Part shown: positions 1 through 12,811 of the stretch, in pieces
How positions within the stretch are numbered: position 1 is the stretch's first letter
How the letters are laid out: the number at the start of each line of letters is the position of its first letter
Source: a virus
Taxonomy: Duplodnaviria > Heunggongvirae > Uroviricota > Caudoviricetes
Virus record (IMG/VR): IMGVR_UViG_2778261572_000006
Coordinates: 1 to 12,811 of that record
Reading direction: 5' to 3' (one strand)
DNA: 12,811 bases
Position numbers and translations under genes: made by a program
The notes under the pieces: model-generated
Database searches by the model: none
What the model was told of the DNA's origin: nothing
Seen by the model: the letters and a program-made list of their open reading frames with translations, nothing else

Positions 1-5
1 GTAAT

Positions 6-188
6 TTAAAAACGGTTCTGTGAAAGTGACACGAACCGATCTCCATCGATGTTACGGGCGACCGCCTCCTGCTGGTCTTCCGGGTAAAGGGAAATCAGTG
101 TCGCCTTGCGTTCGGCAAGAATGGTTTCAAAATCCAGCTCCTCGACCACATCCGGTGCGGGTAGCTGGTTCAGGTCGATAATCGGCAT
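6..188 (-). pseudogene. J: Baseplate assembly protein J (P2 gpJ-like), N-terminal fragment only: about 45 gpJ-like codons, then divergent sequence and an in-frame stop at 6..8
   Basis: Translation MPIIDLNQLPAPDVVEELDFETILAERKATLISLYPEDQQEAVAR matches the N-terminus of P2 gpJ as I remember it. The ORF ends after 60 codons, whereas gpJ-family proteins are about 300 aa. The start is 5 nt downstream of the W stop, as in P2 (V-W-J order). Confidence 0.65.
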
Positions 189-192
189 GGTT

Positions 193-540
193 TCAACTCA
201 CAGGGATGGTTAACGAAAGTGGCTGGCCGGTGTCGTTGTGCTGGCCGGTTAACGTGACCGTCATTCGCCCGTCAAAACTGCGCGCCGTGGTGACAGATGA
301 CAGCGTGACGCGGGGTTCCCATTTCAGCACCGCCATGTAACAGGCGACCTTAATCTGCAACTCAAGCGCCGGGGTCTGCGGCTGGTCAATCATTGACGCC
401 AGCAACGAGCCGTAATCACGACGCATCACCCGTGAGCCGACCGGTGTGCGCAGGATATCGCCGATACTCTGGCTGATATGCTCAAGGTCAGTGACCGTCA
501 GGCCATCACTGCGATTCATTCCGAGATAACGCGCTGTCAT
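193..540 (-). CDS. W: Baseplate wedge protein W (P2 gpW, gp25-like)
   Basis: The 115-aa product (MTARYLGMNRSDGLTVTDLEHISQSIGDILRTPVGSRVMRRDYGSLLASMIDQPQ...) matches remembered P2 gpW in length and sequence. Its start overlaps the V stop (ATGA-type coupling) and synteny is V-W-J. Confidence 0.9.
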   Translation of the reverse strand: MTARYLGMNRSDGLTVTDLEHISQSIGDILRTPVGSRVMRRDYGSLLASMIDQPQTPALELQIKVACYMAVLKWEPRVTLSSVTTARSFDGRMTVTLTGQHNDTGQPLSLTIPVS

Positions 541-1172
541 AGAGGGCTCCCGGTTGTGCCGCCGCTGTCGCCGGGGTGTTTATGGGTATGCAGTACCTTA
601 CCGTTTGATGAGAGTTCACCGCCGGTGTGTTCAATGTTGCCGCGCATCGTCCCGCCCTTCTGCACTTCCAGCGTGCCGGTAATCAGCCTGTTGGTGCAAA
701 CCACCTCCGGTGTGTCCAGGGTGACGCGGGTTGATGCTTTCACCATGACCACCGGCACCGTGGCAGTAACAGAATCAGAAGCCGTCACGCTGGCCGTTTT
801 AATTCCGCTTGCCGTGAGTGCACTGGTTTCGGGTTCATACTCAATCACCGCCCCGTCAGGGAAACGGATATGCAGGGCATCCGCCGACGCAGACGGCGCG
901 GGGTTATCGCCGGAATAAATCCCCGGCAGAACGAACGCCGTGTCGAGTTCACCGCCCACAGCCAGAATCAGCACCTGTTCCCCCACGGAAGGTGCCCACC
1001 ATGTGCGCGAACGTCCGGCGCGATGGGTCAGCCACTGAAGCCAGTCGGTGCACATGCCACCGGTCTGCACACGGCAGCGACCGGCTTTAAGGTTGGTTTC
1101 GACGACAAGGCCGGTACGAATCATGTTGCGCAGTGCGCGCGCGAGTTCCTGAATATTTGCGAGAGTGTTCAT
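537..1172 (-). CDS. V: Baseplate spike/hub protein V (P2 gpV)
   Basis: The ORF 537..1190 contains MNTLANIQELARALRNMIRTGLVVET..., which matches the P2 gpV N-terminus from the 7th codon. I take the ATG at 1172 as the start (211 aa); the upstream ATG at 1190 is a less likely alternative. Confidence 0.85.
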   Translation of the reverse strand: MNTLANIQELARALRNMIRTGLVVETNLKAGRCRVQTGGMCTDWLQWLTHRAGRSRTWWAPSVGEQVLILAVGGELDTAFVLPGIYSGDNPAPSASADALHIRFPDGAVIEYEPETSALTASGIKTASVTASDSVTATVPVVMVKASTRVTLDTPEVVCTNRLITGTLEVQKGGTMRGNIEHTGGELSSNGKVLHTHKHPGDSGGTTGSPL

Positions 1173-1255
1173 GCGTGTGAGATTGCACAATATATAAAAG
1201 TTATGCTATCTGGATTCATTTGTAGAACGACCATACAACATTCGAGGAGAGCGTA
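1173..1255. promoter_or_regulatory. Divergent intergenic region between V (minus) and the AT-rich gene (plus); candidate Ogr-type late promoter for V with a partial TGT-N11-ACA dyad at 1221..1237
   Basis: An 83-bp AT-rich spacer lies between two divergent start codons. TGT at 1221..1223 and ACA at 1235..1237 resemble the P2 late-promoter TGT-N12-ACA element, but the spacing is off by one. A GAGGAG Shine-Dalgarno sits 6 nt before the ATG at 1256. Confidence 0.3.
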
Positions 1256-2041
1256 ATGTTCAGTGATAATGTGACTAATGCGTGGTGGTTTATCTCTTTG
1301 TATCTATTTTTATTAATAGCATTAACATTTATTACCTTTGGTAAAAGTAATCTTATGAGGTTTATTGCACATTATTTCAATTTTGAGTATTCAGACAGAA
1401 AGTTAAAAATGCTCGACAAAAAATGGCGCGACATTCAACTATTTAAAATAATTAACGGAATCAATGTATCAGGCATCGAAGATGTGAGAATGATACAGCA
1501 GGGGCTGATTGATGGAAAACTAAAAACATCGTATTTTTTTCTTACTCGCTTCTGGGGTGACATAACAAAACCACCACACATAATTAAAACAATAATTGTA
1601 ATTCTGTCCAGCATTATTTATATTCTCTTCGCATGTTATATACACAACAAACAATCCGCTATAGTAAGAGATGCCATAGGCATACCATATAAAAAGATGA
1701 TGTACTATGTTTATAGTGACAAAGTTCTTTTATCCTTCAACAATAAAACAGTTGAATTCAATAAAACTTATAGCCTTGCCGATTGCAAGAGGCTACGAAA
1801 CGTATTTATAAAAGACACACTTCCTGAGATCGCCTGCAATAAGCTCTTACAGCTAAACGAGGAGGACTCGGAATGGTTAAGTCAGGAGATTAAAGATAAT
1901 AACAGCCAAAAAAAAGCATTATTAATAATATCCCTCATCTATTTCATTTCAGGTCTGGTTATATTCCTGTCATATACAAAATTCCTTTACGCCAATAAGA
2001 AGGTTGTAGAATACAAAGCATCAAATAAAAATCACTCATAA
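1256..2041 (+). CDS. AT-rich predicted integral membrane protein (three hydrophobic segments), function unknown; moron at the position of P2 orf30 (between S and V)
   Basis: A 261-codon ORF with a GAGGAG RBS 6 nt upstream. Hydrophobic stretches WWFISLYLFLLIALTFITF, IIKTIIVILSSIIYILFACYI and ALLIISLIYFISGLVIFLSY. Codon usage is very AT-rich (many AAA/AAT/ATT/TTA), unlike the flanking P2 genes. It is followed by a hairpin terminator. Confidence 0.6.
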   Translation: MFSDNVTNAWWFISLYLFLLIALTFITFGKSNLMRFIAHYFNFEYSDRKLKMLDKKWRDIQLFKIINGINVSGIEDVRMIQQGLIDGKLKTSYFFLTRFWGDITKPPHIIKTIIVILSSIIYILFACYIHNKQSAIVRDAIGIPYKKMMYYVYSDKVLLSFNNKTVEFNKTYSLADCKRLRNVFIKDTLPEIACNKLLQLNEEDSEWLSQEIKDNNSQKKALLIISLIYFISGLVIFLSYTKFLYANKKVVEYKASNKNHS

Positions 2042-2046
2042 ACCTC

Positions 2047-2086
2047 TAAACATTGAGCGACCAGCATGGCCGCTCAATGTTTAATT
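2047..2086. terminator. Bidirectional intrinsic terminator hairpin between convergent genes
   Basis: Perfect inverted repeat CATTGAGCG (2051..2059) and CGCTCAATG (2071..2079) with an 11-nt loop, extendable to a 13-bp stem (2047..2059 pairing 2071..2083). It is flanked by TTTAATT on the plus strand and an A/T run on the other side, and lies between the stop at 2041 (plus) and the stop at 2113 (minus). Confidence 0.6.
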
Positions 2087-2206
2087 GCGCATCAGCCTCT
2101 GCCTGGATAAAACTAACGCTCAAGGTGAGCCAGGATAATCTCTTCAATCATCTGCACATCCTCACCGGTAAAGCCGAGCAGAGGACGCGCCGGATAATCA
2201 ATTTTC

Positions 2207-2683
2207 TTACCGTCTTTCCGGTTTTCTTCCGACAGACCGAACTGATGCACACTGGCGATTTTCGGTGACTTTCCGCCGTAAAACTCCATTGATGCCTGTT
2301 CCGGGCTGGCGCGGATAACGCGCCCACAGGTCCAGCGTTTTGTAGCGGATATAAAAATCGAAGTTAATCTGGTCGCATTCGTACTTGTTTGACGCCAGCT
2401 TCGAGAAGTCCTTCGGCTGACGCTCGGTGCCACCGGCGGTGTCGGTGGTGCTGGCGATGGAGCCGGTGACACCAATACCAATTTTTTCCCCTTTCATTTC
2501 GCTGACCGGCACAATGTTGATGCGGGTCAGAAAATCAGAGGACTCCTGCATGGTGTTCATCAGGGTCTGGGTGACCGACGGTTCAACGGTGAATTTTTTC
2601 GACACATCACCGGCGTCGATGCCGTTCAGTTCGGCAACACGGGACAGGTAGGCATTAAATTTAAAGCGGGTTTCCTGGCGCAT
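2207..2683 (-). pseudogene. N: Major capsid protein N (P2 gpN), 5' fragment: first ~123 codons intact, then out-of-frame or unrelated sequence and a stop
   Basis: Translation MRQETRFKFNAYLSRVAELNGIDAGDVSKKFTVEPSVTQTLMNTMQESSDFLTRINIVPVSEMKGEKIGIGVTGSIASTTDTAGGTERQPKDFSKLASNKYECDQINFDFYIRYKTLDLWARY matches remembered P2 gpN. gpN is about 357 aa, but only about 570 bp exist between the start (2683) and the terminator (about 2110), so the gene cannot be complete. The expected downstream genes M, L, X, lysis, R and S are absent. Confidence 0.75.
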
Positions 2684-2741
2684 AGTTTTTCCTGAAATTA
2701 AGGGTTAATCGTGAAGGTTTTCCCGGACTGACTGACGCCGG

Positions 2742-3596
2742 TCAGCAGTTCGTCATCAGGGCGTCACCGCCACCGCCGGTGGCCTTGCTGCGGCGCTGCT
2801 GGGTCAGACTTTCGGTGTGGTCGAGGCTGTTTTTCAGGCGGGTGAATGCCTGGCTGGTTTCATCCGCCCTGTCAGTCACATCCTGCTTAAGTGCGGAAAA
2901 GGCGGTTTCCATCTCAGCGAGGCGCTGCTCAGTGGCGCTCAGTTTTTCCTGCACATGTTCAGCAACAGCGGTCACCGCTTCATGCACGTCATTCAGACGG
3001 GCGTCATCGCTGGCCTGTTTGCGGCCAAAAATGGATTTCACCTTTTCGGTCAGGGCGGTGAACACGGTTTCAGGCAGGTCTTCAAATTCCAGCTCAACAG
3101 GCGTTGCCACTGAAATCAGGTTTTCAGGGCTTAATTTGAAGCGGTTCAGGGGGTTGTGTTTTGCCGTGCGGCAGAATTCCAGGTATTCCGTGCCGAGGCT
3201 TGCCGGGTCATCGGTGACGGCCAGCCCCACCAGATAACATTTGCCGGTGTTGGCAAAGTTCGGCTGAATTTCCATTGAGGTGTAGACCTTCTGCGCGGCC
3301 TTGTTCATCGCGATAAGGTCATCGGTCGGGGTGATTTTCGCAAACAGCGCCCATTTGCCTTTCAGCGCCGAATCATCGTCAATCTTTTCGGCCTTCAGTT
3401 CGACCACATCGCCATAACGCTTAAAAATACCGTCAGGCAGGATGCCGCGCAGATGTTCCAGGTTAATGCGGCAACCATAGACTCGCGGGTCAAAGGTTTC
3501 GGCCATTTCCTGAATATCCTGCGCACTGATGACACGCCCGTCACAGGTGTCACCCTCAACGCCGATACGAAAGAATTTTGAGACTTTTTTTGCCAT
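2742..3596 (-). CDS. O: Capsid scaffolding protein O (P2 gpO)
   Basis: Product from MAKKVSKFFRIGVEGDTCDGRVISAQDIQEMAETFDPRVYG... to ...GGGGDALMTNC (284 aa) matches remembered P2 gpO. The ATG at 3596 is preceded by AGGAGTCCTGACA. The ORF-track start at 3662 is an upstream in-frame extension, not the real start. Confidence 0.9.
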   Translation of the reverse strand: MAKKVSKFFRIGVEGDTCDGRVISAQDIQEMAETFDPRVYGCRINLEHLRGILPDGIFKRYGDVVELKAEKIDDDSALKGKWALFAKITPTDDLIAMNKAAQKVYTSMEIQPNFANTGKCYLVGLAVTDDPASLGTEYLEFCRTAKHNPLNRFKLSPENLISVATPVELEFEDLPETVFTALTEKVKSIFGRKQASDDARLNDVHEAVTAVAEHVQEKLSATEQRLAEMETAFSALKQDVTDRADETSQAFTRLKNSLDHTESLTQQRRSKATGGGGDALMTNC

Positions 3597-3769
3597 TGTC
3601 AGGAGTCCTGAATAGTGATTAGAGGAGTCACATGTCGGCATCAGTTTCCCGACGATGCGCATCCTCCGCCATCAGTCCCGGATGGCTTATCACTGACACA
3701 ACAGCACCTTAGCGAATCGCGGGGCGCGACTCAGTAGCCTTGCCGTGTATTCATCACGGCGAGGTATTC
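3597..3769. promoter_or_regulatory. Divergent O/P intergenic region (expected site of P2 late promoters PO and PP); contains the dyad GTCGG-N10-CCGAC at 3634..3653
   Basis: A 173-bp spacer lies between divergent start codons of O (minus) and P (plus). A perfect 5-bp inverted repeat with a 10-nt spacer is seen directly. Assignment as Ogr-dependent late promoters is by synteny with P2 only. Confidence 0.35.
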
Positions 3770-5542
3770 ATGACCATCACCACAGACACCACTCTTTTAC
3801 ACGACCCGCGTCGTCAGGCGGCGCTGCTGTACTGGCAGGGATTTTCCGTGCCGCAGATTGCCACCATGTTGCAGATGAAACGCCCGACGGTGCAGAGCTG
3901 GAAACAGCGCGACGGCTGGGACAGCGTTGCCCCCATCAGCCGTGTCGAAATGAGTCTGGAAGCGCGGCTGACCCAGCTCATCATCAAACCGCAGAAAACC
4001 GGCGGTGACTTCAAGGAAATTGACCTGCTCGGACGCCAGATTGAACGACTGGCACGGGTCAACCGCTACAGCCAGACCGGCAACGAGGCAGACCTTAATC
4101 CGAACGTCGCTAACCGCAACAAAGGCGGGCGGCGCAAACCGAAAAAGAATTTTTTCAGTGACGAGGCCATCGAAAAGCTGGAGCAGATTTTCTTTGAGCA
4201 GTCTTTCGAATATCAGTTGCACTGGTATCGCGCCGGGCTTGAGCACCGCATCCGCGATATCCTGAAATCCCGCCAGATTGGCGCGACGTTTTATTTTTCC
4301 CGCGAGGCGCTGCTGCGCGCCCTGAAAACCGGTCATAACCAGATTTTTCTGTCGGCCAGTAAAACGCAGGCGTATGTGTTCCGCGAATACATCATCGCCT
4401 TTGCCCGGCTGGTTGACGTTGACCTGACCGGTGACCCAATTGTCCTGGGCAATAACGGCGCAAAACTGATTTTTCTCGGCACCAACTCCAACACCGCGCA
4501 GAGCCATAACGGCGACCTGTACGTCGACGAGATTTTCTGGATCCCGAATTTTCAGGTGCTCCGTAAGGTGGCATCAGGTATGGCCTCACAGAGTCACCTG
4601 CGCTCGACCTATTTCTCCACCCCGTCCACGCTGGCGCACGACGCCTACCCGTTCTGGTCCGGTGAACTGTTTAACCGGGGACGCGCCAGCGCCGCCGAAC
4701 GCGTGGAAATCGACGTCAGTCATAACGCCCTTGCCGGTGGGCTTCTCTGTGCGGACGGCCAGTGGCGGCAGATTGTCACCATTGAGGACGCCCTGAAAGG
4801 CGGCTGCACATTGTTCGACATTGAGCAGCTTAAACGCGAAAACAGCGCCGACGATTTTAAAAACCTGTTCATGTGTGAATTTGTTGACGACAAGGCGTCG
4901 GTGTTCCCGTTCGAGGAGCTGCAACGCTGCATGGTCGACACGCTGGAAGAATGGGAAGACTATGCGCCGTTTGCCGCGAATCCGTTCGGCTCCCGCCCGG
5001 TATGGATTGGTTACGACCCGTCACACCGTGGCGACAGCGCCGGATGCGTGGTGCTGGCACCGCCGGTGGTGGCCGGTGGCAAATTCAGAATACTTGAGCG
5101 TCACCAGTGGAAAGGCATGGACTTTGCCACTCAGGCGGAATCCATCCGCAAACTCACCGAAAAATACAACGTCGAATACATCGGTATTGATGCCACCGGC
5201 CTCGGTGTCGGCGTGTTCCAGCTCGTGCGCTCGTTCTATCCCGCCGCGCGCGATATCCGCTACACACCGGAAATGAAAACCGCAATGGTGCTCAAGGCAA
5301 AAGACGTTATCCGCCGTGGCTGTCTGGAATATGACGTCAGCGCCACCGACATCACCAGCTCGTTTATGGCTATCCGCAAGACCATGACCAGCAGCGGACG
5401 CAGCGCCACCTATGAGGCCAGCCGCAGCGAGGAAGCCAGCCACGCCGACCTCGCCTGGGCGACCATGCACGCCCTGTTAAATGAGCCACTCACCGCCGGT
5501 ATCAGCACCCCACTGACATCCACCATTCTGGAGTTTTACTGA
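3770..5542 (+). CDS. P: Terminase large (ATPase) subunit P (P2 gpP)
   Basis: Product MTITTDTTLLHDPRRQAALLYWQGFSVPQIATMLQMKRPT... (590 aa) matches remembered P2 gpP. A GAGG RBS precedes the ATG at 3770, and the stop overlaps the Q start by 1 nt. The ORF-track start at 3740 is an upstream extension. Confidence 0.9.
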   Translation: MTITTDTTLLHDPRRQAALLYWQGFSVPQIATMLQMKRPTVQSWKQRDGWDSVAPISRVEMSLEARLTQLIIKPQKTGGDFKEIDLLGRQIERLARVNRYSQTGNEADLNPNVANRNKGGRRKPKKNFFSDEAIEKLEQIFFEQSFEYQLHWYRAGLEHRIRDILKSRQIGATFYFSREALLRALKTGHNQIFLSASKTQAYVFREYIIAFARLVDVDLTGDPIVLGNNGAKLIFLGTNSNTAQSHNGDLYVDEIFWIPNFQVLRKVASGMASQSHLRSTYFSTPSTLAHDAYPFWSGELFNRGRASAAERVEIDVSHNALAGGLLCADGQWRQIVTIEDALKGGCTLFDIEQLKRENSADDFKNLFMCEFVDDKASVFPFEELQRCMVDTLEEWEDYAPFAANPFGSRPVWIGYDPSHRGDSAGCVVLAPPVVAGGKFRILERHQWKGMDFATQAESIRKLTEKYNVEYIGIDATGLGVGVFQLVRSFYPAARDIRYTPEMKTAMVLKAKDVIRRGCLEYDVSATDITSSFMAIRKTMTSSGRSATYEASRSEEASHADLAWATMHALLNEPLTAGISTPLTSTILEFY

Positions 5543-6576
5543 TGAGCAAGAAAAAAGGGAAAACACCGCAACCTGCGGCAAAAACAATGACCGCCAGCGC
5601 CCCGAAAATGGAGGCATTCACCTTTGGTGAGCCGGTGCCGGTACTCGACCGCCGTGACATTCTGGATTACGTCGAGTGCATCAGTAACGGCAGATGGTAT
5701 GAGCCGCCGGTCAGCTTTACCGGTCTGGCGAAAAGCCTGCGTGCTGCCGTGCATCACAGCTCGCCGATTTACGTCAAACGCAATATTCTGGCCTCGACAT
5801 TTATCCCGCATCCGTGGCTTTCCCAGCAGGATTTCAGCCGCTTTGTGCTGGATTTTCTGGTGTTCGGTAATGCGTTTCTGGAAAAGCGTTACAGCACCAC
5901 CGGTAAGGTCATCAGACTGGAAACCTCACCGGCAAAATATACCCGCCGTGGCGTGGAGGAGGATGTTTACTGGTGGGTGCCGTCCTTCAACGAGCCGACA
6001 GCCTTCGCGCCCGGCTCCGTGTTTCACCTGCTGGAGCCGGATATCAATCAGGAGCTGTACGGCCTGCCGGAATATCTCAGCGCCCTTAACTCTGCCTGGC
6101 TGAATGAGTCGGCCACGCTGTTCCGCCGCAAGTATTACGAAAACGGCGCACATGCCGGATACATCATGTACGTCACCGATGCCGTGCAGGATCGCAACGA
6201 TATCGAAATGCTTCGCGAAAACATGGTGAAATCGAAAGGCCGCAACAACTTTAAAAACCTGTTTCTCTATGCCCCGCAGGGAAAAGCCGACGGCATTAAA
6301 ATTATCCCGCTCAGTGAAGTGGCGACGAAGGACGATTTTTTTAATATCAAAAAAGCCAGTGCCGCAGACCTGCTGGACGCGCACCGCATCCCCTTTCAGT
6401 TGATGGGCGGCAAACCGGAGAACGTCGGGTCGCTGGGCGATATTGAGAAAGTAGCAAAGGTCTTTGTCCGCAATGAGCTTATCCCGTTACAGGACAGGAT
6501 CCGCGAGATAAACGGCTGGCTCGGTCAGGAGGTCATCCGATTTAAAAACTACTCACTGGACACTGACAACGGCTGA
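5542..6576 (+). CDS. Q: Portal protein Q (P2 gpQ)
   Basis: The 344-aa product MSKKKGKTPQPAAKTMTASAPKMEAFTFGEPVPVLDRRDILDYVECISNGRWYEPP... matches remembered P2 gpQ. It is translationally coupled to P and followed by a terminator and the cos site, as in P2. Confidence 0.9.
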   Translation: MSKKKGKTPQPAAKTMTASAPKMEAFTFGEPVPVLDRRDILDYVECISNGRWYEPPVSFTGLAKSLRAAVHHSSPIYVKRNILASTFIPHPWLSQQDFSRFVLDFLVFGNAFLEKRYSTTGKVIRLETSPAKYTRRGVEEDVYWWVPSFNEPTAFAPGSVFHLLEPDINQELYGLPEYLSALNSAWLNESATLFRRKYYENGAHAGYIMYVTDAVQDRNDIEMLRENMVKSKGRNNFKNLFLYAPQGKADGIKIIPLSEVATKDDFFNIKKASAADLLDAHRIPFQLMGGKPENVGSLGDIEKVAKVFVRNELIPLQDRIREINGWLGQEVIRFKNYSLDTDNG

Positions 6577-6580
6577 ACAT

Positions 6581-6604
6581 CGCCGCCTGCGGGCGGCTTT
6601 TTTA
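6581..6604 (+). terminator. Intrinsic terminator downstream of Q
   Basis: GC-rich hairpin GCCGCC-TGCG-GGCGGC (6582..6597) followed immediately by TTTTTT, 5 nt after the Q stop codon. Confidence 0.65.
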
Positions 6605-6746
6605 CACCCCGTCATCACGCCCTCACACGTTCGCCACTGTACAAAACACCCCGCAGACACACCAACGCCCCGGCAGGCCGACTAAACGCCATCACGACGC
6701 GCTCAGACGCTGAAAAAATAAAATCAGCACCACCGCCAGCGCGCAG

Positions 6747-6765
6747 TGCTTTCCCCGCCTCGCCC
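6747..6765. other. P2-type cos site (19-nt cohesive-end sequence, present here as its reverse complement)
   Basis: The plus strand reads GTGCTTTCCCCGCCTCGCC, the exact reverse complement of the P2 cohesive end GGCGAGGCGGGGAAAGCAC as I remember it. It lies about 170 bp downstream of Q, where cos is expected. Confidence 0.7.
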
Positions 6766-6991
6766 GCCCGCTTCATGGGTCGGTTTTGATGCAATTCCAA
6801 AAGCCGTCCTAACTCTCTTAGGCTAAATGTCCAACGAGAAAATAGTTCTTTGAATGTGAATGCATTTTAATGCAGAGTTATGCCCAGCATTTTTGTACAC
6901 TTCGATGTATCAAATGCGCTGCAAACGATCAAATATGGATGTTTTATCAAGCATCCCCCAAAAGATATTTACATCATCCCATGAGGTTAAG

Positions 6992-8065
6992 ATGGATAAC
7001 AAAATCGTAGAAATTGAGACAAATAAGCTTGATTTTGACCCTAAAAACCCACGTTTCTTTCGTCTCAATGATGCCAGTAACGCTGCAACAGTCATTGAGG
7101 AAATGTTAGATGACGAAAGTGTCCACGATCTAATGCTATCAATCGGTCAGCAAGGTTACTTTCCTGGAGAACCTTTATTGGCAGTAAAAAGCAATGGAAA
7201 CTACATCGTGGTTGAGGGAAACAGACGCTTAGCTGCTGTAAAGTTGCTCAATGGAGATCTGCTTCCTCCAAAAAGAAAACTTAAAGGTGTGCAAGAAATC
7301 ATTGATGATACTACCAATAAACCTAAGAAGCTTCCCTGCATCATTTATGAAAACCGAGAGGATGTACTGAGATATATCGGTTATCGTCATATAACTGGGG
7401 TCAAAGAATGGGACTCATTATCTAAAGCCAAATACCTTAAAGAGTTATGTGATACTTTTTATTCACATGAGCCTAAAGAGATAGTATTAAAAAATCTGGC
7501 TCGTGAGATTGGGAGTAAACCACATTATGTTGCAACACTTCTCACTGCACTGAACTTATATGAAGTCGCGCATGACCATGAGTTTTTTAATTTACCCATG
7601 AAGGCTTCTGACGTGGAATTTTCATATATAACCACAGCTTTGGGATATTCAAAAATCACAAACTGGTTAGGTCTACAGGATAAAAAGGATTTTTTAGACC
7701 CAAATTTAAATGAAGAAAACCTTAAGCGTTTATTCTCTTGGTTTTTTGTGCCTGACCAACAAGGTAGAACCATCATCGGTGAGTCTCGAAGAATAAAAGA
7801 TATTGCAGCAGTGGTTGAGAAACCCGAAGCAATTGAAATTCTCATGAAAAGTTCAAACTTGGATGAAGCATATCTATATACCAGCGGAGAAAGAGAAGCA
7901 TTAGATAAAGCACTAAACGCAGCTAGTGTTAAATTAAGAGTAGTTTGGGATATGCTACTTAAAGCTAAAGAATTAACATTAGAGCATGAAGAGGCTGCAT
8001 CTGAAATTTTTGAGATGTCAAAAAATATTAGAAATCAGATCAGAAGCAAAAGGGAGGATGATTGA
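6992..8065 (+). CDS. ParB/Srx N-terminal-domain protein (ParB-like NTPase/nuclease-type domain), 357 aa; candidate defence-module component
   Basis: ATG at 6992 is preceded by GAGGT 6 nt upstream. Motifs KLDFDPKNPRF and YIVVEGNRRLAAVKLL fit the ParB N-terminal-domain pattern (xPNPxQPR ... GERRxRAA-type arginine box). Codon usage is AT-rich. The ORF-track start at 6860 adds 44 non-conserved-looking codons and is treated as leader. Confidence 0.6.
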   Translation: MDNKIVEIETNKLDFDPKNPRFFRLNDASNAATVIEEMLDDESVHDLMLSIGQQGYFPGEPLLAVKSNGNYIVVEGNRRLAAVKLLNGDLLPPKRKLKGVQEIIDDTTNKPKKLPCIIYENREDVLRYIGYRHITGVKEWDSLSKAKYLKELCDTFYSHEPKEIVLKNLAREIGSKPHYVATLLTALNLYEVAHDHEFFNLPMKASDVEFSYITTALGYSKITNWLGLQDKKDFLDPNLNEENLKRLFSWFFVPDQQGRTIIGESRRIKDIAAVVEKPEAIEILMKSSNLDEAYLYTSGEREALDKALNAASVKLRVVWDMLLKAKELTLEHEEAASEIFEMSKNIRNQIRSKREDD

Positions 8066-8069
8066 GATT

Positions 8070-9095
8070 ATGATTACAAATCTTGATTCAATGCCTTCTA
8101 ATGAGCCTTATTTATGGGCTGATTATATTGAGATATTGGCCTTAACTAATATCGACAGGTCATTCAGTCGAGGAGACCTATATAGCACACTGCAAGCTCA
8201 ACCCGAAGCAGTACTAGCTGAAACAGATGAAGCAGAAGAAGAGGGCGTTTATGATGTTGATGATGAAAATGATGCGCCTGTACGCAAGAGAACAAAACGA
8301 AGTGTTAGTCGAGCATATACTGACAGAAAGTGGAGCTATGCGATAGGCTTCATACGACAACGCATTGATTTATTTGGGGATAGTTACCCTTTTACTTTAT
8401 CAGAAGACAACGATACTGTAGAGTTACGTGATATATCAGAAAAGCCACTGGAACATTTAGAAAGACTATATTTAGCTTTACTAATCTGTGCTAACATAAA
8501 ATATGTCAACATAATGAGCAGAAGAGAGATAACGCGCAGTTTTGAACTAATTAGTTTACCTATTTTTGAAAGCCTAATGCCTAGCGGTAGCATAATAAAA
8601 GCATGCTGGGCTTCTGGTGGTCAAGCGGCCCCTTACACTGGAACTCTATATAATAAATTTAAGAGTATTGCTTCCGATATCCGTTGCACAGCGAACTTCA
8701 AAGAACGAGATTTCAGTCGAGGAAATAGTGGTGACGGAGGCCTTGACATAATTGCCTGGCATCCAATGGGAGATCAACGAGATGCCATCCCTATTTCTTT
8801 TGTTCAGTGTGGCTGTTCTCAAGAAGAGTGGGAAGCGAAGCAGCTTGAGGCCTCACCTGCGATGCTCTACAGTAAATTCCCCGTAGCTCACCGATGGGCA
8901 ACTTATTATTTCTTACCTCAAGATCTACGATGGATAGATGGTGAGTGGGCGCATAAAAATAAGTTAGGCGATGCTATTTTTGTTGATCGCCTAAGATTAA
9001 TCAATTTAACCAGAGCATCTGATAATATTGATCACAGTCAAAATATTAGCTATCTAGATATCATCCTTGATCCTTCCAGCGCGATCGCTGCTTAA
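8070..9095 (+). CDS. Hypothetical protein with a C-terminal Mrr-like PD-(D/E)xK nuclease-type motif, 341 aa; candidate defence effector
   Basis: ATG at 8070 lies 12 nt after GGAGG (8053..8057), which is inside the last codons of the upstream gene; an alternative ATG is at 8058. The motif GDGGLDIIAW ... ISFVQCGC ... EEWEAK resembles the Mrr catalytic core GDGG[IV]D ... QxK, from memory. An acidic stretch (ETDEAEEEGVYDVDDENDAP) is followed by a basic patch (VRKRTKRSVSR). AT-rich. Confidence 0.55.
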   Translation: MITNLDSMPSNEPYLWADYIEILALTNIDRSFSRGDLYSTLQAQPEAVLAETDEAEEEGVYDVDDENDAPVRKRTKRSVSRAYTDRKWSYAIGFIRQRIDLFGDSYPFTLSEDNDTVELRDISEKPLEHLERLYLALLICANIKYVNIMSRREITRSFELISLPIFESLMPSGSIIKACWASGGQAAPYTGTLYNKFKSIASDIRCTANFKERDFSRGNSGDGGLDIIAWHPMGDQRDAIPISFVQCGCSQEEWEAKQLEASPAMLYSKFPVAHRWATYYFLPQDLRWIDGEWAHKNKLGDAIFVDRLRLINLTRASDNIDHSQNISYLDIILDPSSAIAA

Positions 9096-10030
9096 TCCCA
9101 TAAATCTGGAAGGTTTCTAGCAACCGCCTCAAACAATGGAGGCGGTACTGCATTACCTACCACAGTATATTTCATATTAATAGAAGCCCGTTCAGTTTCT
9201 GGGAAAATTAAATCCCCAAAACCTTGTAAAATAGCAGCCTCTCGATAGCTAAACCTACGAGCTGGTGCATCCGAAGTAAATTGCCACTTATCAGGTCCCA
9301 ATTTTTCTAATGTTGGACTTATTGGATGTAGAGGCATATGTCTAGGATTTGCAACAATTGTTTTAGATATCTGATCCCAATCTTGCCTACGGTTTCGCGA
9401 TAGATAATACCAATGAAAATCGGCGTCATAAAACTCGCCAACAGGCCAAACAGGCATATGCCCAATAGCATCACGAATTGTGGAATATGGTGTCAAACCA
9501 TCACCATGTGTTGGTTTTGGAAATTTGTATGTAATACCGTAGTCCTTTCGTATTCCTACGATAAAGATTCGCTTCCTATCTTGGGATACCCCATAATGGG
9601 ACGCATTCAGAATTTGCGAGCTTACTGTATAACCTGCTTCTTCGAAAACTTTGAATTGATCCTTTAATAAATGCTCAAAGTTACGCCTTACCATACCAGA
9701 GACATTCTCTACAATGAATGCTTTTGGCTTAATTTTACTCAAAGCACGGGCAAACTCTAAATATAGTGTATTAATCTTTCTATCTGCCTTCCTTGCCCCA
9801 CCTTGACTAAATCCTTGGCAAGGATAGCATCCGATGAGCAACTCAGCAGAAGGGAACGACTGGAGCCCTGAGATATCGCCCAAAATGTAGTCAGTTTCAG
9901 GATGGTTTTCTAAGTAAACGTCCCTTGCGTAAGGCAAAATATCATTTGCCATAAGCACATTGAAACCTGCGTTCAAAACTCCCGCATCAGAACCACCACA
10001 TCCAGAAAAAAGTGAAACTACAGTTGGCAT
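9092..10030 (-). CDS. DNA (cytosine-5)-methyltransferase, 312 aa
   Basis: Canonical C5-MTase motifs in order: SLFSGCGG (motif I, FxGxG), GCYPCQGFS (motif IV, PCQ catalytic Cys), ENV (motif VI), QDRKRIFIVG (motif VIII), then a ~100-aa variable region and RRFSYREAAILQGF ... VGNAVPPPLFEAV (motifs IX/X). An AGGAGG RBS lies 6 nt before the ATG at 10030. Its stop codon overlaps the stop of the convergent gene ending at 9095. Confidence 0.85.
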   Translation of the reverse strand: MPTVVSLFSGCGGSDAGVLNAGFNVLMANDILPYARDVYLENHPETDYILGDISGLQSFPSAELLIGCYPCQGFSQGGARKADRKINTLYLEFARALSKIKPKAFIVENVSGMVRRNFEHLLKDQFKVFEEAGYTVSSQILNASHYGVSQDRKRIFIVGIRKDYGITYKFPKPTHGDGLTPYSTIRDAIGHMPVWPVGEFYDADFHWYYLSRNRRQDWDQISKTIVANPRHMPLHPISPTLEKLGPDKWQFTSDAPARRFSYREAAILQGFGDLIFPETERASINMKYTVVGNAVPPPLFEAVARNLPDLWD

Positions 10031-10272
10031 TGACCCCTCCTAAAAACCGACCGCGTATTATAGCGAAACACCCCGTTGGGAAAAGCTAGATTTTGCCAAG
10101 TCTTGATATTCTCACGTTTTAGTAGTTGTGGCCATCTTTAACGAGAAAAAGATAAAATTGACTTCTCATTAATTTTCAATAGGTTTAATTGTAAGCTCAA
10201 ACTAACGCCTCGCGACACTCGTTATTCAACCCCGCCAGCCCTGAAAACAAGTTTCACGACTGGCGGCGTTCT

Positions 10273-10491
10273 CTATCGTCTGCGTTGTGGTGGCGCAACT
10301 CTGGACTGACCGATATGGTTAAACCGCCCGTAATTATCCCGGACTATTTCGGCACACCCGACCAGCTCATCGGGCGTCAGATTTTCGTTGACCATAATCC
10401 GCTGTAAACGCTGAACAATAGCCATCAGCTTGATATTTTTAGTTTTATGGTGCGGTATCTCGCCTGGTATTCTGTGCATTATCCAAGCCAC
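10273..10491 (-). CDS. Small hypothetical ORF (50-72 codons depending on start), uncertain
   Basis: An ORF in the interval between the DUF3850-like gene and the methyltransferase. There is no convincing RBS for any of the three in-frame ATGs (10491, 10479, 10425), and it overlaps the 3' end of the upstream gene. Kept only as a possibility. Confidence 0.25.
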   Translation of the reverse strand: MAWIMHRIPGEIPHHKTKNIKLMAIVQRLQRIMVNENLTPDELVGCAEIVRDNYGRFNHIGQSRVAPPQRRR

Positions 10492-10921
10492 CCGTTTTGC
10501 TGTGCACGCTCCATCTGTTCATCTGAATAGTTCCATGCTCCATCCGTGGCAACCATTGCCCCGCCAGACATCCCCGTCTCTGGTTCATACATAACAGCAA
10601 GGCCGAGCTGATGCATAATTTCATGATTAATTCTGAATACCAAGCCACGCTCACTAAGTTCTTTCCAGTTCACAATCTCATATGCGCCTGTATTAAGCAG
10701 CTCAATACTTAGCAAGACATAATCTTCCAGCCAGTCTGACAGGTCAGTAACATCTGTTATCCGGGCTTCAACATTTCGCCCCGTATACACACCCTGCACC
10801 CATTCATACAAAATCAACGTGTCCCCGCGCTCATAATTACGGTCATTTTTCCGGAACTCTGCACGTTTCTTTCCTTCCAGCACAAGGTCGAAATATTTTG
10901 CGTGCAGCTTTACCTCGTGAA
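10479..10921 (-). CDS. DUF3850/ASCH-like (PUA-fold) domain protein, about 147 aa
   Basis: ATG at 10921 is preceded by GGAGTGGA. The N-terminal MAKIHEVKLHAKYFDLVLEGKKRAEFRKNDRNYERGDTLILYE fits the ASCH/DUF3850 pattern (GxKxxExR ... GDxLxL). It lies immediately downstream of gene A on the same strand. The ORF-track start at 10967 overlaps the A stop and is less likely. Confidence 0.55.
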
Positions 10922-10930
10922 TTTTTGCCA

Positions 10931-12673
10931 TTATGTCCACTCCATTACTGTTGAGAATCCCGGCCACTCATCAGCGACCGGATACGTGAATTTTTTCCCG
11001 TCATAATTTACGGTCGCGCCACGCGCCAGCGCCTCAAGCTCCCATCGCTGCGGCCTGATACCGTTCTGAGCAAGGTCAACGCGGATACGGGTAATTTGCG
11101 TTCGTTCCGACCGGGTCAGTCTGGCCGATGGCGCTATTTCATGTGGTTTTAACGGGCTTCCGTTTCTCTGCTGACGATTTGGTGTTCTCAGTTCGTGTTT
11201 TAATGCACCTCTGAGCGCCCTCACGACCTCCGGGTCATTCCATTCGATAACACCGTCATCAACCAGATTAAGCACTGCTGCGGCGTGCTCAGAAGGCGTG
11301 GGAGCCGGTAACGAAGTATCACCACCGGTGAGCTTTCCACAGTTATTGACAGGACTCCGAGGCGCGGCGATGCCGCTTTTTAAAGTCAAAGGCTCAACGA
11401 CCGGAACTTTCGGCACAATGCGCCAGTCCGTCGTTCTGGTGATATGAATATGACGCGCGCCGAGATGCGGCGCGTAAATGCCGACCACTCTCTCGACTTC
11501 TTCCTCGTACTCGTTAACGTCATCCGACGGGCTACGGGCGACCCTGACAGTCTGACAATCGCGCGGGACATTTGCCCCGCCCTGCGCGCTGATATACAAC
11601 GCAAAATCACCACTGTCTGCGGCGGCGCGTGCAGCCTCGACGCGTTCGTCAAACTCATCAGCAATGCTGACGCCGCGAGGCAATTTGCGTAGCTCACGGT
11701 AAGCCCCCATTGTCGGCAGGCCAACCGTTTTAAATTGCGGAATGCGCCACGTTGACGCCCATGCGGTAACAGCCGCGGCAGTATCTTTAAGCGGCTTACC
11801 GGTATCGTTATCGAGCTGACCATCCAGTGCATAGCCGTCGATGTTTTTTGAGATGTATTTCGCGATATATCCCGCAGCACCGCCCCGGTTAAGGTGTTTT
11901 GCCTGAAAACGGTTTCGCGCGGCTCCTCTTTCGTCTCCATCCTCTTTGAGCGCGTAGCGACGCATGATTTCAATAATCTGGTTACGCTGGCGTGGATTAC
12001 AAAAAAGCATCATATGCCAGTGCGGCGTTCCGTCGTGGTGTGGCTCGACGACACGCAAACCGTAGACCTGTAAATCATTATCCTTGAATGCCGTGCGCAT
12101 CAGGCTCCAGATACGGCAGAGATAACGCTGCGCATCCTTTGGATTAAATGCCTCATCGTTCCAGCCGTGATTAAGCTGCACGGTTTTACTTTCGCCTTTT
12201 CCGACCTGACGTGTCGGGTGATACTTTGACGGCGCGGTCAGCGTGATAAACATCCCCACATCACCCTCTGCAGCGGCGTAACGCTCAATACCGGCAATGG
12301 TGTTCATCAGCTCCATCCGGCGAATTTCAGGATTAGAAATACTGCCCATCACCTTACTGATAAGGTCGATGCGCTCGCCGGTTTCCCTGTTTTCAAGGTC
12401 ACACGATTTAAGAAATTCCAGATTTGCCTGGCGGCGCGCACGCACATCACGAATGGCATGTTTACTGGCATAAGGAGAACGGTCTTTATTGACCTCCCCG
12501 ACAGCTATCAGTAACGCTTCATGCCAGCGCATACGCTGGCCTTTAAGCTGATGAGTCCACCACTCATCGTTAAACAGGCGGGCAATGGCAGAATATGCCT
12601 GCCTCGTGGTCATCTGCCCTTTACGGTATTTTTTCCAGTAAAGCGGGGAAATATTGAAAGCACATGCAGCGCC
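10931..12673 (-). pseudogene. A: Replication initiation protein A (P2 gpA, rolling-circle HUH endonuclease), 5'-truncated by an IS10 insertion; about 580 C-terminal codons remain
   Basis: The product contains the HUH-type motif PHWHMMLF and the active-site tyrosine region GYIAKYISKN and ends ...FSTVMEWT, as in remembered P2 gpA. Reading upstream of the first ATG (12613), the frame continues as ...AFNISPLYWKKYRKGQ, which is still gpA-like, up to 12673. There it abuts the IS10 terminus, and an in-frame stop follows 4 codons into the IS. Confidence 0.85.
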
Positions 12674-12719
12674 CTGATGAATCCCCTAATGATTTTGGTA
12701 AAAATCATTAAGTTAAGGT

Positions 12720-12788
12720 GGATACACATCTTGTCATATGATCAAATGGTTTCGCGAAAAATCAATAATCAGACAACAAGATGTGCGA
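12720..12788 (-). ncRNA. IS10 RNA-OUT antisense RNA (pOUT transcript), position inferred
   Basis: Placed purely from remembered IS10 coordinates (RNA-OUT spans about element positions 47-115 and is complementary to the transposase start region). Not independently derivable from this sequence. Confidence 0.35.
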
Positions 12789-12811
12789 ACTCGATATTTT
12801 ACACGACTCTC
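12781..12811 (+). CDS. tnp: IS10 transposase, N-terminal 10 codons (partial; runs off the window)
   Basis: ATGTGCGAACTCGATATTTTACACGACTCT translates to MCELDILHDS, the remembered N-terminus of IS10 transposase. Confidence 0.8.
   Translation, partial: MCELDILHDS

What the first reader, a model, noticed from the sequence alone, without database searches (positions are those of the whole stretch)
1256..2041. AT-rich three-TM membrane protein moron between the capsid remnant and V
This 261-aa ORF has its own RBS and a downstream hairpin terminator. It has three strongly hydrophobic segments (N-terminal, central, C-terminal) and extremely AT-rich codon usage, and it is on the opposite strand from all neighbouring phage genes. 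It occupies the S-V intergenic position where P2 carries the AT-rich orf30 of unknown function. Small membrane proteins in such slots are often superinfection-exclusion or abortive-infection factors, but I recognise no family motif here.
Basis: partly seen in the sequence, partly recalled or inferred. Interest (0 to 1): 0.55.

Follow-up and report, generated by a model that had tools for sequence, protein, structure and literature searches.

The report
Phage P2 orf30 membrane-protein gene
This AT-rich gene is a copy of phage P2's long-known but still uncharacterised non-essential gene orf30, which encodes a three-pass inner-membrane protein that sits in a variable cargo slot of P2-like prophages and probably helps the lysogen, perhaps by keeping other phages out.

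Summary
There is a 261-aa ORF at 1256-2041(+) with 32% GC, against 54-60% in its neighbours. It has a GAGGAG ribosome-binding site, three hydrophobic helices and a strong hairpin 5 nt downstream.

It does not merely occupy the orf30 position: it is orf30. It is 84.7% identical to P2 Orf30 (annotated 'nonessential'), matches PHROG 2407 over its full length, and the exact protein occurs in hundreds of assemblies. It is therefore an already known gene of unknown function.

New here:
- The family is small (44 clusters at 50% identity) and restricted to Enterobacterales.
- In 20 of 22 P2-context loci it lies beside and divergent from baseplate gene V.
- Every member is AT-rich.
- It is remotely linked to Pfam DUF6216.
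- The predicted topology is N-terminus out, C-terminus in, with a cytoplasmic helical domain and a periplasmic beta domain carrying two conserved cysteines.
- It is under purifying selection (dN/dS about 0.45).
- It stays intact in several decayed P2 prophages, including this window, which has a 4.7-kb N-to-S deletion.

No sequence or fold match to any characterised protein or defence system was found, and no promoter or expression evidence. An anti-phage role at the envelope is the best guess (about 0.35) and is untested. Interest is modest.

The parts
1214..1241 (-). Activator (Ogr) binding site of the late promoter pV, placed by position-for-position homology to the P2 record. It lies only 15-42 bp upstream of the orf30 ATG, so any orf30 promoter must overlap the pV control region or the 5' end of V.
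   Evidence: P2 annotation, (L001 2959-2986 against orf30 start 3001). The intergenic sequences are almost identical.
1244..1249 (+). Shine-Dalgarno sequence GAGGAG, 6 nt before the ATG.
   Evidence: Sequence read. P2 has AAGGAG at the same place.
1256..2041 (+). orf30 coding sequence (261 aa plus stop), an orthologue of phage P2 orf30 / PHROG 2407.
   Evidence: (84.7% aa identity to AAD03281), and (the exact protein is in intact P2 prophages).
1280..1342 (+). TM1 (residues 9-29). The N-terminus is predicted to be periplasmic. This is the fastest-evolving part (pN/pS 1.18).
1343..1576 (+). Predicted cytoplasmic helical domain (residues 30-107), carrying the family motif D59-x-Q61-L-F-K/R-x3-G68-I/V-N-V-x4-D76-A ... 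G87. pN/pS 0.33.
   Evidence: Alignment A2, AF2 model, positive-inside counts.
1577..1645 (+). TM2 (residues 108-130).
1646..1912 (+). Predicted periplasmic domain (residues 131-219): a four-stranded beta meander plus two helices. Cys177 is conserved in 26/27 and Cys194 in 27/27 members, a probable disulfide. pN/pS 0.34.
1913..2038 (+). TM3 (residues 220-242) and a lysine-rich cytoplasmic tail (243-261). Both are part of one long helix spanning residues 202-260.
2047..2083 (.). A 13-16-bp-stem hairpin shared by the convergent orf30 and S transcripts. P2 annotates it as the putative rho-independent terminator of the O operon.
   Evidence: The only Rfam match is a spurious sub-threshold miRNA hit.
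2113..2317 (-). C-terminal 67 codons of tail-completion gene S. This is the true right-hand neighbour of orf30 and the left edge of the deletion.
   Evidence: phrog_26/8396 match; blastn against the intact prophage L004.
2314..2683 (-). N-terminal 123 codons of major capsid gene N. A 4-bp microhomology junction at 2314-2317 marks a 4,713-bp deletion that removed the 3' part of N, all of M, L, X, Y, K, lysA, lysB, lysC and R, and the 5' part of S. The prophage is therefore defective.
   Evidence: Pfam Phage_cap_P2 positions 1-117 of 327.

Best explanation
Identity (shown). This is the phage P2 accessory gene orf30, carried here by a defective P2-type prophage. It is a non-essential insertion in the S-V cargo slot, transcribed away from baseplate gene V, and it ends at the hairpin that also terminates the opposing late (O) operon.

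Anatomy (predicted). The product is an inner-membrane protein with three transmembrane helices: N-terminus in the periplasm, C-terminus in the cytoplasm. It has a ~75-residue cytoplasmic helical domain with the family's conserved D-x-Q-L-F-K/R...G-I/V-N-V...D-A motif. It also has a ~85-residue periplasmic beta/alpha domain held by a conserved cysteine pair.

Mechanism (inferred, not shown). It is a lysogenic-conversion gene that benefits the lysogen and is kept even when the prophage decays. The most likely action is phage exclusion at the cell envelope. The periplasmic domain would meet an incoming phage's tail tip or ejected proteins, or a host inner-membrane factor they need, and DNA entry would be blocked in the way P22 SieA or T4 Imm act. 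Because the gene is 32% GC, it is likely to be under H-NS-type silencing, so expression in a standard lysogen may be low.

Probabilities: identity as orf30 about 0.97; host- or prophage-beneficial accessory envelope protein about 0.7; entry-blocking exclusion specifically about 0.35.
For: Identity:
- tblastn gives 84.7% identity to P2 Orf30 and 98.5% to P24A7b, 261/261 aa.
- The P2 record annotates the gene as 'nonessential' and annotates the terminator.
- phrog_2407 matches at E=1.8e-143.
- The exact protein occurs in intact P2 prophages between V and S.

Real, selected gene:
- All alleles are 786 bp, with dN/dS 0.2-0.58.
- Both soluble loops have pN/pS about 0.33, whereas TM1 is at 1.18.

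Topology:
- Three hydrophobic helices.
- AF2 model with pLDDT 85, pTM 0.74.
- Family-wide flanking charge is net +1.5 to +2.4 on the predicted cytoplasmic flanks and -0.8 to +0.4 on the periplasmic flanks. There are exactly two conserved Cys, both in loop 2.

Accessory cargo in a hotspot:
- Empty 66-bp S-V gaps in 3/3 sampled relatives.
- orf30 is in 464 of 5,426 complete E. coli genomes, against about 1,590 carrying a full-length match to V.
- The same slot elsewhere holds a DUF4062 protein, the PADLOC candidate PDC-S59 (E=1.7e-196), and HigBA plus an ORF6N protein.
- The literature names orf30 as the third variable region of P2-like phages (PMC3091744, PMC2771037).

Retention after prophage decay:
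- The gene is intact in this window despite the 4.7-kb deletion.
- It is intact in the E. coli B remnant, which lacks Q through S.
- It is intact in the V-truncated lineage.
- A family member is intact in an Enterobacter remnant with a V::D fusion and S/R fragments, and in a Leclercia remnant.
- 461 of 464 E. coli copies are full length, while only 376 sit in an intact W-V-orf30-S-R context.

Precedent (established knowledge): the other AT-rich P2 cargo genes (old, tin, Z/fun) are all phage-exclusion genes. P22 sieA is likewise an opposite-strand membrane-protein gene at the end of the virion operon.
Against: - No experiment or transcript evidence is available. No sigma-70 consensus promoter lies upstream.
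- There is no PADLOC, Pfam or NCBIfam hit.
- hhalign probability is <1% against SieA, SieB and RexB.
- P2 lysogens have been studied for decades, and the known exclusion phenotypes are assigned to old, tin and fun, not orf30 (my knowledge).
- Retention in remnants is anecdotal. The copies are partly clonal, and cases were found by searching for the gene itself.
- The H-NS nucleation motif is not enriched.
Confidence: 0.4

Rival explanations
1. Abortive-infection or toxic membrane effector. Orf30 is kept silent (for example by H-NS acting on its AT-rich DNA). When expressed, or triggered by an infecting phage, it permeabilises or depolarises the inner membrane. The cell dies or arrests before the phage completes its cycle, in the manner of lambda RexB-type systems.
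For: - It is a three-TM protein with a long amphipathic C-terminal helix.
- AT-richness persists across the whole family. This fits genes that must be silenced.
- No consensus promoter was found.
- A September 2026 preprint on H-NS-silenced antiviral immunity contains 'DUF6216' once, 'P2-like' 4 times and 'BL21' 29 times. E. coli B carries a 99.5%-identical orf30 in its P2-like remnant. Family members hit DUF6216.
Against: - The preprint could not be read. It contains neither 'orf30' nor 'membrane protein', so the link is unverified.
- There is no partner sensor gene. The gene is solitary in nearly all loci.
- No similarity to RexB.
- Two well-conserved soluble domains, one probably disulfide-bonded in the periplasm, suggest specific binding rather than simple pore formation.
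Confidence: 0.2
2. Lysogenic conversion unrelated to phages. Orf30 is an envelope protein that changes host physiology, for example envelope-stress signalling, resistance to bile, serum or colicins, or colonisation. It is retained for that reason.
For: - The same retention-in-remnants and purifying-selection data apply.
- P2-like cargo slots also carry non-defence genes such as neaT and cdt (PMC3573123; PMC9122126).
- A trans-membrane layout with a cytoplasmic and a periplasmic domain resembles small signalling or anti-sigma-type proteins.
Against: - There are no enzymatic or signalling motifs and no homology to any characterised host factor.
- The family is essentially confined to P2-like elements rather than spread through chromosomes.
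Confidence: 0.25
3. A function in the phage's own lytic cycle, for example modulating lysis timing, protecting the infected cell from lysis-from-without or from re-infection by sister particles during late infection, or assisting tail or baseplate maturation at the membrane.
For: - In 20 of 22 P2-context loci it lies immediately beside V, and it is near the lysis cassette.
- Pairwise divergence correlates with that of S (rho 0.55) and V (rho 0.26), so it partly co-diverges with the backbone.
Against: - It is annotated as non-essential in P2.
- It is absent from most close relatives, which are viable phages such as W-phi and L-413C (PMC2771037).
- It is on the strand opposite to all late operons. 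The Ogr site sits too close to the ATG to activate it (parts list).
- It stays intact in prophages that have lost head, lysis and tail genes.
Confidence: 0.1
4. A non-functional, selfish or spurious ORF: an AT-rich insertion with an open frame that persists by hitch-hiking.
For: No function has been assigned in about 30 years, there is no promoter consensus, and gene-wide dN/dS (~0.45) is higher than for V and S.
Against: - Length is conserved at exactly 786 bp across alleles that differ by up to 14% in nucleotide sequence.
- The soluble loops have pN/pS 0.33.
- A family of 44 clusters at 50% identity keeps the same architecture and invariant residues G68, G87, C194 and I212 down to ~20% identity.
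- The AF2 model is confident.
Confidence: 0.03

Closest known systems
Bacteriophage P2 Orf30 (GenBank AF063097, AAD03281; PHROG 2407)
   Same: This is the same gene. It is 261 aa and 84.7% identical, lies in the same place between S and V, has the same divergent orientation from V, has a near-identical 83-bp V-orf30 intergenic region, and shares the same downstream hairpin.
   Different: It is an allele about 9% diverged in nucleotide sequence, with most amino-acid changes in TM1 and TM2. Here it sits in a prophage with a 4.7-kb N-to-S deletion. P2 Orf30 itself has no known function beyond 'nonessential'.
Pfam DUF6216 (PF19723), uncharacterised membrane-protein family
   Same: The length is similar (model of 270 positions) and the match is full length. 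Eight of 27 family members hit it, and one member (P0029, Sodalis, also in a V-S slot) scores 28.9 bits, above the 27.3-bit gathering threshold.
   Different: The window protein itself gives no hit at E<=0.05, so the relation is transitive and remote. DUF6216 has no assigned function either.
P22 SieA (superinfection exclusion, inner membrane)
   Same: It is a small multi-pass inner-membrane protein encoded on the strand opposite to the virion operon, at that operon's end. It is non-essential, and its expression from the prophage is established knowledge. This is the working analogy for mechanism.
   Different: There is no detectable homology (hhalign probability 0.3%). SieA is 164 aa against 261 aa, and SieA has no counterpart of the two soluble domains. 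An exclusion phenotype for Orf30 is untested.
Lambda RexB and T4 Imm/Sp (membrane components of exclusion systems)
   Same: These are phage-encoded inner-membrane proteins that protect the infected or lysogenic cell from other phages.
   Different: There is no homology to RexB; Imm and Sp were not tested. RexB needs the partner RexA, whereas orf30 is solitary.
P2 cargo genes old, tin and Z/fun, and the P2 defence hotspots of Rousset et al. 2022
   Same: These are AT-rich, non-essential, variable cargo between conserved P2 genes. The S-V slot shows the same presence/absence and replacement behaviour, and elsewhere it holds defence-associated genes (PDC-S59, a DUF4062 protein, HigBA).
   Different: The published hotspot analyses that could be read cover the A-Q slot (PMC9122126) and also the G-FI slot (10.1101/2024.10.15.618418). 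They do not cover S-V. In addition, old, tin and fun are soluble proteins with known exclusion phenotypes.

Membership tests
P2 Orf30 / PHROG 2407 | Full-length sequence similarity to P2 Orf30 and the PHROG profile | tested here: met
   phrog_2407 at E=1.8e-143, positions 1-261 of 261; 84.7% aa identity to AAD03281 over 261 aa.
P2 Orf30 / PHROG 2407 | Location between tail gene S and baseplate gene V, transcribed divergently from V | tested here: met
   V lies at 537-1172(-), orf30 at 1256-2041(+) and the S remnant at 2113-2317(-). The layout is the same in P2 and in 20 of 22 P2-context loci.
P2 Orf30 / PHROG 2407 | Three-TM architecture with the conserved loop-1 motif and the loop-2 cysteine pair | tested here: met
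Pfam DUF6216 (PF19723) | Score at or above the gathering threshold (27.3 bits) | tested here: not met
   The window protein gives no hit at E<=0.05. Only the family member P0029 passes (28.9 bits), and seven other members hit below threshold. The relation is therefore remote; it does not amount to membership.
Moron (extra gene in a prophage, in the sense of Hendrix and colleagues) | An extra gene between conserved genes that is absent from close relatives and non-essential | tested here: met
   Empty 66-bp S-V gap in 3/3 sampled relatives and in most of 1,785 genomes. Annotated 'nonessential' in P2.
Moron (extra gene in a prophage, in the sense of Hendrix and colleagues) | Deviant base composition | tested here: met
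   32% GC against 54-60%. The same holds in all 21 family loci examined.
Moron (extra gene in a prophage, in the sense of Hendrix and colleagues) | Own promoter and terminator | tested here: inconclusive
   A strong hairpin is present, but it is shared with the O operon and lacks a clean U-tract. No sigma-70 consensus promoter lies upstream.
Moron (extra gene in a prophage, in the sense of Hendrix and colleagues) | Expressed from the repressed prophage | not testable with these tools
   No transcriptome data are accessible. The one possibly relevant preprint could not be read.
Superinfection-exclusion membrane proteins (P22 SieA, lambda/P22 SieB, T4 Imm type) | Homology to a characterised Sie protein | tested here: not met
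   hhalign of A2 gives 0.3% against SieA and 0.2% against SieB. Imm was not tested.
Superinfection-exclusion membrane proteins (P22 SieA, lambda/P22 SieB, T4 Imm type) | Inner-membrane location | tested here: met
   This is a prediction only: three TM helices and the positive-inside pattern.
Superinfection-exclusion membrane proteins (P22 SieA, lambda/P22 SieB, T4 Imm type) | Blocks DNA entry of superinfecting phage without affecting adsorption | not testable with these tools
   This requires plating, adsorption and DNA-entry assays.
Catalogued anti-phage defence systems (PADLOC-DB v2) | Match to a defence-protein model | tested here: not met
   The window protein gives no hit at E<=0.1. Among the 27 family members there are only three isolated chance-level hits.
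Rex-type abortive infection (lambda RexB) | Homology to RexB and presence of a RexA-like partner | tested here: not met
   hhalign gives 0.3%. No adjacent partner gene is present.

The most novel reading that the evidence does not exclude
Orf30/DUF6216 proteins are a previously unrecognised single-gene, envelope-level anti-phage system. They are resident in a third, overlooked P2 cargo hotspot (S-V) and are normally silenced by H-NS because of their maintained AT-richness. A disulfide-stabilised periplasmic domain senses or binds an incoming phage component, and the conserved cytoplasmic helical domain executes the block. The gene is domesticated by hosts after prophage decay, as in E. coli B/BL21.
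Probability: 0.3. Interest if true: 0.6.

Novelty: already known. Interest (0 to 1): 0.3.

Why it matters
orf30 is one of the last P2 genes with no assigned function. P2 is a founding model for temperate myophages and for prophage-encoded defence (old, tin, fun).

If Orf30 proves to be an exclusion or abortive protein, three things follow:
- It would add a third defence hotspot (S-V) to the two already mined in P2-like phages.
- It would give Pfam DUF6216 a function.
- It would explain why about 9% of complete E. coli genomes carry the gene, including laboratory B/BL21 strains that hold only a prophage remnant.

The predicted topology, the cysteine pair and the conserved loop motif give precise handles for mutagenesis. 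If instead the gene has no phenotype, it is simply a catalogued hypothetical gene, and the finding is ordinary.

Tried and rejected
Searches on the window protein that found nothing useful:
- Pfam, NCBIfam and PADLOC gave only sub-threshold noise: DUF6535 at 19 bits, and an antiporter-subunit model at 15.7 bits.
- The word-indexed protein search found only 5-7 close relatives, even with a profile.
- The exhaustive HMMER run was needed to see the family of 44 representatives.

Structure comparisons:
- Foldseek against BFVD and PDB gave E>=0.2 with TM-scores about 0.13; the claudin/TARP hits only reflect 'TM helices plus an extracellular sheet'.
- The afdb50 library was unavailable.
- A profile search of PDB sequences found nothing.

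Homology to characterised exclusion proteins: hhalign against P22 SieA, P22 SieB and lambda RexB was negative.

Sequence features in the window:
- The promoter scan found no + strand sigma-70 consensus site between 900 and 1256.
- Rfam gave only a spurious miRNA match to the hairpin, below threshold.
- The H-NS high-affinity motif TCGATAAATT has no match in orf30 and is under-represented in the window.

Collection scans:
- The genome-contig scan with alignment A4 found nothing.
- The whole-family alignment A2 was too diverse for back-translation.

Literature:
- No paper in the library assigns a function to P2 orf30.
- The hotspot papers that could be read do not treat the S-V slot.
- The one paper mentioning DUF6216 together with P2-like and BL21 could not be opened.

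Ideas considered and rejected:
- Ogr activates orf30 divergently from the pV site. The site centre is only ~28 bp from the ATG, so a -55 activation geometry would place the transcription start inside the coding region.
- The ORF starts at an internal Met. M1 and TM1 are conserved across the family.
Full report
**What is there.** The window is a P2-type prophage segment. On the - strand lie J' (6-188), W (193-540) and V (537-1172). Further right on the - strand are an N-terminal remnant of capsid gene N (to 2683) and the scaffold gene O (2742-3662). On the + strand are the terminase gene P and the portal gene Q (3740-6576). Next comes an AT-rich cargo island (6860-10030), and then the replication gene A (10931-12613, -).

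The finding is the 261-codon ORF at 1256-2041(+). Every descriptive claim checks out:
- GAGGAG lies 6 nt before the ATG.
- GC is 32.3%, against 54-60% in the phage backbone.
- Three strongly hydrophobic 19-residue windows fall at about residues 9-29, 108-130 and 220-242.
- A hairpin at 2047-2083 folds at -21 kcal/mol on the + strand and -27 kcal/mol on the - strand, far better than shuffled sequence.

Three refinements are needed:
- The hairpin has no clean U-run. In P2 it is annotated as the terminator of the convergent O operon.
- No sigma-70 consensus promoter was found upstream.
- The right-hand neighbour is a 205-bp remnant of tail gene S, not the capsid remnant itself.

**Identity.** In fact this is orf30.
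- tblastn against isolated phages finds 21 Peduovirus records, all full length. Identity is 98.5% to P24A7b and 84.7% to P2 Orf30 (AF063097, 'nonessential').
- The protein matches PHROG 2407 end to end (E=1.8e-143, function unknown).
- The exact 261-aa sequence is on record in 739 blocks of the assembly collection. In the six contexts shown it lies in intact P2 prophages between V and S.
- The V-orf30 intergenic region is almost identical to that of P2.

The literature held here treats orf30 only as an ORF of unknown function and as one of three variable regions of P2-like phages. Those regions are the TO region, Z/fun and orf30 (PMC2771037, PMC3091744, PMC6823313). The defence-hotspot papers that could be read deal with the A-Q slot (PMC9122126) and also the G-FI slot (the iLund4u preprint), not with S-V.

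**The family.** The word-indexed search found only five clusters. An exhaustive HMMER profile search of 1.84 billion representatives found 44 clusters at 50% identity, most of them 250-270 aa.

A 27-sequence alignment goes down to ~17% identity with the window protein. It keeps:
- the three hydrophobic segments;
- a loop-1 motif, D59-x-Q61-L-F-K/R-x3-G68-I/V-N-V-x4-D76-A ... G87;
- two cysteines in loop 2, C177 (26/27) and C194 (27/27).

Eight of the 27 members hit Pfam DUF6216. One of them (P0029, Sodalis) scores above the gathering threshold over the full length. The window protein itself does not hit. So the Orf30 family is a remote relative of DUF6216, which is itself uncharacterised.

**Context of relatives.**
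- In 20 of 22 P2-context loci the homologue lies immediately beside, and divergent from, V and upstream of S. These loci come from E. coli, IMG/VR contigs, Sodalis and Yersinia frederiksenii.
- In two related contigs it lies beyond R instead. There the V-S slot holds the PADLOC candidate PDC-S59.
- All members have 30-39% GC in backbones of 47-63% GC, although their proteins average only 32% pairwise identity. AT-richness is therefore a maintained family trait, not a mark of recent arrival.
- Pairwise divergence correlates with that of S (rho 0.55) and V (rho 0.26), similar to V against S (rho 0.43). This indicates long residence in this phage lineage, with mosaic exchange.

**Population data in E. 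coli.**
- orf30 (>=80% nucleotide identity) is in 464 of 5,426 complete genomes. It is always chromosomal and is full length in 461.
- A full-length match to V is in about 1,590 genomes.
- Three of three sampled V-positive, orf30-negative prophages have an empty 66-bp S-V gap. A ranked spread of 1,785 matching genomes shows that this is the commonest state.
- Other occupants of the slot include a 246-aa ORF on the late strand, a 361-aa ORF, a DUF4062 protein, and HigBA plus an ORF6N protein beside a family member.

The S-V slot is thus a genuine cargo hotspot, and orf30 is one of its cassettes.

**Selection.** Eight alleles differing by up to 14% in nucleotide sequence are all exactly 786 bp.
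- Pairwise dN/dS is 0.21-0.58 (mostly about 0.45), against 0.08-0.37 for V and 0.02-0.25 (one outlier pair 0.62) for S.
- By region, the two soluble loops and the C-tail are constrained (pN/pS 0.23-0.34). TM1 evolves neutrally (1.18), and TM2 and TM3 are intermediate.

This is a real protein whose soluble domains matter.

**Structure and topology.** AlphaFold2 with the 27-sequence alignment gives pLDDT 85 and pTM 0.74. The model contains:
- a helix at 6-40, containing TM1;
- a small helical domain at 48-94;
- a helix at 109-134, containing TM2;
- a four-stranded beta meander (141-173) followed by two short helices (174-198);
- one long helix at 202-260, containing TM3.

Family-wide charge counts fit the positive-inside rule for N-out/C-in. 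Net charge is +2.4, +1.5 and +1.8 on the predicted cytoplasmic flanks, against -0.8, +0.4 and +0.1 on the periplasmic flanks. Loop 2 carries on average exactly two cysteines, while loop 1 carries 0.3. That fits a periplasmic disulfide-bonded domain. These are predictions, not measurements.

No fold relative was found, and afdb50 was unavailable.

**Retention in decayed prophages.** The window's prophage has a 4,713-bp deletion with 4-bp microhomology. It joins N codon ~123 to the last 67 codons of S. It removes the 3' part of N, all of M, L, X, Y, K, lysA, lysB, lysC and R, and the 5' part of S. The element can neither package nor lyse, yet orf30 and its hairpin are untouched.

Independent cases:
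- E. coli B carries a remnant lacking everything from Q to S, with an intact orf30 that is 99.5% identical.
- A lineage represented by KBN10P04869 has a truncated V next to an intact orf30.
- An Enterobacter genome has a V::D fusion and S/R fragments around an intact homologue.
- A Leclercia genome has an intact homologue between P4-like psu/delta genes and chromosomal xanthine-dehydrogenase genes.

In E. coli, 464 genomes have orf30 but only 376 have an intact W-V-orf30-S-R block. This suggests host-level benefit. However, the cases are partly clonal and were ascertained through the gene itself, so it remains a suggestion.

**Mechanism.** Nothing ties the protein to a characterised mechanism:
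- There is no PADLOC hit for it or, meaningfully, for its relatives.
- hhalign gives <1% against P22 SieA, P22 SieB and lambda RexB.
- There are no catalytic motifs.

The inference rests on analogy and context:
- It is a non-essential, AT-rich, opposite-strand membrane-protein gene.
- It lies in a variable slot of a phage whose other AT-rich cargo (old, tin, fun) all exclude other phages.
- It is retained when the prophage dies.
- Its layout resembles P22 sieA, which is also on the opposite strand at the end of the virion operon.

I therefore rank the readings as follows:

| Reading | Probability |
|---|---|
| Entry-blocking exclusion at the inner membrane | ~0.35 |
| Non-defence lysogenic conversion | ~0.25 |
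| Abortive or toxic membrane effector | ~0.2 |
| Role in P2's own lytic cycle | ~0.1 |
| Junk ORF | ~0.03 |

**One tantalising lead.** A September 2026 preprint, 'H-NS silences antiviral immunity through 3D chromatin compaction', contains DUF6216 once, P2-like 4 times and BL21 29 times. BL21's parent strain B carries this gene in its P2-like remnant. The text could not be opened, and it contains neither 'orf30' nor 'membrane protein'. I therefore do not count it as evidence.

**Verdict.** The object is an already known gene (P2 orf30) whose function remains open. The added value is a defined family, a topology model with testable residues, a link to DUF6216, and evidence of selection and of survival in prophage remnants. 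Interest is modest (0.3). It would rise to about 0.6 if the gene proves to be a new envelope-level defence.

Noticed in passing
window 2113-2683 (junction 2314-2317): The prophage is defective. A 4,713-bp deletion with 4-bp microhomology fuses the first ~123 codons of capsid gene N to the last 67 codons of tail gene S. It removes the 3' part of N, all of M, L, X, Y, K, lysA, lysB, lysC and R, and the 5' part of S. Only one of 5,426 complete E. coli genomes covers >=80% of window 1-3700, and it does so in two pieces. This exact deletion is therefore rare or absent in that set.
   Followed up: partly
window 6860-10030: An AT-rich cargo island (37-41% GC) lies in the classical P2 old/tin hotspot between Q/cos and A. 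It contains a 401-aa ParB_N-like protein matching PADLOC PD-Lambda-5_A and PDC-M38A (E~1e-24) and phrog_3694. An overlapping 369-aa protein (phrog_3984) has no PADLOC or Pfam hit. A convergent 312-aa C5 cytosine methyltransferase matches the DruM-like model at E=1e-110. It looks like a PD-lambda-5-related defence variant with a different partner plus a methylase.
   Followed up: partly
window 10479-10967 (-): A 162-aa ASCH/DUF3850 plus DUF7415 protein is encoded just downstream of replication gene A, overlapping its end. It is a small RNA-binding-fold accessory protein of unknown role.
   Followed up: no
L042 (E. coli B-DidR, NZ_CP115968 1757274-1790059); also L034: The P2-like remnant of E. 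coli B keeps int, C, cox, B and A. It also keeps an ABC-three-component defence cluster, a portal fragment fused to an S fragment, an intact orf30 (WP_000490543), the genes V to H, a glycosyltransferase in the Z/fun slot, the sheath gene and ogr. A strain labelled 'C' from cow's milk has the same arrangement.
   Followed up: partly
L049 1363-2706; L050 1358-2098; L051 1402-2487; L022 2431-3756; L025 6781-8421: The S-V slot of other P2-like prophages carries unrelated cargo. Examples are a 447-aa DUF4062 protein, a 246-aa ORF on the late strand (probably the 741-bp ORF reported in phage R18C), a 361-aa ORF and the PADLOC candidate PDC-S59 (E=1.7e-196). Beside a family member there is also an ORF6N protein plus a HigB/HigA pair. 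S-V appears to be an under-studied third hotspot.
   Followed up: partly
L047 2875-8218 (Enterobacter sp. CC120223-11): This is a decayed P2-like element. A 351-aa fusion combines the gpV N-terminal OB domain with a gpD C-terminal part. An intact Orf30-family gene, S/R fragments and a 627-aa NACHT-domain protein lie nearby.
   Followed up: no
L048 286-4750 (Leclercia adecarboxylata): An intact Orf30-family gene lies about 1 kb from P4-like satellite genes (psu, plus ORFs at the positions of delta and sid) and an HNH gene. It directly abuts chromosomal xdhC and xanthine-dehydrogenase genes. No V, W, S or R was detectable. This is a family member outside a recognisable P2 context.
   Followed up: partly
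window 2742-3662 (-): The longest ORF for scaffold gene O is 306 aa. The Pfam GPO match starts at residue 28, and homologues are called as 284 aa, so the true start is probably an internal ATG.
   Followed up: no

Follow-up and report, generated by a model that had tools for sequence, protein, structure and literature searches.

Phages Wphi and P2 and the intact prophages of E. coli N68, SMS-3-5, CLSC36 and W carry their genes in one common order, J-W-V-orf30-S...N-O / P-Q-cos-hotspot-A. Defective relatives have also been sequenced. The P2-like prophages of strains E4 (at yegQ/ogrK) and IAL7250 both show multi-kb deletions in the same late operon, which remove the holin/endolysin/spanin cassette and leave the neighbouring genes truncated. 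In E4 the remnant joins R' to a fragment of P (compared-locus coordinates 14506..15348), and in IAL7250 it joins M to a 5'-truncated S (7890..9101 of the compared locus). These two deletions are compatible with a recurrent counter-selection of lysis genes, a general theme that the literature on "grounded" or defective prophages already describes (PMC6379469).

Here we examined a stretch of 12,811 bp (the window) that shares a multi-kb deletion in the late region, the loss of the lysis cassette and the truncation of neighbouring genes with the E4 and IAL7250 remnants but has endpoints of its own and, unlike them, joins N to S. Compared to the Wphi/P2 relatives, the window lacks 4,717 bp, carries an IS10 in A, and has a broken J joined to a truncated ISEc12. 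Identity over the shared pieces was 96.5-98.0% with Wphi and approximately 99% with the N68 prophage. With P2 (AF063097) it was 92% at the nucleotide level, over 100% of the query, for the interval containing orf30, the terminator and the end of S, which was the sole stretch compared with this phage.

The contig and its gene layout

An exact-sequence look-up with a 158-aa ORF established that the window is the whole of draft contig NLMV01000093.1 (assembly GCA_002229415.1), which is bounded by IS repeats at both ends. From its ~99% identity to E. coli prophages and its IS content we assumed the host to be E. coli or Shigella. The ORF listing, Pfam profiles and alignments all showed a P2-type (Peduovirus) late region that lies reversed in the window (Table 1). 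The divergent Q-P and O-N late operons are present, with portal, terminase, scaffold and capsid genes of the P2 family, and so are the V-W-J block downstream of S and, between S and V, the orf30 slot and the O-operon terminator, placed as in the Wphi/P2 relatives. The essential late set of a functional phage (N, M, L, X, Y, K, R, S ...) is incomplete owing to the 4,717-bp deletion; the prophage is P2-like by descent, but defective.

Table 1. Coordinates of the features of the window (12,811 bp).
Feature	Position	Strand	Description and basis
ISEc12 (IS21 family)	1..55	+	right-end interior, 3' of istB; 100% match to multi-copy ISEc12 ends
J'	53..188	-	nt 1-136 of baseplate gene J (45 codons + 1 nt); colinear with Wphi, N68 and E4 from 53
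gpW gene	193..540	-	baseplate wedge, full length, 115 aa; Pfam GPW_gp25; length as in intact relatives
gpV gene	537..1172	-	baseplate spike, full length, 211 aa; Pfam Phage_base_V + Phage_spike
orf30 homologue	1256..2041	+	AT-rich, 261 aa; P2 AF063097 match; also in intact relatives
O late operon terminator	2046..2084	-	rho-independent, 18-bp stem, shared with convergent orf30; P2 annotation and fold
'S	2113..2317	-	last 205 nt of tail-completion gene S, no own start codon; Phage_tail_S; Wphi 9164..9370
N'-frameshift ORF	2207..2683	-	158 aa, N residues 1-123 + 35 out-of-frame S residues
Deletion junction	2314..2317	-	microhomology TATC; three-way alignment with Wphi and N68
N'	2314..2683	-	first 370 nt of major capsid gene N (357 aa when intact); Phage_cap_P2
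gpO gene	2742..3596	-	scaffold/protease, full length, 284 aa, first in the shortened O operon; Pfam Phage_GPO
gpP gene	3770..5542	+	large terminase, full length, 590 aa; Wphi colinearity; Terminase_6 on called genes
gpQ gene	5542..6576	+	portal, full length, 344 aa; Wphi colinearity; Phage_portal on called genes
cos region	between Q and AT-rich cargo island
AT-rich cargo island	about 6990..10030
DUF3850/ASCH	10479..10931	-
'A	10931..12673	-	replication endonuclease codons 182-761; first 181 codons cut off by IS10
IS10/ISVsa5 outer end	12674..12811	+	begins at exact terminus

N and S are joined out of frame by a single deletion

Our reading of the region is that a Wphi/P2-type (Peduovirus) prophage lost 4,717 bp from within its late O operon in a single microhomology-mediated (illegitimate, homology-independent) step, and from the sequence comparisons we would give this reading a probability of about 0.93. 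At the protein level, residues 8-125 of the 158-aa ORF match positions 1-117 of the 327 of the Phage_cap_P2 profile (E=2.9e-44; Pfam), while an overlapping ORF in another frame (2113..2481, minus strand) matches positions 82-148 of the 148 of Phage_tail_S (E=1.2e-17; Pfam). Colinearity of N with Wphi and with N68 ends at window position 2314, corresponding to nt 370 of the gene (codon 123 + 1 nt), and the S side of the junction encodes S codons 84-150 and the stop with 100% protein identity (tblastn). In nucleotide alignments, positions 4450..1 of Wphi (AY135739) are colinear with window 2314..6764 (98.0% over 4,451 bp) and positions 9370..9164 with window 2111..2317 (97.6%); N and S occupy 4081..5154 and 8916..9368 of that genome.

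A sequence-only reading of the same DNA had proposed that one large internal deletion had cut N after ~123 codons, that the frame of N then decayed, and that genes M through S were absent. The single deletion was confirmed by alignment to two intact references (Wphi and N68), and the position of the cut in N proved exact in the colinearity with Wphi and N68. Pairwise alignment to a complete P2-like phage, which that reading had proposed, sets the endpoints at N nt 370 and at the last 205 nt of S. The frame of N does not decay, however: it switches abruptly at 2317 to an intact 3' end of S, of which 35 codons are read out of frame. Similarly, M, L, X, Y, K, LysA/B/C and R are indeed gone, but S is not, since 45% of it (the last 67 codons) is kept.

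The two genes are joined out of frame at TATC, a short direct repeat found at both parental endpoints and of which one copy has been retained. In phage orientation, ...GGGCGCGTTATC is followed at the junction by CGCGCCAGCCC..., while the N parent runs from ...GGGCGCGTTATC into AGGATTTCC... and the S parent from ...TTTTGCATATC into CGCGCCAGCCC... at the same point. An overlap of at least 4 nt is expected at a random junction with a chance of ~1.6% (~0.016). We found no IS, att site or long in-register repeat near either the N or the S endpoint, and the best word shared within +/-60 nt of the endpoints is 8 nt long and out of register. The TATC overlap, together with this lack of an IS, att site or longer in-register repeat, argues for a one-step microhomology-mediated deletion. 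An abrupt break in colinearity, a 4-nt direct repeat and the absence of mobile-element sequence are also the features of bacterial microhomology-mediated (illegitimate) deletions, from which nothing distinguishes this junction. Slippage during replication and end-joining at the two TATC sites would each account for the deletion, and the scar looks the same for both.

The deletion also created a small perfect palindrome centred on the junction (GGCGCG-TTATC-CGCGCC, window 2308..2324). One of its arms comes from N and the other from S, and the two lie 4.7 kb apart in the parent. The palindrome is probably coincidental.

Extent of the deletion and intact relatives

The missing 4,717 bp lie between N nt 370 and S nt 249 and the size is the same against Wphi and against N68; the intact Wphi-like relatives and phage Wphi itself carry exactly this much more DNA at the junction point. 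Both flanks are colinear with one intact parent, in which the missing segment is contiguous. The prophage of E. coli N68, at 4906620-4939890 of NZ_CM165878.1, is the closest intact relative: window 2314..12673 aligns to it gap-free, and window 53..2317 with a single 1-nt gap that corresponds to a frameshift in the orf30 of N68 itself. More broadly, an un-deleted counterpart of window 53..12673 was found in 54 complete E. coli genomes, at about 98-99% identity, and most counterparts among the matches listed span 17,337-17,338 bp, vs 12,621 bp in the window.

The segment lost comprises N codons 124-357, the whole of M, L, X, Y, K, lysA, lysB, lysC and R, and S codons 1-83. Among these, M encodes the small terminase, L the head-completion protein, Y the holin, K the endolysin, and R and S tail-completion proteins. 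No trace of the deleted 4.7 kb, or of the M, L, X, Y, K, LysA/B/C and R proteins, was found elsewhere in the window with blastn and tblastn.

The junction could in principle have arisen in silico, with N and S intact in the genome and the intervening 4.7 kb collapsed by the assembler, given that short reads underlie this draft contig and that repeats form its ends. We consider this very unlikely, because the two sides share only 4 nt, far less than any assembler k-mer, and the endpoints have no repeat nearby. In addition, the Logan assembly of run SRR3989759 (SRR3989759_191) is identical to NLMV01000093.1 over their overlap, junction included, although two samples are listed for the contig and a single read set may underlie both assemblies.

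The junction is private to one strain and the inactivation looks recent

The N/S junction is private to the source strain. Its exact 30-nt sequence had no match in species-representative genomes, JGI metagenome contigs or IMG/VR, a 200-nt probe gave no spanning match in 5,426 complete E. coli genomes, and a 721-nt probe gave none in 50,697 phage records. The exact 158-aa fusion protein was found solely in NLMV01000093.1 and its Logan re-assembly.

The genes retained around the deletion are in good condition. W, V, orf30, O, P, Q, the cargo genes and DUF3850 are full length and have no internal stops. We identified 21 private sites, at which the window differs from all of the 5-7 relatives compared per site; 20 of them are coding, with 17 synonymous and three non-synonymous changes. 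This pattern is what purifying selection in a functional phage lineage would leave, and carries no sign of drift after inactivation. The private substitutions, the full-length ORFs and the strain-private junction together argue for a recent inactivation, and the locus as a whole points to a recently and multiply inactivated prophage, with the N-S deletion, the IS10 in A and the J-ISEc12 junction as its lesions.

The sequence-only reading had instead regarded the element as a domesticated remnant, a description that the strain-private junction, the full-length ORFs and the 17:3 ratio of private changes speak against. In its long-standing form, this scenario would have O-P-Q, V-W and the cargo selected by the host, and an old, fixed and adaptive N-S deletion that purged the lysis and capsid genes. 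It draws on the intact state of the cargo (orf30, the ParB_N/PD-Lambda-5_A-like gene and the C5 methyltransferase), and on the independent E4 and IAL7250 remnants, where the lysis cassette was also lost, by different deletions, suggesting a recurrent counter-selection of lysis genes. Domestication would show as a defective state conserved in related strains, or as purifying selection after inactivation. We found the defective state in one strain only: the junction is absent from all 5,426 complete E. coli genomes and from the species-representative genomes and the metagenome and viral contigs searched, and hence is not a conserved, inherited state. Moreover, fully intact prophages match the backbone at ~99% identity, and neither an excess of non-synonymous change nor further frameshifts were seen in the retained ORFs. 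We therefore find long-standing domestication improbable, and prefer a recent deletion.

Both ends of the contig are IS junctions

The first 55 nt of the window are identical to the sequence located just 3' of istB in ISEc12. Two full ISEc12 copies in unrelated contexts remain identical for 30 bp further and then diverge (compared-locus coordinates 2501..2585), so that the element in the window stops 30 bp short of the true right terminus. This truncated ISEc12 meets J at nt 136 of the gene, and 3 nt, TAC (53..55), belong to both. The joint is thus a second non-canonical (illegitimate) junction rather than a simple insertion, and implies that the DNA beyond J codon 45 has been lost or rearranged.

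At the other end, colinearity with A stops at 12673, where the exact outer terminus of IS10/ISVsa5 begins. This IS10 has inserted canonically behind codon 181 of A, and the remainder of the gene may lie just beyond it. An insertion in this gene fits with a survey of P2/P4 elements in which the P2 primase/replication gene was a pseudogene more often than any other core gene (PMC13586616). The E. coli hits that reach 12 nt into the A flank raised the possibility of a shared IS10 insertion, which we rejected: the ETEC1747 copy lies elsewhere, between kch and yciI, at a 9-bp target of similar sequence. That reference copy is 1,329 bp long, and its 9-bp target duplication, TGCAGCGCG, resembles the 9-bp target in the window, TGCAGCGCC. 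The near-equality of TGCAGCGCC and TGCAGCGCG at unrelated IS10 copies suggests that IS10 has a preferred target sequence.

The J fragment and the interrupted A had been taken as further marks of a remnant. Both genes are indeed broken, but they are so at IS junctions that form the ends of a complete draft contig. Draft contigs typically break at IS-type repeats and, since this one is bounded by them, its edge features represent assembly breaks as well as biology.

The presence of two IS elements in the same prophage, one of them involved in the J-side junction, also raises the question of whether IS10 or ISEc12 produced the N-S deletion, as an adjacent deletion. There is no IS terminus at or near 2314..2317, and on both sides the sequence is purely phage up to TATC, making this origin extremely unlikely compared to a deletion between the TATC repeats.

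Functional consequences

The O operon resulting from the microhomology deletion would consist of the Ogr-dependent promoter, O, the 158-aa N' ORF and the native terminator, and would yield no functional capsid protein. From the functions of the P2 genes, this copy is predicted to lack the means to assemble capsids (N), to cleave cos (M) and to finish heads (L) and tails (X, R, S). It should likewise be incapable of lysis, with Y, K and LysA/B/C gone, of replication, with A interrupted, and of building a baseplate, with J broken. These losses concern this copy, and another P2-like prophage in the same genome may supply the functions: a probe made of window 1..3700 has a median of two matching places per matching E. 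coli genome. A second near-identical copy of N or S in the genome would seem less likely, as the contig runs unbroken through the junction. P2-type prophages are naturally non-inducible (they do not respond to SOS), and hence mitomycin-C induction would not be diagnostic of the defect.

P2-like remnants that act as tailocins have been described in E. coli (PMC9205054), and the capsid gene is destroyed here too. We asked accordingly whether the locus could be a P2-derived R-type tailocin, or another repurposed particle locus, with its head genes purged and its tail and lysis genes kept. An R-type tailocin has a complete set of tail, baseplate and fibre genes and a lysis module, and the gene content of the window refutes this: the deletion took the lysis cassette and R as well as the 5' part of S, and J breaks off after codon 45. 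The probability of such a locus is negligible.

The truncated N' ORF might also act as a dominant-negative poison of capsid assembly, that is, as an assembly-interference defence. N' would be expressed from the Ogr/delta-activated O promoter, and the intact O, P and Q from the two divergent late promoters, those of O and P. Once late transcription has been switched on by a related P2-like phage or by a P4 satellite, N' would poison assembly; the active part would be the N-arm/E-loop region of the capsid protein followed by the 35-residue out-of-frame tail. The strain-private distribution argues against a selected interference function, and we regard this as a long shot. As for the late promoters, their integrity would follow only from the gap-free alignment to Wphi and N68: the Ogr-type dyad TGT-N12-ACA has no exact match at them, and its one hit in the window is at chance level.

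Following the reading as a recent microhomology deletion, the appropriate annotation is that of a defective Wphi/P2-type prophage carrying an N'-'S fusion pseudogene, and the locus should not be counted among intact or inducible prophages. It is an ordinary case of strain-private prophage decay and no new kind of element, with little import beyond correct annotation. It nonetheless offers a clean and datable single-step inactivation, with endpoints known to the base, a 4-nt overlap and no subsequent drift. With E4 and IAL7250 it adds one more data point to a picture in which P2 remnants shed their lysis cassette early while the cargo (orf30 and the A-Q hotspot) stays intact.

orf30 and the O-operon terminator are native features

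The AT-rich membrane gene that adjoins V had been interpreted as a sign of the deletion. It is a homologue of P2 orf30, a gene that is non-essential in P2 and natively occupies the S-V interval there as well as in the intact relatives. The "putative rho-independent terminator for O operon" of the P2 record maps to window positions of about 2047..2083. It coincides with the hairpin given in Table 1, and an 83-nt stretch folds there at -33.4 kcal/mol (z=-4.5). A consensus terminator scan missed this terminator, owing to its weak T-tract, and it was found through the P2 annotation and folding. The AT-rich gene and the hairpin are thus native P2 features, and neither is a product of the deletion.

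The orf30 homologue is a predicted membrane protein that belongs to no PADLOC family and for which no Pfam model exceeded its curated cut-off. Its alleles fall in two classes, with 0-2 mismatches per kb to N68 (whose copy is the frameshifted one), 98206 and E4, and 37-70 to CLSC36, SMS-3-5 and EC261.

Cargo genes of the A-Q hotspot

The A-Q defence hotspot (window 6992..10030) holds three cargo genes: one for a ParB_N-domain protein that matches the PADLOC models PD-Lambda-5_A and PDC-M38A, one for a 345-aa protein without a family match, and a convergent one for a C5 cytosine methyltransferase (DruM/MTase_II-like). Five relatives differ from this block by only 0-2 nt per kb, vs 13-36 nt per kb in the flanking core genes, and the cargo hence looks much more recently spread than the backbone. 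In strain 98206, ISKpn26 interrupts the gene for the 345-aa protein within this island (compared-locus coordinates 13151..14131).

Follow-up and report, generated by a model that had tools for sequence, protein, structure and literature searches.

The locus described here raises the question of what has taken the place of the old and tin genes of phage P2 between the portal gene and the replication gene of a P2-like prophage, and what this cargo might do. It lies in a stretch of 12,811 nucleotides, referred to as the window, that spans positions 1 to 12,811 of the IMG/VR virus record IMGVR_UViG_2778261572_000006. The interval corresponds to the accessory hotspot that P2-family phages have near cos, known as the old/tin or "TO" region and reportedly treated in a 2006 study by Odegrip, and in the window it is filled with the cargo of phage Wφ, namely a restriction-modification (RM)-like cassette together with orf92-orf91. 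We consider this reading as a whole, with restriction as the likely role of the cassette, probable (about 0.8). The features of the slot and its flanks are as follows.

5542-6576, plus strand: portal gene Q (Pfam Phage_portal), the conserved left flank of the slot.
6582-6597, plus strand: tQ-like intrinsic terminator, a GC-rich hairpin followed by a T-run directly 3′ of Q; the annotated tQ of P2 has the same position.
6746-6764, no strand: cos, the 19-nt cohesive-end sequence, identical to P2 (exact match with the P2 cosR/cosL 19-mer).
6794-6991, plus strand: AT-rich leader of the cassette, 37% GC, with the left recombination breakpoint at 6793/6794.
6992-8065, plus strand: ParB/Srx-fold protein of 357 aa, Wφ orf98 (PGAP gene call).
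8058-9095, plus strand: winged-helix and PD-(D/E)xK nuclease-fold protein of 345 aa, Wφ orf96 (PGAP gene call).
9092-10030, minus strand: C5 cytosine DNA methyltransferase of 312 aa, Wφ mth (Pfam DNA_methylase, PF00145, E 1e-61, full profile).
10273-10479, minus strand: small conserved gene of 68 aa, Wφ orf92 (PGAP gene call; phrog_11386, E 2e-38).
10479-10931, minus strand: orf91 homologue of 150 aa (Pfam DUF3850, E 1e-17; DUF7415, E 2e-14).
10931-12673, minus strand: replication gene A (Pfam Phage_GPA, E 2e-110), the conserved right flank, truncated.
12674-12811, no strand: terminal part of an IS10-type element (ISVsa5) interrupting gene A.

Flanked by Q and cos on the left (5542-6576 and 6746-6764) and by A, from 10931, on the right, the interval occupies the position of the P2 slot. 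Homology to P2 was continuous from Q through tQ and cos to position 6793, with 97.7% DNA identity over 3563-6793, and restarted at 10711, inside orf91, to end on the right at 12673. The segment replaced relative to P2 is therefore 6794-10710, and not the whole of 6577-10930, which a preliminary description made from the sequence had taken as the swapped region. That description had called the cargo completely different; this holds for the replaced segment and for Old and Tin, whose P2 sequences gave a best E of 0.9 when compared by tblastn with the whole window, but the DUF3850 gene is P2 orf91 and is shared. The five ORFs it listed are all present in the NCBI PGAP gene calls at an identical E. 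coli locus, and the compositional break it reported is sharp (39.4% GC and a GC3 of about 30% in the cassette; 55.4% GC in the backbone, with a GC3 of 64-72% in O, P and Q). The opposite-strand layout to which it drew attention is also present, but is not special, since in P2, too, old and tin are transcribed in the direction from cos to A, and orf91 has the orientation of A. The locus shares with the TO region its place between Q/cos and A, the same conserved flanks, the same breakpoint just past cos, a low-GC cargo, a main operon read from cos toward A and an orf91 N-domain retained beside A, and it differs in nothing of kind: the cargo is that of Wφ, not that of P2.

The variability of the slot was assessed in 80 IMG/VR loci with a portal protein at least 99% identical, using the portal gene as the anchor, which yielded 73 complete slots from Q-cos to A. 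Their cargoes fell into 55 distinct clusters and were 0.9-5.6 kb long, with 32-42% GC. Of the 72 loci that had both DNA anchors, 64 lost homology to the window at the identical base, position 6793, which lies 29 nt beyond cos. The proposed pattern of a prophage hotspot, with conserved flanks and swapped cargo, was thus borne out by the number of clusters and the common left breakpoint. The exact cargo of the window was found in only 1 of the 73 slots, which speaks against its being a gene set common to most relatives, and old plus tin were also found in a single slot. This variability agrees with the 1,650 arrangements of genes counted among 18,150 instances of the P2 cos-proximal locus (Rousset et al. 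2022, PMC9122126) and with the four new defence systems found at the P2 cos-A position (Vassallo et al. 2022, PMC9519451), and this agreement supports the hotspot reading. Furthermore, the slot is enriched for validated defence systems. The cargo of the window is itself a putative defence cargo.

The slot was 99.5% identical at the DNA level to orf98, orf96, mth, orf92 and orf91 of Wφ (NC_005056), in which orf91 and orf92 are annotated as shorter genes. The hotspot, its variability and this exact gene set are already known, from the GenBank record of Wφ and from Rousset et al. 2022. Wφ is a viable phage, whereas the cargo of the window belongs to a decayed prophage truncated by an IS: J is cut short, the region between N and S has lost 4.7 kb, and A, which has in-frame stops upstream, retains about 580 of its 761 codons. 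For the sequence that cuts A (12674-12811), about 1,700 E. coli genomes contain a 100% identical counterpart annotated as an IS4-like ISVsa5 family transposase. Since a promoter scan of the window gave nothing above chance, the promoter of the cassette was placed by analogy with P2: a promoter active in the lysogen is presumed to lie in the leader at 6794-6991, the equivalent of the place where the old-tin transcript of P2 starts.

The two genes next to A form a module of their own. The ORF at 10273-10479, previously noted as small and uncertain, does exist and is not uncertain, being the conserved orf92 of Wφ, and it accompanies orf91 in 13 of 14 slots that carry the latter. The orf91 homologue is 95% identical to P2 Orf91 over residues 1-74; its DUF3850/ASCH-like N-domain is common to P2, its DUF7415 C-domain is absent from P2, and its start codon overlaps the stop of A. 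The orf92-orf91 module (10273-10931) is independent of the RM-like cassette and unrelated to it; it is transcribed together with A, and part of it is found in P2 as well.

The first gene of that cassette was rightly described as ParB-like: its product has a ParB/Srx fold with the GxxR nucleotide-binding box, and in its predicted fold an N-domain that contains an EGNRRLAA box is followed by a ParB/KorB-like HTH and, at the C-terminus, by a helical domain. In public annotation this gene is named ParB. We found no ParA-like gene in the slot or in any homologous context examined, which speaks against a partition role. The "putative plasmid partitioning system" of Rousset et al. was also discarded as a name for the gene, because it denotes StbA plus Plasmid_stab_B.

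The start of the nuclease gene overlaps the stop of the ParB-like gene by 8 nt, and the two are translationally coupled. The nuclease had no match in Pfam, NCBIfam, PADLOC or a PDB sequence search, PADLOC having no model for it, and it was identified by fold comparison only. Its family comprises about 1,500 clusters at 50% identity. The earlier term Mrr-like is justified as far as the general restriction-endonuclease fold and the GDGGID/QC motifs are concerned, but not beyond: the Mrr_cat profile did not match the window protein and matched only 2 of 48 homologues, at an E of about 0.13. D226, D230, Q250 and K261 are invariant and E264 is nearly so. Because the QCG motif is without the textbook (D/E)xK lysine, it is only from the modelled fold and these invariant residues that we infer the protein to be catalytically competent.

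The methyltransferase aligned over its full length with M.HaeIII, including the target-recognition region (E 1.6e-48) and the PCQ and ENV motifs, and its catalytic motifs are intact. Counts of GGCC sites in the window showed no informative depletion. The gene converges with that of the nuclease, with a 4-nt overlap between their stop codons.

The pair and the methyltransferase had initially been treated as separate units. In homologue look-ups that covered Aquabacterium, Oryzomicrobium, Methylotenera, Ramlibacter, a metagenome lineage, and P2/186-like prophages of Enterobacter and Pantoea, the ParB-like gene, the nuclease gene and the C5 methylase were found together in all seven cases, and in six the methylase directly followed the pair in convergent orientation; in Ramlibacter a vsr gene and a gene for a 1044-aa protein separated the two, the methylase being about 3.5 kb distant. 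The order of the cassette was the same in unrelated Beta- and Gammaproteobacteria. Diverged versions of the pair were linked to other methylases, including a Dam-class enzyme in one locus (L018). As judged from gene context, the three genes at 6992-10030 are thus one conserved cassette and not two units. The ParB-like/nuclease pair occurs in 104 of 5426 complete E. coli genomes, and an undeleted relative (L062) has cassette proteins that match the three of the window with 100% identity. In a few genomes an IS5 or IS2 lies inside or beside the cassette.

The cassette has been encountered before. Rousset et al. 2022 (PMC9122126) labelled it an "RM-like system" (Table S5B, system #2, which lumps several variants and has 1,136 occurrences) and cloned it from E. 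coli W (ATCC 9637) as pFR107. This plasmid is placed in their Table S2B among "additional tested systems" and not among the validated defences, so that protection of K-12 MG1655 from their eight phages was not reported. The printed ParB-like and methylase sequences of pFR107 match those of the window, while its nuclease has a single differing residue in the region common to both and was given a later start in the annotation. K-12 MG1655 carries McrBC and Mrr, which attack m5C-modified DNA. In addition, the defence system PD-λ-5 needed an mrr-deleted host (Vassallo et al. 2022, PMC9519451). For both reasons the negative outcome of pFR107 is weak evidence, and the function of the cassette was possibly missed because it was tested in an m5C-restricting host. 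A literature search for ParB-based defence with a methylase returned nothing specific to this cassette, and its genes are not mentioned in the main text of a 2026 NAR paper on P2/P4 hotspots.

A related, validated system is PD-λ-5, which defends broadly against phages and which its discoverers describe as a compact system of RM plus abortive infection (RM+Abi; PMC9519451). Bona fide PD-λ-5, with a ParB/HEPN protein plus a methylase, was present in the same slot of three loci (L026, L048 and L060). In both systems the N-domain has the ParB fold, a GNRR box and, downstream of it, an R/K-H...W motif; both are linked to a DNA methyltransferase, and both reside in the same P2 slot. However, PD-λ-5 consists of two genes, with an A protein of about 450-520 aa that has a fused C-terminal HEPN-type part and a B protein that is a Dam-class (D12) methylase, whereas the three genes of the cassette encode a shorter ParB-like protein with an HTH and a helical tail, a PD-(D/E)xK nuclease as a protein of its own, and a methylase of the C5 class. 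Consistent with this, the ParB-like protein matched the PD-Lambda-5_A models only within its first ~150 residues, at an E of 3e-24 and with coverage of model positions 1 to about 160 out of 440-466, whereas the true A protein of L026 matched positions 1-465 (E 9e-168) and its B protein gave an E of 8e-122; PD-Lambda-5_B was absent from the best 25 PADLOC matches of the window methylase. By sequence comparison, the partial A match, the C5-class methylase and the three-gene composition mark the cassette as related to PD-λ-5 but not a member.

Other systems share parts of this design. Operons of ParB, a MAE_28990-type HEPN protein and a DNA methylase (Anantharaman 2013, PMC3710099) and the ParB-fold type IV enzyme GmrSD (DUF262 plus DUF1524) likewise combine a ParB/Srx-superfamily domain with a nuclease effector in a restriction context. 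The effector in the window has a restriction-endonuclease fold, not HEPN or HNH, and, unlike GmrSD-type enzymes, the cassette has its own methylase. A classical type II RM system with a HaeIII-like C5 methylase is resembled in the full-length M.HaeIII alignment, the convergent R and M genes, the linkage of a PD-(D/E)xK fold nuclease to a methylase and the vsr gene beside one homologue; orthodox type II enzymes differ in that the restriction arm here depends on, or at the least invariably retains, a second, ParB-like protein.

Taken together, the most likely function of the cassette is methylation-protected restriction. The methyltransferase would mark host and prophage DNA, and the ParB-like protein and the nuclease would form a joint restriction arm that cuts incoming unmethylated DNA; the restriction genes, read from the cos side toward A, would be expressed in the lysogen like old and tin. 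More speculatively, the ParB-like protein could serve as a DNA clamp or sensor, gated by NTP, and so license the nuclease. It is a tentative proposal that the cassette represents a distinct RM class, in which a ParB/KorB-type NTP-gated DNA clamp locates unmethylated DNA and then permits a separate PD-(D/E)xK nuclease to act.

A rather doubtful alternative is that the cassette is mainly a selfish addiction module, with the methylase and the nuclease killing cells that lose the element and thereby stabilizing the prophage or its remnant, and not serving against phage infection. The identity of its proteins to those of the undeleted relative despite the decay of the prophage and the cloned cassette without reported phage defence would fit this, as would the IS5/IS2 insertions, which are expected if a toxic restriction arm is being inactivated; nonetheless, addiction and defence are compatible in RM systems, the slot is enriched for validated defence systems, and the related PD-λ-5 defends broadly. 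It is unlikely that the cassette works in the manner of PD-λ-5, with a ParB-like sensor whose nuclease, once triggered, would kill infected cells or arrest them in place of cutting phage DNA selectively: the PD-Lambda-5_A match and the shared slot of this RM+Abi system point that way, but the match ends before the effector part, the effector is a separate DNA-nuclease fold and not a fused HEPN RNase-type domain, and a C5 methylase takes the place of the Dam-class PD-Lambda-5_B. We consider it highly improbable that the pair acts as a type IV, modification-dependent enzyme or serves in partition or regulation, next to an unrelated orphan methyltransferase that shields phage DNA from host restriction. 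ParB-fold domains do occur in GmrSD, weak GmrSD_N matches were seen in 7 of 48 homologues, and the public name ParB would suit a partition role. On the other hand, the methylase stays with the pair in all seven contexts examined and is replaced by another methylase where the pair has diverged, a type IV enzyme beside the methylase that makes its substrate would be suicidal, and the locus has no ParA partner.

The cargo is a common three-gene RM-like cassette with a putative mechanism, and its only reported assay was possibly confounded by the K-12 host. Were the cassette a distinct RM class, this class would rank with the most frequent P2 hotspot cargoes, given the 1,136 occurrences of the several variants in system #2. 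If the ParB-like protein is indeed an NTP-gated partner of the restriction nuclease, ParB-type molecular switches would be linked to restriction, and the related PD-λ-5 family would also be explained.

When the ends of the P2 genome were joined across cos and the resulting junction was aligned with the window, we found 97.7% identity over 3563-6793, a region that takes in P, Q, the terminator tQ and cos. The cos sequence itself (19 nt, 6746-6764) is an exact match to P2. Homology (96.3% identity) restarts at 10711 and continues to 12673. In the slot between cos and gene A, the old/tin position of P2, the part that has been replaced is therefore 6794-10710, and it measures 3.9 kb compared to 3.0 kb in P2. 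In an identical locus of E. coli SMS-3-5, the NCBI PGAP calls give these positions for the genes of the cargo:

Cargo genes (window coordinates, strand, product, length)
6992-8065, plus strand: ParB N-terminal domain protein, 357 aa
8058-9095, plus strand: hypothetical protein (the nuclease), 345 aa
9092-10030, minus strand: DNA cytosine methyltransferase, 312 aa
10273-10479, minus strand: small hypothetical protein, 68 aa
10479-10931, minus strand: DUF3850 protein, 150 aa

In the window, the last 8 nt of the ParB-like gene are also the first 8 of the nuclease gene, and the convergent stop codons of the nuclease and the methylase overlap by 4 nt. The right breakpoint falls within orf91: over residues 1-74, the DUF3850 protein shares 95% identity with P2 Orf91, while its C-terminal half is Pfam DUF7415, which is missing from P2. 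The preliminary description, in which the slot held a completely different cargo from that of P2, overstates the difference: it counted orf91 among the P2 genes and the DUF3850 gene among the new ones, but the two are one gene. That description was accurate in general, except that it also treated opposite-strand organisation as a special feature of the cargo; because in P2 itself old and tin are read in the direction from cos to A, and orf91 is transcribed on the same strand as A, this is the normal layout of the slot.

The compositional break that had been proposed between cargo and backbone was borne out, as the three-gene cassette has a GC content of 39.4% (GC3 ~30%) compared to 55.4% for the backbone (GC3 64-72% in O, P and Q). 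Likewise, no counterpart of P2 Old or Tin was detected by tblastn across the whole window (best E 0.9), as the preliminary description had stated. The gene order is of the P2 type (J′, W, V, orf30, a fused remnant of N and a downstream late gene, O, P, Q, cos, cargo, orf91, A′), and the prophage is a defective remnant. The J frame runs for 60 codons only, and homology with intact relatives breaks off inside J at 53, leaving 1-52 outside; 4.7 kb are deleted between N and S, with a 4-bp junction at 2314-2317; and gene A is interrupted at 12673 by the end of an IS10-type element (ISVsa5, 12674-12811). All three cassette proteins are intact despite this state. A second low-GC accessory gene (1256-2041, plus strand, 32% GC, 261 aa) encodes a homologue of P2 Orf30 (85% identity; nonessential in P2) and lies at the P2-equivalent place between S and V.

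Using the portal protein as an anchor, we kept the best 80 IMG/VR loci, in all of which the portal is at least 99% identical. Of these, 73 had a complete slot, 878-5644 bp long and with a GC content of 32-42%; clustering at ≥90% identity with ≥80% coverage of both sequences divided the slots into 55 groups. Homology to the window ends at the identical base, 6793, in 64 of the 72 loci having both DNA anchors. Tabulating the cargo placed the exact gene set of the window in one of the 73 slots (L062) and old with tin in one other (L034). The reading of the slot as a hotspot with conserved flanks and swapped cargo is therefore correct and agrees with published work: the locus was seen 18,150 times with 1,650 arrangements (Rousset et al. 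2022, PMC9122126), and four new defence systems were located at this position (Vassallo et al. 2022, PMC9519451). The N-terminal domain of orf91 occurs in 14/73 slots, accompanied by orf92 and the DUF7415 extension in all except the P2-type locus L034, indicating that orf91 can be found with several kinds of cargo. As a module it is semi-conserved, adjoins A and is independent of the cassette.

Across the interval, identity to Escherichia phage Wφ is 99.5%, and the genes there are annotated in Wφ as orf98, orf96, mth, orf92 and orf91. Among 5426 complete E. coli genomes, 2155 have matches to flanking parts of the interval, whereas the whole interval is found in only 104; the ParB-like/nuclease pair occurs in exactly those 104, as one chromosomal copy per genome at 99% identity or more. 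IS5-family elements lie inside the ParB-like and nuclease genes in two E. coli genomes and an IS2 within the interval in a third (records H16/H67, H19/H68 and H20), as would fit a restriction arm that is inactivated from time to time. Several complete E. coli chromosomes (H4, H6-H9, H12-H15) start exactly at the gene A start codon of this prophage, with the interval match at record positions 2287-6640; it appears that these assemblies were rotated to begin at a phage replication gene and not at dnaA.

The methylase belongs to a single cassette with the ParB-like/nuclease pair. We compared the genomic context of seven nuclease homologues, from Aquabacterium, Oryzomicrobium, Methylotenera, Ramlibacter, a metagenomic lineage (adjoining a TIR-STAND gene), and Enterobacter and Pantoea (both in P2/186-type prophages). 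In six, the nuclease gene has the ParB-like gene directly 5′ of it and is directly followed by a C5 methylase in convergent orientation. In Ramlibacter (L092), the pair is followed by the very-short-patch mismatch-repair gene vsr (4915-5337), and the methylase lies ~3.5 kb away, past a gene of 1044 aa. Vsr typically accompanies methylation of cytosine at C5.

ParB-domain-plus-methylase systems of some kind occupy 9/73 slots, including the following:

Related systems in the slot (identities to the window proteins)
L023: ParB-like 32%, nuclease 24%, C5 methylase 98%
L012, L075: ParB-like 34%, nuclease 26%, C5 methylase 76%
L084, inverted arrangement: ParB-like 27%, nuclease-like ORF without tblastn match, C5 methylase 63%
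L018: ParB-like 26%, nuclease-like ORF without tblastn match, Dam-class methylase
L026, L048, L060: bona fide PD-λ-5 (matches to the PD-Lambda-5 models: A, E 9e-168 over full length; B, E 8e-122)

L023 retains orf92/orf91, and at the DNA level it ceases to be homologous to the window precisely at 9092/9093, the junction of the nuclease and methylase stops. Together with the identities of its proteins, this indicates that the restriction arm was exchanged as a sub-module while the methylase stayed the same. The L018 pair adjoins a Dam-class (DPPY) N6-adenine methylase in place of the C5 enzyme, indicating that methylase class is interchangeable in systems of this type. For the ParB-like protein of the window, the match to the PD-Lambda-5_A models is confined to roughly their first 160 positions, and the nuclease has no match among the PADLOC models, so the cassette is a relative of PD-λ-5, not a member.

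The nuclease likewise lacks a sequence match in Pfam, NCBIfam or PDB. Its AlphaFold2 model has a pLDDT of 91.5. "Mrr-like" is apt for its fold but not for its family: Mrr_cat matches only 2 of 48 homologues (E 0.13). Among those 48, the motifs GDGGID, QCGCS and KQLEA show little or no variation, and an exhaustive profile search yielded 1,507 clusters (50% identity) at E ≤0.001 and 455 at E ≤1e-30. The ParB-like model (pLDDT 86.5) matches KorB (7.9), the serine kinase SerK (7.9), sulfiredoxin (7.6), a pNOB8-like ParB N-domain (7.4) and Spo0J (7.4), as well as the DNA-binding domains of KorB (6.4) and ParB (6.3), and its EGNRRLAA box is invariant. An R-x5-H...W motif follows the GNRR box and is conserved in all divergent ParB-like proteins of the slot (RYIGYRH in the window, residues 127-133, 7370-7390); PD-λ-5 A has a related K-H...W version. 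The methylase can be aligned from end to end with M.HaeIII (E 1.6e-48), including the SRNR...R stretch of the recognition domain, and GGCC is therefore a possible specificity.

The arrangement has been recorded under the SMS-3-5 accessions WP_000368931, WP_000570053, WP_001143634 and WP_000554771 (Table S5A), as system #2, an "RM-like system" with 1,136 occurrences that includes the ParB-like sequence verbatim (Table S5B), and as the three-gene "RM-like" plasmid pFR107 from the P2 locus of E. coli ATCC 9637 (Table S2B; Rousset et al. 2022, PMC9122126). Since Table S2B lists "additional tested systems" and validated systems are in S2A, no defence was reported for pFR107 against their eight phages in MG1655. 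Operons joining ParB, a HEPN protein and a DNA methylase had been noticed earlier (Anantharaman et al. 2013, PMC3710099). ATCC 9637 is the host named in the Wφ GenBank record. The ParB-like and methylase sequences of pFR107 match those of the window, and its nuclease, annotated with a later start, differs by one residue over the shared region. In K-12, McrBC and Mrr attack m5C-modified DNA, and the negative outcome with pFR107 may therefore be a host effect. PD-λ-5 required an mrr-deleted host (Vassallo et al. 2022, PMC9519451).

The methylase, the nuclease-fold protein and the ParB-fold protein are inherited together as a unit, and a methylase is always retained where the restriction pair diverges. 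In the most likely mechanism, the genes would be expressed from the prophage, as old and tin are, the methylase would protect resident DNA and the pair would attack incoming unmethylated DNA; more speculatively, the ParB-like protein might act as a clamp or sensor, gated by NTP, and license the nuclease. A cassette that is mainly a selfish addiction module is an alternative that fits both its intactness in a decayed prophage and the IS insertions in some genomes, and another is an abortive system in the style of PD-λ-5. An unrelated type IV or partition function is the least likely, because the methylase linkage is constant and ParA is absent. The locus, the variability at it and this exact gene set had all been described before, which leaves the mechanism of a common, ParB-associated RM-like cassette as the point of interest.

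Follow-up and report, generated by a model that had tools for sequence, protein, structure and literature searches.

Closest described systems

HaeIII-type Type II restriction-modification (R-M) systems contain an m5C methyltransferase for GGCC and often have a Vsr neighbour. In LlaJI, BsuMI (McrBC-like) and CglI/NgoAVII, a C5 methyltransferase is combined with a restriction enzyme that has two kinds of subunit, a nuclease and an NTPase that handles the DNA; the NTPase is either an SF2 helicase or an AAA+ GTPase. The Type II system EcoT38I is present in P2-like prophages. Another Type II system, EcoO109I, is carried by P4-like elements in their cos-proximal variable locus (PMC9122126). In GmrSD, SspE and NsnA of Menshen, a ParB-superfamily nucleotide-binding domain is followed by a DNA-binding domain and acts against phages together with a nuclease (PMC12065111; PMC12373910). 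These proteins have the DUF262 DGQQR box and HNH/DUF1524 or other effectors, sense modified DNA and lack a cognate methyltransferase. PD-lambda-5 (Vassallo et al. 2022) is prophage-borne, methylation-based and described as a compacted RM+Abi system (PMC9519451).

The cassette analysed here occupies positions 6992-10030 of the window, the whole stretch of 12,811 nucleotides, and resembles several of these systems in part. Its parts are:

6800..6991, plus strand: AT-rich region upstream of the gene 1-gene 2 operon, beginning at a shift in composition
6992..8065, plus strand: gene 1 (357 aa), with a ParB/Srx-fold N-terminal domain followed by a helical region
8052..8057, plus strand: Shine-Dalgarno-like GGGAGG for gene 2, in the last codons of gene 1
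8070..9095, plus strand: gene 2 (341 aa), with a winged-helix-like and a divergent PD-(D/E)xK-like domain
9092..10030, minus strand: gene 3 (312 aa), C5 cytosine DNA methyltransferase (Pfam DNA_methylase, E 9.9e-62)

With HaeIII-type systems, the cassette shares a full-length match to M.HaeIII, tightly linked convergent restriction and modification genes and a frequent Vsr neighbour; unlike them, its restriction side would consist of two proteins matching no Pfam restriction-enzyme family, one of which has a ParB/Srx fold. The logic of a C5 methyltransferase with a split restriction enzyme is that of LlaJI, BsuMI, CglI and NgoAVII, but the NTPase of the cassette would be a ParB/Srx-fold protein with putative NTP use. 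The combination of a ParB-superfamily domain, a DNA-binding domain and a nuclease recalls GmrSD, SspE and NsnA; here, however, gene 1 has an EGNRR box, its partner resembles PD-(D/E)xK nucleases and the pair is accompanied by a linked methyltransferase. Pfam finds neither DUF262 nor DUF1524 in the cassette. The original prediction had likened the arginine box of gene 1 to that of DndB and GmrS-type DUF262 proteins. This likeness does not hold: EGNRR is as in canonical ParB (GERR) rather than DGQQR, and no DUF262, GmrSD or DndB profile matches.

Two PADLOC entries come closer. The N-terminal domain of PD-lambda-5 A is closely related to gene 1 residues 1-151 (E 2.5e-24), but PD-lambda-5 is labelled by its methyltransferase domain and includes a HEPN domain. 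We rejected membership, as the A models cover only these residues of gene 1 and gene 2 has no PADLOC match. PDC-M38A aligns to gene 1 residues 41-327, past the ParB domain (E 6.5e-25), with 285 of 715 model positions covered; we found no mention of the PDC-M38 candidate in the literature. Neither did literature searches find a named system of ParB, nuclease and C5 methyltransferase, or a functional test of the cassette. To this extent the pair of genes 1 and 2 is undescribed, as had been proposed; the cassette itself is known as orf98-orf96-mth of phage Wphi, and Table S5 of Rousset et al. 2022 lists its exact proteins, unannotated. They are absent from the other supplementary files of that study, including the table of evaluated systems. 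We consider the cassette to be a single three-gene R-M system with a two-protein restriction enzyme, carried as prophage cargo, with a probability of about 65%.

Location and composition

The cassette lies between the portal gene Q and the replication gene A of a P2-like prophage, flanked by the P2 portal, terminase and gpO genes at one end and by gpA at the opposite end. These flanking genes confirm the predicted position in the tin/old accessory slot, a documented anti-phage hotspot (PMC9519451; PMC9122126). Type II R-M cargo of other P2 and P4 hotspots likewise sits in the cos-proximal variable locus. The composition shifts at about 6800, with a GC content of 0.36-0.46 over 6801-10000 versus 0.52-0.60 in the P2 backbone, in agreement with the AT-richness noted earlier for the gene pair. 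An imperfect palindrome (6848-6877, core AATGCATT) is located 5' of the gene 1-gene 2 operon. A consensus scan of 6800..6991 revealed no promoter-like site upstream of gene 1, and in the cassette promoter- and terminator-like sites are no commoner than in shuffled sequence. GGCC occurs five times in the cassette, against 5.8 expected, and there is no signal of GGCC avoidance in cassette or prophage; the lack of depletion in the cassette counts against the R-M reading.

Genes 1 and 2 form a coupled operon

Gene 1 starts with the ATG at 6992, preceded by GAGG (6983-6986), and ends with TGA at 8063-8065. The program-made open reading frame opens at 6860, but homologues and RefSeq start at MDNK, corresponding to 6992. 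The ATG of gene 2 at 8070 is 4 nt past the gene 1 stop codon, and the ribosome-binding sequence predicted before it is indeed present inside the end of gene 1. RefSeq starts gene 2 at another in-frame ATG, at 8058, which would make the two genes overlap by 8 nt; judged from spacing, Shine-Dalgarno position and RefSeq starts, the genes are coupled with either start, as the original prediction of one co-directional operon had it. With 292 homologues for gene 2 and 1624 for gene 1 at E<=1e-3, and 1479 clusters at 50% identity matching the gene 2 profile, the genes are not chance reading frames. No gene 1-gene 2 fusion occurs among the best 150 profile matches, all of 171-379 aa. The motifs quoted earlier (KLDFDPKNPRF and YIVVEGNRRLAAVKLL in gene 1; GDGGLDIIAW, ISFVQCGC and EEWEAK in gene 2) are all present, with core residues conserved in homologues.

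Gene 1 has a ParB/Srx fold

The N-terminal domain of gene 1 has the ParB/Srx fold with a GxRR phosphate-binding box, in line with the signature first recognised from the sequence. The motifs NPR (N19-R21), EGNRR (E75-R79) and RHITGxKxW (R132-W140) are invariant down to 32% identity, and D16, N19, P20, R21 and E75-R79 are conserved across homologues. The helical region that follows matches ParB/KorB DNA-binding domains, with IGS at 173-175, and a helical hairpin at about 300-355 forms the C-terminus. In ParB, the ENLQRE box is needed for CTP hydrolysis; by hand comparison with the ParB consensus, its position in gene 1 is apparently taken by RHITGxKxW, a point against the mechanism proposed below. 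Nucleotide preference is not predictable from sequence (PMC12704722). We propose that gene 1 is the NTP-binding and DNA-binding subunit of the restriction enzyme.

A partition system was considered and rejected, as the original prediction had also argued. There is no ParA-like reading frame in the window or in related loci and no parS-like repeat array, the LG(K/R)GL ParA-binding motif is absent from the gene 1 N-terminus (MDNKIVEIETNKLDFD), and the curated ParB profiles score under their cut-offs (TIGR00180, 30.5 bits against 58.45; Pfam ParB_N, 15.3 against 26.3).

Gene 2 is a divergent nuclease-like protein

Gene 2 consists of an N-terminal winged-helix-like domain, an acidic/basic insertion and a C-terminal PD-(D/E)xK-like domain. 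Its key motifs are GDGGxD (D222, D226), QCGCS (Q246, C247, C249) and K257. E159, D222, D226, Q246 and K257 are 97-100% conserved at a median identity of 27%, and in the structure model predicted strands 227-230 and 242-247 carry GDGGxD (D226) and Q246. The third position of the Q-x-K-like motif is G248, confirming the noted replacement of the usual lysine (Q-x-G instead of (D/E)-x-K); from model and conservation, K257, a 97% conserved residue of the helix that comes next, seems to stand in for the usual lysine. The acidic-then-basic stretch is present as described, at residues of about 45-85; it is an insertion confined to the closest enterobacterial relatives, and the model is less confident there (pLDDT 59-73).

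The Mrr-type core that had been proposed stands in part. The best matches are nucleases, with no dioxygenase or transferase fold, but Foldseek gives nothing significant, Pfam does not match the protein with Mrr_cat or any other family, and Mrr_cat reaches E=0.13 in just one of 34 relatives. 'Mrr-like' is thus a weak, fold-level description. RefSeq labels the whole family 'hypothetical', and neither Pfam nor NCBIfam nor PADLOC has a model for it. The proposed role of gene 2 is that of the nuclease subunit.

Gene 3 is an M.HaeIII-like methyltransferase

Gene 3 is convergent with gene 2, and their stop codons overlap by 4 nt. Its alignment with M.HaeIII spans the full length of the protein (E 1.6e-48) and takes in the target-recognition segment, where it contains YLSRNR..W..T.VAN.RH..LHP. 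Because the likeness extends to this domain, gene 3 is predicted to methylate GGCC or a longer sequence that includes GGCC. Its proposed role is protective modification.

Gene 3 is full-length in all 140 E. coli carrier genomes; E. coli W and SMS-3-5 are examples of carriers. Gene 2 has been interrupted independently by IS5 and ISKpn26 in E. coli, where IS2 is also found upstream of gene 1. These natural knock-outs are indirect evidence for the R-M reading. K-12-type mcrBC is present in 597 E. coli genomes and gene 3 in 140; the union is 737, so that no genome has both, while 15.4 would be expected, a comparison that ignores shared ancestry and would need roughly 40 independent lineages for a P of about 0.01. 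Since GGm5CC is an RmC site, a known McrBC target, this exclusion suggests that the gene 3 methyltransferase is active. E. coli W, the host of Wphi, is without mcrBC (PMC3032704). The same strain has been called 'restriction minus', on genomic grounds only (PMC3032704), which counts against the R-M reading.

The methyltransferase is linked to the gene pair

Of 39 species-representative loci, 38 have gene 1 immediately before gene 2. In 33 the pair adjoins a methyltransferase orthologue (60-84% identity), which is convergent in 32 and upstream in one; four more loci have another HaeIII-like C5 methyltransferase 3-4 kb away, and two (L036 and L041) have no methyltransferase nearby. The original prediction of a two-gene module is correct in that the pair is coupled and co-occurs, but the unit has three genes, and the methyltransferase is not the optional neighbour it had been taken for. 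A cognate methyltransferase is thus linked to the candidate restriction genes, and its conservation argues for an R-M system rather than a stand-alone 'restriction-like' pair. The view that the methyltransferase belongs to the P2 backbone and is unconnected with the pair is not supported: the trio is also found in non-prophage chromosomal settings, for example in Methylomonas, and a Pseudomonas phage genome carries it in another slot.

A C5 methyltransferase is retained even in variants with a gene 2 of only 25-30% identity; gene order and orientation differ among them, and Vsr is often present. Vsr adjoins the cassette in at least nine loci. A deep variant, L059, has a convergent TIR-domain gene instead and, upstream, just a fragment of a C5 methyltransferase; like L036 and L041, it counts against the R-M reading. 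The methyltransferase has a mean identity of 70%, compared with 51% in gene 1 and 41% in gene 2, making gene 3 the most conserved member of the cassette by this measure. Identities of genes 1 and 2 co-vary (r=0.82) more closely than those of either with the methyltransferase (0.44-0.54); judged from these comparisons, the evolutionary rates of the trio are those usual for R-M systems. E. coli phage 12474II combines a methyltransferase of 97.8% identity with a gene 1 of 32% and a gene 2 of 25% identity. Every examined E. coli locus with the methyltransferase also contains the pair.

Proposed mechanism and alternatives

In the proposed R-M system, the HaeIII-like methyltransferase would mark host and prophage DNA, probably at GGCC or at a longer site containing it. 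Genes 1 and 2 would be translated together and jointly form the restriction enzyme. Gene 2 would supply a winged-helix domain for DNA binding and a divergent catalytic centre of the PD-(D/E)xK type, composed, according to the model and residue conservation, of E159, D226 and Q246 with K257 as the lysine. Gene 1 would most likely bind both DNA and a nucleoside triphosphate, and may license or position the nuclease on unmethylated DNA, a role that would parallel those of the NTPase subunits of McrBC/LlaJI and CglI/NgoAVII and of the DUF262 domain of GmrSD/SspE. Incoming unmethylated phage DNA would be cut and the lysogen protected.

A more specific version of this mechanism is speculative, and we hold it to be possible but rather unlikely: gene 1 might be a nucleotide-gated (CTP or ATP) DNA clamp that loads at unmethylated GGCC-containing sites, slides, and delivers or activates the nuclease. 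One short-site HaeIII-like methyltransferase could then protect many longer loading sites. Longer loading sites would explain how a 97.8% identical methyltransferase can serve pairs of 25-32% identity, and also why no restriction of small plasmids has been noticed in carriers such as E. coli W. If correct, this would be the first R-M system driven by a ParB-type switch.

The R-M system could instead have gene 2 alone as its restriction enzyme, with gene 1 as a large controller resembling C proteins that times or represses nuclease expression. The match to ParB/KorB DNA-binding domains, the place directly upstream of the nuclease gene, usual for controller genes, and the palindrome upstream of the operon are all consistent with this. 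ParB relatives such as KorB, which gene 1 matches by structure, are repressors. We nevertheless think it unlikely. Controller proteins are far smaller than the 357 aa of gene 1, and simple repression would not call for three motifs that are invariant to 32% identity. Moreover, 38 of the 39 loci contain gene 1, whose sequence is better conserved than that of the nuclease and varies in step with it. Slightly less likely again is that genes 1 and 2 are a stand-alone defence pair, Type IV-like (as GmrSD) or abortive, next to an unrelated phage methyltransferase directed against host restriction. The methyltransferase adjoins the pair too often for this, and chance hitch-hiking does not explain a linkage that persists in non-phage settings and rearranged orders. 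The pair is also present at all examined E. coli methyltransferase loci, and a 5mC-dependent enzyme beside a 5mC methyltransferase would attack its own host.

A function outside defence, as a phage DNA-handling module for partition or maintenance or for ParB-assisted DNA modification beyond 5mC, seems very improbable. ParB-fold proteins do serve as helpers of DNA-modifying enzymes in phages, and fusions of them to methyltransferases are common (PMC12704722; PMC13229309), but gene 2 resembles nucleases and not dioxygenases or transferases, and the partition hallmarks (ParA, parS-like repeats, LG(K/R)GL, a TIGR00180 score above cut-off) are missing. Furthermore, the cassette also occurs outside mobile elements, and the insertion sequences that knock out gene 2 have no apparent effect on prophage maintenance.

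Implications

If the three-gene R-M reading is right, the large unannotated gene 2 family (1479 clusters) would be the nuclease component of a so far unrecognised class of restriction enzymes, with an obligate partner using the ParB/Srx fold. This would provide a testable function for part of the 2025 catalogue of 'orphan' ParB-CTPase proteins (PMC12704722). A methyltransferase of the GGm5CC type is incompatible with McrBC, and screens in mcrBC+ E. coli K-12 would therefore be biased against the cassette; such a blind spot is consistent with the cassette being listed in the hotspot table of Rousset et al. 2022 but never tested there. The tin/old hotspot of P2 would also gain one more type of R-M system, a possible source of new enzymes.

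Gene organization

Three genes in the AT-rich stretch of the prophage are best described as a restriction-modification system in which a ParB-fold protein forms part of the restriction enzyme. We judge the restriction-modification reading of this cassette to be about 65% probable, and hold the particular function assigned to that subunit with less confidence.

Principal genes of the P2-like prophage in the window (backbone genes named by Pfam)
5542–6576: portal Q
6992–8065, plus strand, AT-rich stretch: gene 1, ParB-fold protein
8070–9095, plus strand, AT-rich stretch: gene 2, putative nuclease
9092–10030, minus strand, AT-rich stretch: C5 DNA methyltransferase
10931–12613, minus strand: replication protein A (gpA)
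Further backbone genes: baseplate W and V, capsid N (fragment), scaffold O, terminase P

The GC content falls from 0.52–0.60 in the backbone to 0.36–0.46 across positions ~6800–10000. The original prediction gave coordinates and motifs for genes 1 and 2 that are all correct. The TGA stop of gene 1 (8063–8065) is followed 4 nt later by the ATG of gene 2, with GGGAGG at 8052–8057 ahead of it. The RefSeq start of gene 2 is an in-frame ATG slightly further 5' (8058), a choice that leaves the coupling of the two genes unaffected. A longer mechanical reading frame, starting gene 1 at 6860, lacks support, as homologues and RefSeq begin at MDNK. An imperfect palindrome, CTTTGAATGTGAATGCATTTTAATGCAGAG (6848–6877), lies ~115–145 nt 5' of gene 1 and may serve genes 1 and 2 as an operator.

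Linkage of the three genes

Neighbours were scored for 39 relatives of gene 2, one locus per species. Gene 1 lies directly 5' of gene 2 in 38 of these loci, and an orthologous methyltransferase (60–84% identity) adjoins the pair in 33, of which 32 have it downstream in convergent orientation and one has it upstream; the two-gene boundary proposed at first was too narrow. In four loci another C5 methyltransferase lies 3–4 kb off, past a large protein weakly resembling N6 methyltransferases; one sampled member of this group has the same HaeIII-like recognition segment. No methyltransferase was found nearby in two of the 39. The trio occupies an ordinary chromosomal neighbourhood in Methylomonas, 186/P2-like prophages in Enterobacter and a different genome slot in a Pseudomonas peduovirus. 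Vsr, which usually accompanies C5 methyltransferases, adjoins in at least nine loci. Where gene 2 is only 25–30% identical, a gene of ParB size still precedes it and a C5 methyltransferase is still close by; the latter can be co-directional, often with Vsr alongside. Because the linkage outlasts rearrangement and deep divergence, it argues for a functional association rather than inherited synteny.

Some loci are arranged differently. In five from Burkholderiales and Rhizobium (L004, L027–L030), the pair is followed by a ~3.3-kb gap and a different HaeIII-like C5 methyltransferase; in L004 (9373–12507), Vsr is directly 3' of gene 2 and the gap holds a 1044-aa protein with weak N6-methyltransferase matches only. 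Such an arrangement may reflect a second, fused system, or the whole may form a larger composite. In a Methylococcaceae metagenome-assembled genome (L041, 5893–7948), the pair lies just 3' of his biosynthesis genes, with no methyltransferase within 7 kb and Uma2, HipA_2 and DUF3037 genes next; this copy may be orphaned or decayed, or a methyltransferase encoded at another site in that genome may protect it. In L059 (1110–4820; gene 2 27% identical), a convergent gene for a 481-aa TIR_2-domain protein takes the usual methyltransferase position and a C5 methyltransferase is present as an upstream fragment only; here the pair may have recombined with an NAD-depleting effector.

The putative nuclease and the ParB-like protein

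In an alignment of 143 family representatives of gene 2 (median identity 27% to the window protein), Asp18, Glu21, Arg98, Tyr134, Asp306, Arg307 and Arg309 are 100% conserved, Glu159, Asp222, Asp226, Gln246, Cys249 and Lys257 96–100%, and Cys247 92%. Asp226 and Gln246 are on the strands usual for PD and (D/E)xK. A glycine occupies the canonical lysine position, and Lys257, on the following helix, likely replaces that lysine. The comparison with Mrr made at first was too specific, and the acidic/basic stretch is an insertion specific to one clade.

In gene 1, Asp16, Asn19, Pro20, Arg21, Glu75, Gly76, Asn77, Arg78, Arg79, the Arg132-H-I-T-G-x-K-x-Trp140 box, Gly174 and Ser175 of the IGS turn, Ser265 and Arg266 are unvaried down to variants of 32–44% identity. 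These residues make the protein ParB-like, with a ParB-like DNA-binding region, rather than of the DUF262/DndB type suggested earlier. ParB requires its ENLQRE box for CTP hydrolysis; when gene 1 is set against the ParB consensus by hand, RHITGxKxW seems to stand in place of that box. ParB-fold proteins bind various NTPs, a preference not predictable from sequence (2025 survey, PMC12704722).

The methyltransferase and population patterns

The methyltransferase matches M.HaeIII end to end (E 1.6e-48), target-recognition segment included; its predicted target is therefore GGCC, or a site containing GGCC. Compared with the window proteins, homologues of the methyltransferase average 70% identity, those of gene 1 51% and those of gene 2 41%; the values for genes 1 and 2 track each other (r=0.82) more closely than either tracks the methyltransferase. 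E. coli P2-like phages carry at least three versions of the pair, each beside a nearly unchanged methyltransferase: phage 12474II, which has the gene layout of the O145:H28 prophage, is 97.8% identical to the window in the methyltransferase and only 32% and 25% in genes 1 and 2, and strain PSS-08-2 has a third version. The methyltransferase is full length and unbroken in all 140 complete E. coli genomes carrying it; gene 2 has been disrupted in separate events, by ISKpn26 and by IS5, while an IS2 copy occurs just 5' of gene 1. These patterns fit restriction-modification.

Of 5426 genomes, 597 have K-12-type mcrBC. When the methyltransferase and mcrBC were joined into one chimeric query, 737 genomes matched, each at no more than one place; as this equals 597 + 140, no genome has both (0 observed against 15.4 expected, genomes being counted regardless of shared ancestry). 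McrBC is known to target RmC sites, of which GGm5CC is one, and the lack of overlap suggests that the methyltransferase is active; with counts that ignore shared ancestry, this is no more than supportive.

Proposed mechanism

The methyltransferase would mark self DNA. Genes 1 and 2, produced together, would form a two-protein restriction enzyme, with gene 2 as the putative cutting subunit; gene 1 would bind DNA and probably nucleotide, licensing or positioning the nuclease at its presumed site on unmethylated DNA. An anti-phage phenotype would be expected. By analogy, the role of gene 1 may parallel that of the NTPase subunits in enzymes of the McrBC and CglI kinds, and that of the DUF262 domains in GmrSD and SspE (PMC12065111).

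Within restriction-modification, the main alternative is that gene 1 is merely a controller protein, against which stand its invariant nucleotide-binding motifs. It is unlikely that the pair works alone in a Type IV-like manner and that the methyltransferase is unrelated to it, since the methyltransferase is linked to the pair and such a pair would attack its own host. The original prediction was partly right: a restriction-type defence in the tin/old hotspot is the favoured reading, and no name for it was found; its boundaries were too narrow, and its DUF262 and Mrr comparisons too specific.

Relation to described systems

Coliphage Wphi carries the cassette as orf98-orf96-mth. The exact proteins of the cassette (WP_000368931, WP_000570053, WP_001143634) are in Table S5 of Rousset et al. 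2022, on P2 hotspot contents, labelled 'hypothetical' plus 'DNA_methylase', and a sister version is entered as 'DNA_methylase + hypothetical + ParBc'; neither protein set is in the other supplementary files, including the table of evaluated systems. In PADLOC, gene 1 is partially matched by PD-Lambda-5_A (residues 1–151 only) and by the uncharacterised candidate PDC-M38A; gene 2 has no match there and is annotated hypothetical in RefSeq. A literature search found no paper naming or testing this system. The E. coli W genome paper terms that strain restriction-minus, from its missing hsd, mcrBC and mrr genes (PMC3032704).

State of the prophage

At ~2113–2683, the first ~117 of 327 profile positions of capsid gene N remain, abutting the C-terminal part of an S-like tail-completion reading frame (Phage_tail_S positions 82–148). 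Compared with the intact prophage of E. coli SMS-3-5, the small terminase subunit, head completion, holin and lysis genes and part of tail completion are absent. This copy is defective, although its cassette is intact. In two other carriers, E. coli strains E2 and FXCREC123, the annotation gives the portal gene 5' of the cassette as a pseudogene, truncated in each; decaying prophage remnants can thus still harbour the cassette. Collinearity with SMS-3-5 stops at 12673, within replication gene A. Positions 12674–12811 (…CTGATGAATCCCCTAATGATTTTGGTAAAAATCATTAAG…) look like an IS10 outside end; if so, gpA is disrupted by an IS element. Adjoining gpA, ~450 nt past the methyltransferase, is an ASCH/DUF3850 + DUF7415 protein (10479–10967, minus strand), which in other species does not belong to the conserved trio. 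An AT-rich (GC 0.33) 261-aa reading frame with hydrophobic segments (1256–2041, plus strand) lies between V and the S remnant, in the slot of P2 orf30; its sole match is phrog_2407 (unknown function), and it may be another cargo gene.

Follow-up and report, generated by a model that had tools for sequence, protein, structure and literature searches.

The C5-cytosine DNA methyltransferase encoded in the window (the whole 12,811-nt stretch of viral DNA analysed here) is, judged by conserved gene order, the third gene of a widespread, uncharacterised three-gene cassette and not a lone phage enzyme. We consider it probable, with some reservation, that this methylase is the modification subunit of a defence cassette that resembles a restriction-modification (R-M) system and is carried as cargo by P2-like prophages.

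Genomic context of the cassette

The window represents a defective P2-like prophage of E. coli, and the cassette corresponds to gp98-gp96-mth of phage Wphi, whose Mth is 100% identical to the methylase of the window (Table 1). The prophage is heavily degraded, with a truncated capsid gene and a gpA cut by IS10; the genes outside the cassette are all phage backbone, and the largest ORF is that of the 600-aa terminase. The cassette occupies the old/tin cargo hotspot, a position that houses experimentally validated defence systems (PMC9519451; PMC9122126). Rousset et al. (2022) entered the locus as ‘DNA_methylase + hypothetical + ParBc’; ParB is absent from the supplementary file of systems tested in that study, and we found no experimental work on the gp98-gp96-methylase triad in the literature.

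Persistence of the cassette in so degraded a prophage is one argument for a selfish addiction module, in which the triad would stabilise the prophage or island by post-segregational killing and would have spread from that alone, with no real anti-phage role; the same is suggested by its presence on mobile elements, by the close linkage of its genes and by their convergent overlap, which keeps one from being lost without the other. We regard this as improbable, since the hotspot position argues for defence and gp98 and gp96 diversify rapidly relative to the conserved methylase in a manner resembling an arms race with phage; moreover, addiction and defence roles of R-M systems are not mutually exclusive.

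Compared with the backbone genes gpP, gpQ and gpA (GC 0.54-0.57), the three cassette genes are AT-rich cargo, their GC content being 0.409 in the methylase, 0.405 in the nuclease-like gene and lowest, at 0.370, in the ParB-like gene. The original prediction described the methylase region as less AT-rich than the neighbouring pair, which holds against the ParB-like gene but barely against the nuclease-like one. As GC3 is near-identical across the three genes (0.307, 0.304 and 0.304), composition gives no evidence for a separate origin, and the accompanying suggestion that the methylase was acquired separately is not supported on this ground.

Table 1. Features of the cassette and of the region upstream of the methylase (window coordinates)
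Feature	Position	Strand	Basis or remark
gp98-like protein, 357 aa	6992..8065	+	Longest ORF starts at 6860
gp96-like protein, 341 aa, candidate restriction subunit	8070..9095	+	Predicted fold
TTAA, overlapping convergent stops: gp96 (+) TAA 9093-9095, methylase (-) TAA 9092-9094	9092..9095	.	Palindrome
C5-cytosine DNA methyltransferase CDS, 312 aa, ATG start	9092..10030	-	Phage Wphi mth; WP_001143634
Target-recognition region, residues 155-257, 103 aa, interval between motifs VIII and IX	9260..9568	-	Aligns with M.HaeIII recognition domain
Catalytic Cys71 codon, PCQ motif	9818..9820	-	Translation; invariant in family alignment
Conserved methylase upstream region	10031..10227	-	Alignment of five cassettes, Klebsiella included
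Shine-Dalgarno AGGAGG	10036-10041	-	Methylase upstream region
Perfect -10 TATAAT	10057-10062	-	Methylase upstream region; seen by alignment only
Invariant TGGCCACA block with GGCC at 10130-10133	within 10031..10227	-	Five-cassette alignment
Hairpin, 19-nt arms, 5-nt loop, directly past orf92 stop	10228..10270	-	Conserved in three cassettes

The methylase and its predicted target

On sequence evidence the methylase is intact, as the original prediction had it: the protein is a C5 DNA methyltransferase of full length in which no catalytic motif is missing. Residues 3-307 match the Pfam profile PF00145 over nearly all of its length (positions 2-322 of 324; E=9.9e-62; 209.7 bits, the cut-off being 22), and the NCBIfam model TIGR00675 (dcm) also matches well above its threshold (1.8e-54, 185.6 bits vs a cut-off of 100.65). 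Every motif could be located in the translation, namely I (F8-S-G-C-G-G13), IV (P70-C71-Q72), VI (E108-N-V110), VIII (Q150-D-R-K-R154), IX (R258-R-F-S-Y-R-E...G270-F) and X (G292-N-A-V-P), and the catalytic motifs are kept in 40 distinct relatives in the family alignment. Comparison with the copy in O145:H28 strains and phage 12474III gives a dN/dS of 0.04 at a dS of 0.33, a ratio by which the gene is under strong purifying selection. The protein is predicted to be enzymatically active.

The variable region that separates motif VIII from motif IX, put at roughly 100 aa in the original prediction, measures 103 aa, and its core, FHWYYLSRNRRQDW...TIVANPRHMPLHP, is nearly invariant across the 40 distinct family members. 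M.HaeIII aligns with the methylase end to end (E=1.6e-48). Four of the six base-contact residues of M.HaeIII (taken from PMC3526282 and PMC11879396) are kept in the methylase (S224, R225, R227 and R243), the other two, S219 and Q244, both being replaced by His, and this conservation suggests a GGCC-like target. Avoidance of GGCC was uninformative as a hint to specificity, with 6 sites observed vs 5.1 expected in the cassette and 31 vs 44 in the backbone.

Gene junction and upstream region

The methylase and nuclease-like genes do indeed share overlapping stop codons, as had been noted from the sequence, both being read from the same TTAA. Across 47 loci, this 4-nt overlap (TTAA, CTAA, TTAG or CTAG) recurs in 22; a further 2 have a longer gp96/methylase overlap, and a gap of 0-32 nt separates the genes in 18. 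Such a tail-to-tail, stop-overlapping layout would promote co-inheritance of the genes, and transcription of the methylase may dampen nuclease expression through the convergent arrangement.

At its other end the methylase is preceded by a conserved, promoter-like region (Table 1) that may serve as its own promoter, from which it would be expressed in the lysogen. A consensus promoter scan returned nothing above shuffled expectation, and no strong promoter or terminator; the putative methylase promoter was missed because its -35 is weak. The hairpin next to this region lies between the early operon and the methylase and is a candidate terminator.

The partner proteins

The gp96-like protein is modelled with an N-terminal winged helix and a C-terminal PD-(D/E)xK nuclease fold, and the modelled restriction-endonuclease fold carries invariant acidic and Lys residues. 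Its motif, D226...Q246-C-G248, is without the canonical (D/E)xK Lys, K257 lying on the next helix. The family comprises 1,474 representatives of 50%-identity clusters in public data and is covered by no Pfam, NCBIfam or PADLOC model; gp96 has no PDB sequence match, and Foldseek gave significant matches to MspJI alone (E=1.2e-4, TM 0.28, local). Pfam Mrr_cat matched 1 of 31 family members, at a non-significant E=0.13, and the D...(D/E/Q)xK motif is not found. Of the original label ‘Mrr-like’, a restriction-endonuclease fold is predicted, but the family assignment is not confirmed by sequence. MspJI is a remote Mrr homologue according to its discoverers, and its gene has vsr and a C5 methylase gene as neighbours (PMC2938202). 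A Mrr-type nuclease beside a methylase had been thought unusual; MspJI provides a published precedent, and the apparent paradox therefore does not decide between the readings.

The gp98-like protein is modelled with an N-terminal ParB/Srx fold and an all-helical C-terminal region, in which neither a HEPN motif nor a structural match to HEPN was detected. Variation in gp98 tracks variation in gp96, as one would predict for proteins that interact, and a putative gp98-gp96 complex is consistent with this.

The resemblance to MspJI, which itself lies beside a C5 methylase and vsr, speaks for an alternative that we consider rather unlikely. In this model the m5C placed by the methylase would be a signal read by the ParB-like/nuclease pair, which self DNA would, for example, keep inactive or else activate, much as SspE responds to phosphorothioate or as MspJI-type enzymes bind 5mC; loss of the methylase would then silence or misdirect the system and not kill the cell. 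The triad would constitute a distinct, methylation-coupled form of immunity in which an NTP-dependent protein of the ParB/Srx type, together with a nuclease related to MspJI, distinguishes self from incoming DNA by the 5-methylcytosine pattern of the cell itself and not by a fixed sequence. GmrSD and SspE, which sense modification, likewise combine a ParB-like domain with a nuclease (PMC12839542). However, the N-terminus of gp96 models as helical/winged-helix, with no SRA-like modified-base-binding domain of the beta type that MspJI uses for 5mC, Mrr_cat finds no match, and a nuclease dependent on 5mC would destroy the DNA of its own cell if it sat next to its own methylase, unless the two had disjoint specificities.

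Linkage, spread and decay of the triad

The methylase is present in 140 of 5,426 complete E. coli genomes, each of which carries a single copy, in no case on a plasmid. The partner pairs account for every one of these copies, type-1 occurring in 104 genomes and type-2, the type of O145:H28 strains and phage 12474III, in 36 (104 + 36 = 140); the whole 3.9-kb region is present in 104 genomes, and carriers of the cassette include O145:H28 strains and E. coli W, a natural Wphi lysogen. Solitary methylases of this clade were found neither in the 5,426 genomes nor in the sampled Klebsiella and other Enterobacteriaceae, Yersinia and Pseudomonas phages. This counts against the second of the two readings originally offered, an orphan phage methyltransferase; such an enzyme would guard phage DNA from host restriction or alter host gene expression, and its two neighbours would be unrelated cargo sharing a hotspot. 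A recent survey treats the dcm-like genes of P2-like viruses in this way (PMC13100340), and the methylase does have its own conserved upstream region and a history incongruent with that of its neighbours, but we judge an orphan role to be very improbable here: the same triad is also seen in non-phage DNA and, at different positions in the genome, in further phage genera, the tail-to-tail abutment is conserved, and the association outlives replacement of the methylase by distant C5 enzymes.

Among 41 species-representative loci retrieved via gp96, the triad is kept in 37, usually tail-to-tail. A gp98 homologue lies directly upstream of gp96 in 38 of the 41; the methylase is convergent, 60-84% identical and 0-300 nt from gp96 in 34 loci, and overlaps gp96 by 79 nt in one decayed locus (L048); in 3 more, a 41% identical C5 methylase lies ~3.2 kb away. 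This conserved synteny supports the first of the original readings, that of a modification partner in a three-gene restriction-like system. The triad ranges over Gamma- and Betaproteobacteria, several phage genera and non-phage islands, being found in the chromosomes of Methylomonas and Oryzomicrobium, in Yersinia phage HQ103, in Pseudomonas phage vB_PaeM-D14A (in a different genome slot) and in many prophages of Klebsiella and other Enterobacteriaceae. In a distant gp96 clade (27-33% identity), a C5 methylase stands beside the pair in 13 of 14 informative metagenome loci, mostly co-directional and 26-47% identical to the methylase of the window. That nearly all of the loci examined, across so deep a divergence, pair with a C5 methylase, even one that is so distant and probably of different specificity, favours the signal-reading alternative, as do three loci (L027-L029) that keep their C5 methylase beside a 1048-aa N6_Mtase protein in the adjacent slot.

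Two clades of partner pairs, only 24-35% identical to each other, accompany methylases that are 75-98% identical. The methylase and the two partner genes thus have incongruent histories, and module exchange must therefore have occurred. Pairing of dissimilar effectors with nearly the same methylase would be unusual if gp96 read exactly the same sequence, a counterpoint to the reading that we prefer and a further point for one in which the pair reads methylation.

The pattern of decay fits R-M logic and is explained less well by methylation sensing. The nuclease side is broken with the methylase intact in two loci (L044 and L048), and in E. coli strain 98206 ISKpn26 lies inside gp96 beside an intact methylase; where the methylase is absent, in L049, L072 and phage L-413C, gp96 is disrupted or truncated. 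The exception is a Methylococcaceae metagenome bin (L041), in which gp98 and gp96 are intact, with catalytic residues kept, and no methylase lies within 5 kb; a classical restriction enzyme should not survive there unless a methylase is encoded elsewhere. Reading of a 5mC pattern by the pair would explain this locus, together with the near-constant C5 partner and the swappable gp98-gp96 pairs.

The R-M-like scheme that we favour would run as follows. The methylase would mark a short, predicted GGCC-like motif on host and prophage DNA, while the convergent two-gene operon would supply gp98 (ParB/Srx), likely an NTP-binding switch, loader or nuclease, and gp96 (winged-helix, PD-(D/E)xK fold), which jointly would act on incoming DNA that lacks the mark. 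Methylation would protect and not activate, and the triad would presumably have an anti-phage function. The adjacency and co-inheritance of methylase and nuclease genes by which Type II R-M systems are judged are both seen here. Set against this scheme are the missing canonical (D/E)xK Lys of gp96, the fact that its sole significant Foldseek matches are to a methylcytosine-dependent enzyme, a ParB-like role that is without precedent in classical Type II systems, and the lack of a strong promoter or terminator in the consensus scan.

Relationship to known systems

HaeIII-type Type II R-M systems resemble the cassette in having a monomeric C5 methylase of ~310 aa with ten canonical motifs, placed tail-to-tail with a restriction-fold nuclease gene on mobile, AT-rich DNA. 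The cassette differs in adding a third, obligatory-looking ParB/Srx-fold gene and in a nuclease-like protein whose family has no Pfam model and lacks the (D/E)xK lysine.

The nearest validated relative in layout is PD-lambda-5, an experimentally confirmed anti-phage system read by its authors as RM+Abi (Vassallo et al., 2022; PMC9519451). It is likewise prophage-borne and coupled to a methyltransferase, and over its first ~150 aa gp98 shows homology to the ParB-type domain at the N-terminus of the PD-lambda-5 protein (PADLOC 3e-24). However, PD-lambda-5 has two genes, neither of them a gp96 homologue; the C-terminal region of its protein A is called HEPN and is absent from gp98, and the methylase that is its protein B is an N6-adenine enzyme of the D12 class. 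The PD-Lambda-5_B model found no match in the methylase of the window, whereas a true PD-Lambda-5_B protein, from Marinobacter phage AS1, scores 4e-103 and belongs to PF02086. With only the ParB N-terminal domain in common, and neither the C-terminal region of protein A nor protein B represented, the cassette was rejected as a member of this system.

The MspJI locus shares a gp96-related nuclease structure next to a C5 methylase, with a D...Q catalytic signature in both proteins. MspJI differs in its N-terminal SRA-like 5mC-binding domain, where gp96 has a winged helix, in its QxK motif, where gp96 has Q-C-G, in cutting methylated DNA and in having no ParB-like partner. Operons of ‘ParB nuclease + DNA methylase + HEPN (MAE_28990/RiboL-PSP)’ were described by Anantharaman et al. 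(2013; PMC3710099), and a P2 locus of ‘DUF262 + DNA_methylase + HEPN’ was listed by Rousset et al. (2022). Both combine a ParB-superfamily protein, a methylase and an effector, and they share the P2 hotspot with the cassette; in the cassette, by contrast, the effector is a restriction-fold, DNase-like protein and not a HEPN RNase, and its ParB domain is ParB_N-like and not DUF262. GmrSD, BrxU and SspE, in which a ParB-like DUF262 NTPase is fused to a nuclease, also pair a ParB/Srx-superfamily domain with a DNA nuclease and are tied to DNA modification. Each of these is, however, one polypeptide, its nuclease is of the HNH (DUF1524) type, and modified DNA is what it targets or senses; a cognate C5 methylase is not encoded next to any of them in this way. 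In the cassette the corresponding parts are separate proteins, the nuclease fold is PD-(D/E)xK and a C5 methylase gene lies alongside. Of the PADLOC models, DruM of Druantia type II fits the methylase best (1e-110; recognition region 2e-39). The window is without DruE, DruF or DruG and has no ORF above 600 aa; with DruM the only component matched, assignment to Druantia II was rejected.

Implications

Methylases of P2-like prophages are currently read as immune-evasion or ‘auxiliary’ genes; the methylase of the window is instead locked to ParB-fold and nuclease-fold proteins. The cassette also provides an example from nature in which the effector pair is exchanged while the methylase stays the same. 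If restriction is indeed its function, a third, ParB-type component would be added to the R-M repertoire, and a triad that restricts phage or plasmid DNA would constitute an unrecognised barrier to gene flow and to phage therapy in the lineages that carry it.

Prophage Setting of the Cassette

Its recognizable gene content identifies the window as a Peduovirus (P2-like) prophage of Escherichia coli (see table). Three AT-rich cargo genes lie between Q and orf92 (GC 0.37–0.41 vs. 0.54–0.57 in gpP, gpQ, and gpA), encoding a ParB/Srx-fold protein (gp98), a nuclease-fold protein (gp96), and the C5-cytosine DNA methyltransferase studied here (mth), and all three share 99.8–100% identity with gp98, gp96, and mth of coliphage Wphi. 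Their position corresponds to the old/tin hotspot of P2-like phages, described in several papers as a place where anti-phage systems sit (PMC9519451; PMC9122126). The prophage in the window is defective; genes M, L, X, the lysis genes, R, and S are absent, and gpA (560 aa vs. 761 aa in intact relatives) appears to be cut off at the right edge by an IS10/Tn10 end. An intact version of the same prophage adjoins cpxP in E. coli SMS-3-5.

Features of the prophage window and of the cassette it carries
Feature	Position	Strand	Basis or remark
gpW	193–540	−	gene call
gpV	537–1190	−	gene call
Very AT-rich ORF between gpV and the N remnant	1256–2041	+	261 aa; GC 0.32; phrog_2407 (unknown function)
Capsid gene N, truncated	2207–2683	−	gene call; remnant of 158 aa
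Scaffold gene O	2742–3662	−	gene call
Terminase P	3740–5542	+	gene call
Portal Q	5542–6576	+	gene call
gp98	6992–8065	+	
gp96	8070–9095	+	
mth	9092–10030	−	312 aa
TATAAT, perfect, upstream of mth	10057–10062	−	
AGGAGG Shine-Dalgarno sequence, upstream of mth			
Invariant TGGCCACA block	10127–10134		~100 nt 5′ of mth start; GGCC (predicted target) at 10130–10133
Hairpin 3′ of orf92	10228–10270		19-nt arms
orf92	10273–10491	−	gene call
orf91, DUF3850/ASCH gene	10479–10967	−	gene call
Replication gene A	10931–12613	−	gene call
RNA-OUT (IS10 antisense RNA)	12719–12788	−	Rfam match, 98.8 bits, E = 4e-20

The Methylase and Its Predicted Target

As originally predicted, mth encodes a complete C5-cytosine DNA methyltransferase, matching PF00145 over the entire profile (E = 9.9e-62) and TIGR00675 (E = 1.8e-54). 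Every catalytic motif named in that prediction (FxGxG, PCQ, ENV, QxRxR) was found in the translation, as F8SGCGG, P70-C71-Q72, E108-N-V, and Q150-D-R-K-R154, together with motifs IX and X, and the region of ~100 aa noted between motifs VIII and IX is a variable stretch of 103 residues. The overlapping convergent stops are likewise real, TTAA at 9092–9095 being read as a stop codon on both strands (gp96 on plus, the methylase on minus). We regard the methylase as real and intact, and as almost certainly functional; by itself it is ordinary.

M.HaeIII, which recognizes GGCC, aligns with the methylase from end to end, recognition domain included (E = 1.6e-48). Six M.HaeIII residues have been reported as target-base contacts (PMC3526282, PMC11879396); S224, R225, R227, and R243 are identical in the methylase and invariant across its family, S219 and Q244 are both replaced by His, and identity over the recognition region is only 28%. 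Given the end-to-end alignment and the four retained contacts, a GGCC-like target is a reasonable prediction, though not a result.

About 200 nt 5′ of the methylase are conserved in an alignment that includes the Klebsiella cassettes. From this region we infer an independent promoter that would permit expression in the lysogen; a consensus scan of the window made no call for a methylase promoter. The GGCC-bearing TGGCCACA block could conceivably mediate methylation-dependent autoregulation; the case is a weak one, a GGCC-type site of this kind being expected by chance ~0.3 times per 150 nt.

Linkage of the Methylase to gp98 and gp96

Among 5,426 complete E. coli genomes the methylase was found in 140, always chromosomal and in one copy each, 104 of the copies at ≥99% identity and 36 at 90–95%. 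The window cassette, with its gp98–gp96 pair, was present in 104 of these 5,426 genomes, and a second, very different pair in 36, O145:H28 strains among them; no solitary methylase was detected in the sample at the search sensitivity used. A gp96-family search restricted to one genome per bacterial species yielded 41 loci, with a gp98 homologue directly 5′ of gp96 in 38 and a convergent methylase (60–84% identity) 0–300 nt downstream in 34; at one decayed locus among the 41 (L048) the methylase overlaps gp96 by 79 nt. In three others of the 41, from Variovorax, Hydrogenophaga, and Pelomonas (L027, L028, and L029; about 5912–10300), a 1048-aa protein with an N6-adenine-methylase domain fills the slot convergent with gp96 and is adjoined by a 395-aa C5 methylase with 41% identity to that of the window.

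The triad also occurs in Yersinia phage HQ103, in Pseudomonas phage vB_PaeM-D14A (at another genome position), in P2/186-like prophages of Klebsiella and other Enterobacteriaceae, and, outside phages, in chromosomal contexts in Methylomonas and Oryzomicrobium. This recurrence across species and phages, and the want of a lone copy in E. coli, speak against the earlier suggestion of an orphan methylase protecting against host restriction, which we consider very unlikely. Within a widespread module of three genes, the methylase is the conserved third member.

The tail-to-tail arrangement of gp96 and the methylase is a family trait, with the 4-nt stop overlap of the window at 22 of 47 loci, a longer overlap at two, and a gap of 0–32 nt at 18. 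A distant gp96 clade from metagenomes (27–33% identity) has gp98-like, gp96-like, and C5 methylase genes together in 13 of the 14 loci with enough flank. Its methylases (L066–L080; 26–47% identity to the window's) are mostly co-directional and 3′ of the gp96 homologue, so that the convergent layout is typical of one large clade rather than universal.

Just past the methylase of Methylomonas sp. DH-1 (L004, 8590–8766) lie a short fragment of a gene for Vsr, a T:G mismatch endonuclease, and a transposase. The repair enzyme that usually accompanies C5 methylases is Vsr. A vsr gene also lies beside MspJI (PMC2938202).

Replacement of the Partner Pair

gp98 and gp96 co-vary and form at least two deep clades, with inter-clade identities of 24–27% (gp96) and 29–35% (gp98), while enterobacterial-phage methylases are 74–98% identical regardless of the accompanying clade. 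Between the window methylase and the O145/12474III copy, seven of 312 residues differ (dS = 0.33, dN/dS = 0.04), indicating strong purifying selection and a divergence similar to that of the phage backbone. Its partner pair, in contrast, has been exchanged in its entirety, one junction falling at the convergent stop codons. Separate acquisition, originally suggested as possible from base composition, is thus right in part, on phylogenetic grounds and in the form of this exchange; the compositional argument itself fails, third-position GC being near-equal across the three genes (0.304, 0.304, and 0.307).

The Nuclease-Like Partner gp96

The first Met of gp96 homologues (304–346 aa) corresponds to the codon at 8070, which has GGAGG 12 nt 5′, while an earlier ATG at 8058 abuts that GGAGG; the gene was therefore placed from 8070. 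The family comprises 1,474 representatives of 50%-identity clusters (profile search, E ≤ 0.001). No sequence match to gp96 was found in Pfam, NCBIfam, PADLOC, or PDB. An AlphaFold2 model from an alignment of 31 sequences (mean pLDDT 87) gave just two significant Foldseek matches, both to MspJI (E = 1.2e-4). Residues D222, G224, D226, Q246, C247, K257, and E260 are invariant across deep divergence, and the D…Q signature resembles that of MspJI, in which the D334A and Q355A substitutions inactivate the enzyme (PMC2938202), but gp96 lacks a Lys two residues past the Gln. The model and these matches support a restriction-fold, nuclease-like protein, in keeping with part of the original "Mrr-like" label; membership of the Mrr family is not established, Mrr_cat matching only one of the 31 members (E = 0.13). 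Residues ~45–85 (about 8200–8325) form an acidic insertion, EAVLAETDEAEEEGVYDVDDENDAPVRKRTKRS, over which model confidence falls to 52–69; most of the family lacks it, and it is confined to the closest enterobacterial relatives.

Relationship to Known Systems

The best PADLOC matches for the cassette pointed to PD-lambda-5 and Druantia. Druantia II was excluded, DruM being the sole component matched. PD-lambda-5, which has been validated, consists of two genes ("ParB/HEPN, methyltransferase"), required a host from which the mrr region had been removed, and was interpreted by its authors as a compact RM+Abi system (PMC9519451). Bona fide loci, of which Marinobacter phage AS1 carries an example, encode a D12-class N6-adenine methylase and an A protein of 486 aa. 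Protein A resembles gp98 over the latter's first ~150 residues only, nothing in PD-lambda-5 corresponds to gp96, and the window methylase (C5) is of another class; the cassette is therefore analogous in layout but not a PD-lambda-5 member. At a PD-lambda-5-like locus of Vibrio phage ValB1MD-2 (L060, 3132–5571), protein A is split between two ORFs, one of 252 aa with the ParB part and one of 265 aa with the C-terminal part, and a Dam-like adenine methylase comes next.

Operons of ParB nuclease, DNA methylase, and HEPN protein were described by Anantharaman et al. (PMC3710099), and the P2 loci of Rousset et al. include "DUF262 + DNA_methylase + HEPN" and "DNA_methylase + hypothetical + ParBc"; "ParB" is absent from the latter authors' supplementary list of tested systems. 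A 2026 survey (PMC13100340) counted P2-like dcm genes among the auxiliary genes for immune evasion. Within the literature library searched, we found no experimental study of the gp98–gp96–methylase triad.

Decayed Loci and Mechanism

The methylase is intact at L044, where gp98 is gone and gp96 N-terminally truncated, and at L048, where gp96 has an internal deletion and gp98 is truncated. In E. coli strain 98206 (L064, NZ_CP173544.1, 2875–4200), ISKpn26 (IS5 family) lies in the 5′ end of gp96 with gp98 and the methylase intact, so that the nuclease-like gene is knocked out naturally. Where the methylase is missing, gp96 is interrupted at its catalytic motif (L049) or truncated (L072), and phage L-413C has a truncated gp98 and has lost both gp96 and the methylase. 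The exception is a metagenome bin (L041) in which gp98 and gp96 are intact and no methylase lies within 5 kb. This asymmetry of decay, in small numbers, is what a restriction-modification pair predicts.

A restriction-modification-like mechanism is the likeliest reading and, on balance, a probable one: the methylase would mark self DNA with m5C, and the gp98–gp96 pair would attack incoming DNA lacking the mark. Its main rival, a mechanism that senses methylation, is suggested by three features: gp96 has an MspJI-like nuclease domain, the pair is almost always accompanied by a C5 methylase, whose sequence varies, and partner pairs are interchangeable; we regard this rival as rather unlikely. 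The module as a whole is a variant, so far uncharacterized, of a known kind, and it merits testing.

Follow-up and report, generated by a model that had tools for sequence, protein, structure and literature searches.

An IS10-Right end within replication gene A of a P2-like prophage remnant

The stretch of DNA analysed here (the window, 12,811 nucleotides) closes on its right side with a replication gene A reading frame that lacks a beginning and abuts foreign DNA, which raises the question as to what this DNA is, how it came to lie within the gene and what the interruption means for the prophage. The window is the entire draft contig NLMV01000093.1 of assembly GCA_002229415.1, and its right end is an assembly break inside a repeat. 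An earlier note on this sequence had proposed that the gene A frame runs without a start codon up to 12673 and that an IS10 outside end follows from 12674, and both alignment to intact homologues and an identity of 138/138 to IS10 uphold this description. The features of the right end are listed below, with the evidence for each in brackets.

10931–12673, minus strand: 3′ part of a P2-type gene A, codons 182–761 plus stop, a 580-codon open frame (translation, Pfam, alignment)
12611–12613, minus strand: first in-frame start of this remnant, Met202 of A, the start of the 560-aa ORF reported by gene callers (translation)
12665–12673: putative 9-bp IS10 target TGCAGCGCC, codons 182–184 (Gly-Ala-Ala) of A (adjoins the IS terminus, consensus fit)
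12674–12811, plus strand: IS10-Right outside end, nt 1–138 of 1,329, cut by the contig end (138/138 identity)
12719–12788, minus strand: RNA-OUT antisense RNA gene (Rfam RF00240, positions 1–70 of 70, 98.8 bits against a gathering score of 41, E = 4e-20)
12740–12743: single GATC (Dam) site, IS nt 67–70, in the pIN promoter region (position in the sequence)
12781–12811, plus strand: start of the IS10 transposase gene, with its ATG at IS nt 108, reading MCELDILHDS (10 codons) and running off the contig end (sequence)

Across the right end the sequence reads AAAGCACA (ending GCACA), followed by TGCAGCGCC and then by CTGATGAATCCCCTAATGATTTTGGTAAAAATCATTAAG; the foreign side begins CTGATGAATCCCCTAATGATTTTGG, with the C of its CTGATG at 12674. 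In alignments, the homology to intact P2-like gene A (replication endonuclease) breaks exactly between 12673 and 12674. Pairwise alignment with the intact gene A of CP018250 gives 100% identity up to 12673 and unrelated sequence past 12674, the intact gene continuing past the break point as TGCAGCGCC then AGCAACATGACC; an intact gene A would read TGCAGCGCCAGCAACATG here. A 512-nt query spanning the junction (12300–12811) matched 3,699 E. coli records, and all gene A matches ended at query base 374, which is window position 12673. The same junction was not encountered elsewhere: megablast of this query against 5,426 complete E. coli genomes returned no place covering at least 80% of its length, and exact junction patterns were absent from the GTDB representative genomes, IMG/VR and the JGI metagenomes. 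The right end is confirmed as a genuine join, far beyond chance, at which the 3′ four-fifths of a P2-type gene A meet the outer end of IS10-Right.

The foreign stretch is identical over 138/138 positions to the ends of IS10 elements in about 2,000 E. coli records (E = 3e-65), which PGAP annotates as 'IS4-like element ISVsa5 family'. A complete solo copy on a chromosome measures 1,329 bp, is flanked by a 9-bp duplication (CGCTGGGCA) and ends in GGGGATCTCTCAG; its first base is exactly the C found at 12674, and at 12674–12696 the outside-end terminal repeat CTGATGAATCCCCTAATGATTTT agrees in every base with that of complete copies. The 138 nt are also identical to the outside end of IS10R in Tn10 on R100, and IS10-Left differs from it at six positions within these 138 nt (IS nt 24, 25, 27, 47, 83 and 107), so that the element is, as judged from these positions, of the IS10-Right and not of the IS10-Left type. 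The GC content is 35% in the IS stretch as against 49% in the prophage DNA.

The regulatory elements expected of such an end are in place. RNA-OUT is complete, occupying IS nt 46–115 with its 5′ end at nt 115, and is transcribed from pOUT outward, in the sense of the gene A remnant; this direction is taken from the RNA-OUT match and the literature, the promoter scan having found no pOUT. The annotated 402-aa transposase CDS of a complete copy begins at the same position as the ATG seen here. As for the GATC site, Roberts, Hoopes, McClure and Kleckner reportedly described in 1985 a regulatory role for Dam methylation sites in the pIN region.

On the prophage side, the remnant matches Pfam Phage_GPA (PF05840) with E = 1.1e-114 and 383 bits against a cut-off of 31.4. 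The match is restricted to profile positions 48–321, while an intact A covers positions 1–321 at its residues 133–462. The remnant corresponds without gaps to residues 182–761 of the 761-aa A encoded by a P2-like prophage in E. coli N68, with 572 of 580 residues identical. It also aligns with residues 182–759 of a 765-aa homologue and shares 98.6% amino acid identity with gene A of Yersinia phage vB_YpM_50. Counted against these intact homologues, exactly 543 nt, or 181 codons, are absent, and the Pfam domain loses its first 47 positions with them; the earlier figure of about 175 missing N-terminal codons is to be corrected accordingly. What remains retains the HUH motif (HWH, in PHWHMMLF) and the tyrosine pair (YIAKY, in GYIAKYISK) at residues 450 and 454 of the 761-aa homologue, Y450 and Y454 being the catalytic tyrosines of P2 A.

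On the minus strand, not a single in-frame ATG, GTG or TTG occurs from 12673 to the ATG at 12613–12611, and the frame, when followed further upstream, closes at a TAG within the IS (12686–12688); its stop codon lies at 10931–10933. The locus is therefore a gene fragment and not a functional member of its family, a complete gene having about 761 codons and its own start. The truncated 560-aa product is on record in two sources, the NCBI and Logan assemblies, and its proper annotation is that of a pseudogene fragment beside IS10R, not a 560-aa 'replication endonuclease'. The break falls within the conserved Phage_GPA domain, neither promoter nor start precedes Met202 and 181 residues are gone, from which we infer that gene A is inactivated and that the prophage should therefore be unable to start rolling-circle replication. 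The 580 codons that remain are free of frameshifts and stops, an uninterrupted state that fits a recent event.

Dozens of 'complete' RefSeq E. coli chromosomes match the gene at 544–917 or at 544–2286, and coordinate 1 of such a record is therefore the first base of a prophage gene A. These chromosomes seem to have been rotated to start at the phage 'replication' gene and not at dnaA.

IS10 moves by a cut-and-paste mechanism in which a DDE transposase cuts the target with a 9-bp stagger. The nine bases that adjoin the IS terminus here may accordingly be compared with the target consensus sequences, of which NGCTNAGCN and NRCNNNGYN are quoted in PMC4574204 and PMC2744996. TGCAGCGCC agrees with the strict consensus NGCTNAGCN at 4/6 specified positions and with the relaxed consensus NRCNNNGYN at 4/4, which bears out the earlier observation of a partial fit to the IS10 preference and adds a full fit to the relaxed form. 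Counted over the 9-mers of the non-IS DNA of the window (56–12673), 4.1% reach at least 4/6, 1.8% fit the relaxed consensus and 0.7% fit NGCNNNGCN (GC at positions 2–3 and 7–8). The target-like 9-mer lends modest support to the junction as a primary product of transposition.

Gene A was very probably knocked out by transposition of IS10-Right into a P2-like prophage. In the proposed course of events, IS10-Right, either a solo element or the IS10R arm of Tn10, would have transposed into gene A of this prophage in an Escherichia-type genome. Its outside end would have landed directly beyond TGCAGCGCC, such that the transposase gene points away from A while RNA-OUT and pOUT point into the remnant. 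We favour a simple insertion, in which the remainder of IS10, the second TGCAGCGCC and codons 1–184 of A probably lie on another contig of the assembly. For a solo IS10, the far side is predicted to carry the inside end GGGGATCTCTCAG followed by TGCAGCGCCAGCAACATGACC, and the simple insertion would link an IS10 end to TGCAGCGCC-AGCAACATG, the 5′ part of A; for Tn10, it would carry a second outside end, GGGGATTCATCAG, followed by the same target, with tetA/tetR between the ends. The end of the contig at IS nt 138 is explained by the way in which short-read assemblers break off at IS sequences present in several copies, and the break implies that the genome contains more than one copy of the IS10 end sequence.

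The predicted second junction (TCAG followed by TGCAGCGCC and AGCAACATG) was likewise absent from the 5,426 complete E. coli genomes, the GTDB representative genomes, IMG/VR and the JGI metagenomes. Pattern scans, in collections that lack the other contigs of GCA_002229415.1, turned up only chance hits, from unrelated MAGs and a single metagenome contig, none of them beside an IS10 end. The fusion of A residues 1–184 to the inside or outside end of IS10 was pursued at the protein level through nine predicted read-through products, none of which occurs in a collection of 15 billion proteins. These products were built on four guessed N-terminal variants, and fragments are absorbed into full-length clusters in that collection; the negative is weak and uninformative because the N-terminal sequence of this strain could only be guessed, and even for the 3′ part of gene A no E. 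coli match exceeds 98.1%. How far the contig runs into its terminal elements (55 nt of the left one, 138 nt of the right one) was also considered as a guide to the copy number or type of IS10, but the reasoning proved inconsistent and overly speculative and was abandoned.

The same single junction would be left by an IS-mediated deletion or inversion, so that the position of the missing N-terminal codons beyond the IS, which the earlier note took as necessary, is only probable. IS10 may have inserted at this point first, and whatever lay beyond it may then have been lost or carried elsewhere, through recombination between two IS10 copies or through an adjacent deletion or inversion promoted by IS10. 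The early region (B, cox, C and int) and the 5′ part of A would in that event not adjoin this IS10 copy and would perhaps be missing from the genome. Such a rearrangement would suit a prophage that already carries a 4.7-kb deletion and an ISEc12 element in J and is decaying by several routes. It would also suit an element that is usually multicopy (a median of two places per IS10-bearing E. coli genome), as the contig break itself implies for this genome, and the guessed fusions of the 5′ part of A with IS10 were indeed not found in the protein collection. That last result is uninformative, however, and nothing positive speaks in favour of a rearrangement. An exact terminus beside a consensus-like 9-mer marks a primary insertion, and a later event on the far side would leave it unchanged. 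We consider this course a tentative possibility that leans towards the unlikely.

A second proposal is that the visible end belongs to a composite Tn10 carrying tetR and tet(B), of which it would form the IS10-Right arm. This modifies the insertion model and does not compete with it; solo IS10 and Tn10 could each be involved in a simple insertion as well as in a rearrangement. The identity of all 138 nt to the IS10R outside end of Tn10 on R100 agrees with it, as does the orientation, with the outside end facing the target as is expected of Tn10. The stretch is equally identical, however, to solo chromosomal copies with 9-bp duplications of their own; solo copies are common on chromosomes and plasmids, and the window contains no tet sequence. 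A composite element is therefore, in our estimate, unlikely.

The simple insertion of IS10-Right remains our preferred reading, and events of this kind, in which IS10 inserts into a gene of a prophage, are known and common. The earlier note had seen in the element a hint of a Tn10 history, natural or from laboratory construction, a suggestion which loses its force when the same IS10 end is found in 1,877 of 5,426 complete E. coli genomes (about 35%) and in 3,047 plasmids. IS10 is frequent in natural E. coli, and its presence is therefore no signal of laboratory construction. A frequency of 16% of genomes is given in PMC4574204.

That the join is an assembly artefact, with prophage reads chimerically fused to an IS10 repeat and the real gene A intact, is hardly credible. 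The suspicion arises from a draft contig that was built from short reads and ends in a repeat, yet IS10 is joined precisely from its first base and next to a target-like 9-mer, whereas a chance chimera would pay no regard to the terminus of the element. NCBI and Logan, moreover, both record the truncated ORF.

The IS10 insertion is not the only lesion of this prophage. When the window is compared with related prophages, positions 53–12673 span 17.3 kb of their sequence, and at least two further features account for damage elsewhere, as listed.

1–55, plus strand: right terminus of ISEc12 (IS21 family), cutting baseplate gene J (identity, adjoins istB)
2314–2317: junction of a 4,717-bp deletion at a GATA microhomology, where the 3′ part of S, a tail completion gene, is fused to the 5′ part of N, the major capsid gene (alignment to relatives)

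About 1,900 E. coli records contain the first 55 nt at 100% identity, the median being three copies per genome, and in annotated ISEc12 copies this stretch lies directly beyond istB. What is left of J, which breaks off about 45 codons in, occupies 56–188 on the minus strand, and the ORF at 6–188 (minus strand) comes to 60 aa only. IS termini are thus found at both ends of the contig, ISEc12 on the left and IS10 on the right, and the left end is, like the right, an assembly break in a repeat. Draft contigs that end at IS termini hide the second junction, as is illustrated here.

The deletion takes part of S, two thirds of N and all of R, lysC, lysB, lysA, K, Y, X, L and M, which costs the prophage its lysis genes (endolysin and holin), its small terminase subunit and the larger part of the capsid gene. 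At its junction, Pfam finds only positions 82–148 of the Phage_tail_S profile and only positions 1–117 of Phage_cap_P2. The prophage is thus defective in capsid, packaging, lysis and baseplate functions independently of A. This qualifies the earlier proposal that the interrupted initiator leaves the prophage unable to replicate on its own: a full A initiator cannot indeed be made, but the account is incomplete, as the defect of the prophage does not come from the loss of A and the ISEc12 in J and the 4.7-kb deletion are present as well. The surviving genes are all intact and about 98–99% identical to those of relatives, on account of which the decay looks recent. This P2-like prophage survives as a cryptic remnant, damaged independently at three places.

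Several accessory genes lie in the parts that survive. An ORF of 261 aa between V and S (1256–2041, plus strand) gives no significant match in either Pfam or PADLOC; its frame is intact in the window, whereas the annotation of the closest relative, E. coli N68, shows it as frameshifted (5204–5988). The variable region between portal gene Q and A holds three genes (6992–9095, plus strand, and 9092–10030, minus strand). One encodes a 357-aa ParB-N-like protein, matched by PADLOC as PD-Lambda-5_A (N-terminal 150 aa, E = 2.5e-24) and also as PDC-M38A, one a 345-aa protein without family whose gene overlaps the former, and one, in convergent orientation, a DruM-like C5 cytosine methyltransferase (Dcm-type, E = 1e-110). 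These genes may form an uncharacterised defence or anti-restriction cassette. In CP018250 (positions 1–1544), cdtABC, encoding a cytolethal distending toxin of type V, replaces the DUF3850 and methyltransferase genes downstream of A, and the region downstream of A is therefore a cargo hotspot.

Directly downstream of A, and overlapping its stop codon, lies a gene for a 150-aa DUF3850/ASCH/DUF7415 protein (10479–10931, minus strand), which is followed by a 68-aa ORF without family (10273–10479, minus strand). These two would be the first genes that any read-through from pOUT meets.

The IS10 pOUT promoter activates adjacent genes, for example otsBA in E. coli rpoS mutants (PMC2744996). No terminator-like site is predicted between pOUT and the IS end, and since pOUT is known to activate neighbouring genes, read-through into the remnant may be possible at this locus as well; a simple promoter scan of a complete IS10 copy picked up neither pIN nor pOUT. 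Read-through could here only yield an N-terminally deleted A or reach the genes downstream of A. The product from Met202 would keep the HUH motif and both catalytic tyrosines, and an A protein without its first 201 residues is unlikely to work. That pOUT constitutively expresses A from Met202, or reaches the downstream accessory genes and so rewires the defence-gene hotspot, appears improbable to us. Were it true, the insertion would do more than kill a gene, as it would rewire expression in a hotspot of prophage defence genes.

When the locus is set beside known systems, the IS end shows no difference from the IS10-Right of Tn10 (IS4 family) within the visible 138 of its 1,329 nt. The gene A remnant shares about 98–99% amino acid identity with A of P2-like prophages and phages, along with the HWH motif and Tyr450/Tyr454, and it has the same position as in its relatives, downstream of the early operon and upstream of a DUF3850/ASCH gene; it differs from them in that codons 1–181 are absent and that the contig is without the promoter-proximal part. 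With the activation of otsBA by IS10, the locus has in common that pOUT and RNA-OUT are directed outward through the outside end, sense to the neighbouring gene, whereas the IS in that case lies upstream of an intact gene and here it lies inside gene A.
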